Shown here piece by piece: positions 1 through 64,000 of a stretch of 64,000 bases of DNA. The notes beneath the pieces are model-generated. The model made no database searches, was not told the origin of the DNA, and saw only the letters and a program-made list of their open reading frames with translations. Positions within the stretch are counted from its first letter, which is position 1, and each line of letters begins with the position of its first letter. The position numbers and the translations under genes are program-made. The DNA lies in NCBI GenBank assembly GCA_964016885.1, contig OZ024743.1:263314001-263378000 (forward strand), written 5' to 3'. This DNA is from Eledone cirrhosa (Eukaryota).

Positions 1-89
1 TATGTATGTTTTCTCTTTCTCTTAATTTCGAGTATATTTTTTTGACCGGCCACCTTCCTGGTGGCAAGGTTGTAAAAGAAAAGAAATTG

Positions 90-3000
90 TCATCCCTTGA
101 ATCGCAAGAATGTTTTGCATATTTTGAAGGTGCCAGCTATCGCAGCCATTTGTAGACTATGAATTAGGGAGCTGCGCTTTTTGTCCGCAAATCCAAGTTC
201 GGTCATACTTTGGTCCAAGCGGGTTGGTATATAACCCGTAGCACCAATAATGATGGGTATGAAGCTAAAGGTGTATCTTGGATACTGGATTTGTAAGCTC
301 CTCATCAATGGTCCGTAGATGTCCTCCTTCTCCTGTATTTTTCTGACAACGTTTACATCAAGTGGGCAGCTGATCTCCACAACAGAACACGTTTTCAATG
401 TGTGGTCCCAAACTACAATATCAGGCCGGTTGTGCTTTAATTTGGTGGCAGTTTTTATTTTCAGGTTCCACCAGTATTCCTTAGTGCCATCTGTCTCAAT
501 ATATTCTTCCTCGTTTGTTGTTAATTTTGTTTTCCGAAGTGCGTTCCAGATAGTTCTAGCTATCCCATCGTGTCTCATGGGGAGGTAGTAGCGAGATGAC
601 ATTCTTTCGCAGCTGGCAACAATGTGGCTTACATCCTCGATCTTTGTTTTACATAGCCTACATTTATTGTCAGCTGCTGGCCCTCCTCTTTTGTGCAGCA
701 GATATTTGGTAGGGAGTTTTTGTTCCTGTATTGCATAGAGATATCCCTCAAGGTGTGATGTCATAAACTTGTCGGAACTCCATGCCAGGCTTTTTGAGTG
801 GTTTATCCCCTCTATGGTCTGTGTTTTACGCCTCAAGTATCCATGCACAACTTTCTCTGTAAATTGGTAAATTTTTTTTTCTTGTTTGAACATTGAATAG
901 GATCTTCCGATTTCTCTGGGTGAGAGATTTATATCAGGCTTTATTCCATATCTCTCCTCCAGATCAGTCGCTATTCTAATGATATTTCTTTTTTCATGCT
1001 CATAAACCTGAGCAAGATGGTCGCCAACCTTTTTCCTCTGTTGAAGGTGTTGCTTCAGTGTTACTATCCGGGTCTCATATGTTGTTAATATTGATTTTAG
1101 ACCCCGGCCACCTTCCTTGCGTGAGAAGTATAGCCTATCCACATCACCATTGATGTTAAAGTTCCCAGTAACACTGAGAAGTTTTCGAGTTCTAACATCC
1201 ATCTCACTTAGTTCTTGCAATGACCAGTTCAGTAGGCCAAATGTTGGCGTTAGAATTGGCACAGCATAGGTATTGTGGGCAATGTATTTGTTGTATGCTG
1301 ACAGTTCTGATGACCATATTTTTTTTACTCTTCTGAGGTATTCAGTTCTGGTTCTCTCCTTATTTATGGGTCCATCATATCTGACATTCTCATCCTGTCT
1401 AAGATATCTGTAGTTGTCACCTGACTGCAGAGGTTGTATTGTCAGGCCGTTCATATCTAGATTTCTAGAGGAGGGCACAGCTCTTCCACGTTTTACTGCC
1501 AAATATGCACACTTGGACTCACCAAATTTCATTTTGATGTCGGTTGAAAATTGTGTAATGAGGTCCAATTGTTTCTTGATGTCATTGATATTTGGCCCAT
1601 ACAACTTCAGGTCATCAACAAAGAAAAGATGGGAGATACTTCTGGGCCCACTTCTTTGTCCACCTTGTTTCCTGAGTAGGTAAGATAGTGGATTCAGTGA
1701 GAGAACGAAGAGTAGTACTGACAAGCTATCACCCTGAAAGATGCCCTTCTGGTAATGTATTCTATCAGTCTTAACCTGCTCCTTCTCACCTCTAAGGATC
1801 AAATTGGTGTACCAGTTCTTGGTCAGGCGTTCAACAGCAGCTACTAATGGTTGTGGGACTTTAGCTAACTGTAAAGCCTTAATAATCCACCCATGAGGTA
1901 CACTATCAAATGCTTTTTGATAGTCCAGCCACACGACAGTCATGTTTCTGCGATTCTTTGTTGTTTTTTCCTGAACCATTTTGTTAGTTAGTAGGTGATC
2001 TATGCAACCCCACACCTCCCTCTTTCCACCAGCTTGCTCAGGTGTTATGATGTTGTTGGTAGCACAGTGATCCTGTAAGAACAGGTTAAGGCACCCAGTA
2101 TATAATTTATACATGATGTTTTGGCAGGCAATTGGGCGGTAATTTTTAGCAAGGGTGGTTTGGCTATTTTTGGGAATGAGGAGAGTAGTGGCAGTTGATA
2201 ACCATCTGGGCAGTTCTTGTGTGCCCTTAATGGTTTCTGTAAACAGCCGTATGAGATCTTGCCGATAGAAAGTGAAATTCTTCAACCAGTATCCTGTAAT
2301 GAGGTCTGGGCCTGGCGATTTCCTATTCGACATTTTCTGTAGAGCTGTTTCCAGTATTGACCCATCTATGTCATATTGTTTTGTCTGGACATGTTGGCAG
2401 TAGTCCTGTTCCAGTTGTTTTAGCCAATTAGCTTGTCTGTTGAATCCGTCATCCGTTTCCCATACAGATCTCCAGTAGTTCTCAACCTGTTCTTTTGAAG
2501 GGGTGTCGTTTACAGGGATTGAGCTTTTGCCACCGAAGCTGCGATAAACTGATTTAGGATCTCTGGCAAACAATCTATTTAGCACTTGTCGTTTATGGGC
2601 TGTTGACTTATATTTTAGTCTTTCTGTTGTAGCTGTGAGTTGTTGTTTCAACTGGTGTAATTTGGAGTTCAAAGTTTTAAATTTGGTATCTCCAAATTGT
2701 CTCTCTAACTTTTTCTTTAGGTCTTCCTGGTGTCGTGTGAAGTTTCTCTCTATGTTGCATTTCATAACGACTGCGATGTGTGAGATACTTCGTCTCAGGG
2801 ACAAAATTTTGGTTTTTAAATTTCGCATCCACGCTGGTTCAGGCTTTCTGTTTGTATCTTGATTGCGTGGTTTTAGATGTGTGTTATATGATAGCAATGT
2901 GACAGCTGAAACATATAACAAAACATTGAGCGTTTCAAATGTCGTTTCTACACCTTTAGATCGTATAGCCTTCAGATAATTGCCAGCTATTTCGTTCACC

Positions 3001-3599
3001 GCTTCCAATTCCAATTTATTGGGTTCTTTACTGACTCTAGTGTTGTATGGTCTGTCACTCACATTAAGGCTGTGTATCTCTTGAAACATATCGTTCCATA
3101 TCACTTGTAGGGTGCCCACAAGTTTTTGGTGCTCTGTTTGTTCAGTAGAGTCATGAATTGCAGCCTCGTTGTTGATGTGGTGACAATTACTACTAGAGTC
3201 AGCTGACCTTTCTCGCTGTTCTTCAGTGGAAGTGGGATGGATTTCAGCAAAATTGTTGGTGAGCTGTTCACTGTTAGATTTAGCTGGCCATTCTCTTTGT
3301 CTGTCAGTGGAGGTGGGGTGGTTGTCTACAAGGGCTGTATTTGTAGTATCACTCGATTCCGTTAGATGTATCAATTTACATCTAATGATACGTTTTGCCT
3401 GTTCATTTAGATGCTTTGGAGAAAAGTCTAATTCTGGGTGTTTGGAGTTCCATAAAGTTTTTAGCCTTTGCATAAAACCGAACTTTTGAGGTTCAGATTG
3501 TTTGTATGCTTCATATAATTCTTTGTTAAGCTCGTAGCTCCACTGTATACAACGGTTGTAATTGCGATTTGGTCGAAGGAGACTTGTACTTTTTGCCAT
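90..3599 (-). CDS. R4/Dong-clade non-LTR retrotransposon ORF (RT + CCHC zinc finger + restriction-like endonuclease)
   Basis: 1169-aa open ORF; RT motifs NYRPIAC, WLDYQKAFDSVPH, KGIFQGDSLS, FFVDDLK; C-terminal CRLC..H...C, RHD, RPDIVV..EISCP (PD-D/ExK); no APE domain. Confidence 0.93.
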   Translation of the reverse strand: MAKSTSLLRPNRNYNRCIQWSYELNKELYEAYKQSEPQKFGFMQRLKTLWNSKHPELDFSPKHLNEQAKRIIRCKLIHLTESSDTTNTALVDNHPTSTDRQREWPAKSNSEQLTNNFAEIHPTSTEEQRERSADSSSNCHHINNEAAIHDSTEQTEHQKLVGTLQVIWNDMFQEIHSLNVSDRPYNTRVSKEPNKLELEAVNEIAGNYLKAIRSKGVETTFETLNVLLYVSAVTLLSYNTHLKPRNQDTNRKPEPAWMRNLKTKILSLRRSISHIAVVMKCNIERNFTRHQEDLKKKLERQFGDTKFKTLNSKLHQLKQQLTATTERLKYKSTAHKRQVLNRLFARDPKSVYRSFGGKSSIPVNDTPSKEQVENYWRSVWETDDGFNRQANWLKQLEQDYCQHVQTKQYDIDGSILETALQKMSNRKSPGPDLITGYWLKNFTFYRQDLIRLFTETIKGTQELPRWLSTATTLLIPKNSQTTLAKNYRPIACQNIMYKLYTGCLNLFLQDHCATNNIITPEQAGGKREVWGCIDHLLTNKMVQEKTTKNRRNMTVVWLDYQKAFDSVPHGWIIKALQLAKVPQPLVAAVERLTKNWYTNLILRGEKEQVKTDRIHYQKGIFQGDSLSVLLFVLSLNPLSYLLRKQGGQRSGPRSISHLFFVDDLKLYGPNINDIKKQLDLITQFSTDIKMKFGESKCAYLAVKRGRAVPSSRNLDMNGLTIQPLQSGDNYRYLRQDENVRYDGPINKERTRTEYLRRVKKIWSSELSAYNKYIAHNTYAVPILTPTFGLLNWSLQELSEMDVRTRKLLSVTGNFNINGDVDRLYFSRKEGGRGLKSILTTYETRIVTLKQHLQQRKKVGDHLAQVYEHEKRNIIRIATDLEERYGIKPDINLSPREIGRSYSMFKQEKKIYQFTEKVVHGYLRRKTQTIEGINHSKSLAWSSDKFMTSHLEGYLYAIQEQKLPTKYLLHKRGGPAADNKCRLCKTKIEDVSHIVASCERMSSRYYLPMRHDGIARTIWNALRKTKLTTNEEEYIETDGTKEYWWNLKIKTATKLKHNRPDIVVWDHTLKTCSVVEISCPLDVNVVRKIQEKEDIYGPLMRSLQIQYPRYTFSFIPIIIGATGYIPTRLDQSMTELGFADKKRSSLIHSLQMAAIAGTFKICKTFLRFKG

Positions 3600-3784
3600 G
3601 ATGAGTTCGTCTATTCACTAATATTTTGTATTTATTTTTTTTAAATAGTCGATGATCTTCTTTAAAAGTTACGACAAAGTTCTGTCAGAATCAAATTTAA
3701 AGTTATTCACAGCTTGGGTAATATTTCTTTTCAGTTAGTTTTTAATTCTACAACTGTGTTTTAAACGTTGTTCTTGAATCGTTT

Positions 3785-4103
3785 GAATCGAGAACAAAAA
3801 GAACCGTTACTTAGTATATTCCTTTACGAATGTAATATAATATAACAACGCTGTATTTATATGTTAAAGTTTATGTATCATTCATATAAATAGGTGTTCT
3901 ACAACATATTCACAACATTCACAGTTCAAACACTTATATTTTTGTTTCTGAATCGAAAACGTTACTTTTATATTTCTTTATAAATGCAATATAACAACGT
4001 TGCATTTATATGTTAAAGTATATGTATCGTTCATATATCATAAGTGTATGTATCGTTCATATAAATAGGTGTTTTACAACACACTTACAGTTCAAACACT
4101 TAT
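3785..4103. repeat. ~155-bp imperfect tandem duplication in the Dong 5' UTR
   Basis: gaatcga...cgttactt...ataacaacg...aataggtgtt...cagttcaaacacttat occurs at 3785-3936 and 3950-4103. Confidence 0.8.
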
Positions 4104-4229
4104 GTAGAATTATTGTATGTAATCTTACCGCGTAATGTAGCTCAACTTTTTCCAATATATGGTATGTTGCCTTCATGTAAGCCGTAATTACACACGTCCG
4201 ATTATCGGACACTGACCACAACGGTCGCC

Positions 4230-4260
<31 letters not shown>

Positions 4261-4461
4261 TGTATGTATGTATGTATGTGTCCCTCTCTCTTTGAGAATA
4301 CGTTACATTAATTCGCGGGAAGGATTGCGGAAGACCAAGTAATGGCGAGGGATTGAACGAGAAGTTAGCAGCCTCATCTGGAAATATATATATATAAAGA
4401 GAATAACCTAAGATGTTACTAGAATTATCTAAGGCTGAATGATATGCAATAAAAGGAAAAT

Positions 4462-5530
4462 GATTATTTCTACATTTGGCACAAAGCCTGCAATTTGTTG
4501 CAGGGGGAAATTCGATTATATCGACTCCGGGGCGTTACTAGTACTTTATTTTACCGACCCCGTAAGGAGGAAAGGCAAAACTAATCTCGGTGGGATTTGA
4601 ACTCAGAATGTAAAGGGCCGTGACTAATTACTGCCAATCCACCGCCTTAAGGAAGGAAAACATTTTTTTTTTGGGGGGGGGGGGGGATAAGTCAATTAAA
4701 TCGACCCCAGTGTATTATAGGTGCTTTATTTATCGACCCCGTAAGGATGAAAGGCAAAGTTATCCTCGGCAGGATTTGAACTCACAAGGAAGGAAAAATA
4801 ATTGTTTCTACTTTTGACACAAGGCCAGCAATTATCCCAGTATACTGGTGCTTTATTTCATCGACCCCGTAAGTTAACCTCGGCCGGATTTGAACTCAGA
4901 CATGAAGGGGCGTAACTCTTTGCTATAAAGCATGGCGTCCGACCCTCTACCGATACTGCCAATCCACCGCCAAGGAAGGAAAAATAATGGTTTCTGATTT
5001 AGACACAAGGCCAAGAATTTGGGGGAAAGGGGAAAGTCGATTAAATCGACCAAAGTGTGTTACTGGTACTTTATTTTATCGAAGACGTAAAATTGAAATG
5101 CAAAGTTAACCTCGGCGGGATTTGAATTCACAAGTAAGGAAAAATAATTGTTTCAACTTTTGGCACGAGATCAGCAATTATCACAGTGTATTACTGGTGC
5201 TTTATTTTATCGACCCCGTAAGGATGAAAGGCAAAGTTAACTTCGGCAGGAGTTAACTCAGGCCGTAAAGAGCCGTAACTCTATGCTGAACATTATGGTG
5301 TCCGACCCTCTAGCGGTACTTGCCAATCCACAAGTAAGGAAAAATAATTGTTTCTACGTTAGGCACAAGGCCAGCAAATACTCAGTGCATTACTGGTACT
5401 TTATTTTATCGACCCCGTAAGGATGAAAGGCAAAGTCAACCTCAGCGGGATTTGAACTCAGATCGTAAAGCGACGTAACTATGCTGGAAAGCATGGCGTC
5501 CGACCCTCTACCGATACTGCCAATCCACCG
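4462..5530 (-). mobile_element. Head-to-tail cluster of ~6 tRNA-derived SINE copies (major SINE family of the window)
   Basis: Repeated unit; the minus strand reads ggcggtggattggcagtatcggtag (A box)...gagttcaaatcc (B box)...gcctttcatccttacggggtcgataaa...gtagaaacaattatt. Confidence 0.88.
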
Positions 5531-5736
5531 ATTAACTGTAGTTACTCAGATGACAGTATTATTGGTAGCGTTATTGTCAATAACAGTAATATAGTATCAT
5601 ACATACACAGTCGATCGACAAAACCCCAGATTTCGTTCGGTTATCGAGTGGGTGGAGCTCGTCAAATCGGACCGAAGGAACAATGTTTCCATTGGTCTTT
5701 TCAATTGCTAATATTATCTACCAATCACAAATCCAG

Positions 5737-5845
5737 GCAGAGTGGTTTGAGAATTGGATTCGCAATCGCGAGGTTGTGAGTTCAATTCCCGGACCGGGCG
5801 ATGTGTTATGTCCTTGAGCAAGACACTTTATTTCACGTTGCTCCT
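5737..5845 (+). mobile_element. Second tRNA-derived SINE family, 5' part
   Basis: ggcagagtgg A box, gagttcaattcc B box, then tgtccttgagcaagacactttatttcacgttgctcc; related copies near 39595-39860 (+) and 41610-41840 (-). Confidence 0.7.
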
Positions 5846-6022
5846 TCTGTCTGGATTGTAATATAGTACTGATCGAAGATTTCTAAAGAAAAGTACCGGA
5901 AGAAAAATTAACGTAACGTAGATTCAGTTAAAACTATGATTTTTTTGTCATATCATATATAAGTGTATTAACGTAATCTTTGAAGAATGTGTCTGTCTAA
6001 CTGGCTGTCTCTCTGTACTTAT

Positions 6023-6258
<236 letters not shown>

Positions 6259-6599
6259 ATAAACAACATAAGATAATTAATTCATTTACCAGTGGTTTCT
6301 TGAAGACAGATATTTATATCTGTCTTCAGTCGTTTAGAAAGAATAACATATATATATATATAAATTTAAGAAAATTAACAAAGACACGACAAGACACCGA
6401 ATGGAGGAAACAAAACGAAAAATAATTTTTTAAAGGGAAGCCTTTAAAAAATATATATTACACAATTATTAATATATATATATATATTACACAATCCATC
6501 AAATAATTTTATATATGATCATACAATATCGAGAGTTACTTCCCTTAGATCATAAAGTAACGTGGGTCCACTAAAAAGTTCATAGGCTGACCAAGATAT

Positions 6600-7409
6600 A
6601 GTCATTCAGCTGAATGCGTCAACACGCTGCTTGATTGTCTTCATGCTCCCCGTTGTTACCAGCATGACCCCCACTGACCTATATTTCCCCCTCCAGTAAA
6701 CATGCCCATCTCTTCTTTCTATGTAAGTCTGGATGAAATGTTAGTGGTAAGTGTGGTTTTCAATAAGAGGTACGCTCCTGCACTATCTTCCGACTACGGA
6801 GCTAAAGGAGGAAAGCTATTGTGGTGACTCACTGCTCTTGAGACTGGGCTGAACGAATGGCTCTCGCATGAGTCCACAGTTGCTGAAGGTGAGACTGGCG
6901 CTGCTCTTGAGACTGGGTTGATGGAATGGCTGTCGCATGAGTCCGCATCTGCTGAAGACGAGACAGGCGCTCCTCTTGAGACTGGCCTGCTCGACTGGCT
7001 CTTGCATGAGTCCTCATCTGCTGAAGGCGAAGTTCATGATCATCTTCAGACTCTGCTGCTCTAGTAACATTTTTTCTTCTGGAAAATCGCATCTTGGGTG
7101 GCATATCGGCAGTAACAATGATTGTTCGAACAGGGTCATGTTTGCTCTTTATATAGGTGTTATTCAGGAAAGGGTGACGCATAGAAATCGAATAACCAAT
7201 CAAGTTATGAGGGGTCAATCATGCTTGATAGTGATTGGCTTCAGTTAAAATGTGATTGCACGCGCGTGAGTCAAAAGGTCAAAGGGGGAATTGTGTTGTT
7301 TAGTGAGATTGGTGGTGCTAATATGTATGCTACCTACATGGAAAGATGAGAACGGTCAACTCCATCGATTTCATTCAATAAACCCACCATTGGCGTGTTC
7401 TACGACATC

Positions 7410-7410
<1 letters not shown>
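6600..7410 (-). pseudogene. 5' remnant of an autonomous Helitron-like gene with 23-aa STPR-type repeats
   Basis: From ATG 7104: MPPKMRFSRRK..ESEDDHELRLQQMRTHARASRAGQSQEERLSRLQQMRTH.., 69-bp tandem units at about 6820-7070; such repeats are typical of animal Helitron RepHel N-termini. Confidence 0.6.
7140..7245 (-). promoter_or_regulatory. Putative Pol II promoter (CCAAT boxes + TATA) upstream of the STPR-repeat ORF
   Basis: Minus strand: gccaatca (7233-7240), tgattgg (7196-7202), tatataaag (7147-7155), ATG ~45 nt downstream. Confidence 0.5.
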
Positions 7411-7454
<44 letters not shown>

Positions 7455-7648
7455 GACGTACCTAGCTTCGCTTGGATAAACAGACGATAAGCCGCCTGCG
7501 CTTTCGTACAGTCGAACTAAATATAAACATATAACTGCGTAGTTAACGAAATAAACATAATGTTTGTTTATATTTTGTTTTTGTACTTCTTTTTTCTGAT
7601 GTATTGTGTGTTTGTGTATGCAAAAATATCTGTACACGAATATATAAT

Positions 7649-7704
<56 letters not shown>

Positions 7705-7954
7705 TTACTATTATATATAACATTATTACTATTATATATATAATTAATTAAAAGTCGGTTAGAAGCGAAGTCAATGCTGACAGGCAGACATACAGACAAA
7801 TGTTATAAGCGTGCGACGTTATAGCTATGTATCTATCTAAGAAGACAGAAAAGAAAGATAGAGAAATGTCGTATTATATATATTAAATATAATAAAGTAC
7901 CAGTAATGTACTCCTCATTTTTCATACGGCCGTCAGCTTTATTTATATATATAT

Positions 7955-8043
<89 letters not shown>

Positions 8044-8269
8044 GCTAGTATTCTCCATCGAGAGCTAAGCTGCATTCCGAATCTGCATTCGTTAGCTTGG
8101 CTGCAGCCAAAAGCTTCGTTAATGCTGTACTAAAATTTGTATTTTTAACTCCTAGAATTAACGATTGACTGATTAATTTAATTAGACAATTCTATTGATT
8201 GATTAATTGTTTATGTTTGTGCAACTGGTGCGTGTGTTTCTTATTGGCAACATGGCCCTCCCAAAGTAT

Positions 8270-8323
<54 letters not shown>

Positions 8324-8406
8324 TCATATATATATATATATAATTATATATATGTCACACACACATGCATATGTATACACACACACACACACATACACAC
8401 ACACAC

Positions 8407-8446
<40 letters not shown>

Positions 8447-8844
8447 GTGCAGACCCGGCTGTCCATTACTCAATGTAATAGAAAATTTGTACAGAAAAAT
8501 ATATAAATTTATGATTCAGACTGGACACTATATGTTATAGATGATACATACATACATATATACAAACATATACACATATAACCATGTCCATTACGAGCTG
8601 AGCATCCGTTAAGGTGAAACAATTGTTCTCGGTATGGTGAACTAACTGTTGTGTAACCACTTTTACCTAACTCGTCCCATGGACTGAGTGCTCTACCACT
8701 ACGGATATTACCTTCCAGTGTTCTACCTCTCTCTCTCTCTATATATATATATATTTCCACGAACCAAAGTATCGTCTTCGTGTCTTCCTCCGGTTGCAAC
8801 GTTTTTTTAAATATTCACTTCTGCGTTCACAAATTGACTTTGTT

Positions 8845-8895
8845 AGTTTCAGAAGATCCCGTTAAGAGTGAAAGCAGCGATTCTTTGCTTAAACT
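8845..8895 (+). ncRNA. Type I hammerhead-like motif, CAGAAGA core variant
   Basis: agttt CAGAAGA tccc-gttaa-gagt GAAA gca..tgc TT aaact; stems I and III pair; same family as 29772-29823; followed by (TA)n. Confidence 0.62.
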
Positions 8896-8911
8896 TTAAT
8901 CTGCTATTTTA

Positions 8912-8959
<48 letters not shown>

Positions 8960-8978
8960 CTCTCTATATATATATAAT

Positions 8979-9017
8979 TGCGAGGTGAACTTATTAAACA
9001 CTCGACTAGGCTATTTC

Positions 9018-9067
<50 letters not shown>

Positions 9068-9104
9068 GAAATAGCCTAGTCGAATGTTTAATAAGTTCAC
9101 CGCG
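8979..9104. repeat. ~42-bp inverted repeat enclosing (TA)n
   Basis: gcgaggtgaacttattaaacactcgactaggctatttccca ... tgggaaatagcctagtcgaatgtttaataagttcaccgc. Confidence 0.85.
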
Positions 9105-9507
9105 AAATCATTAAGTGCGCATTCGATCTTATTACGTAGTGTTATGGGCAAGTGTTAAAGTATTCTTTGCCGCCGCCTCACGTTGACTCATGGCTTGTGA
9201 GTGAAATTGTGCAGATGGAAAATGCTTATACTCTTTGTCTGGTGGACTGTCTGTAACTGTAATTCAAGGTGCCAGCCTTGCCATATACAGTGTCATCTTT
9301 AATGCCACCCAGAATTATTTTAGGTTACACCTTTCTGTGGAATGCGCAGTGACTTACACTTACCACCGAAACCGACGAATTTTGGTTCTAATTCCATACA
9401 ATGTATATGTGTATGTGTGTGTCTACACACACACTCACACACGCGCGCACTCGTACACACATACCTACACACATACACACATACGCGCGCGCACGCACAC
9501 ACACACA

Positions 9508-9542
<35 letters not shown>

Positions 9543-9951
9543 GGAATTTTGGATGTTGAACGTTTTATTTATATATCATCGTTACGGTGAAACATGAAAG
9601 AAAATATGACCTAGTTAGAAGATGAAGATCAGCTCATTTTGCAAGGCTTCTGGGGCTTTGAACTCACAATTCAAAGTGTTGGAATAAATACCTCAAAGCA
9701 TTTTTAAGGGTCAGTTGTTGATATAAGACTGGGTAACGAATTAAGCATTTACGGCAAGAATTGGTATAATGACCCCGGTTTCTTCCGCAAAGTTTCTCTC
9801 GGCGAATTTCATTCATATATGTTTGGTCGATTCGAGAGTATTAGAAGAAACTATTTATTATTAGGGAATAAAATAATCAGAGAATAAAAGACAAAAATAA
9901 ATAAATAAACAAATAAATAAAGCTATATTTCAATGTTGTTCTACTTTTATA

Positions 9952-10117
9952 CAATGCCGGATTTAGGACAAATGAGGCCCTGTGCTAGTTAATTTATGAG
10001 GCCCCAAACATGAAAAATTCACCATAAAAATATATTTTAGCAGGAAGATGTCCCCCTCCCTGCACGAAGGGGTTCTGTGCTTAAGCACACCTAAGCACAA
10101 TGGTAAACCCGGCACTG
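9952..10117. mobile_element. hAT-type MITE
   Basis: TIRs caatgccggattta / taaacccggcactg; 8-bp TSD cttttata / cttttatg. Confidence 0.75.
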
Positions 10118-11057
10118 CTTTTATGTGTCTATTTATCTCATAGAAAGATGAAATATGTAGACAAATTTATAAAAACAGGCATACCTCTGTTTATGACAAA
10201 AAAGGTTTCAATGGAGACATTGTGCTTATTTTCTTCTGTGAGATATAAAAGTTATTCCACTGTCTGAACTATACATATTATTCCAATAATTTCTATTAAT
10301 TTTTGTCGACAGAAAACATCCCCTTTTTACTCGGATTTCACGATTTTACAAGAAGGATAAATGGTTAAATGTTATAGATGTAAGGGAGATAATTACCATT
10401 AACGGAAAAACTTCAAACCGGTTGTTGTTAGATATTTGTGACCTCGGTCACCGGACTGCCGCTTTCCTTCGCCATATGAGGTCAGAGCACCAGAGACGAT
10501 AGTGCTTGAGTAAAGTATCTTACCAGATCTAAGGCATATTACTGGCTATTCTTCCTTGCAACGTTTTCGCCATCTTAAGCTCGGGGTGTATCTGAAATAT
10601 GCTGTCCAGCGAGGGAAGTTGAAATTGTGCTTTTTTATTCTTTTTATTCTTTTTTATACATTTAAAATAAAAATTATTTTTGCAGTGTTTATTTTAAAAC
10701 CATACAAATATTCATACACAGAAAACAATAAGCCTAAACTTATATTATGCAAGGGAGATAATTTTCCGAAAATATTTTTCGTGCAAGGGGGATAATCATC
10801 AAAATATTTTATTTGACAGAGATAAATAGATGTGATTGTGCTTGTTTACCAGCAGGTCGACTCTGATCCAGCAGACACATTATAGAAGGAATTCAACCTT
10901 AACTATCTCGTGACTTATACACCTTTAGGACTATATTATTGAAATATATTCTTCCCTTTTTCAAAAACGTTCGGGTGTAATATGAGGAATATTTGATTAT
11001 CTGTAGCAGGTTGAGCAATCGGGACGAGGCTTCTTTCATTGGCAGATCAGTTAATAT

Positions 11058-11265
11058 TGATTTCTGACTTAGGCACAAACTACACAATTTTGTGGGCGGG
11101 GTAAATCTACCCCAGTGCGCTACATGTACTTTATTTTATCGACCCCGTAATGACGAATGGTAAAACTAACCACAGCGGGATTCGAACTCGGTAGGTAAAG
11201 GGCTGTAACTGTATGATGCAAAGCATGTGGTCCGACGCCATTATGACTCTGTCAATTCGCGGCCT
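11058..11265 (-). mobile_element. tRNA-derived SINE (major family), diverged
   Basis: tactttattttatcgaccccgtaa...gcgggattcgaactc. Confidence 0.75.
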
Positions 11266-11955
11266 TCCAGATCAGTTAATATTAGATAAACTTCAATACC
11301 AAATGAGAATTTTAGCATCAGTATTAACTGAATAAGTTTGTTGTTGTTAGTTGACTAATTAGCTTTGATTAACCATTAAAGATGCTCTACCGTTGAACTT
11401 CTCGACGATTTTAGGTTAATGCTTATAAAGGTAGGAGAAACATATTCTCATGTGTAGATTATCTGAGAGACAGTGTATCTCTGAAGAGGAAGTAGTTTAG
11501 CACAACTTCTCTGAGGTGAGCAGAACACGAATGGTTCAGTGGTTAGTGACATGGACAACCAACTGAGCAGCAACATTACGTTGTGTCCCCTGACCACGAC
11601 ACTTCAATGTTAAATAACCCAGTTCATCTAGATAGATACGTTTTGATAGAACGGACTGGTCACTGTAGTCAAACACAGTGCTGTAAATCTGAGGCTGTTT
11701 TAACTTGCAATTCAGAGATGAATTTCTTCTGTACGCATAATTAAGTGGAGATGAATTCTGCAAAGCTGATTATCTATTGATATACAACACGAAGATAAAG
11801 AGTTCGAATCGGTGACCCACAGGGTCAAACGCTAATAAGACACGCCAACACCTTCTTGAGGACATACATTAAAGTAGGGAAAGATGGGAAGGAAAGTTAA
11901 GGAAAAAGCGGTTCATTGGCAGAATCAATAGATTATATACGCTCATGCGTGTGTG

Positions 11956-11986
<31 letters not shown>

Positions 11987-12210
11987 CTCTATCAGTCGTG
12001 TGTCACTTCGCGGAGAAGTTTCCGTTAATTTATGTAAGGAAAAAACGTGAGTTTTTAGTTCAATTTTATATCATTGTGTAACTTGACCACCCGTCTGGAC
12101 CTTCAGGTGGTGGGTCAACTCATTTTCGCCCCTTCAGGGGCGGAATATCCATTAAAAAAATTTTTCTCCATCGAATCTTGGAAAAAATATTGTAAAATTT
12201 TGATTACGTT

Positions 12211-14127
12211 ATGAACGCTGCGTCCAACGATAATGGTGGTGGAGAGGCGGTAAGACTACAAAGCTCGCAGTCAACAACGTCTTCTTCACTAGATACTATA
12301 GAGATGGAAAGACAAAATGAAAATAAAAAAACGAATTCACATCCAAACAACACAAATGACACCAAACAGCTCAATGACGACAAAAATAACAGCAAAACCA
12401 ATAATGATGATAAAAGCAACAATGATAACAACAACAAAGAAAAAAATAAAGACAACGCCAATAACACCAGCATCAAAGACAACAACAACACCAAGGAAAA
12501 TACGGATGATACCAACATCGGTGACAACAAGAATAACAACAAGAATAACAACAATAATGACAACACCACCAATACGGATTCCACAAAGAAACCAAAAATC
12601 TCCTTTGCGGAGAAAGTTCAAAAGAAAGAACAATTGATATATCTCGACATAACAAATGCTGAACACCTTTTAAAGGACGCTAAGAGATATGTCACCTTCG
12701 AAAAAAATGGTGCTTTCAGCATCAATTCTCCGGTAGAAATTCGCAAGGAAACTGCTCTCAAAACGATAGTTTTTAGGACAGTTTCCAATTCTACCCGAAA
12801 ACCAGTCCAATTGTCACAGAAAGATATTGAACTGGTTTTCAAAGATTCAATGAATGATATTGCATTCATTCAAAGAAGCAAACTTTTTGGGAGTATTTCG
12901 GTACTGATGAAGGATCAATTGACGGCCCAAAATTACTCTGTGTCGCCAATTGTATCCAACCTGTACACCTTTTTCCCTACATACATGGGAAAAAGGACAC
13001 AAAAGATCAGAATCACAAGTGTCACACCAAAGGTGAACATATGGTGGATACTGTGCGGCTTCATCAATTTTGATGAAGACAGAATACTGTCAGTAGGCAA
13101 GTCCCCCAGAGATGTATTCAATGGGACTAGCATTGAAGTTCTGGTGCAAATGAGCCCAGAGCGAATAGCTATGATCCCACAGCGTGTACTCCTGGACGGA
13201 CTTACCTACATAAACCTTTCGGTTGAGGGTAGGCGGCCTTCATGTTACCATTGCTTTAGCAGGGGTCACCTGAGGGCTTCCTGTCCTAAACTAATGAACC
13301 AAAAAAAGGCTCTTCTGCCAACACCCATCAAAACAACACAACCACCAACACCACCACTACAACAACAACACCAACACACAAAAATAACCACAACAAACAC
13401 AGTCCCACCCAACCTCACTCCACCTAAAACCACTGCAAAATCACATACAGACACAACAGCTCCCCAAGACATACCCCTCCCCAATCACACAGACGATACA
13501 ACAGATGAGGCTATCTCGCCATCACCCAGTGAAGACGAGGGAGAACCCCATCGCTCGAAAAGAAAGAAAAGACATCACAAAAGCAAAAAACCAGCAAACA
13601 CTACCACAAACATACAACCACCAACACAAACAACAAAAATATCACAAACAAAACCCCCACCTCCTGAAAACAAAATACCTACAACAAAACGAAAGCACAC
13701 ACAAGAACTACAGACAAAAACAAACACAACACAAGAAAATTACACTTACACTTACATAAACACTGAAAACAAAACACTAATGGAGACCATTACGAACGAC
13801 CCTTCGGTTTTCACCGAAGGGAAAACTTTCGCCCACTCTATAAAAAATAGCAAAAAAATGAACCTAAAACTGATTAGGGTCCCTATACAAACTTATAGGT
13901 CCCTAAAAGAAACATTTGAGAAGGATGTGGGGAATTCCTGCGTGAAACCACTCAACCGCGTCCTTCTCAAATACCTCCCCACCCCAGACACCCCCATTCC
14001 ACCAGACCCCACCCCACCAAACATCTGCGTCCCCACCCCGCCGGAAACCACCACCCATCCAGACAACCCCTCCAACACCCCCATGGAAATCGTGCGGCCT
14101 GGTCCCCAGGAGGCGAAGGGTGAGTGA
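12211..14127 (+). CDS. Tx1/L1 ORF1 nucleic-acid-binding protein
   Basis: 638 aa; Asn-rich N-terminus, SFAEKV motif, zinc knuckle CYHCFSRGHLRASC, Pro/Thr-rich tail, basic KRKKRHHK. Confidence 0.88.
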   Translation: MNAASNDNGGGEAVRLQSSQSTTSSSLDTIEMERQNENKKTNSHPNNTNDTKQLNDDKNNSKTNNDDKSNNDNNNKEKNKDNANNTSIKDNNNTKENTDDTNIGDNKNNNKNNNNNDNTTNTDSTKKPKISFAEKVQKKEQLIYLDITNAEHLLKDAKRYVTFEKNGAFSINSPVEIRKETALKTIVFRTVSNSTRKPVQLSQKDIELVFKDSMNDIAFIQRSKLFGSISVLMKDQLTAQNYSVSPIVSNLYTFFPTYMGKRTQKIRITSVTPKVNIWWILCGFINFDEDRILSVGKSPRDVFNGTSIEVLVQMSPERIAMIPQRVLLDGLTYINLSVEGRRPSCYHCFSRGHLRASCPKLMNQKKALLPTPIKTTQPPTPPLQQQHQHTKITTTNTVPPNLTPPKTTAKSHTDTTAPQDIPLPNHTDDTTDEAISPSPSEDEGEPHRSKRKKRHHKSKKPANTTTNIQPPTQTTKISQTKPPPPENKIPTTKRKHTQELQTKTNTTQENYTYTYINTENKTLMETITNDPSVFTEGKTFAHSIKNSKKMNLKLIRVPIQTYRSLKETFEKDVGNSCVKPLNRVLLKYLPTPDTPIPPDPTPPNICVPTPPETTTHPDNPSNTPMEIVRPGPQEAKGE

Positions 14128-14160
14128 TCTCTTTTCCTCTTTTAACTTTTCAGCACCAAC

Positions 14161-17100
14161 ATGGCCAATATAAGAGTTGGATGTGTGAACGTACGCGGCC
14201 TGGGGATGCCCTGGAAACAGGGCAAACTCTTAAACGACCTCAGGTCACACAGTTTGGATGTGGTAGCCATTTGCGAGTCCAGGATCCACGGCGAGCGACA
14301 GCTGGCCCCCATCTTCGATGACTTTGAAATCTACGCATCTCTCTGTCAACCGGGGGGTGGGGGCGGAGTTGCCGTTTTGCTGCGGAAACACCTGGGCCTC
14401 GTAACACAGACGGTACATCTGGACCCGGAGGGTCGACTGGTGGTCCTAGACGTTGACGGTAGTGAAGGTGGAGCCTTCAGGCTGGTGGCCGCATATGCCC
14501 CATCCGGGACACCGCGGCCAGACTTCTTCAAACGTCTAGAGACTTTTCTGGGAACGTCCCGCTCCTTGCTTTTAGTGGGGGACTGGAATGGAATCCTAGA
14601 TGCACGTTGGGACTATGTGGGAGCATGTCCCGACAAAGGGGGGTGTAACAGCCTCAAACAGTTAATCGACCGATTTGACCTGGCCGATAGATATCGACTA
14701 GATTTTCCGACTGCGCCAATGTGGACGTGGAGTAATCGTAGCGGAACATCTAGATCGTACCTAGATAGGGTTCTAGTTAGAAATAAGGATAGGGACATGT
14801 TAAGCTGTCCACAAATGTTCATGGTTGCCTATTCAGATCACAAACTAGTGACCTGCATGGCCAACCTTGATAGAACCCATAGACAAGGACCCGGCTACTG
14901 GAAGCTGAACTTGTCGTTACCGACAAGCAAAGCCTACAGTAGACGGATTAGCACTTTAGTTAAACAGCACTTGACAGGGGCCATTGTCAACAACAGATGG
15001 TGGTACTCTCTCAAGAGGGCAGTTAGATTAGACTCGATAGTTTTTAGTAAAGAATTAGCGTTAGATAGAAATAGAACCGAGAAGGAACTGGTAGATAAAG
15101 TAGAAGAGGCAATTAGAAGTGGCAACGTAGCCAGCGTGCTAGCAACGAGAACGGCCTTGGACCAGTTCTTCGACGCAAAGCACGAGGGCTGCGTTGTCAG
15201 AAGCAAAATACGTGCTCTGGGAAACGAGGGAGCCAAAGCTGTTAGCTGGGCCCGAGTGACGGAGGCAAAAAGTGGCAACAAGTCCACGATTCGGTCTTTG
15301 AAGGACCAAAACGGACGCGTGATACGTGAGCCGAAGCAGATGTGTGCGGCTTTTCAGCGACACTTTGCTCGGCTGTTCGGGGGGAGCAGCGCGCCGGGAG
15401 AGGCTATGGATTTCGGTCCATACCTCGACGGCCTACCGCGACTCTCGGACAGTGAGGCGAAGTTCTGCGAAAAGCCGATTTCAGCCACTGAGATAGGGGA
15501 CGCGCTGAGCCAATGCGGCAAACGCAAATCTCCAGGTCTCGACGGTCTACCCTACGAATTTTACGTAGCAATGCCGGACTTATTCTCCGGTCTCCTGGAA
15601 GCGGTCTACTGCAACTGGCAACAGAACGGGAGAATTCCCAGTTCTGTAACCGGGGGCGTGGTCACACTAATCAGGAAGGACGAGAATAAGGGGGATGACA
15701 TAGGCAACTTCCGGCCCATAACTCTGCTAAACACAGAGTTACAGATTTTGGCCAAGGTGTTGGCAAAGAGGCTGGCGCTTGTCGTCGAGAACCTGGTGGG
15801 AGAAGCGCAGACATGCGCGATCCCGACCAGGTCCATACACGACAACCTCCACCTCATGCGATACATCATAGAGAGGGTAGGGTGTAAACCCGGCTTCGGT
15901 GGGGCCCTGATCAACTTGGATCAGTCTAAGGCTTTCGATAGGGTTGACCATCGTTACCTGGATGCGGTGCTCGAGGCGGCAGGCTTCGGACCCGTGTTCA
16001 GGGGCTGGATTGCTGCAATGCACAACAGCAACATCTGCTCAAGGGTCAAGGTGAACGGTTACCTCTCGGAGCCGTTCCATATTACGCGATCCATTCGACA
16101 GGGATGCCCTCTCTCCTCCCTTCTGTACGTACTGACTCTCGAGCCACTACTGCGGAAGCTGGAGCTATTGCAGGGCATCCCTCTGGAACCGGGACTGCGG
16201 AAAGCGGCGTCGGCCTACGCCGACGACGTGACAGTAATGGTGTCGAGCGCCTCGCAAATCGAGGAAGTCGGCACCTTACTAAAGGAATACGAAAGTCTCA
16301 CAGGAGCGAAGCTGAACCGGGACAAGTCCATCGGTTTGCAACTCGGATCGTGGAGAGGCAGACCGATGCCTTCCGATGGCGTCGTCGGACGCTGGACGGA
16401 AGGACCGGTAAAGCTGCTCGGGGTCTGGTTTGGTCCGGACCTCCAGGTGGAGAAGAACTGGAACGAAGTGACGGCCAAGGTGTTTGCACTCACCCAGAAG
16501 TGGGCCGAGTGCAAACTATCCTTGAAAGGTCGAGCGGAGGTGGCGAACACTTTTATAGCGTCCGCCATCTACTACCGCTTGACCGTCGTGCCTTGTCCAG
16601 CCAAAACGCTCGCCAAAATGGAGCGCGCCCTCTTCCGATTCCTTTGGAAGAGGCGGGCTCCTTTGGTAAGAAGATCCATCTGCTGCCAACACCCTTCTAA
16701 CGGAGGGCTGGGGATGCCGTGGTTGACGATGCGCAAACACGCGCTCAGGCTGCGGCATCTCTACGTATTCCTCACCGGACAACCGGTGTGGGCCCCGTTC
16801 GTGAGGCGAGCCTTCCCACGACTCGTCTCGCTGACCGAGCTGCAGTCCTGGGTCAAGCAGAGACCGAGGAAAATGGGCGACTGGCACATCGAATGTGCTC
16901 AGGCGCTCACAGCCCTCTGGCAGGCGGACCCAGCGATCAGTGGAGACTCCACTTCGTCATTCTATAGAGGGTTGGTCCGCAGCAAGTGCGACGACGCGCT
17001 CGGTGAAACTCTAGGCGTGGAGGAAGATGAACTGGCCAGTCTGTTCGGTAGGACCTTCCGCCCGGGACCGATGGACAACTTCCAAAAGTCCCTGGCCTGG

Positions 17101-17598
17101 CAGTGCTACCGAGGAGCTCTACCAGTTCGAGACAAGCTCTACAGACATGGGCGCCCGGGCAGGGACCCTGCAAAAAAGATCTGTCCGAGGTGCGTGCGAG
17201 ACGAAGAAACCGTCGCGCACGCATTCATACACTGCCCGGGCGTCACTGACCTGTGGGGCTATGTAGAACGACTATTGTCGCGGGTGGGACCAATCCAGTT
17301 GACCACCGAGTCCATTGTCATGATCAAACCGCCACCCTCCTTCAAAAACGAAGGAGAGGCGGTTTTCCTTTGTGTGATAGCTATGGCGAAAGAGGTTGTA
17401 TGGTGGACAAGGTTGAAAGGGCTGAGGTCAGACACCTTTCTCTCCGGCCAACAACTGATTCTTTTTTTCAAATACCACTTTGGAAGAAGAATCAGGATGG
17501 AGAGAGAGGTGCTGTACCCCAGCAAGTTTTATGAAAGGTGGGTGAAAGTGGCGAGAATGGCCCGAGTGAATGGGCCTTCTCTCTATATCAGCCTGTAG
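14161..17598 (+). CDS. Tx1/L1 ORF2 (APE endonuclease + RT + C-terminal zinc finger)
   Basis: 1145 aa; NVRGL, GDWN, SYLDR, SDH (APE); FRPITLLN, LDQSKAFDRV, RQGCPLS, YADD (RT); GPGYWKLN typical of Tx1; CPRC..H...C. Confidence 0.95.
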   Translation: MANIRVGCVNVRGLGMPWKQGKLLNDLRSHSLDVVAICESRIHGERQLAPIFDDFEIYASLCQPGGGGGVAVLLRKHLGLVTQTVHLDPEGRLVVLDVDGSEGGAFRLVAAYAPSGTPRPDFFKRLETFLGTSRSLLLVGDWNGILDARWDYVGACPDKGGCNSLKQLIDRFDLADRYRLDFPTAPMWTWSNRSGTSRSYLDRVLVRNKDRDMLSCPQMFMVAYSDHKLVTCMANLDRTHRQGPGYWKLNLSLPTSKAYSRRISTLVKQHLTGAIVNNRWWYSLKRAVRLDSIVFSKELALDRNRTEKELVDKVEEAIRSGNVASVLATRTALDQFFDAKHEGCVVRSKIRALGNEGAKAVSWARVTEAKSGNKSTIRSLKDQNGRVIREPKQMCAAFQRHFARLFGGSSAPGEAMDFGPYLDGLPRLSDSEAKFCEKPISATEIGDALSQCGKRKSPGLDGLPYEFYVAMPDLFSGLLEAVYCNWQQNGRIPSSVTGGVVTLIRKDENKGDDIGNFRPITLLNTELQILAKVLAKRLALVVENLVGEAQTCAIPTRSIHDNLHLMRYIIERVGCKPGFGGALINLDQSKAFDRVDHRYLDAVLEAAGFGPVFRGWIAAMHNSNICSRVKVNGYLSEPFHITRSIRQGCPLSSLLYVLTLEPLLRKLELLQGIPLEPGLRKAASAYADDVTVMVSSASQIEEVGTLLKEYESLTGAKLNRDKSIGLQLGSWRGRPMPSDGVVGRWTEGPVKLLGVWFGPDLQVEKNWNEVTAKVFALTQKWAECKLSLKGRAEVANTFIASAIYYRLTVVPCPAKTLAKMERALFRFLWKRRAPLVRRSICCQHPSNGGLGMPWLTMRKHALRLRHLYVFLTGQPVWAPFVRRAFPRLVSLTELQSWVKQRPRKMGDWHIECAQALTALWQADPAISGDSTSSFYRGLVRSKCDDALGETLGVEEDELASLFGRTFRPGPMDNFQKSLAWQCYRGALPVRDKLYRHGRPGRDPAKKICPRCVRDEETVAHAFIHCPGVTDLWGYVERLLSRVGPIQLTTESIVMIKPPPSFKNEGEAVFLCVIAMAKEVVWWTRLKGLRSDTFLSGQQLILFFKYHFGRRIRMEREVLYPSKFYERWVKVARMARVNGPSLYISL

Positions 17599-17837
17599 GT
17601 TGAGGAAAAGGAGGAGGAGAGGAAAGGAGTACAAGCTCTTCGTACTCCTGGAGATGAGGGTTGCACATTTTTTTCGGGGGTCTGTGTTACCCATATAAAC
17701 TGTCTCCCTCTATTGGGGAAAATCGACTAACTTTTAAATTCCATCTGTGATAACATTTTACACGTTTTTATTGTATGTAAACTTCCCCCTTTGTATTTGT
17801 CCCCTTCTTTTGTGCCCCTGTGGCTAATAAAGAAATA

Positions 17838-17869
<32 letters not shown>

Positions 17870-19164
17870 ATGTTTAGGACAATCTCGAACAAAAGTAAAA
17901 AACCAGCTCAACCATCACAGAGTGAGATAGAGCTGGTTTTAAAAGACGTCATGAAGGACATCACCTTCATTCAGAAGGATAGACTCTACGGGAGTCTATC
18001 CATTCTCATGAAGGACAGGGACACAGCAGTGAAACTGTCCATCAAACCAATCACATCCACCGCATACACCTTCTACCCTACGTACGTGGGTAGAAGAACA
18101 CAAAAAATAAAAATCCACACCATCCTGCCGATTATGGACATATGGTGGGTTTTGACAGGTTTTCTGGACCTGGAGGATGACATGCTGGTGTCCATGGGAA
18201 AGGCATCGGGTGACGCGTTCAGTGGAACGAGCCTCGAACTTGTAGTTCAAATGAGGCCCGAAAGGATCGCCCAGATCCCTGAACGCGTCATACTGGATGA
18301 TCAAACCTTCATCAACATTACCGTTGAGGGTAGACGGCCCTCGTGTTACCTCTGCAGAACCAGAGGTCACCTGAGGGCTGTCTGTCCCCAACTTAATAAG
18401 AAAACTCCAATCCTGCCTACACCACCAACAACTGCACAACCAACACAATCACCACAACTACCACTACAAAAACAACCACCACAGCTCAAACCAAAACAAA
18501 ACAATGTCCAACCCATCCCCTCCACTCAAAAAACAAAAACAATTTCCAAAACACCCGTACCGCAAGCACAACCCGAAAATATACCCCTCCCCTCCAACGC
18601 GGAAGATGACCCTAGTTCGTCGTCAGACGAGGAGGAGCACTTCCACACAATCAAAAGAAAAAAAAGAAAACACACCTCAGACACACAAATGAAAACAACC
18701 CCTCCCCAAAACATAACACTGACACCAACACAAAAGAGCTCACAACAACAGCAAACAAAAAACACCACACAAAAACAAAAACATGCATACACATACATAA
18801 ACACAAGAAACAAAAAACTGTTAAACATTGTGTACAACAACAATCTAATAAAAACACAAGGGCCTAACTTCACCCAGGCAGGGGATTTCCCCCACCTCAA
18901 AATGATTACGGCCCCACAGGACACCTATAAAACTTTAAAAAACAATTTTAAAGAGGACGTGGGTCCCCCCTGCGTCGGGCCCATTAACCGCGTCCTCCTA
19001 AAAAACTATCCCACCCCTCCCCAAACACCCACACAACTCCAAGCTCCCCAACCACACAACACACTGATGCCCCTACACTTCCACAAACCACCACCCCACC
19101 CAACAACCCATCCCCCACCCTAATGGAAATTGTGCAGCCCGATACCCGGGACGCAGAGAGGTAA
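17870..19164 (+). pseudogene. Truncated Tx1 ORF1 with a frameshift near its C-terminus
   Basis: CYLCRTRGHLRAVC knuckle; original end MEIVQPDTRDAER* (19123-19164) is out of frame and parallels MEIVRPGPQEAKGE* of element 1. Confidence 0.8.
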
Positions 19165-19188
19165 GTGCCTTTTCTCTTCACCACCAAC

Positions 19189-22100
19189 ATGGCTATGCTA
19201 AGAGTAGGCTGTTTAAATGCGCGTGGCCTGGGCTCAACTTGGAAGCATGCAATGCTTCTAAATGACCTCAGGTCACAACGTATAGATGTGATGGTTATTT
19301 GCGAGGCCCGAATCAGCAACGTGCGACAGCTGGCCCCCACCTTTGATGACTTTGAGATGCACGCATCTCTCTGTCAGCCCGGAGGTGGGGGTGGAGTTGT
19401 CGTTCTGCTGCAAAAACATCTGGGTCTCGCAACACAGATGGTACATTTGGACCCGGAGGGTCGACTAGTGGTTCTGGACCTTGGCAGTGGTAAAGGCGGA
19501 GCGTTTAGGTTGGTAGCCGCCTACGGCCCTTTCGGGTCAATGCGGCCGGACTTCTTCCATCGTCTGGAGACTTTTCTGGGGACGTCCCGCTCCTTGTTAT
19601 TAGTGGGGGACTGGAATGGTATCCTAGATGCACGCTGGGACTACGTAGGGGCCTGTCCCGATAGAGAGGGGTGTAATAGCCTCAAAGGGTTAATCGGTCG
19701 ATTTGACCTGGCCGATAGATATCGACTAGATTTTCCGACTGCGCCAACCTGGACTTGGGCAAATCGTAGCGGAACATCTAGGTCGTACCTAGATAGGTTC
19801 TTAGTTAGAATTAAGGATAAGGACTTTTTAAGTTGTCCAAAAATGCGCATGGTTGGCTATTCAGACCACAAATTAGTGACCTGCATGGTCAACCTTGACA
19901 GAACTCATAGACAGGGCCCTGGTTACTGGAAGCTCAACTTGTCCTTACCGACAAGTAAGGCTTACAGGAACCGGATTAGCACTTTAGTTAAGGAGCGGTT
20001 GACGGGCGCCATCGTCAACAGCAGGTGGTGGGGATCTCTCAAAAGAGAGATTAGAGTAGTCTCTATAGAATTTAGTAAGGAGTTAGCCTCCAATAGAAAT
20101 AGGAAGGAAAGGGAGTTGGTAGATAGTGTAGAAGAGGCAATTAGAAGCGGCGACGTGGCCAGAGTGCTAGCGTCGAGAACGGCCCTGGGCCAGTTCTTCG
20201 ACGCGAAACACGAAGGCTGCATCGTCCGAAGCAAAATACGTGCTCTGGGAAACGAGGGGACCAAAGCTGTTAGCTGGGCCCGCGTGACAGAAGCCAAAAG
20301 AGGGAGCAGATCCACTATCCGGTCTTTGCGAGACCAGGATGGACGGGTGATCCTTGAACCTAAGCAGATGTGCGAGGCTTTTCAAAAGCACTTTGCCGAA
20401 TTGTTCGGAAGGGGCGGGGCCCGGTTGGGGACGTGGACTTCGGTCCATACCTCGACGGCCTGCCGCGTCTCTCGGACAGGGAGGCGAAGTCCTGCGAGGA
20501 GCCGATTTCAGCCGCTGAGATAGAGGACGTGCTGAGCCAATGCGGCAAACGCAAATCCCCGGGTCTCGATGGTCTTCCATACGAACTATATCTAGCTATG
20601 CCGGACTTGTTCCCCGAACTCCTCGAGGACTTTTCTGGGGACGTCCCGCTCCTTGCTATTAGTGGGGGACTGGAATGGTATCCTAGATGCACGCTGGGAC
20701 TACGTAGGGGCCTGCCCCGATAGAGAGGGGTGTAATATTCTCAAAGGGTTAATCGGTCGATTTGACCTGGCCGATAGATATCGACTAGATTTTCCGACTG
20801 CGCCAACCTGGACTTGGGAAAATCGTAGCGGATCATCTAGGTCGTACCTAGATAGGTTCTTAGTTAGAATTAAGGATAAGGACTTTTTAAGTTGTCCAAA
20901 AATGCGCATGGTTGGCTATTCAGACCACAAATTAGTGACCTGCATGGTCAACCTTGACAGAACTCATAGACAGGGCCCCGGTTATTGGAAGCTCAACTTG
21001 TCCTTGCCAGCAAGTAGAGCCTACAGGAATCGGATTAGTACGTTAGTTAAGGAACGGTTGACTGGAGCGATCGTCAACAGCAGGTGGTGGGTATCTCTAA
21101 AGAGAGAGATTAGAGTAGTCTCGATAGAATTTAGTAAGGTTCTAGCTGCGGATAGGAATAGGAAGGAAAGGGAGCTAATAGATAGAGTAGAAGAGGCAAT
21201 TAGAAGCGGCGACGTGGCCAGAGTGCTAGCGTCGAGAACGGCTTTGAGCCAGTTTTTCGACGCGAAGCACGAAGGCTGCGTTGTCCGAAGTAAAATACGT
21301 GCTCTAGGGAACGAGGGGACCAAAGCTGTTAGCTGGGCCCGCGTGACAGAGGCCAACAGTGGAACTAAATCCACCATCCGGTCTTTGCGAGACCTGGATG
21401 GACGGGCGATTCTTGAGCCTAAGCAGATGTGTGAGGCATTTCAAAGGCACTTTGCCCGACTGTTCGGGAGGGGCGGGGAGCCGGTTGGGAACGTGGACTT
21501 CGGTCCATACCTCGACGGCCTGCCGCGCCTCTCGGACAGGGAGGCGAAGTCCTGCGAGGAGCCGATTTCGGCCGCTGAGATAGAGGACGTGCTGAGCCAA
21601 TGCGGCAAACGCAAATCCCCGGGTCTCGATGGTCTTCCTTACGAATTATATCTAGCTATGCCGGACTTGTTCCCCGATCTCCTCGAGGCGGTCTACTGCA
21701 ACTGGCAACAGAACGGCAGAATTCCCTGTACTGTGACCAAGGGCGTAGTCACGCTAGTGAGGAAGGACGAGAACAAGGGGGACGAAATAAGTAACTTCAG
21801 GCCCATAACTCTGCTAAATACAGAGTTACAGATTTTGGCCAAGGTGCTAGCAAAGAGGTTGGCGCTTGTCGTGGGCAACCTGGTGGGAGATGCGCAGACA
21901 TGCGCTATCCCGTCCAGGTCCATCCATGACAACCTCCACCTCATGCGATACATCATAGAGAGGGTTGGGAACGAACCCGGCTTTGGTGGGGCTCTGATCA
22001 ACTTGGATCAATCTAAGGCGTTCGATAGGGTCGACCATGGTTACCTGGATGCGGTGCTAGCGGCGGCAGGCTTCGGACCCGTTTTCAGGGGCTGGATCAC

Positions 22101-23606
22101 TGCTATGCACAGCAGCCGCATCTGCTCTAGGGTCAAGGTGAACGGCTACCTCTCGGAGCCGTTCAAAATCGCGCGGTCCATCCGACAAGGGTGCCCTCTC
22201 TCCTCCCTTCTGTATGTGTTGACTCTCGAGCCACTACTGCGGAAGTTGGAGTTGTTGCAGGGCATCCCTTTGGAACCGGGATTGCGGAAAGCGGTGTCGG
22301 CCTACGCCGATGACGTGACAGTAATGGTGTCGACGGCCTCCGAAATCGAGGCGGTCGGCACCTTACTGGAGGAGTACGAAAAGTTCACAGGGGCTAAGCT
22401 GAACCGGGACAAGTCGATCGGTTTGCAACTCGGCACGTGGAGGGGCAGCGCCAGGTGGATAAAAACTGGGCGGAGGTTACAAACAGGGTGTTTGCACTGA
22501 CCCAGAAGTGGGCCAGTTGCAAACTATCCCTGAAAGGTCGGGCGGAGGTGGCGAACACCTACATAGCGTCCGTCATCTACTACCGCCTGACCGTAGTGCC
22601 CTGCCCAAGGGAAACCCTCACCAAGATGGAGCGCGCACTCTTCCAATTCCTTTGGAAGAGGCGGGCTCCTATGGTGAGGAGATCCATCTGTTGTCAACAC
22701 CCTTCGAAAGGAGGGCTGGGGATGCCGTGGCTAATGATGCGTAAACACGCATTAAGGCTACGGCACCTCTACGTATTCCTCACCGGACAACCGGTGTGGG
22801 CCTCGTTTGTGAGACGAACCTTTCCCAGACTCGTCTCACTCACCGAGCTGCAATCCTGGGTCAAGCAAAGACCGAGAAAACTGGGCGCCTGGAACACTGA
22901 GTGTGCCCAGGCACTCACCGCCCTCTGGCAGGCGGATCCGGTTATCAGTGGAGACTCCACCGCAACATTCTATAGAGGGCTGGTACGCAGCAGGTGCGAC
23001 GACGCCCTCGGAGAAGCCCTAAACATGGAGGAGGACGAACTGGCCAGCCTGTTCGGTAGGACATTCAGCCCGGGACCTATGGACAACTTCCAGAAGTCCC
23101 TGGCCTGGCAGTGCTACCGAGGGGCTTTACCCGTTCGAGAAAGGCTCTACAGACACGGGCGCCCGGGTAGGGACCCCGCCAAAAAGATCTGTCCCAGATT
23201 CGTGTGCGACGAGGAAACCGTTGCACACGCATTGGTACACTGCTCGGGCGTAGCCGATCTGTGGGGCTATGTCGAACAACTGCTGTCAAGGGTGGGACCG
23301 ATCCGGTTGACCACCGAGTCTATTGTAATGATCAAGCCGCCTCCCCCCTTCAAAGATGAAGCAGAGGCGGTGTTTCTGTGCGTAATAGCCATGGCGAAAG
23401 AGGTTGTATGGTGGACGCGTCTGAAAGGACTGAGGTCAGGCACCTTTCTCTCTGGCCAACAACTGGTCCGTTTCTTCCGATATCATTTCGGAAGAAGGAT
23501 CAGGATGGAGAGAGAGGTGCTGCACCCCAGCCGTTTCTATGAAAGATGGGTGAAAGTGGCGAGAATGGCCCGTGTGAATGGGCCTTCTCTTTACATAAGC
23601 CTGTAG
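19189..23606 (+). pseudogene. Disrupted Tx1 ORF2
   Basis: 1-nt loss near 20420, 1.06-kb internal duplication (19569-20627 / 20628-21687), ~80-bp deletion at 22448 relative to element 1. Confidence 0.88.
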
Positions 23607-24000
23607 GTGGAAAAGAGGAAGGAACGAGGGAGCACCCCCTCTCTGTGCTCCTGAGGAAAAGGGTTGCACACTTTTTTCGGGGGTGTGTGCGACCCCCCAA
23701 GGCGCCTCCTCTCTATTGAGGATTTTGTTATATCTTATTTTATTTTTATATTTTGTTATTGCCTCCTCCTTATTGAGGACGCCTTTTTGTGTAAACTCCC
23801 CCCTTTGTACTTGTCCCCACTTTTGATGCCCTAGTGGCAAATAAAAGAAACATATCTATCTATTTGTCTGTCTGCCTTTCTCTCTTTCTCTCTCTCTCCC
23901 CCCTCTCTCTCTGTATATATATATATATATATACAAAGTGTTAAAACAATCAAATCTTAGTTTATAATTGTATATTAAACATATATAAGTATAAATATTG

Positions 24001-24187
24001 CTGGATTGGCAGTATCGGTAGAGGGTTGGACGCCATGCTTTGCAGCATATAGCTACGGGCCTTTACGATCTGAGTTCAAATCCCGCCGAGGTTAACTTTG
24101 CCTTCATCCTTACGGGGTCGATAAACTAAAGTACCAGTATAATTGTGATAATTGCTGGCCTTGTGCCAAAAGTAGAAACAATTATTA
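24001..24187 (+). mobile_element. tRNA-derived SINE (major family)
   Basis: tggattggcagtatcggtagagg...gagttcaaatcccgccgagg...gtagaaacaattatta. Confidence 0.88.
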
Positions 24188-24207
24188 CTATATATATATA
24201 TATACAC

Positions 24208-24425
24208 ACACGCCGCTTGGCGGACCGTTTTTGTGAAGACTTGTTGGACATACTCCCGTCGTTCGTTACTTCCGTTCCCTGTCCACTCATTTGTATATGT
24301 CCCGGTCCTAGGTGTTCTTTTATACCTTGGATCACTTGCTTCCCGCGCCAGGATTGAGCAAAGCCTGATTTCCACCTTGTGTCCAGTCTCCCTAATGGAC
24401 TCAACTCCCCCCCCCCTTATTTCTT
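24208..24425 (+). pseudogene. Penelope-like GIY-YIG C-terminal remnant
   Basis: TRRLADRFCEDLLDI and RARIEQSLISTL..SP.GLN, across frames. Confidence 0.6.
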
Positions 24426-25094
24426 TAAACTTTATTTACCTTTTCACATATACGCTTGCGCCTGCATCTATACCCCTAGCCACTACCACGCCTACCTCGT
24501 TTCCTGTCACGCGCATGCGCACATTTAACCACAAGATTCCTATGGCTCTGTTACTATCAGAAACACACACCTTTACAGCAATAACACCTTTACACTTACA
24601 CTTACGGCTTTCAAACGGACCAACAACTAACATACGCGCGCGCACACACACTCTTAATCTTACACCCACACAAACATATCCTCACAGGTTCGTACAGACA
24701 AACAACAAACACTCACATATACACATGCACGCATGCACACACTTACAGTTAGATACGCACACATACCCTCATAGCTTCGTGCAATCAAACACACACATAC
24801 ACACATGCACGCGCGCACACACACACTCTTACACACTTACATACCTATATCCACTATATATACAACAGAAATATTTTATTACAGTTGTATCAATTTACAG
24901 TAGAATAACTTTGCAAATATGTTTTAAATATATACATAAATAACATTAGAAATATAAAACGATAAACAAAAATGATAAAGGAAAGAAAGAAGAAAAAAAA
25001 GAAGAAAAAAGAAGAAAAAACAAAGGGGAGGGGGGGAAATTCACCATCAAGTGCGACAATCGGCAACACCTCACACCTTGGAGCTTAATTGTAC

Positions 25095-25570
25095 ACTTTC
25101 AGGCAAGCCAATAAGCTCGCAGCATTACCACGGGTGGTGGCGAGGCTATGACGGTGAAATAACCAGGCACCCTCATGGGCATCACCTGACACTTCAGTAA
25201 GACAAGAACTTCGCTGCTAGTGGCCCAACAACGGTTGGAAACAATAATTAAAGCACAACAAGTTGGAAACAATAATTGTTTGATAAGTCCTGGTATTTCC
25301 GAATTTTATTCCGTTCAGCAACGGAAGCAGTGACCCCCACATTCACCGCGGCGTCGATGATGTGAGAGGAGGAAAAAAGAGTCACTGACTGTGACGTCCC
25401 AGATGAGACACCTACCTCTTACCCATGGACAAAGGGTAAGACCATCTGGTCTCTTCCCATCACTTCTGGATAAACCAGCTGGCTCCAGAACTGTGGGGAT
25501 ATTAACTCGGCCCAGGGCCCATTTGATGATCAGGTTTAGCTCGGAGTGACGCACAAAACGACCAGCATTC
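25095..25570 (-). pseudogene. CRE-clade non-LTR retrotransposon RLE remnant
   Basis: RHSELNLIIKWAL..LEPAGLSRSDGKRPDGLTLCPWVRGRCLIWDVTVSD and downstream WLFHRHSLA..RGNAASLL. Confidence 0.78.
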
Positions 25571-25773
25571 AGATGTTTTCCTTTTCAGCACGATACAAAT
25601 GCCTTCGATCACATCCTTTCAAAAGATGGCCAACTAAACTTCATATACCAACGCTGAATTCACTAGTTTTCCAATAGATGGCGACCTTAATAGTCTTACT
25701 TTTTCTCAAACAAATTGTTTTTCGTTTCTTCCACAGCTCACTTTCCTCTATCTTTCATCTATTTCTCATTCTA

Positions 25774-25812
25774 TTTTCTGATGAAAGAATAGCTAGCGTC
25801 GAAACGTTAAGA
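25774..25812 (+). ncRNA. Minimal type I hammerhead, decayed stem II
   Basis: tttt CTGATGA...GAAACGTT aaga; flanks shared with the 30104 copy. Confidence 0.55.
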
Positions 25813-25834
25813 CTCTTTTCCTACTATGTCAAGC

Positions 25835-25911
25835 GTATGTATGTATGTATGTATGTATGTATGTATGTATGTATGTATGTATGTATGTATGTATGTATGT
25901 ATGTATGTATG
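25835..25911. repeat. (TATG)n
   Basis: Direct reading. Confidence 0.95.
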
Positions 25912-26196
25912 TTAAACAACTGGGAGTGAAGGACCCCTAGCCTTTATCAGGGCATTCTTCTAGGAGGACGCAACTCAGGAAACTGGGATAACTCCGACAT
26001 AAAACCTGCGGCTCAGTAGTTACCGATGATGTTAATCTTTTATTCTTTTCGGATTATAGTTACTGTCGCTCAGAGAGTGGGATTGGCTCAGTGCACAGTC
26101 TTTTCTCACTTAAAAGAAAATATTCACACATTAATTAATAATTATTAATAATGTTATATTGTGCAATGGCCATACTCGATAACGAGGGGGCAGCTA
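25911..26196 (-). mobile_element. ~290-bp non-coding element X with (CATA)n tail
   Basis: Reverse-complement match over its full length to 36359-36663. Confidence 0.75.
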
Positions 26197-26201
26197 TCAT
26201 G

Positions 26202-26789
26202 TTATCTCTTTCTCTTGATTTCGAGTATATTTTTTTGACCGGCCACCTTCCTGGTGGCAAGGTTGTAAAAGAAAAGAAATTGTCATCCCTTCAATCGCAA
26301 GAATGTTTTGCAAATTTTGAAGGTGCCAGCTATCGCAGCCATTTGTAGACTATGAATTAGGGAGCTGCGCTCTTTGTCCGCAAATCCAAGTTCAGTCATA
26401 CTTTGGTCCCAGCGGGTTGGTATATAACCCGTAGCTCCAATAATGATGGGTATGAAGTTAAAGGTGTATCTTGGATACTGGATTTGTAAACTCCTCATCA
26501 ATGGTCCGTAGATGTCCTCCTTCTCCTGTATTTTTCTGACAACGTTTACATCAAGTGGGCAGCTGATCTCCACAACAGAACACGTTTTCATGTGTGGTCC
26601 CAAACAACAATATCAGGCCGGTTGTGCTTTAATTTAGTGGCAGTTTTTATTTTCAGATTGCACCAGTATTCCTTAGTGCCATCTGTCTCAATATATTCTT
26701 CCTCGTTTGTTGTTAATTTTGTTTTCCGAAGTGCGTTCCAGATGGTTCTAGCTATCCCATCGTGTCTCATGGGAGGTAGTAGCGAGATG
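26202..26789 (-). mobile_element. 5'-truncated Dong family A copy
   Basis: Near-identical to 9-598, with frameshifts; abuts (TATG)n at 26796-26870. Confidence 0.92.
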
Positions 26790-26790
26790 G

Positions 26791-26824
<34 letters not shown>

Positions 26825-26870
26825 TGTATGTATGTATGTATGTATGTATGTATGTATGTATGTATGTATG

Positions 26871-27750
26871 TTCTGGTTTTATAATTTCACAATTTTTTTC
26901 CGAATAGATAGTCTGTTTCTAACATAGACACAAGACTCTCTCATTGGAATTTACACAACATCAACTACGTAGATTATGTATGCATCCAGCATGTGTAGAT
27001 ATGGATGTTATTGTATGTGTGGATGTGTATGTTTTGAGTTGTATGTGTGCATGTGTATATGCTTTGTATCTGTACATGTGTATATGCAGATATTAGATGC
27101 AAAATTTTTGGAATGTTTTACATATTTTTACTGTTCCATTAATGGATTGTACTTGTAATTTCCTAACTAGTTGTGTTCTTTCTGTTCCTGTGAAACCCAG
27201 CTTCTCAAGATTTGTATTGAGGCAGTTATTAACATACCCCAGTGCCTCAATTATCACAGGCATAACTCTGAAGGTGTAATCAGGGTGGAGTATCTGCAGA
27301 TTTCTCATCAGTTCTGCATAAATATTCTCCTTTTCGCTAATCTTTGATATTATATTGGCATCTGCTGGGCAGCTAATTTCCACTACTGTGCGTGCTTTCT
27401 TCTCCCTGTCCCATATCATAATATCTGGTCTGTTATGCCTGCAGTTTATTGGGGTTTTTACTGGAACATTCCACCAGTACTCTTTCATATTATGTACATG
27501 GATGTCTTCCACATTGCTGTAGATTTTAATGTGTTTATTATCGGGGCTATCTTTTTTACGAATTGCATTGTACAGTGTTTTGGCTACTACATCATGCCTC
27601 ATAGGTAGATAGTACCGCGATGACATCTTTGGACAGCTGCTGATGACATGGTTGATATCCTCGATGTTAGTTCTGCAGAGTCTGCACTTGTTATCACATC
27701 TAGGTGTTTTGCTTGCATCCCTATCTCTTTTGTGAATCAGGTATTTCGTG
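26871..27750 (-). mobile_element. 5'-truncated R4/Dong family B copy (CCHC + RLE + 3' UTR)
   Basis: CRLCRTNIEDINHVISSC, RHDVVAK, RPDIMIWD, EISCPAD; tatg runs on both sides. Confidence 0.88.
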
Positions 27751-27844
27751 TTATGTATGTATGCATGTATGTGTGCATATATGTATGTATGCTTTGTATG
27801 TGTATGTGTGTGTATGTGTGTGTAGGTAGGTATGTTACATCATA

Positions 27845-28150
27845 AGTTGACATCACCCATGAACCATATCCTATCCAGTACAGCGGCTTCTTTAACATTA
27901 TAGCCTCGACACAAGAGCTCTATTTCTTCAAGGACTTCAATAAGTCACTACAGAGGATGTTGAATGTTGTTCGAAGGTAGCAGTAGTGAAAACACTCAAC
28001 GAGATGTGGGTGATATCGGTAAGTTACGCACGACAAGGTTGTGGTCAGTACCATAGCTCTGTACACTGTGATTTATTTTTGTGCCATTTCTCCGACGTCT
28101 CTTGCAATAAACCGTTTTGTACAGTCAACCAAACGCATCTATTGCTTTGC
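27845..28150 (-). pseudogene. RTE(BovB-like) LINE remnant
   Basis: KITVYRAMVLTT..VTYRYH..VECFHYCYLRTTFNI..EAIMLKKPLYWIG resembles the RTE post-RT region. Confidence 0.6.
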
Positions 28151-28199
28151 TTAAACTATAAAATACCAAACAGGAGACCTATGTGTGTTTATTATATTT

Positions 28200-28388
28200 G
28201 GTGGATTGGCAATATCGGTAGAGAGTCGGACAATATGCTTTGCAGCATAGAGTTACGGCCCTTTATGAACTGAGTTCAAATCCCGCCGAGGTTAACTTTG
28301 CCTTTCATCCTTACGAGGTCGATAAAATAGAGTATCATTAATGTACTGGTATAAATGCTGGCCTTGTGCCAAAAGTAGAAACAATTAT
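28200..28388 (+). mobile_element. tRNA-derived SINE (major family)
   Basis: Full-unit match. Confidence 0.85.
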
Positions 28389-28461
28389 ATTTAAGAATAT
28401 TGTATCTCTTTTTAAATGCGTCTCTATTCGGAATCCCGTTGTGTTCGTACAACTGCTAATT

Positions 28462-28676
28462 AATTGTTTCTGATTTAAGCAGAAGACCAACAATTTTTGA
28501 GGAGGGGAAAGTCGATTAAATCGACCCCAGTGCGTTGCTGGTACTTTATTTTATCGACCCCGTAAGGTTGAAAGGCAAAGCTAACCTCGATGGGATTAGA
28601 ACCCTGACGTAAAGGGCCGTAACTCTATATCACAAAGCATGTTCTCCGACACTCTAGCAATACTGCCAATCCACTA
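28462..28676 (-). mobile_element. tRNA-derived SINE (major family)
   Basis: Full-unit match. Confidence 0.85.
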
Positions 28677-29081
28677 CTGCTAATTAATATATAAACCAGC
28701 GTATCAATCCTACACTATATACAAATAAACATCTTAAAAGTATCATTTACAAAAATCAATATATAAGCTATCAGTTTCATTGCCTCAGTGCCAAGATAAA
28801 GATCCTGAAATACAATTATTTTGTGTTCTTACACTGTTAATGAGGTAGCTGCAACATAATCGCAGCTTAAAATACCTACAGTCAGAATTATATATGTTTA
28901 TTATACATAAACACATTGTATATTCATACATATACGCTTCTAAATACTCCCTACATACTGGTATATTGGGGCTCCTCTGTCCTGAACTGAGGTATCAATG
29001 TCAGTGTTTCTCATGATATACTCTTTCCTAACTTTCACACACTACTTTCATGTATCTACCTGTTCTCTCCTTATCCACACA

Positions 29082-29115
29082 TTCCGGATGAACGACTTTC
29101 GTTCGGAACGTAGAA
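29082..29115 (+). ncRNA. Degenerate hammerhead-like motif
   Basis: ttc CGGATGA acga-ctt-tcgt tc GGAAC GTA gaa; two core substitutions; (TA)n ~85 bp downstream. Confidence 0.4.
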
Positions 29116-29196
29116 CCATCCTCCACTTCCTCTCAGTGCGAACCTAACATGACCTTGTAATTTTGCATCCCTGTGTTTGTTTTGTTTCACTCATCA

Positions 29197-29231
<35 letters not shown>

Positions 29232-29235
29232 ATAC

Positions 29236-29425
29236 TAATTGTTTCTACTTTTGACACAAGGCCAGCAATTACCCAGTACGTTACTGGTACTTTATTTTAT
29301 CGACCCCGTATGGATGAAAGGCAAAGTTGACCTCGGCGGGATTTGAACTCAGAATGGAAAGGGCCGTAACTCTATGCGTCAAAGCATGACGTCCGACCCT
29401 CTACCGATACTGCCAATCCACCGCC
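29236..29425 (-). mobile_element. tRNA-derived SINE (major family)
   Basis: Full-unit match. Confidence 0.88.
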
Positions 29426-29564
29426 CTTTGTATAGTAATAATAATAAATAGTAATAATAATAAATGTCAAGACTAAAATCCGAAGAGGGATCGATAAGGA
29501 TAATATATATATAAATATATATAAAACCCGTAGAGCAAATATTTATTGAAATAACAGATTAAAG

Positions 29565-29745
29565 TTTAAGCAAAGAATCGCTGCTTTCACCCTTAATTTT
29601 AAGCAAAGAATCGCTGCTTTCACCCTTAATTTTAAGCAAAGAATCGCTGCTTTCACGCTTAATTTTAAGCAAAGAATCGCTGCTTTCACCCTTAATTTTA
29701 AGCAAAGAATCGCTGCTTTCACCCTTAATTTTAAGCAAAGAATCG
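29565..29745. repeat. 33-bp tandem array (~5.5 units)
   Basis: ttttaagcaaagaatcgctgctttcacccttaa; aagcaaag starts at 29568, 29601, 29634, 29667, 29700, 29733. Confidence 0.95.
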
Positions 29746-29771
29746 CATAACCGGATCTTCTGAAAATTCTG

Positions 29772-29823
29772 AGTTTTCAGAAGATCCCGTTAAGGGTGAA
29801 AGCAGCGATTCTTTGCTTAAACT
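29772..29823 (+). ncRNA. Type I hammerhead-like motif, CAGAAGA core variant
   Basis: agtttt CAGAAGA t-ccc-gttaa-ggg-t GAAA gca..tgc TT aaact. Confidence 0.62.
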
Positions 29824-30103
29824 TTAATCTGTTATTTCAATAAATATTTGCTCTACGGGTTTTATATATATTTATATATATATTATCCTTATCGATCCCT
29901 CTTCGGATTTTAGTATATATATATATATATATATGTAAAATGTAAATATCTCTTATATATATATATATATATCATACACAAAACGCCAGCACAAATATTT
30001 TTGCAAGAGATGTCAACATGAATGGACCTGTTGTTTTTATCTAAAAACATTTTTTCCAATTCCATCCCGCTCGTCCCCTCAATCAATCTTATTTCTCATT
30101 CTT

Positions 30104-30139
30104 TCTTCTGATGAAGGACTAACGTCCGAAACGTTAAGA
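30104..30139 (+). ncRNA. Canonical minimal type I hammerhead ribozyme (Penelope type)
   Basis: tctt CTGATGA a ggac-taac-gtcc GAAAC GTT aaga; palindromic stem III (AACGTT) as in dimeric PLE hammerheads. Confidence 0.8.
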
Positions 30140-30223
30140 CCCTCTTCCTGCTATATCAAGCGTTAACCTAATATATCCCTTCCATATACTGTACCGATTG
30201 TGTTGTTATTTCTGTATACCTTT

Positions 30224-30371
<148 letters not shown>

Positions 30372-30937
30372 CATATGTATATATATGTTCAAGGATTGTG
30401 GGAAAATCACTCAGATATAGAGTTTATTAATACTTATTAGTAATTCTGGCACGAGTTTTGATGCATTACATAACACGGCTCTATGGCGTCTGGATTATTG
30501 ACAATCGCTTACTTCATATCGCCAGGGAATATCGTAACTGTAACAGGATTCCTGGGCAATATAACATAGTGACATGCAGAAGAATTTGTTTGTGATGTTG
30601 CTATTTAAAAAGTCCGTCTCTAAATGTAATACATAAAATATACATTATGCTGTCTGAAGAAGTCGTGTCAATAATTACGTAATGATATCACTGTGTAATA
30701 AAGATTGACACGAGAGAAATACGAATTATAACATATTGTGTAATAAAGAGAATTATGAAAATCTAGCTTTCGTATTCTTTATTATTCTGCATATACTCGG
30801 TGAAGTACTGCTCAGGTGTGACCACATTATGATTCGAAACATGACCTTGAGTGCAGGATCCTAATTACACCATTACATGTTGATTGAAATGATGCAACCA
30901 CAAACCCAACTACCAATTAATCAACATTTGATGACGC

Positions 30938-30975
<38 letters not shown>

Positions 30976-30981
30976 ATGCAT

Positions 30982-31065
<84 letters not shown>

Positions 31066-31070
<5 letters not shown>

Positions 31071-31272
31071 AACCAGTAAGACCCCGACAGCTGAGCTCAA
31101 GCCGTTTCGACGGCTAATTCTGGACTGATTTTTAGTCCAGAATTAGCCGTCGAAACGGCTTGAGCTCAGCTGTCGGGGTCTTACTGGTTCCTATTACCCA
31201 CTCTACTACCTCAAGTATTGAGTACTTTGGTGCGTTATGGTCCACCTGGTTCCTTACCACATTTCCTTCGTT
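31066..31272 (+). mobile_element. Small fold-back insertion in (TA)n carrying the 3' half of a hammerhead
   Basis: Perfect ~60-bp-arm hairpin at 31066-31194; right arm GAAAC ggct..agct GTC gggg; (TA)n on both sides. Confidence 0.65.
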
Positions 31273-31871
31273 ATATATATATATATATATATGGGAGGAG
31301 GTTATAGTTCACTTGAAGCATTGTGTAATGAGGTATAAACGTTAGAATATGTGTAATAAGGCCAAGACAATGCAGATATGGACATAGAAAAAAGAATGCA
31401 ATAGTGAGAGATATTGATGAGAATTCGTCTTTCACCTTGAATTTATTTAAATGTCCTTAATTTTCGAGATAATATCTCTTCTTCGGAGGGAAGTAAAAGT
31501 CTCAGACCAGCGTCTAAATTTCCAATGAAGCCATGCTGACCGGAAATAGTATAGAGTTCTAACTTTAATATCAAAGAATTAAAATTAGGTGGGTAAAGAG
31601 TAGTCTCCCTTTAAGAGGGGTTTGTTTATGTTTTTGTTGTGTTTTTTTAAATTTTATATGCGTGCCTGTATATGTGTGTGGGAGAAAGCATGAAGGTGTA
31701 GGTATGTGGGTGTGTGTGTGTGAGTGTGGGAAGATAGGTCTAATCGTAAAAGTGGGGGGTAGGTGTTATCTGGTGTTAGAACTGGTTTTGTGTGTGTATG
31801 TGTGAGAGAGAATAAGTGGAGGTGTGCGCGTACGTGTGTGTGGGGTGTGTAAAGTGGGGCTAGAGGCCCTA

Positions 31872-33158
31872 TCAGGTTATAAATTGGGTGTTGAGCTCTA
31901 GTCTATTATTGATTGGTGGATGTGTTCTATCTATAATGAGTGCTTCCTTGATTCTAAGATTGCCGAGGTTTCTTTCCTTAGTTTCTATCCTAACTGTTAT
32001 GTTTTTATCAGTGTTTTTGCATTTAACTAGGTGTTTCTTAAATGAGGAAGCGTTAGTATTGAGGTGTTCTTTTATTCTTATGTGGAGTGGTCTGGTGGTG
32101 CTACCTACGTAGAAGTTGTTGCATTTGTCACACTCTAGTCTGTAAACTACGTAAGCCTGGTGGCATATGTCTGTGTCGTTGATGGGGCAGTTGGCTAGTC
32201 TGCAGCAGTTGTCATGTCTGGTGGAGTGTCTCTTAGCTAGCCGTCCACGCAAAGAAGGACCCGAACGGGCCAGTTGAATATCCAGACCTTCTCGTCTGAT
32301 GGCTCTGCGGATGGCTGTTGTTGTTTCTTCACTGAAGTGTGGGAGCTTCAGGAAGCAAGTGTTAGTGCCTCGGGTGTGGTGTCCTCTGTTCTTTCTGGCA
32401 CGGTTTGTGGTGGATGTCGTGTATCCGTTCAGTTTGAGTACTTCCAGGAAATGTGTGGTGTGTGTGTCTCGGTCTCTGGCGTCGGTGCATTTGTTCTTGA
32501 TACGTGCCAGTTCGTTCTTTATGTATCCGAACTTGGCACCGAGTGGGAGGGCCGATCTGAAATGTACGAACAGGTCCCTGCTGGCGGATTTTTTATAGAA
32601 GCAGGTGTGGATGTTGCCTTCCTCTGTTACCCTGAGTTGGAAGTCCAGCAGGGATAGGGATCCGCGGTCATCGGGGTGTTCTATGCTGAACTTTATACTG
32701 GCGTCCATGCTGGAGAATGTTGTGTATATTTTCTCTGCCTCCTCACGGGATGATGTAAGGATGAGTATGTCATCTACATATCGGGTGAAGAAGGCATGGG
32801 AATGGCAGGTGTTGAGGGCTCGGCATTCTAGCTGGTTCATGTAAGTGATGGCCAGCAGGCCAGAGAGGCTGGATCCCATGGGTAATCCTGTTGTCTGTCT
32901 GTATGTGTGGTGGTGGAAGGTGAAGTACGTGTTGTCTACTGTGAAGGACAAAAGTTAGTGTATGTCCGTCGGGTGGAGGCCGTAGCAGTGGATGTTCTCT
33001 GCGACCACGCAGTCCGTCAATAAATCGACAGCTGGGTGAGCGGGGACTGTAGTGTAGAGGGAGACAACGTCGAAGCTAAAAGCGTATTTATTAAGTTTAA
33101 GTTGTTCTGGCTGGAGTTGGTGTAATCTACGTATAACTTCGTCGGAGCTACTGACATG
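31872..33158 (-). pseudogene. Inverted, shorter copy of the Penelope ORF
   Basis: Mirror of 33594-34880, including the same TAA. Confidence 0.92.
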
Positions 33159-34880
33159 GCCCCTAACCTCTCCAGGACACAACAACTCGCCCTGAAGAAC
33201 CTACGGAATAAGGAACTTATTTACTTACCATCCGACAAAGGTAAAGTGTTCTGCGTCATCTCTCAAGCCACATACAATAACCTAGCCTTCGAACACCTAA
33301 GCGACAGTGAACTGTACACAGTGATCCCGGACATGACCGCAGCCCAAATCGAAAAACAGACCAACTCCATTTGGTTCGATATCTGTAGGAGAAGACAACT
33401 CCCGAATAAAATTAAACTCAACTACACCACTAGAAATAGCAGACTGCCCACTTTCTACCACCTCATCAAGACCCACAAGAATAGCACTAAGACGCATATA
33501 AGACCCATCGTCTCTAGCATAGAAGGACCCCTATACAAAATTTCCTGGCTTCTCTCCCAGGTCCTCAAGCCTCTACTCTCCACCTTCCCCGGACATGTCA
33601 GTAGCTCCGACGAAGTTATACGTAGATTACACCAACTCCAGCCAGAACAACTTAAACTTAATAAATACGCTTTTAGCCTCGACGTTGTCTCCCTCTACAC
33701 TACAGTCCCCGCTCACCCAGCTGTCGATTTATTGACGGACTGCGTGGTCGCAGAGAACATCCACTGCTACGGCCTCCACCCGACGGACATACACTAACTT
33801 TTGTCCTTCACAGTAGACAACACGTACTTCACCTTCCACCACCACACATACAGACAGACAACAGGATTACCCATGGGATCCAGCCTCTCTGGCCTGCTGG
33901 CCATCACTTACATGAACCAGCTAGAATGCCGAGCCCTCAACACCTGCCATTCCCATGCCTTCTTCACCCGATATGTAGATGACATACTCATCCTTACATC
34001 ATCCCGTGAGGAGGCAGAGAAAATATACACAACATTCTCCAGCATGGACGCCAGTATAAAGTTCAGCATAGAACACCCCGATGACCGCGGATCCCTATCC
34101 CTGCTGGACTTCCAACTCAGGGTAACAGAGGAAGGCAACATCCACACCTGCTTCTATAAAAAATCCGCCAGCAGGGACCTGTTCGTACATTTCAGATCGG
34201 CCCTCCCACTCGGTGCCAAGTTCGGATACATAAAGAACGAACTGGCACGTATCAAGAACAAATGCACCGACGCCAGAGACCGAGACACACACACCACACA
34301 TTTCCTGGAAGTACTCAAACTGAACGGATACACGACATCCACCACAAACCGTGCCAGAAAGAACAGAGGACACCACACCCGAGGCACTAACACTTGCTTC
34401 CTGAAGCTCCCACACTTCAGTGAAGAAACAACAACAGCCATCCGCAGAGCCATCAGACGAGAAGGTCTGGATATTCAACTGGCCCGTTCGGGTCCTTCTT
34501 TGCGTGGACGGCTAGCTAAGAGACACTCCACCAGACATGACAACTGCTGCAGACTAGCCAACTGCCCCATCAACGACACAGACATATGCCACCAGGCTTA
34601 CGTAGTTTACAGACTAGAGTGTGACAAATGCAACAACTTCTACGTAGGTAGCACCACCAGACCACTCCACATAAGAATAAAAGAACACCTCAATACTAAC
34701 GCTTCCTCATTTAAGAAACACCTAGTTAAATGCAAAAACACTGATAAAAACATAACAGTTAGGATAGAAACTAAGGAAAGAAACCTCGGCAATCTTAGAA
34801 TCAAGGAAGCACTCATTATAGATAGAACACATCCACCAATCAATAATAGACTAGAGCTCAACACCCAATTTATAACCTGA
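33159..34880 (+). pseudogene. Penelope RT + GIY-YIG ORF, 5'-truncated, in-frame TAA at 33795-33797
   Basis: SDKG, KTHK, IRPIVS, SLDVVSLYT, GLPMGSSLS, RYVDD, LLDF; VVYRLECDKCNNFYVGSTTRPLHIRIKEH. Confidence 0.92.
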
Positions 34881-35261
34881 TAGGGCCTCTAGCCCCACTT
34901 TACACACCCCACACACACGTACGCGCACACCTCCACTTATTCTCTCTCACACATACACACACAAAACCAGTTCTAACACCAGATAACACCTACCCCCCAC
35001 TTTTACGATTAGACCTATCTTCCCACACTCACACACACACACCCACATACCTACACCTTCATGCTTTCTCCCACACACATATACAGGCACGCATATAAAA
35101 TTTAAAAAAACACAACAAAAACATAAACAAACCCCTCTTAAAGGGAGACTACTCTTTACCCACCTAATTTTAATTCTTTGATATTAAAGTTAGAACTCTA
35201 TACTATTTCCGGTCAGCATGGCTTCATTGGAAATTTAGACGCTGGTCTGAGACTTTTACTT

Positions 35262-35298
35262 CCCTCCGAAGAAGAGATATTATCTCGAAAATTAAGGA
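35262..35298 (+). ncRNA. Hammerhead variant (CCGAAGA) in the Penelope 3' region; mirror copy at 31454-31490 (-)
   Basis: cct CCGAAGA a gagat-att-atctc GAAA ATTA agg; palindromic AATT stem III. Confidence 0.7.
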
Positions 35299-35411
35299 CA
35301 TTTAAATAAATTCAAGGTGAAAGACGAATTCTCATCAATATCTCTCACTATTGCATTCTTTTTTCTATGTCCATATCTGCATTGTCTTGGCCTTATTACA
35401 CATATTCTAAC

Positions 35412-35473
<62 letters not shown>

Positions 35474-36054
35474 GTATATCTTTATATGTATGTATATATG
35501 TATACATATATAATTATATATATATATTTATATAACACACACATACACACAAAGAAACATGTCGTTTGCTTTGTTATTTCTGTTTACCTATTGCATAATA
35601 TATATGTATATATATAAATATATATATATATATAATTGAATAAACAAGAGAGATGAACACTAATATAAACATACATGTGTTCGAATCGTAAGGACTAGGT
35701 TTGCTAGGGTGAAAAAATACTAACTACAGCAATATGGTTTGTCAGACTTAATTTTAAGTAGTAAATTAAGAAAAATAACAGACCTATATCGGGCAAAAGC
35801 CTGGTAACAACTAGACAGTTTTGGAAACTGTTACGCAACATCTTATTAAGTGAAGTCCACACTTTTCTCTGCTCCTCAGTAGTTGTTAAGAAATTAGTGA
35901 TCCTTTCACTTCTAAAAATATTAGAAGACTGAATTGTGTGCGATAAGAATTATCGCACGTGTCTTCGGAACCCAGCTTGTCTCGAAATCCCATGCCGCTA
36001 AAAATAGCAGCCTGGTTAACAAGACATTAAAATTAGCTCAACATGATGGAGCCG

Positions 36055-36096
<42 letters not shown>

Positions 36097-36358
36097 CCAC
36101 ACGCCGACGAGCACACATATTTGTAGCATAGTATATAGATTCACTATACGGAAATGATATATTGTTATATAACATTGAAGATATTAAAATAAGAAAGATA
36201 AGTAAAAAATCCATATATTCATTTTAATACGAGTCTCAATAGTTGATTTGCAAATTTAGAAAGCAAATATTTCATTCTTTCGTTCTTTTTTCTTTCTCTT
36301 TCTTTCATTCCTCATTCACAATAAGACGCCCACACATATTTTTATACATATGTTCATA

Positions 36359-36663
36359 ATGGCTGCCCCCTCGTTATCGAGTATGGCCATTGTACGATAT
36401 ACCATTATTAATAATGTTTAATTAATTCTATAGTGCAATGCCTGTGCGTGAAGATTTGTTTTTAAGAGGGAAAGACTGTGCCCTGAGCCAATCCCACTCT
36501 TTGAGCGACAGTAGGTATAACCGGAAAAGAAGAAAAGATCAACATTATCGGTAAGTACTGAGCCGCAGGTTTCATATCGGAATTATCCCAATTTCCTGAG
36601 TTGCCTTCTCCTAGAAGAATGCCCTGACAAAGGCTAGGTGTCCTTCACACCCAGTGTTTTAAC
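36359..36663 (+). mobile_element. Element X, second copy
   Basis: Same 5' (gctgccccctcgttatcgagtatggcc) and 3' (ttaac) limits as 25911-26196. Confidence 0.75.
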
Positions 36664-36792
36664 CGCGCGATTGGGTGTCCAGCCCGTCTATTTCTATATC
36701 CCCGCGCATATTACATACACATGCACCCATGTATATACACATATACATCTTCATACATATGTACATGTTTATATACATATTTACGCACTTTT

Positions 36793-37054
36793 GGATGGCC
36801 GTTGACTCTTATGAGTTCTTCCGTCCTTTGTCAGGTTTTGTTTTTTGTCCTGTAGGGTGTCCAAAATCACCCTCCACACCAAGTAAACATGGTGGGGTTG
36901 CCGGTTTAGTCGCCGACGACCCGACCATGCGACAGGTTGTACTGGGTTACATGTTACCAGTAGCACTCAAGAGTAACCCGACATACATACATACATACAT
37001 ACATACATACATACATACATACATACATACATACATACATACATACATACATAC
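36793..37054 (+). mobile_element. ~190-bp non-coding element Y with (CATA)n tail
   Basis: Second copy at 37367-37555 with the same ends. Confidence 0.75.
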
Positions 37055-37366
37055 ACGCATTCATGATGGCTGTAACGCGATTTAGAGTAACGCAATTGCT
37101 TGATATTTAAGTATGAGCATTGGGGACGCGGCTTTTTATTTCTGTTAGGGACTTGCCTATGGCCTGCAAAGCTATGCATCGCAAAAAGTGTCACATATCA
37201 AGTGATGCTTGTGCTTCAAGCTTTTTAAAGTGAGGAAAGGCTTTGCATGGGGCCAATTCCACTCTCTGAACATCGAATGCACTTACACAAAAAAGAAGGA
37301 CTGGTCTACACCATTGGATGCAAACGAAATCGCAGGTTTTGTATAAAAAAAAAAAAATACTTTATT

Positions 37367-37555
37367 GGATGGCCGTTGACTCTCCTGAGTTCCTTCGGCC
37401 TTTGATGGGTTTTGTTTTTCATGCCACTGGGTGTTCAAAATCAGCCTCCTTGGTGGGGTTGCCGGTTTAGTCGCTGACGAACCAATCATGCACAGGTTGT
37501 ACTGGGTTACATGTTACCAGTAGCGCTGAACAGCGACCTGACATACATACATACA
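37367..37555 (+). mobile_element. Element Y, second copy
   Basis: ggatggccgttgactc...gggttacatgttaccagtagc...gacatacatac. Confidence 0.75.
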
Positions 37556-37655
37556 CACACACACATATATATATATAAATATGTGTGTGTGTGTGTGTCC
37601 CGGGCTCAATCAGGGGTAACCACAGTAAGTAGGGTACTCAATACATAGCAGAATA

Positions 37656-37790
37656 TAAATATTCAATATTGAAATGGTTTCTACAGGACTAGAACTGTTC
37701 ATTCGAAGGTAATAATCAGGAAAGCTTTCCGGATGATTTCCTTCGCATGAAACAGTTCTAGTCCTGTAGAAGACATTTCTATATTAAATA
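37656..37790. mobile_element. Older fold-back hammerhead insertion
   Basis: Imperfect palindrome centred on gaaagctttc; arms read CGGATGA / CTGATTA (consensus CTGATGA)...GAAACAG..CTGTA gaa. Confidence 0.6.
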
Positions 37791-38140
37791 TATATATATA
37801 TTTATTAAATATATATATATTTCCAATTAAAAGATATATATGTATATATATAAAGAGAGAGAAAGAGCCATATATCGTTTGAGAAACTATTTTGTTTTTT
37901 GTACATATATATAAAGTATTTTGTACATATATATAGAGTATTTTGTACATATATATATAAAGCATATAATATTTTAAAGAAAGTGCAGACTTCACATACA
38001 CACATGCATATAAATTAACATCTGTTTGTATACATATGTATATGTTTGATCTACTAACTATATTTTGTAAAAACAATGTATTTTGAAATTATAGCGTATA
38101 TCTCGTCATAACGACATGTTTCCCACATACGCACGTATAT

Positions 38141-38174
<34 letters not shown>

Positions 38175-38183
38175 ATATATATA

Positions 38184-38483
38184 TATAAAGAAAAAGAGAT
38201 GAAATCGAAAATGCAGCTGGAGTCTTATTTAAAAAAAATATATATATATTTATTTGGTTCCTTTACCGGTTTCGCAGTTCTTCTGCTTTTCAAAAGGTGA
38301 GTTGAGATGGAAGGTCTGTGGTTTTTCTCACATCTGTGAGAAAAACCACAGACCCTCCATCTCAACTCACCTTTTGAAAAGCAGAAGAACTGCGAAACCG
38401 GTAAAGGAACCAAATAAATATATATATATTTTTTTAAAATAAGACTCCAGTTGCATTTTCGATTTCATCTTTTTTTCTTTATA
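38184..38483. mobile_element. Fold-back insertion, ~148-bp arms, at (TA)n
   Basis: Near-perfect palindrome centred on ctcacatctgtgag. Confidence 0.85.
38370..38407 (+). ncRNA. Hammerhead variant with U3-A8 covariation; mirror copy at 38260-38297 (-)
   Basis: cctt TTGAAAA gcag-aagaa-ctgc GAAACCGGTA aagg; stems I and II perfect, stem III palindromic (ACCGGT). Confidence 0.75.
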
Positions 38484-38538
38484 CTTTCACTCGTGTAGGA
38501 CACCTCGGTTATTTTTCATTTTGTAAAAAAAACCTCAC

Positions 38539-38580
<42 letters not shown>

Positions 38581-38588
38581 TCACACAC

Positions 38589-38626
<38 letters not shown>

Positions 38627-40522
38627 ACGTATATATATATATATATATTCTTTATACGCACACACAGAAATATATATATATATATATATATATGCATACA
38701 TACACAAGATGTATATTGATATATACAATTGCACACACGCACACTCATATACACCAACACCAACAATGACACACACATATTTTCTCTCGCACCTATATCT
38801 ATATGTATAATGAATGGCAACAATTTCTTTCCTAAATAGTTTGCGTACTGATAATATTCTGATATATGCCGGTACATATAAAAAAATTAATCACTATAAT
38901 GTTTACTTTATTTCAATTTTATATTCCACATGTCAAGCGTTATCTGACAATATTCCGCTTCTCTTTGAGTTTTTTCGTCATTAGATTGAACATGAAATAT
39001 AAACAGAAATCACGTGGTCGACACAGGCTTTTTGTTTTTTATAAAGTTGAAATAGTTCGCCATTTTATTTGTACAGAAATCTAAGTATTTAATGTATGTA
39101 CCTTTATGTGTATGTGTGTATTGGATATGTACAATGTCATATGTATATTAGTGTGTATACTTTAATGTATGATTAATAGTGCATGTATATTACCGAGAGG
39201 ATAAAATACCATTTGTACATTATTGTTATACGTTAATATATACATATTATAGTGTGTGTACTTTAATGTTTATAAAAGAATGTATGTAGAAAAATCTGTG
39301 TACTCTAGTGTGCAAAAGTGTATATATGTGTACCTACGAATGTGTATTTAAATCCGTGTATATATGAAAATGTACTAAATGTGTATATATAAGTATGTGC
39401 AGGAAATATGTATATATATATATATATATATAAGAAAGTGTAGAAAATAAATGTATATAAGATTATGCATGAAATGTGTATATTAGAATGTATACAAAAT
39501 ATGTGTATATAAGAATGTGTCCATTCCATGTATTCTAGTGTGTGTATAATAGCAGTGTACTTTTACGTGTGAAGTTTAGTTCCTGTGGTACAAGCAAGCG
39601 GCTTAATGGTTAGAGTGTTGGTATCATGATTGTAAAATCGGGAGTTCGATTCTCAGGCCATGCAGAGCGATGCATCCTTCAGAAATGTTTCCCATTTTCC
39701 ATTGCTTCATTTCACTCAGCTAAAAATCCTGGGTTGCCGGTGACAAGAAAGTGTTACATCTGCTACACGCTGGTGTCACAGGGAGGATTCTTCTAATCGC
39801 AATAACTTAATGCCTCATGAATCCAGAATAAGCTCCTGCATGATGTGCCTCTTGACTCAGTACCTTTGCATGAACTCTAGTGTCTGTAAAGTAGTCTGCT
39901 GAAGAATAAGTCTAAAAAATAAGTCTATTAAAATGATTTAACATTTAAAATAAATTGAGAACATTTGCCTAATATCAATTTTATACTACGACTCACAATA
40001 ACTAATGACTCCATAAAGTTGAGATGAGACACAAAAAGTGTGCTTCGATATCGAGGGCGATAGTTGTTCACATTGCCACCATAGTATACATCGAGAAAAT
40101 GGTTATGTCAGCTTCTGGCTCACAAATATACTGTCTCCTCTCTGTCTCTTCTGCTAACGCTACAATGGTTTTTGCTCCTCGGAACTTGCTGGATTCATGC
40201 CACTTTCACTCCAGAAATCACGACTCACTCGTTATGTCGACGTCGACGTCGTCGTCGTCGTCGTCCTCCCCCTCCTCCTCCTCCTCCTCCTCCTCCTCCT
40301 CCTCCTCCTCCTCCACAATATTGTGTCTAAACCCCAGGCCATCAATGAACCACCATACACAGGGCTTTCTGTACAGAATGTCGGCGGCCACCTGGAACTC
40401 CCTCTTTGCTCATGTCTTTCTTAGAGAATTTAAACAGAATAGGAAGAGTATTTATCTCTTCACGCTGAGAGGCCCTGTGAAGGTTGTGAGCCCTGCCCTT
40501 TCCTCCAGATTAAGCAAGTAGA

Positions 40523-40688
<166 letters not shown>

Positions 40689-41422
40689 AGAAATGTCAAC
40701 AAGGAAAAACAAAGTGGAAGAGCAATATAATAGAATGATGGTATCTATTAGATTAACGTTTGCTTTTGTAGGAAAAATCCCTTAACGTTTTGAACGGAAG
40801 ATAGAATGAGAGAAAAAAGATGCAATAGAGAAAGAGATGAAAGTAAGAAATGAAACAAAACGGGATATGTTTTCAGGGAAAAAACGTCCAGTTAGTCAGC
40901 CATTTTGGAAGATCGTATTTCAGAACGAGACTGTGTATTAAAGATTTATCGGAGGAGAGATAAGGATAAATGGGTGGAATATGTATGTATAAAGATCATG
41001 ACATGAATGAAAGGCTATTATCTGTGTGTTGAGAGAGCTGACCAGTGTTGGGAGTGACAAAGCTGACTTCTTAAGTGTGTGTGTATAGGTATGTGTCAGA
41101 AAACGAACAATGTGAGCTCTGTCAACCATATCTATACACATACAAACACATAGAGAAGAAGAGGCGTTCCTTGGGTGGTGCAGAGGAAGGACGACAGTGG
41201 CATCTGCATGCAAGTCACAAGTCGCATGTCATAGAAATCGTCCAGGATGCGTAAGGTATACTGCAAGGCATCGCGCACGGCGCGTTGACAGTACAGCTAT
41301 CAACCACAGAACTCTGCTTAGGGAGTCAAGTGTAAGTGAATCGAGATATGAAGGGGAGCCGGAATAAATATATAGGATCTATATGGGAACGCATATGATA
41401 AATGCTCACAACTGCAATAATG

Positions 41423-41454
<32 letters not shown>

Positions 41455-41489
41455 AATTCACACACACGCACACAAACACACACGCACAC

Positions 41490-41584
<95 letters not shown>

Positions 41585-41899
41585 GCGGCATAAATTGTAA
41601 AGACCTGTGGTTGTCTATGCATGCCATTCTTCCCTCTCCGCGCCACCGATGTTGTCCAAGAGAAAGGTAAAGGCTAATACAACTCGGCACCAGTGATCAT
41701 CTTTTTCAAGCTGAGTGAAGTAAAGTAACATGAAATAAATTGTCTTGCTCAAGGGCACAACGCCTTGCTTGGTCCGAAAATCTAACCCTCAACCTCGTAA
41801 CTAGAAGCCCAAGGCTCTAATCACTGAGCCATGCGCCTTCATGTGCTCACATGCACACATACATACACGCACACATACATATGTACGTACGTACGTACA

Positions 41900-42668
41900 T
41901 ACATACACATCAACACATACTACATCCATATCTACACATATCTACACATGCATGCATACATAATCTAGCTAGTTGATGTTGTGTAACTTCCAATGAAAGA
42001 GTCTTGTGTCTATGTTAGAAACCAACTCTCTCTCTATTGGTAAAAAGTTGTGAAATTATAAAATCAGAACATACATACATTAAAAACCCCAATAAAATGC
42101 AGGCATAACAGACCAGATATAATGATATGGGACAGGGAAAAGAAGGCATGCACAGTGGTAGAGGTTAGCAGCTGACCATTGATGCCAATCATATATTAAA
42201 GAATAGCGAAAAGGAGAATATCTATGCAGAACTAATGAGAAATATACAGATACTCCACCCTGACTATACCTTCAAATTTATACCTGTGATTATTGGGGCA
42301 CTGTGGTATGTTAGTAGCTGCCTCATTACAAATCTTGAGAAGCTCGGCTTCACAGAAACAGAAAGAACACGGCTAGTTAGAAAATTACAAGTACAATCCA
42401 TTAATGGAACAGTAAAAATATGTAAAACATCCTAAAAGTTCTGTATCTAATAACTCAATGTGCACATGCACAAAGCATATACACATGCACAGATATAACT
42501 CAAAACAAACGCCTCCACACATACATTAACATCCATACCTGCACACACATGCATGCTTGCATACATGCATACATATTTACCTAGTTGATGTTGTGTAAAT
42601 TCCAATGAGACAGTCTTGTATCTGTGTTAGAAATTGTGAAATTATAAAACCAGAAGAATATACATACA
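41900..42668 (+). mobile_element. Two tandem 5'-truncated Dong family B copies separated by catacatacat
   Basis: 3'-UTR-only copy 41900-42070, then RLE + 3' UTR copy 42080-42660; match to 26871-27455. Confidence 0.85.
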
Positions 42669-42837
42669 TTAATTCATTCATACCTTTGGGGTAAGAGCGA
42701 AAGTATCCGATTGACTTAAGAAACATAGGAAAAATTTGAAAAGTAGTCGTCCTAACATAAATGACTATAACAATATTCGATCACAATAGATGATAGTTAA
42801 GAAAATCAGGAAAAATGTAGACAAAGGGACCTGCAAA

Positions 42838-43080
<243 letters not shown>

Positions 43081-43989
43081 ATAAATAGATATATATATAG
43101 ATATAGTTTGTAGTTGGTGCTTTATTTTATATTTCAGCGATTCTTATATTTTGTTTGCCTGCACTAGAATATTGTTGTTATGTAATTTCCTAGTTAGTGT
43201 AAAAAGGTGATGTATTTTTTTCCTCCGTATAGCCAAAGGATCCTCAATCGAGTAGATAAAACGGATATGGATGTATGTCAAATTTGACAGATTTTCACTT
43301 AGTTTGCAATATATCCATGTTAGCAAGGAAATTTGTATGATACACTGGGGTCTTTTAGTGCTGACTTTTTATATGCATCTTTGACATATTGTTATTCAAT
43401 ACCAAAATTTCCTTCTTTTTTTTTATTTAGCCATAAATTATTAAGTTGGAATTTATAATTAAGTTATCTGGATATAATGTCATGCACTTTTTTTTCAAAT
43501 TCAAATCTTGCTATTAAATATGTTGTCGATTCTAAATTACCGATGCTCAAGTGAATGATTTTTTTTTTGAAATTCTATATTCTCTGCTTCTGTCTATTTT
43601 ATCGTTATTTTCTCATTGAATATGCCTTCATTTAATTTTATACATCTACAAAATTTTCTGTTCAAGTATGTGTTACTGAAGAGAGCTTTCTTAAATGTTT
43701 TCGTTGTTGGGTAACTATATGTTGAAGAGTACTTTGGTACTAGTGTTCTAGGGAGCATTTACTGCCACTAAAGAACACAGGTATATGAGTTCCTTTAAGT
43801 AAACTTTTAAAGATTAAATTTATGTGCCCATCTGGCAACAAAGTGTATATATTCATTATTGAACTTTATGTATGCAAGTCTTCTTGTACAATCATGAATA
43901 TTAGCAGGCCGTTTACGTTTTGGATTCACATCTCTCTGGGGCTAAGCTTGTCTTTCATCATGAATTACATGAGTATATTACGTCCTCAG

Positions 43990-44290
43990 CGCTGAGGGTT
44001 TGGTGCTTCAGACACATCTACCACCTTTCGCAATGCATGGTGATCTTCTACAGCAGCCGTACACTCTACCAAGATCTTTCTGTCAACTCCTTGATGTCGT
44101 TACTCCATTTTTGTTTTTGTCGCTCGCTAGTTTTCCTTCTACCCAGTCCGGAGGATAAAGAGACCGAGGTTCTGGGCTTTGATAACGTGGCTAAAATGTT
44201 GCAATGTTCATCTTCTGACCATCGTCACCAACTTTAATTCTAGGAGGTGAAAATTGAGGGCCATAATATATAGTTCCAATTAAGAACTTG
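43990..44290 (-). pseudogene. RTE-like LINE C-terminal remnant
   Basis: HFSHVIK...KWSNDIKELTERSW resembles the FGHV..RW.DDIKE.T..W end of RTE ORFs. Confidence 0.4.
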
Positions 44291-45136
44291 TGTTGATTGC
44301 TATTTAATGGTCTAATTATTAGTGGAAGGGCAGCACTCATGAATCTTTCAAGATTTTGGAAGAAAGGGAAGAAAATTCCTTCAACAAAACTGCTGACAAT
44401 TAATACTTACAACACAAGACAGTGTGGGGGAATTCAATCAGACAGTACATTAATTCTATTAAGTAAATCGTTCCGCGAAATGTATGACCTTGTGACAATG
44501 GTGGATATAAATATTTGTTATAAACACCACATGTGGAACGCCGTAAAGCAAGCGATAAGTATTAGAGGCCTAAATTTCAAACAAAAATGCTAATTTCCGT
44601 ATCTTAAGATTTGATTTTATAAATTTCTACTTACAATAAATAAAGGGGCACATTGGCAGAGTCGCTAGAACGCCGGATAGAATGCTTTGCAGTATTCATT
44701 CCGTCTCCTTACCGCTTTCTCACTTCTTCGCTTTCCCTTTTTCTCTCTTTCTCTGGGGGAAATCTACTTCAGAGCTGGAGAATGGATGGGCTCCACCAGG
44801 TTTTAAAAATACACATGAAACGCTATATTTCACTACGGCGCCCCTACGACTCCATCAGAGTTCACGGGTTCATACATAAAATTTTATATTTTATACATAT
44901 AGAATGGACTTCCGTCGGTCTCGACGATGAGTATTCCAGTTGTTTGATCAATGAGACAGCCTCCTATTTAATTAGCGCGTAAAAGGCTGCCGTGTGTACC
45001 CTAACCGTAATTCTCTGGGACTTTCAGCCTGAAGCTGTGTGTGGCAAATCCGTTACAGGTACAGTCCACTCGATGGGCTTCCACATAATTTACACCATTC
45101 TAATTTGACTCACAAGCATGTGTCCGAGTTTATGGT

Positions 45137-45300
45137 AAATAACTGTTTCTACTTTTTGGCACAAGGCCAGCAATTACCCAGTGCATTACTGGTACTTTAT
45201 TTTATCGATCCCGGCGGTATTTGAACTCAGAATCGCAAGGGCCGTAACTCTTTGCTGCAAAGCATGGCGTCCGACCCTCTACCGATACTGCCAACCCACT
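45137..45300 (-). mobile_element. tRNA-derived SINE (major family), internal deletion
   Basis: Unit match. Confidence 0.85.
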
Positions 45301-45448
45301 GGTAAATAACACTGGCATAGGATGCTACGCAGTGGGCTAGAACTCGGGACCTAATGATCGTGAAACGAACTTATTTATTGGACCATGCTGATTCATATTG
45401 GTATGCATACATATATATATCAATATGATTTCCATGTACTATTAATCT

Positions 45449-45641
45449 CAGACCTGTCAACACACCCCGTCCAACGGGGCGATCTCTTCGTTTTGACCTA
45501 TTTCTCCTCGTCTCCCAGTTTTTATGAAAATGGGTATAGCTTTCATTATGTAAAGTCTCCCCATTTTGCCTCATTTCTTTCCATTTTGGGGCACTTTTTC
45601 ATGGTACTCCCCATTTGGGTTTTTAGAGGTTGGCAGGCCAG
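45449..45641. mobile_element. Probable hAT-type MITE
   Basis: Imperfect TIRs cagacctgtcaac / gttggcaggccag; no clean TSD. Confidence 0.45.
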
Positions 45642-46422
45642 CTATCTAATTACTATACTCTAAAATACTCTAAAATATTGGAGACAGCTGGTCTCCTAGG
45701 CCCTAGGACCACCTCCCAACTCACCACCATCGGCACGGAGATGGCTACCCGTATGTGTAAGTCCCACGAACGGGAATGACTCTTCCAGCGCGTCTGCCTC
45801 ACATTCCCCATTCTGTCTACCGGGGCCGCGGGGCGACCAGCACGTGGGCCCGCATTTGCTGATAATAGTGAGAGATGGGGAGAGCGGGAAAGACGGAGTC
45901 AGTAACAGTGGGAGTTTGGTTCCATTGTGTTCACACATGATGTATATATATTTTCTTATTTACCACACCACATTGTTATAATAATGGTTGCTATCCAGCA
46001 CTATTTTTTATACTATATAAATACACATAAGTGTGTGTGTGTGACAGCTCACACCTATGCAGGTTTAGCTGGCCTCCTCCAAGATATATCTCGTTGGTGG
46101 TGTCTTGGCTAATTTGTGATAGGGACGCTAGTCCCTATCATCTCATTTCTACAGCTGAGTAAACTGGAGCAACATGAAACAAAGTGTCTTGCACATATAC
46201 ATAAAGGTGTACATGTATATATGCATAATGACACACTTAGATGCAGACCCCCCACACACACACACACCTTGGTTTCTAATACAGGCAAAAAGTTTCTTTA
46301 TCAACAATGACGCAAAAAAACTAAAAAAACTTCATGGCAGAATTGGAACTCAAAACACAAAACAAAACCGGGAGGCATTTTATCTGACGCCGCCCTCTCT
46401 GTATACATTTTAAAATTTATGT

Positions 46423-46562
<140 letters not shown>

Positions 46563-49239
46563 TATGTCTGTTTAGATTTTTTTTTTTAGTGTGTGTGTGC
46601 GTATGTATTTCACTGCGTATGTTTGGTTGCGTGTTTGTTTGGTTGTGTGTGTGCGTGTGTTTGTGCTTGCGCATATATTTTTGTGCTGATAGACCTGTGC
46701 ACATTTAAAACTCCGTATCTTAACTCGCTGTTAATAACAAATCTCTTAGCGCTGCTTACTTAAACACACACACACGCAGACACGCACACTCTCTCTCTCA
46801 CGCACATACACACACACACACACACACTCTCTCTCTCACACACACACATACACAGACCCACACAAACAGAAAACACTCACGCACATACAAACACACACAC
46901 ACATACACACATACAAACAGATACAAACAAACACACATACAAACACACATACAAACACACACACACATACACACAAACGCACTCAAACACACATACAAAC
47001 ACACACACACACAAACACACTCACGCATGCACAAACACACACTCACACACAAACAAACACATATTCACACACATACAAACCCACTTTCATTCATACAAAT
47101 GCACATACACTCAGACACATACATACACACAGGTGCAAGATACTGGTTTTCTTTGTATCTCAGTGACTGATGATAATAGCTGGATAGCAGATACTTGATC
47201 GATTTTAAATCGTTATTTGCAAAGACTACATATAACACGAAGATAAAAACTCTACACCCTACACCATTATAGTAACCAGAAAAAAAGAGCAAAAAAAAAA
47301 ACCAGAAAATAAAATAAGAAGATCTATTAAATGTATTGTAAGAATTTAACCTTTATCTTAAATAGCTACAGCTCGTTTCGACAATACTCTATATACTCTC
47401 GCCATTATTATTCAAGGAATTTATCGAAGCTAGGTTTTATCTTTAAACAACCGATGCTATTGTCATGTAACGTGTTATAAATATACTACACATGACATTT
47501 CTTGCAGTGAAATCGGATTCGATTCTCATGACCTTAGGCAAGAATTTTAGATATTGCATTGTCCGAACAGAGAAAAAAATCAATCCTCTTTCAAGTTTCC
47601 ATTTTCTAAATTCCACCTTACTTGAATTATTTGTCGTTTTATGACAAGATCGATTTCGATTTTTCTATCGCAATGTTATTGGCTTCGAAAACTAGTAAAG
47701 AATACTAATGAACTACAGGATATATACCTGAAGACATATATGTAGCAAGTTCTCTGATCATATTTAGGCTAAAATAAATTGAGTGGTGGAGATGTATGTA
47801 GGGTGGGGCGGAGCGATGTAAATAACGTCTCAACTAAAAAGGCCAAGACTTTGTATCCGTTTCGATCGTTATACTTTGGCCCCTGAAGCAACAAAGGCAG
47901 TGAAACCTTTCAACGTCTGTCCGACAACTTGAAAATTAAATACGGAAAAGGCGTGTAGCTTCTCAGATTTAATCGACATTTGATTTATGTTAATCTACAT
48001 AGAAGGTTCAAATCCTAACTAGATTGAAATAGGTAATAAGTAACGTTGATATAGTATAGAGAGAATTTCAAACTAGAAATCAAGTTTGTTGAGTGATATG
48101 CCCTTTCTTCGGATAATAGTGTATGGCTAGAGGGTCAATTGGTTACTATATACAGCAGATTGAGGGTCTACTCTGAGTTCACTTCACTGGGCCGTCGTGG
48201 TACTGTTGTTATTGTTTAGCTCGAGGTCTGCTCTGGTTGAGTAGGCCTATGATTAGAAGCATTCGGGCAGACCATCTTCTGATTTTGTTTATCTGAAACG
48301 GTACGTTCCAATGCGTCCTTTCTTTTAAGATGGTAAGGTATATTTGAAGGAGGTTTATCTACTATATCTAGCAGGTTGAGCGACCGGCAACTGTTTCCTG
48401 ATCAACTCACTGTTTCTGTTTATTCCAAGTCGATTCAGATCGAGCAGGTCAATTATCAAATGCCTTCTAATCGTGACCATTCCATATTTTCCATGTGCAG
48501 GAAATCCAGGACCATATTAAAGTACGCTGGAACCTTGGTTCATGAACTTAATTCGTTCCTGAAGGTCGTTCGTCACCCCAAATATTCGTATACAGAGAGA
48601 GAGAGAGAGAGGGAGAGAGAGAGGGGGGGGGGAGAGAGAGAAAGGGGCACTGTGTGTGAAAGACAGATAGAGATAGACATCACCATAGAAACTAACACTT
48701 TTATGGGGGCACCACTTTTGGGTCTGAAAAAGGATTAGATAGGGTGTAGGGGAGGTAACTCTTTAGAGAACATAGGAATTTGGTTTTGGTTCTTTGTTCG
48801 TTCCAGTTTTAGTTTAGTCCGAAGTTTAGTCCATTAAGTAGAGGTTGGAATTTGACAATTCTTTTTCTTATATAAATAAATTACTCCCTCTCATTTCTCT
48901 CTCCCCTACCTGACCGCCTTGAATTACCCCCCCCCCGGCATATTAACACTCTAAAAAGGGAAATCATATCAAACCCCAGACTACCATTTGCCTCCATCAT
49001 GGATCAACTAAGCACTCTTTCCATAATAACACATTTTTAACTGCTTACCTCCAAGAACTGTGCCTGTAAATAATATTATTTTTTCTTTCCCATTACCTTA
49101 TCATGTTCCACATTACCCCCCCCCCCCCTTTTTTTTTCTTTTCACTTCAAAAACCTTGTTTGTAAAGAACATTATTCTTTCTTCCCCATTTCCTTAACAT
49201 GTTCAACATCACCAACATTTTACACCAATACAAATTCCC

Positions 49240-49276
49240 CCCTTTGATAATGCATAAAATGCTGAAACCGGTAATA
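49240..49276 (+). ncRNA. Hammerhead variant TTGATAA (U3-A8), weak stem I
   Basis: ccct TTGATAA t-gcat-aaa-atgc-t GAAACCGGTA atag. Confidence 0.55.
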
Positions 49277-49475
49277 GACAATTATTAAATACATAAATAA
49301 ATAAATAAATGCCATTGTTAATTAATAAATAAATTAACTAATACCTTAACACTTCACACAAAGTAAAATATTTTGTTTTAAACATTTTCTAACCCAGAAA
49401 AAAGAGAAAAAAATTAAAGGGAAAAAAAATATTTTTCTTCCAATAATCGTCTTTTTCTCCCCATTTTCATATATA

Positions 49476-50727
49476 TCTAATATATATTTGTGAAATGGGC
49501 GGTGGTTGAAATTCAGATGTGCACGGTTAAATGGTAGTAGCCGTGGTCGGACTGACATGAAAATTTACACACCTATGTAAAAAGTGCCAAGGAAGCAAAT
49601 AGACGAGGTTTCAAATATCTAACTTGAAAAAAGTGGTCCCTGGGGCCCCAAAACTATCGCGTTCGGTGAGTTATTTCCCCCTGTTCTAATACTTTTGTCT
49701 TATTTACAATTTCATCATCCTTCTACATTTAACGATCATACAGTACCGTTTTATGAAATCGATTCTGCAGTACGGTCACTGTTTTCCATCAAAAGAAATA
49801 AAACCCTTGGCGATACTTAGTTTTAGTGTCCTAAATTATCATCATCGACATTCAATTATTAGCTCCACCCACTACACGATACGTCACGAAGGTAAATGTT
49901 TCGAAAAAATTTTAAACTGTATATTGCAACAATATATTGTTTAAAGAAATTTTTTTTCTGTTGTTTAAAACTGTTGCGATATACAGTTTAACATTTTTTC
50001 GAAACATTTACCTTCGTGACGTATCGTGCGTTAAAAAAAAAATGTATTTCGCAGTAATTTTTTTAATGTTAAAAACTGTAAATAAATATTCATGTAAAAA
50101 TGAAGCATAGTGTTTCGGTTAAAAACTTAAAAACTGTAAATAAATATTCATGTAAAAAGGAAGCATAGTTTTCCTGTGAAAAACTGTAAATAAATATTTA
50201 TTTTGTTCAAAAAATAAATCAAAAATCTAATTTTGTCTGTTAATATTTTAATAAATATTTATTCTAAAAATTCAATGTTTTTCCGTGTAAAAATGAAGCA
50301 TGTAAGATAATGAATATGTAAAAATCAAGCAGCAGCAGCAGCTGATGACGCGTCGTGACGTATCGTGTAGTGGGTGGAGCTAATAATTGAATGTCGATGA
50401 TGATAATTTAGGACACTAAAACCAAGTATCGCCAAACCCTTAAATTGCGAAGAAGGGACGCGTGTTTTTATTTTAATTCTAATACATGTTAACCACCACT
50501 AACAGTAAGTAGTATTTTTCAAATTGCATACCATCGACATTGCTATTTCGCTGTTAATAAACAACGCTTTTCACGTCGCTCCACTTCTCATTGTACGCCG
50601 TCCAGCCCCAAGTGCATATTTCTATTTTTTCCCCTGAAACTGCTTCTTTATAATAAACTTTCAATATTTATCAAATTATTAACTTAATAAAAAGTGGCCC
50701 CCGGGTGCAACCGGGCTCAGCTGCTAG
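49476..50727 (+). mobile_element. Non-autonomous Helitron
   Basis: A|TCTAATATATA 5' end; 3' hairpin cccgg-gtgcaa-ccggg then CTAG|T; no TSD. Confidence 0.7.
49809..50433. mobile_element. MITE (Merlin/MULE-like) nested in the Helitron
   Basis: 81-bp TIRs starting GGCGATACT with one mismatch; exact 8-bp TSD aaaccctt at 49801-49808 and 50434-50441; internal tandem repeats at 50071-50200. Confidence 0.82.
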
Positions 50728-50789
50728 TATATATATATATATTCCAACTCGTGTGCTCCTTCTCCACATTTTATTATTATCATTATTAT

Positions 50790-51435
50790 ATGTCCGTGCA
50801 TTACTGACTTGTGGAGTTATGTCGAACAGCTACTGTCGCGTGTGGAACGAATCCGGCTATCGGCCGAGTCCATAGTGAAGATCGACCCGCCGCCTTCCTT
50901 AGGTCAGGAAGAGCAGGATATTTTCCTCTGTCTGGTGGCAGTTGCGAAAGAGGTTATATGGTGGACCAGGTTAAAAGGACTGAAGACAGACACTTTTCTC
51001 TTCGGCCAATCCCTCATCAACTTCTTCAAGTTTCACCTGAAAAGGAAGGTGAGGGTGGAGAGAGAAGTGCTGCCCCACAGTACATTTGCTAAAAGGTGAA
51101 TGAATGTGGAGAGAATGGCTCGTGTGAATGGGCCTTCTCTGACCATGCGCCTATAGGCTAGCTAACTTGAGGAGAGGGGTGCTCTCCCTGGGTGCCCTAG
51201 AAGCGCAGGGTGGTTCAGGATTGGTGGGGTACCCGAGTCACCCCAGGGTCGTCCACCCCCTATCGGGGAATTTATTTTGTTATATTTATGCATAGTTTAT
51301 TTTATATTTTTATATCTTCATTGTTAAATTAGTCTTGCCATTGTGCACTTTTACTCGACATTATTGTAAACCCCCACTGCCCCTATCTTTGTATTGTCCC
51401 CTACATGTCGGCCCTTGTGGCTAATAAATGAAATC

Positions 51436-51436
<1 letters not shown>
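50790..51436 (+). mobile_element. 3' fragment of a related Tx1 family
   Basis: WSYVEQLLSRV..KEVIWWTRLKGL; ends gtggctaataaatgaaa followed by (TA)n. Confidence 0.88.
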
Positions 51437-51506
<70 letters not shown>

Positions 51507-51649
51507 ATACTTGGGGAGGGTCATATTTGTGTAATACTGCCAGAATTAATAACAGAACACACTCACTGTTTGGTTGGTTTTCGCTTTTCGCTTCTGTGTC
51601 TTTTATATCGGTAATCTAATTTATTCGGTCCTAATTCATCGCCGTTATA

Positions 51650-51832
51650 TTGGATTGGCAGTATTGGTAGAGGGTCGGACACCATGCTTTGACGCATAGA
51701 GTTACGGCCCTTGCCATTCTGAGTTCAAATCCCGCCGAGGTTAACTTTGCCTTTCATCCTTACGAGGTCGATAAAATAAAGTACCAGTAATGCACTGGGT
51801 AATTGCTGGCCTTGTGCCTAACGTAGAAACAG

Positions 51833-51835
<3 letters not shown>
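51650..51835 (+). mobile_element. tRNA-derived SINE (major family)
   Basis: Full-unit match. Confidence 0.88.
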
Positions 51836-51866
<31 letters not shown>

Positions 51867-51984
51867 CTTTAAGAGTGAGTCATTGAGCAATATGCATTTT
51901 TGTGGGGGTCCGGGGGCGGCAAACTGAAGAGCTGCCCCGGGCGGCACAGACTCTAGCTACTCCAAGATTGTTGCCGGCTTGCTT

Positions 51985-52096
51985 ATTCGTTATTCAAGAC
52001 ATCGTTCGTCAATCGAGACGTTTCATGTTCGGAAAAATTGTTCATGAACCGATTTGTTCGTGATGAGAGGCGTTTGTGAACCGAGGTTCCACTGTA
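51985..52096. mobile_element. Tigger/pogo-type terminal fragment
   Basis: Ends cgaggttccactg|ta (CAGTGGAACCTCG TIR plus TA). Confidence 0.55.
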
Positions 52097-53167
52097 TTCT
52101 ATTTTTTAAAGATGTTAAGGTACGAATTGAGTGAGATTTGGCTGCTGTTTTAACAGATCAGGTGACATTGTTAGAGGCTCTCCCGTTTGCTGAGTGATGT
52201 TGACATTTAACCCTAGACCAGGCATGATCCAGCAGATCCATAACCAACGGTATTTCCTCCGTGACCATCCAGTTTTTTTTCCTATGTACAACGCAAGAAA
52301 TACAGAACCTTATCATTAGGTAGATTTGGCTATTATTATTATTAACATTTAACTTTGCCTTTCATCTTTACTGGGTCGATAAAATAAAGTACCAGTAATG
52401 CACTGGTTGATTGCTGGCCTTGTGCCTAAAGTAGAAACAATTATTAACATATCAAACAGCTTTGTAGAGGCCCCCTCGCTCGTTGGTAGTAACGTTGCTG
52501 TTATTAGGGCTGGCAGTTAATATTCAACTGATAAAGCTAATAATTGAAGAGAATTAAATGTACCGATTGACCTCGGTACCAGTAAAGCAACACTCCTGTA
52601 CCAACGTGACCAGCAACCATCACCATCGCCACTGCCGCTACCGGCATTGCCACCACCATCACCGCCGCCACCGATCCTGTCAATGCCACCACCACCACCC
52701 CCACTACCCCACCGACACCAACACCCCAACCCCTACTACCATCACCGCCGCCACCACCACTCCCGCTCCCGCCATCACCACCACTGCCACGCCGCCACCT
52801 CCACCACCTCCACCACTGTACTTCTGAACATTTGTACAAATGCGGTTAATAGATTCCAAATAGAGATAACAGTCGTATCCGGCACCATTTAACTGTAGAC
52901 CAATATATATGTCACTATTTAAAGGATGGTGTCGAAAGTACTGGCAATAATAACGCATAATTCGGCCTAGATTACATTTTATAGCTAGGTGTTGTTGTTG
53001 TTGTTATTTACCATCCGGGATGCTATGGTATCTTTCGGTACTGATTGCAGGGAGTAACATACCATGTGTAGGTGGTAAAATATTATAAAAGTACGCAGGG
53101 ATTTGAAGAAGGCGATGGATTGGCATAATTCTTTTAATCATCGAAAGAAAAGCTTTTACATTCATTA

Positions 53168-53795
53168 GGCGGCAAAGTGGTGGAACTGTTAGAACGTCAG
53201 ACAGAATCATTAATAGTATTTGTTCCAGCTTTCTCCTCGTTTGCCTTTCATTCTTTCGAAATCGATAAATAAAAGTACCAGGCCAGTACAAGGGTCAATC
53301 ATTTCTATATATCTATTCCTCCCTCTCTTTCTGAAAGAAATCAACTGTGATGCTACATGGAGAGCGGTGGCAGAATTGTTAAATCTCTTACGGCTTCGTT
53401 AGTTATGAGCCTATAGTGTGGTATGTTTACATTCTAAGTTCAAATTTTACCAAGGTCAACTTTACTTTTCATCCTTCTTGGGTCGATAAAATAAGTCACC
53501 TGTCAGATTCTCCAAACGATTTATTCGATTGTACTTTCTTCACCTCCAATTTTTGACTTTGTGCCTTATGTTAGAAATCAAAGTTATCAATTGACAGAGT
53601 TGATAGAGCGTCCTGTAAAATGCCATTGCGGTATATGTTCTGGATATTTACGTTCTGCGTTCAAATCCCGCTGACGTCAACTTTGCTTTTTATCTTTCTA
53701 GAGTCAATAAATTATGGTACCAGTCAGTACTCAGCTTGATTTAACCAACTTGGCCTTTCCCCTGAATTTACTAGCCTTGTGCCTAAATTAAAAAT
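53168..53795 (+). mobile_element. Three old SINE copies of the major superfamily
   Basis: gttcaaat..gtcaactttgc.tttcatc...gtcgataaa..cttgtgccta repeated with heavy divergence. Confidence 0.65.
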
Positions 53796-54267
53796 CAACA
53801 TTATTAAATATACAAGAATTAGCAAAGGGTTACACATTTTTAGAATCGTTAGTGCTTTGGACACAATGCTTTTTGGTATTTACTTACGTTTTGAATAAAA
53901 TCTTATAAACCTCAATTTTATGTTTCATCCTTCAGTAGTCGACAGTACATTTAAAGAACAATTTATTCCCACCTAACTCAATAGTTTAGAGTTAGTGTCG
54001 AGTTGGCTTTTGCTAATCAGCTCTTTAGCATATTTCTTTGGGTAAGGTCCAGGAAGTATCTGTACTGCAACAACAACAAGAATAGCAGCAGCAGCCGCAC
54101 CATATTAGATTTAAGAACAATATTCTAATGTAAGTTGTTCTTCAGCTTTGTAGAGAATCAGCACTCAATCCACCTCAATATTCAGCCATTTAACTATATT
54201 AGAAAACATGCTATCTATTTGACAGATGAGAATATTGGCGGGGGGGGGGGGTAAGAAGCAAAGAAAC

Positions 54268-54268
54268 G

Positions 54269-54299
<31 letters not shown>

Positions 54300-54301
54300 C
54301 C

Positions 54302-54383
<82 letters not shown>

Positions 54384-54406
54384 CCACCATCATCGTCATC
54401 ATCATT
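54268..54406. repeat. (CAT)n
   Basis: Direct reading; the poly-His/Met/Asp ORFs here are artefacts. Confidence 0.95.
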
Positions 54407-54407
54407 A

Positions 54408-54670
54408 TTTCCAGATTTCACTTGAAAGGGAAAATCGGGGTGGAGAAGGAAGTGCAGCCTTCCAACCAGTTTGTTGAAAGGTGGGTGAGAGTGGCGAGCA
54501 CGGCCCGTGTGAGCATACGCCTTGAGTATACGCCTGTAGATTGGAGTAGAAAAACTGGGAGAGGGCACTTTGCCCTAGCGGACAGGGTGATCGTGGCTTT
54601 TGTTGGATTTCTGCATGAGTAACTCTTAGAGATTCCTCACCTTTGGGGATTTTGTTACATTTGTTTTAAA
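54408..54670 (+). mobile_element. Short 3' fragment of a Tx1 relative
   Basis: FRFHLKGKIGVEKEVQPSNQFVERWVRVASTARV. Confidence 0.75.
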
Positions 54671-54689
54671 TGTGGGCCAACTTAACCGT

Positions 54690-56262
54690 CCCAGCCGAGG
54701 CCATAGAAGCGGTGGAGAGAAGAACGGTGATTTTTAGATGCATTTCAGTGCAGACTCACAAAGCGGAGATCACTCTGCAAGCCGAAGTTGAAGCTGTGCT
54801 GAAATGCATCAGAGAAGACGAGTACATATCAAGGGGCAGACAATAAGGTAACATTTTGGTGCTGTTTAAATTAGAAGCTCTCGCTGTTAAACACTCGGGG
54901 ACCTCTTGCAAAACCAGCAAGGTCATTATATACCCCTTCCATATGGGAAGAAGAACAATAAGAGTCCGCATTCCCAGGATTCCACCAGGACTAGACTAGT
55001 AGTGGCTCCTGAGATGCGCGATTGTGGAGGGGACAGATGTCGTTCCGACCGAGGCGACCAGAACAGCCAGAGAGGACTGGTCGGAGGTTGACTTGGAGAT
55101 ATTTCTTCAAATCAGGCCTGATGACTTTAGAAAAATCCCAGACCACATCCGTTTACAAAACCTGATGGCATGGAGGTAATGACTGAGGGCTGAAGGCTGC
55201 ACTGTTTCGTTTGCGGAGATACAACGCATTTGTGAGACTTCTGCCCTCAGGCAAAAAAATGCAAGTTGCCAACGCCAGGCCGGGGACCAACATCAACACC
55301 AGCACCAGCAACACCAGCAGCAACACCAACGGAAACACCACCACCAACATTATCCCCCAGGGGAAAGATAAGGAAAACTCTTCCATTTCTCATTCCCACC
55401 AAAATACATACATTGACATAAATACAAACACAAGCACACACAGACCCAGACGTACTGCCAGACACAGACCCCCTCATCTCCCAGTAGCGAAGCCGAGGCA
55501 AAACCCAAATCCAAAAACAATAGAGGAAGCACAAGAAAAACATCTTCACACATCACACACACAACAGATAATGCAGGTACTACACACACACAACAAACAG
55601 AAACACTTCCACACTACCACCACTATCACCACTTCCACACTGCCATCACTATCCCCCAAACGCAAACAATCACAACAAACACAAGAACAAAACAAGACAC
55701 ACAACTTGGTGCTAGTAAGAAGGGTCAACAAGAATTTGATGGCCCTGATAGCACGAAAGGCAAGACATAGAAAAGGAGGATGATATATTAGGAACGAGCA
55801 CATTTCACGTTCCCGAAGATTTTCTACTGATACGAATGTCGCTCGACTCCTACAAAAGGATTAGAGAAAGCTTTCCTCATGACGTGGGAACCCCGAATGT
55901 GAAACACACGTCAAGACTTTTAAAGGGGTTCCCAAAGGAAAACCCACCAACTATGGAGGTGAAACCACCCGAACTCCACAAGCCCCCGGGAGGAAAGTAG
56001 GCCTTTCCTCTATTATTCTAACATGGCCATCTTAAGAGTTTGAATGTTCGTAGACTGGAGTCGTCCTGGAAGCAGGATCGTTTGCTGAACGACCCAAGGT
56101 CATTAGATATGACTGTGATTGCCGTCGGTGAAACCAGGATATCAGACACGCGCGAACTAACCCTAATTTTCGACGACTATCATATCCTTGCATCTCTTAG
56201 TCGACCGAGAATGGGAGGTGGGGTGGCATTGTTGTTTAGGAAAGGCCTGGACCCCTATACTA
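54690..56262 (+). pseudogene. Decayed Tx1 ORF1 and start of ORF2
   Basis: QAEVEAVLK..ISRGR..GNILVLFK; ORF1 end MEVKPPELHKPPGGK*; ORF2 LNVRRLESSWKQDRLLND..GGGVALLFRKGL. Confidence 0.72.
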
Positions 56263-57720
56263 GCCTTATCTACTTCTCTACCGAATGCGCTATCTAGATA
56301 CGATCTGGATGATTTGATACAGTTTGACCGCGTCCACATTGGCACATTCAGGAAATACAGTCGGTACCTGTCTGACAGATGGAAATGTTTGAGCAAATTT
56401 GCGAAGCTTTTAGGCCCCTCTCTTTTAAATGCTTGTCCCATACAATCTCAGCATGCGTCTAAGATACTGTTCTAGTAGCTCACTAGCACTAAAGAGCGCG
56501 ACCTTTCTTGAAAGTTCTCCAGGCGCTTGAAGAAATCAAACCTTCCTGCTCCTGTAGAGGCATAAACTGCTACAAGCCTGAAGGCACGTCTCCCACTGCT
56601 GTTCATGTCTACCACCACTAATTTACTTTGTTGGCCCAAGAAAATGGTCCGTACCGTGAGATCCAAGCCTTTCCGAAACAACACAGGGATTCCACCCCCA
56701 GATCCGAGACGGCTTCGAGATGCGTTCACCTCGTAGCCGCCAAAATGTGTGCAAAGGCTCGTGCCTAGTAAATTCTGGTCGAGCTGATGGCCACCACATC
56801 TATGTTCAGTGACCCGAGGTCGTTGAACAAGTGGCTCTGCTTCCAAGACGACTCCAGATCACGTACATTTATACTGCCTATCCCGAGAAAGACTATATTA
56901 GATAAATAATAGGAACAACCAGAAAGCGTTACTTTCTCTGTTCGTGTGGAGAAAGGGATGACGATCCCTCCCCGGCCAGTTGCGGGATTATCCAAAAAGG
57001 TGTCTTAGTATATCTATTTGGATAATACGGCGCGGAAGTCCTCATTTGCATTTAGTTTAGTGTATGTTTGTCATTTGTTTGATCTATATGTAAGTGGGCG
57101 GTGTAATCTTGCTGCTGGTTATGTAGTAGTTTCTGTAATTGTAGTGTTGTGCTTTAAGTTGAACATTAGTTTCTGGTTGCTTGTGTTTATGGCTGCGTAA
57201 TGTGTGAAGTTTGTGTTATTTTGTTGGGTTTGCGTTTTCTCTTGTTGCTGTTGTTACGGGTTCTTGTTGGGGATATTGTTGTTAGTACCTGTGGTGTTTG
57301 TTGTGGTGTTGACTGTGGTAAGGATGGTGATGGTGAGGATTTTGTTGGTGTTTGCATTTATTGCCTCACATCTTTAGCTTTTTTCCCCACCTTCCTTCAT
57401 GCTTTTTGAGGGTGGTTTTTCTTTATTTTTGTTCCTGTGGCAGACGACTTGCCACTCCTTACTCTCGTCGCAATACATGTCCATCTGTGTGACGCCCGGG
57501 AGGGAATGTTTTCTGTAGGCACTGGTGGTGTTGTTGCTGATGGTAATGTTTCAGATGCTGCTGTTGGTTTTGTAGTTGTCTCAGCTACTTTTATTGTTGC
57601 TGTTGCAGCTACTATTCCTGTTGGATTTACATCTGCTGGTGTTGTAGTTGCTGTTATTGTTGGTGTTCCTGCTGCCAATGTTGTTGTTGATGCTACTACA
57701 GGTGTAGCATACTGTCGTTG
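56263..57720 (-). pseudogene. Decayed Tx1 ORF1 tail and APE domain on the opposite strand
   Basis: SINVRDLESSWKQSHLFND, AFRLVAVYA, LSDRYRL..PMWTRSN..SRSYLD. Confidence 0.75.
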
Positions 57721-57959
57721 TTGGTTCTAGCGGTAGCCTTTGGCTTCCTATAATTTGTTGGCAGAAAGCTTTTAGGTGGATTGTAACCCCGCACAGATGC
57801 CCTTTTAACTTTTTGCGTTGATATTTATTCGTTGGGTCGCTGTATTCAGTACAAGATTGTTCTAATTCATCTGGCTTCTCCTGAAGCAAAATCTCCAAGT
57901 TATGATGAAAGGAGAAGTCGGCGATGACAACGATAGAGATGGTGGTAATGATAGTGATG

Positions 57960-58385
57960 GAATATGATGATGGTGATGATGATGATGATGATGATGATGA
58001 TGGTAATGTTGGAAGAAGTAGATGATGATGAGGATGATGGTAAAGAAGGAGATGATGATGATTGTGATGATGTTGATGGTAATGTAACATGTATAAGAAG
58101 ATGATGGTGATGATGATGATGATGATGAGGAGGATGATGATGATGATGATGGAAGAAGGAGATGATGATGGTAATGATGAGTGTGATACTGGTGGGGATG
58201 GTAGAATTAAAAGATTATGAGTGTAATTATGATGATGATGATGATGATGATTATGATGATGATTATGGAGGAAGTAGGTGATGATGAGGGTGGCGATGAT
58301 AGAAGTAGAAGGTGTGGATGGTGATGACGGTGGCAGAAGTAGACGATGATAATAGAAGTAGGAGATGATGGTGATGATGATGATG
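57960..58385. repeat. Degenerate (GAT)n
   Basis: Direct reading. Confidence 0.9.
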
Positions 58386-59181
58386 GCTTAAGGAGAAGAT
58401 GAGAACGAAGAAGATGAAAATAAAAATAAAAAGAATTAAAGTAAAAAGTAAAAAAAAAAAAAATCAACCATAGACGATAAAAGGAATGAGTGAACAAGGA
58501 AGAAGATAATGCTGAAAGTCTTAAGAAATAAGGAAAGAAAGAAGGGAAATAAAAAGAGAGAATGAGGGGAAAGGAGAGAATGAGAGGAAAAAGAAACAAA
58601 AATATAAGATCAAAGACGAAAGAGATAAGAAAAAATAAAGAACAAAACAAACAAACAAAAAAAGCAGCTAAAAGTACTGAATGTAGAAAAAAGGAGAAGA
58701 TGGGGGGGGGGGGGGGGGGCGTAGACAGATAAGACAGAAGAGAAAGACAAAAGATAGAATATAGGAGAAAACAAGAAAAAGCCAGAAGACAAGAGAGAAA
58801 TTTCATTGAGAATATTCTAGATGAGTGAGTGAGAGAGAGAGGGTGGGGAGGGAGAGGGCGAGTTTTAGAGTGAGAGGAGGAGGGAGAGTAAGAAGGAACA
58901 AGAGAGGGGGAGGGAGAGCAGGAAAGAGAGAGACAGAGAGTGTGAGGGAAAAATATATATAGAGAGAAAGGGAGGGAGTGAATGACGGAGAGAGAGAGGG
59001 GGAGAAAGAAAGAGAGAAAGAAAGACAGAGAGGGAGAGAGAGGGGGAGATTTAGAGAGAGAGGAGGAGGGAGAGTAGGAAAGAACAAGAGAGGGGGGTGG
59101 GAGAGCAGGAAGGAGAGAGAGAGAGAGAGAGAGAGAGTGTGAGGGAAAAATATATAGAGAGAGAAAGGGAGGGAGTGAATG

Positions 59182-59219
<38 letters not shown>

Positions 59220-59238
59220 TAAGAGAGAAAGATGTATA

Positions 59239-59306
<68 letters not shown>

Positions 59307-59345
59307 ATTATATATACATACATATATATATATATATATACATAC

Positions 59346-59410
<65 letters not shown>

Positions 59411-59578
59411 CAGAAACAGAGAGAGAAAGAGAGAGAGAGAGAGTGTGTGTGGGTGAAAGAAAGAGAGAAACAGAATGATAGAGAGATTGATAGATAAAGC
59501 GAGAGGGGAGATGTTATTGACCTATACACTATATCAGTTTGGTCTTGATCTTTTGTATAGAAACACCTTTCGAGCGAG

Positions 59579-59676
59579 TGTATGTATGTATGTATGTATG
59601 TATGTATGTATGTATGTATGTATGTATGTATGTATGTATGTATGTATGTATGTATGTATGTATGTATGTATGTATG
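59579..59676. repeat. (TATG)n
   Basis: Direct reading. Confidence 0.95.
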
Positions 59677-59961
59677 TGAATGAGTGAGTGAGTGAGTGTG
59701 TGTGTGTGTGGTAGATTGGTTATGGCGGTATAGTTGTATGAGGTGGGAATAATTGCCAACTGCCAAAATAATATTAATCGGAACAAAAATGACGATAAGA
59801 ACATTTGGTTCCCGAGTAAAAGCAGTTGGCTAGCTAGCAGAGTTCTATCTCTCTTTGGCTGTGTGAATATGTACGAATATGTTTCTATGAGTAATTATGT
59901 CTGTACCTATGAATCTGTTGATGTGTATCCTCATATACATATACAAGTTGTATGAGTCTGT

Positions 59962-60082
59962 GTATGTGTGGATAGCCGTATGTGTTGATAGCCGTATGTG
60001 TGGATAGCCGTATGTGTGGGTAGCCGTATGTGTGGGTAGCCGTATGTGTGGGTAGCCGTATGTGTGGGTAGCCGTATGTGTG
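59962..60082. repeat. 16-bp minisatellite (gtatgtgtgggtagcc) x~7
   Basis: Direct reading. Confidence 0.9.
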
Positions 60083-60536
60083 TGTGATTGAGGCGTCAGA
60101 GAGTTAGATGTTTGTTATGAGTCGGTCTGTGTATATGTGAATATTTGTGAGTGGATGTGTACATGTTTACTTCTATAAATGTATGTATATGCACACCTCT
60201 GCGTATATGTATGTCTGTGAATGGTACACTTTGCCTTTCATTCTTTCGGGTTCGATAAAGAAAGTATCAGTCCGGGACTGGTGCAGATCTCTCTCCTTGC
60301 AGCTGTCATATTCTGGATGTTCCTCTAAATCAACGGATGTAGGGCTGAAATGGTGTGTCAGTCTGCTCTCCGTTGCATTCGCACCAAAACCCATTAGCCC
60401 AAGCGTGATGTATACTGCCGAATCATACTCTATTACGAGTTACAGATGTTGTTCTTAGTTTGTATATATATATATTTGCGTCTTTTACCTGCGTATATAT
60501 GTATATCTGAATTGAGGTGTATGCTTATATGTGTAT

Positions 60537-60631
<95 letters not shown>

Positions 60632-60761
60632 TGTGTGTGTGTGTGTGTGTATGTAAGCATGCGCGTGCATCTTCGCATGTTTGTGATGGTTGTGTATTGC
60701 ATGTGATGAAATATTCTTAAAATATAGCTTGTCGCACTGAAAGAGTTGACTACCTATTCTG

Positions 60762-60980
60762 TGAGGTACCTATACTTTGGGGGTACCTATACACTGAGCT
60801 TCGTATACTGTTAGGTACCCCTACTGTAGTGTAGCTATACTGTGCTGTTCCTATACTGTACTGCACCTATACTGTAGTGTACCTATACTTTAAGGTACCT
60901 ACACTGTGGTGTACCCTAATGTAGTGTACCTATACTGTACTGTACCTATACTGCAATGTTCCTATACTTTAAAGTACCCA
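60762..60980. repeat. Degenerate ~16-bp minisatellite (gtacctatactgtagt)
   Basis: Direct reading. Confidence 0.85.
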
Positions 60981-61419
60981 GACTGGTCCGTACGCTCTCT
61001 TTTTTACTTTGATTGTGGTAGTTAATTGACATCTCCCCACCATTTTTTTTATTCGAATTTGAGTGAAAAGAAAGTATATGATTGCTGAACAAATGTGATC
61101 CCCAAGGGATTTTTATTCAGAACATAAACAGCCAGAGTAAATACCTCAATGGCATTTTATCCGATGATCTACCGATTCTGGTAATCCATCACTCCGACTG
61201 CAGTGTTAATATTCAACAAGAATTTAGAACATTGGAACCAGATACATAACGGGTGTAACTGTGTGAAGCTGAAAACAGGCATTTTCGGTATATTTATATT
61301 CTACAATGTGTTTACATTAGTTTTCAAAATAATATATCCGAAGGGAAAATTTCTTTACACTTGTAAGTTATCAGAGTTTTGATATGAAAAATTACTTCTG
61401 TATAACCTGTCATCTATTT

Positions 61420-61600
61420 TATAATTGTTTCTACTTTTGGCACAAGGCCAGCAATTACCCAGTACATTACTGGTACTTTATTTTTATCGACCACGTAAGG
61501 ATGAAAGGCAAAGTTAAACTCGGCGGGATTTGAACTCAGGTCGTAAAGGGACGTAATTACGCTGGAAAGCATGTCTGACTCTTTACCGATACTGTCAATT
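61420..61600 (-). mobile_element. tRNA-derived SINE (major family)
   Basis: Unit match. Confidence 0.85.
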
Positions 61601-62601
61601 CTCATAATGTTACCAGTCAATTGGTACTAAACAGAAGCTGTATGAAAAACAAATCCTCTTTTAATCTATTTTGAAACATACAATCAAAATATAAATAGAC
61701 AGATAGGTTTACGAAGAAATTGGGCAAGTTTGAAAAGCAAATAAACGTCAAATTCTTTATTGACATTTCTAGTCAACTGATAATTAGGGGGTGTTGGGTT
61801 GGCCAAGTGCTTTAGTTGTCGCAGCCGTCCGACATACGGCAGATGCCTGGTTCTATTTCCGTAGGTACCCCTTTTTTTCTGCTTCATAGAGTAATCTATT
61901 CGACTTATTCGACTATTTTCACGTTAATATATGCATTGTTGCATTGCTAAGTAAAGAGTTAGATAATCAAAGGATCGCATAGCGATACAGTAGTAAAGTT
62001 GCACAAAAAAAAGAAACGAAACGCGTGGGACGAAAGAAATAAGCCCCCCCCCTCTCTCCCTCTATTTATCTATCAATCATTCTACTCTTCATCGGTGTCA
62101 TCTTTTCGCTCGAGGTAGAGACAAGACTAGGCTAAAGCCTATATGGTTTTTGTGTATGTAATATCGGCTGGAGATGCTCATTACATATAATAAATCTTGA
62201 CAGGTTAGGAGTAATTAGCAGTGGAACTAAGATAACGTAATTCCTAATAGAGGTATATATGAAAGTATATACGATATGTTTAAATATAATAAGCATACAA
62301 GTGTCTTACTATGAATGCTTCATACGCAAAGCAATATAAGCTTCAGGCTATTCTCGTTTCAGTACCGTGTGTGCAAATGTTACTGATGATGGATATAAAT
62401 CCTGAAACAGCTGTCTGGTCTACTCACACGCTACTGAGATAGCTGAGATATAATCACAGTTTTACACGTTCATAGCGGGACTCTTATATGTTTATAATAC
62501 ATAAACCTATTGTATATGTTTTCATATACAACCCTTTTATGAACTACGCTATGTTAGAGCTATTGTTATACACCTCTGTTAAAATATATATAAATATATA
62601 A

Positions 62602-62826
62602 ATAATTGTTTCTACTGTAGGCATAAGGCCAGTAATTTGTAGGGGAGGGGAAAGTCGATTAAATCGACCCCACTGCATTGCTGGTGCTTTATTTCTTTAT
62701 TTTATCTACCCCGCAAGGATGAAAGGCAAACTAACCTCGGCGGGATTTGAATTCAGAACGTAAAGGGCCATAACACTATGCTGCGAAACGTTGTCCGACG
62801 CACTCTCGATACTGTCAATCTACGGC
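62602..62826 (-). mobile_element. tRNA-derived SINE (major family); an older copy lies at 63250-63420
   Basis: Unit match. Confidence 0.85.
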
Positions 62827-64000
62827 TTTTGATATTGTTATAATCACATCGTTTCCGTCTTTTACGTGTTTCACTTAGAAACGCCCTCGGAATTTTGAGG
62901 CAAACCCTTTTTTCAAATCACGAGCACGGCTCAAAATTCCAAAAACGTTATGGTATACGACAGTGACTTGTAGAAATTAGGAATTTATAACAGCTGAAAA
63001 GGTGCGATTATAACAATAAAGATAAAGGATCAAGTCCTAATAATTTAGTGTATGAAGAAGTGTTAAAAAAAACTAAAGATTACATAATTACTTTCAAAAT
63101 ATCGTTGAAAATGTGAGAAATGGAAAATTCCGATGCCTGTGAAATGCAATAGCAAACATGAGGGAAAAACATCGGGTGGAACTTCATCAAATGGGAAAAA
63201 ATTTAGAATCGTTTCAAACTTAGTGCACGACTAGACATTTGTGAGGATAGGTCAGTCGATTAAATCTACTCTAGTACTTGATCTGTACTTTATTTTATCG
63301 ACCTCTGAAGAGTGAAAAACAGAGTTGACTTCCTTTGAATTTGAACACAGAGCGTAAGAGCCGAAACAAATACCCTTGGTATTTTGTTCGATGTTGTAAC
63401 GATTCTACTAATCTACCACTTACAGTGTCAACACATTGAACCATCACTTGCAAGAAAGATCTGACTTCTCCATAGAAACAGGTTCACACATTTTTGGGGG
63501 TATAGTTTAATGATATCGACCTCCAGCTGGTAACTGGTACTTGTGTGATTAACCAACCCCATCCTACCACACCTGTAATATGAAAAGCAACGTCAACCAC
63601 GGCGTAATTTGAACTCAGAATACAAAGTGATGTCAATAAACAATGTAGACATTCTTCCCCTTTTCACCCGAGCCTTCCAACGATCACCATCCATTGCATG
63701 TGTGTATTTGTATGCGTGTGTTTGTGTGTATGTGTATGTTTGTTTCAGTGTTTGTGAGCGTGAATGTTTGTGTGCGTGAGTGAGTGAGTGAGTGAGTGAG
63801 TGAATGTGTGTGTGCATGTGTGTGCGTGCGCGCGCATATATTGGTTTGTCTGTGTGGGTGTATGTGTATGCTTGTATGTGCGTATGTGTGTGTGTGTATT
63901 TGTATGTTTGTGTATATGCGCGTGTAGGTTTGTGTTGGCAAATTCTTAACATATTGCTTGATATACTGAAAGAGAAAGATTACAAATATATTCAGTTGTC

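Follow-up and report, generated by a model that had tools for sequence, protein, structure and literature searches.

Penelope-like elements (PLEs) of the Hydra clade are marked by an RWK-type N-terminal motif, DKT for DKG, a CxCX5C motif, and CxxC and CxH flanking the E and N of GIY-YIG (PMC8557442), and one Hydra element from octopus, Hydra-1_Obim, is given in the supplement of that study (Craig et al. 2021). The Poseidon element of Anolis, PAc, belongs to another clade; in vitro, both strands are cut and extended, two internal start sites are used, and uncleaved RNA is the main template, ribozyme cleavage being dispensable (Frangieh et al. 2024, PMC11167929). The parts of that text considered here contain neither reiteration products nor a cap-derived base. 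Head-to-head inverted copies joined at the 5' end have been described at inverted PLE junctions (Arkhipova et al. 2013, PMC3846280) and for R2, by cDNA snap-back (PMC11371274); both sources explain these palindromes by self-priming, and both also report template switching and slippage at retroelement 5' junctions. Tandem repeats of the pLTR hammerhead region are known from non-LTR retrozymes (bioRxiv 10.64898/2026.07.22.740005), and head-to-tail copies of a structured-RNA stretch are made by telomerase and DRT2 (PMC12039810).

We analyzed a window of 64,000 nucleotides from Eledone cirrhosa (contig OZ024743.1, positions 263,314,001 to 263,378,000 of the forward strand), in which one arm of a fold-back PLE copy carries an array of 33-bp repeats. 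An earlier note on this DNA had proposed telomerase-like repeat synthesis by a Penelope RT, bounded by a hammerhead cleavage site. We conclude that the array is probably an accident of insertion and not a product of telomerase-like synthesis. Template positions are numbered on the antisense (cDNA) strand, with +1 as the first base past the predicted hammerhead cut. The features are listed below in window coordinates.

8754 to 8919, + strand: second, ordinary copy of the same pLTR, without an array (94.6% to copy L181 over 166 nt).
29432 to 29465, + strand: element 3' terminus, the left cDNA start (family position -117), duplicated as 2 x 16 bp and adjoining a SINE-like flank (TRF; parse against natural copy L091).
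29472 to 29596, + strand: left outer arm, antisense of the pLTR and 5' leader, in the direction of cDNA synthesis (125/125 against the right arm).
29565 to 29746, + strand: array of 5.5 x 33 bp, positions -2 to +29 plus an extra T at 29597, 29630, 29663, 29696 and 29729 (TRF, parse, junction search).
29747 to 29766, + strand: one A, then template from +27 towards the apex (parse).
29763 to 29777, no strand: fold-back apex, centre 29770 (sequence).
29772 to 29823, + strand: hammerhead-like type I motif, comprising the stem I 5' strand, the A4 core (29778-29784), a 3-bp stem II (29786-29796), GAAA (29798-29801) and stem III (hand parse).
29790 to 29914, + strand: right outer arm, sense strand of the pLTR and leader, single copy, to family position -92 (arm complementarity, parse).
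Between 29818 and 29819, + strand: predicted hammerhead cut (hand parse).
29914 to 29972, + strand: (TA)n target microsatellite (TRF; the family inserts in (TA)n).

The outer arms of the fold-back (29472-29596 and 29790-29914) were perfectly complementary over 125 of 125 positions, and TRF reported 5.5 copies of the 33-bp unit at 29565-29746 with 98% matches, compared with one copy in the right arm, confirming the reiteration described in the earlier note. One substitution, at 29657 in unit 3, separates the five full units. Each unit restarts at -2, stops at +29, within the 5-nt loop of stem II, and carries one extra T, so that the reported stop in this loop and restart within 3 nt of the cut hold at this locus; an equivalent parse has four untemplated T followed by a restart at +1. 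The junction has zero microhomology and one extra base, with no counterpart of the telomerase alignment region that permits realignment. The earlier note had dismissed a 29-bp unit guided by microhomology, and such a unit is indeed not found in the present array, but it exists elsewhere, as a two-copy duplication at locus L111. Genome-wide, the junction occurs 4 times in 3.0 Gb, always within this array (control 0), and the fifth junction, which bears the unit-3 variant, falls outside these exact matches. The unit lacks the first hammerhead core box and stem I, and it contains 3 nt located 3' of the predicted cut. After the array the template does not simply resume, as had been thought: the sixth unit stops at +14, one A follows, the template picks up at +27 with 12 nt skipped, and close to the apex the resumed left-arm segment differs from the right arm at two positions. 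An origin of this segment from the RNA of a second subfamily was rejected, the diagnostic C being a sporadic variant with 86 matches across subfamilies. We likewise rejected the fold-back as a replicating MITE-like subfamily, as a four-A apex on both arms was found in only 7 fold-backs, with differing centres.

The family is large, with 43,685 genome-wide matches to a 16-nt anchor (control 6; each fold-back counted twice), or about 44,000 arms, in a host whose SINEs appear octopus-like. Insertions are nearly always in (TA)n, and pLTRs occur in tandem (direct) and inverted arrangement. In long copies, the pLTRs enclose an ORF (L181:4337-6472) that measures ~708 aa when counted from its first Met; it has RWR at aa 41, DKT at aa 119, YRDD, and a CxCX5C linker and CxxC..E..N..CxH that together account for aa 570, 604, 665, 683 and 693, and no CX2-5CxxC; a Pfam search of this ORF gave no hit at E 0.01. 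Because the predicted protein carries the stated marks of the Hydra clade, the element is, by motif marks and structure, a Hydra-clade, C-terminal EN+ PLE, in agreement with the earlier identification of a Penelope-like pLTR. It is like the described Hydra elements in its single ORF of ~708 aa, motifs, (TA)n targets, and direct and inverted pLTRs, whereas their hammerheads are canonical by the text description and those of the present family have A4 and no 10.1-11.1 pair; short arrays and a cap-type C, both present here, are absent from the passages of PMC8557442 used for comparison. As in PAc, there are two internal start sites, with cDNA starts in 30 position-ordered arms lying near -117 (10) or near -28 (20).

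The neighboring PLE at 31334-35418 was considered as the cognate element and rejected, as it gave no tblastn hit and belongs to a different family. It has RT and GIY-YIG by Pfam, forms a 1,828-bp perfect inverted repeat with a 429-nt spacer, and has a single in-frame stop, near 33795, that both arms share. A second short fold-back, at 31069-31192 (arms ~58 bp, 7-nt loop) beside a TA microsatellite, probably belongs to another PLE-type family.

The motif at the predicted cut can be drawn as a type I hammerhead, with G12 A13 A14, the A15.1-U16.1 pair and an NUH site (CUU) in place, but its core is non-canonical. The type I core C3 U4 G5 A6 N7 G8 A9 is not matched, position 4 being A in 38 of the 38 sampled copies, and U stands opposite U at 10.1/11.1 in place of the closing G10.1-C11.1 pair. 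Only 171 copies genome-wide have a base other than A at position 4, and because these are distributed over C, G and T, we rejected the idea of a canonical-core subfamily. The drawable helices have 5, 3 and 4 bp, with a stem I pair probability of 0.05, and the hand-drawn fold reaches -6.6 kcal/mol versus an MFE of -11.6 kcal/mol (z-score -0.18, no stability beyond shuffles). Rfam gave no hit in the window, and no hammerhead model matched a natural pLTR of the family at E 10. Given the A4 core, the U/U at 10.1-11.1, the lack of Rfam recognition and a fold no better than shuffles, self-cleavage at the predicted site is doubtful. A U4C hammerhead variant reportedly shows considerably reduced activity in vitro, yet sufficient activity in vivo (PMC3088659); a literature search on the activity of U4A hammerheads found nothing.

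Other hammerhead-like sequences were also seen. The downstream pLTR of the open-ORF copy (L181:7410 region) has a further core change, G at position 6. A minimal hammerhead-like motif at 35262-35300, the 3' end of the neighboring PLE, has C at position 4; thus, U4 is replaced in two PLE families of this window that are unrelated to each other. A dispersed repeat family contributes minimal hammerhead motifs with a canonical core at 30108-30150 and 25778-25820, and a decayed one at 29085-29115.

To locate the cDNA ends of the family, we tallied, for individual template bases, the copies whose sequence departs from the template there following an exact anchor of 16-17 nt. Departures at +47 numbered 3,048 (1,587 C; 1,461 G or T), compared with 1,106 at +46, 731 at +48, 813 at +1 (the cut base) and 782 at +2. 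By eye, 96 of the 100 C matches listed and ~82 of the 100 G/T matches listed at +47 were true ends, whereas ~27 of the 100 matches listed at +1 were true breaks; the estimated ends are ~2,700 for the +47 departure versus ~220 for +1. The share of C was 52% of departures at +47 versus ~13 of the 100 matches listed at +48. Starts of cDNA at the cut were rare (~13 of the 100 matches listed from 504, by eye), and a further 100 matches listed held one break at the cut among ~20 distinct loci. Because cDNAs end at +46, 46 nt upstream of the cut, and seldom start at the cut, the templates appear to have been copied uncut through the motif, which argues against the copying of ribozyme-cleaved RNA that the earlier note had envisaged.

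As judged from these junctions, +46, where stem I begins, is likely the capped first base of the element RNA, and the extra C likely arises when the RT copies the cap. The distance from +46 to the first ATG in L181 is 204 nt, and +46 lies in what we take to be an initiator-like context. Penelope of D. virilis has an internal promoter (PMC2377424), and full-length L1 junctions carry an equivalent extra G (PMC11702581). Our literature search, with most subscription papers outside its reach, found no description of cap-derived bases at PLE junctions. Many fold-back apexes of the family consist of two +46-plus-C ends with one base between them, which suggests that they formed by the joining of two cDNA ends, unlike the self-primed palindromes mentioned above, which are similar in their 5'-joined, head-to-head structure. 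Since family arms end at +46 plus C, the C at 29769 and the G at 29771 in the present apex are likely the cap-derived extra bases of two such ends. The signal at +46 is the firmest new result of this analysis: ~2,700 insertions ending at one base, about half of them with an extra C, map the likely capped RNA start, which bears on what PLE hammerheads do.

For a census of independent duplications, seven probes of 12-13 nt, spanning -39 to +101, were searched genome-wide as tandem pairs, and 80 stretches were fetched and parsed together with those from the first probe search. The curated set comprises 77 events with 64 distinct junctions, the present array included, and these counts are lower bounds because the probes need an exact match. 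Excluded without fetching were 27 of the 64 loci of one probe (25 bridged by a TA microsatellite and 2 non-family); excluded after fetching were 5 TA-bridged loci of the same probe and the TA-bridged L038 and L098. L016 was overlooked. Also left out were L102, L105 and L115, which have a fold-back between units (L115 would give one more +1 case), two non-family rows and one haplotype duplicate. Two junctions, common to ~17 and to 3 loci, were each counted once.

Restarts ranged from -63 to +80, with peaks near -21, +17, -6 and +1, and periods from 15 to 70. Two units were present in 58 events, three in 8, and 4-28 in 11, which corresponds to at least one long array per ~4,000 arms. Microhomology of 1-6 nt was found in 39 of the 77 events, inserted bases in 30, and blunt joining in 8. 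Stops were enriched at +42 to +46 (13 of 64 versus 4.6 expected, p 0.0004) and at -2 to +1 (10 versus 4.2 expected, mostly TTAA-type microhomology pairs). Those in the stem II loop were not enriched (5 of 64 versus 4.0 expected). The last unit was shorter than the first in 26 of the 77 events. As a partial last unit cannot arise by slippage in a finished copy without later deletion, this supports the earlier view that many back-jumps date from insertion. An inversion followed in 47 of the 77 events, as it often does for short arms anyway, and L103, L106, L133, L134 and L163 carry arrays without a fold-back. The retrozyme repeats cited above contain the complete hammerhead and spread as families, whereas the 15-70 bp units here hold a partial motif and the long arrays are one-off. 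A literature search for PLE-derived arrays of 15-70 bp units found none described, most subscription papers lying outside its reach.

The cut site was assessed with the present array left out and against ten nulls. A restart at exactly +1 was possible for 6 of the 63 distinct junctions versus 1.0-3.2 expected (p 0.0004-0.08), and for 3 of the 10 other arrays with at least four units, a cut-off chosen post hoc, versus 0.2-0.7 expected (p 0.0006-0.02). The earlier claim that units restart 0-3 nt from the cut fares differently according to how it is drawn: the exact cut base is mildly enriched, but the window from -2 to +1 is not (6 of 63 versus 3.2-6.0 expected, p 0.08-0.58). Taken over all positions, the +1 peak was not significant (family-wise 0.12-0.42), and the peak at -21 was stronger. 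That AA sites in general attract restarts was unsupported (11 at other AA sites versus 9-13). Independent arrays mostly do not share the boundary, an outcome that the earlier note had named as counting against its model: 7 of the 10 other long arrays restart elsewhere, at -63, -55, -29, -10, -9, +4 and +50, with L163, L164 and L165 restarting far from the motif. Furthermore, all 5 clean +1-compatible junctions match T at 0 to -2, beyond the cut, where a match is expected by chance at 0.31 per blunt-jump junction (p 0.003, or 0.012 with the sixth included), and only one +1 junction without a preceding T was found. These matches count against cleavage because cut RNA would lack those bases; for the model to stand, the cut end would need an oligo(A) tail. 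One array deserves separate mention: L133 (G000:C27, about 5,647,200-5,648,200) has ~21 units of 46 bp, each exactly +1 to +46 and so bounded by the predicted cut and the inferred start of the RNA. It starts mid-unit, without the usual element 3' terminus, its junction has 3-nt microhomology, and variants are shared between its units. We regard it as the best candidate for a concatemer derived from a circle or fragment.

Each of the 10 other arrays with at least four units repeats one junction. In L103, the copies vary by point changes, and a reading of variable stops at a fixed restart was rejected, its junctions being decayed copies of one. Variants common to several units, some as higher-order blocks, were found in 5 of the 8 other arrays examined (L164 scored on its first three units), and only singleton variants in the present array, L040 and L165. 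Successive junctions differ at a few loci (L095, L143, L144 and L152), which are short, with three units. A single repeated junction together with shared variants indicates that the junction was made once and then copied as DNA, and not by the repeated independent jumps previously suggested. This holds for the older arrays, and we infer the same for the present one; because it has no shared variants and its arms are undiverged, a one-step burst is as compatible as later expansion.

On balance, we consider it reasonably likely that the array arose from one backward template slip at insertion, the junction then being multiplied by DNA-templated slippage. The element protein would nick both strands of the (TA)n site, and two cDNAs would be primed on the capped, uncleaved 5' leader, similar to PAc in the use of both strands and of uncleaved RNA. 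Both cDNAs would traverse the hammerhead-like fold, reach +46 at the 5' end of the RNA and acquire a C opposite the cap; joining of their ends would yield the fold-back. A stall of the left cDNA at +29 would have been followed by the addition of a T and by re-annealing to the A-run immediately 3' of stem III (-2), after which synthesis would have reached +14 and jumped ahead to +27, in the manner of the template switching and slippage known at retroelement 5' junctions. The 33-nt period would have expanded to 5.5 copies from junction-bearing DNA, either in second-strand fill-in or in later replication. Ribozyme cleavage would be unnecessary; the cap, the two-strand priming and the responsible polymerase are what we infer from sequence. 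It counts against this explanation that the back-jump requires an untemplated T, as the junction is without microhomology.

A different possibility is that a minority of leader RNAs self-cleave and that the RT jumps repeatedly onto their 3' end or copies a tiny circle. We consider this unlikely, and the telomerase-like reading anchored on cleavage is mostly unsupported, although the small +1 excess (6 of 63 independent junctions and 3 of 10 long arrays) and the L133 unit, a cap-to-cut fragment in an array that starts mid-unit without the usual 3' terminus, speak for it. The four T at the 33-bp junction would exactly fit an oligo(A) tail, with the cut end in the present array carrying at least four added A; a U4C core can retain enough activity in vivo (PMC3088659), and the PAc ribozyme cleaves only with its protein (PMC11167929). 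Conversely, T microhomology reaches 3' of the cut in all 5 clean +1 junctions, the 33-bp unit itself holds 3 nt from there, cDNA ends and starts show no excess at the cut, the +1 excess lacks family-wise significance beside the stronger -21 peak, and A4 is near-universal (38 of 38 sampled; 171 non-A genome-wide). It is accordingly with little confidence that one could regard the degenerate hammerhead as the first 50 nt of a capped RNA that sometimes releases a 46-nt fragment for the Penelope RT to reiterate. We are similarly doubtful that such reiteration, on a fragment whose end was healed and oligo-adenylated or which was circularized, seeded L133, L134, L036 and the present array; if it did, these arrays would document in the genome that the sister enzyme of telomerase has synthesized repeats within limits set by a ribozyme. 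Should the cut-site excess be real, the genome would hold evidence that a PLE RT has synthesized repeats on a template defined by a ribozyme, something of which our literature search found no report.

Telomerase-like addition could also have taken place on uncleaved RNA, with the RT stalling at the same base, realigning and adding the same T, all units being made at once. Young arrays with singleton variants only (the present array, L040 and L165), heavy-tailed unit numbers (58 with two, 8 with three and 11 with 4-28) and frequently partial last units are in line with this, but we think it quite improbable: telomerase and DRT2 have as their function the reiteration of a single fixed template with structural boundaries, whereas here there is no fixed template, boundaries are peculiar to every array, and events are rare (at least 77 in ~44,000 arms). 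Moreover, the same untemplated T at five successive jumps would be unexpected, and loci with differing successive junctions are few and short, with three units. There is also only a slim chance that the array is wholly post-insertion, a product of repair or replication slippage at an unstable 170-bp perfect palindrome without RT. The array does adjoin the apex and disturb its symmetry, the skip of 12 nt and the two mismatches at the apex resemble repair scars, and DNA-level turnover is seen in other arrays; however, arrays are present in five copies without a fold-back (listed above), stops are concentrated at the proposed 5' end of the RNA, and the last unit is frequently partial. An assembly or library artefact is very improbable given the unique junction, the private substitution in one unit, and the many sister loci with like structure and diverged units; four of the 23 listed runs (three short-contig sets and one RAD) had no sequence spanning the array, but these comprise short contigs and RAD reads only and do not amount to a test. 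If it is an insertion accident, the array illustrates how new minisatellites are seeded by a retroelement with 44,000 copies.

Some duplications occur at more than one locus. A 68-bp duplication (+8 to +72) is common to a dispersed subfamily, represented by L096, L119 and ~15 more loci, indicating that a duplicated leader has itself been retrotransposed many times. The same microhomology-guided duplications were also found at unlinked loci, in three sets (L120, L128, L130 and L131; L125 and L127; L137, L143, L149, L150, L156 and L158), and the junctions recurring at unlinked loci run from +45 to +28, from +49 to +27 and from +2 to -21.
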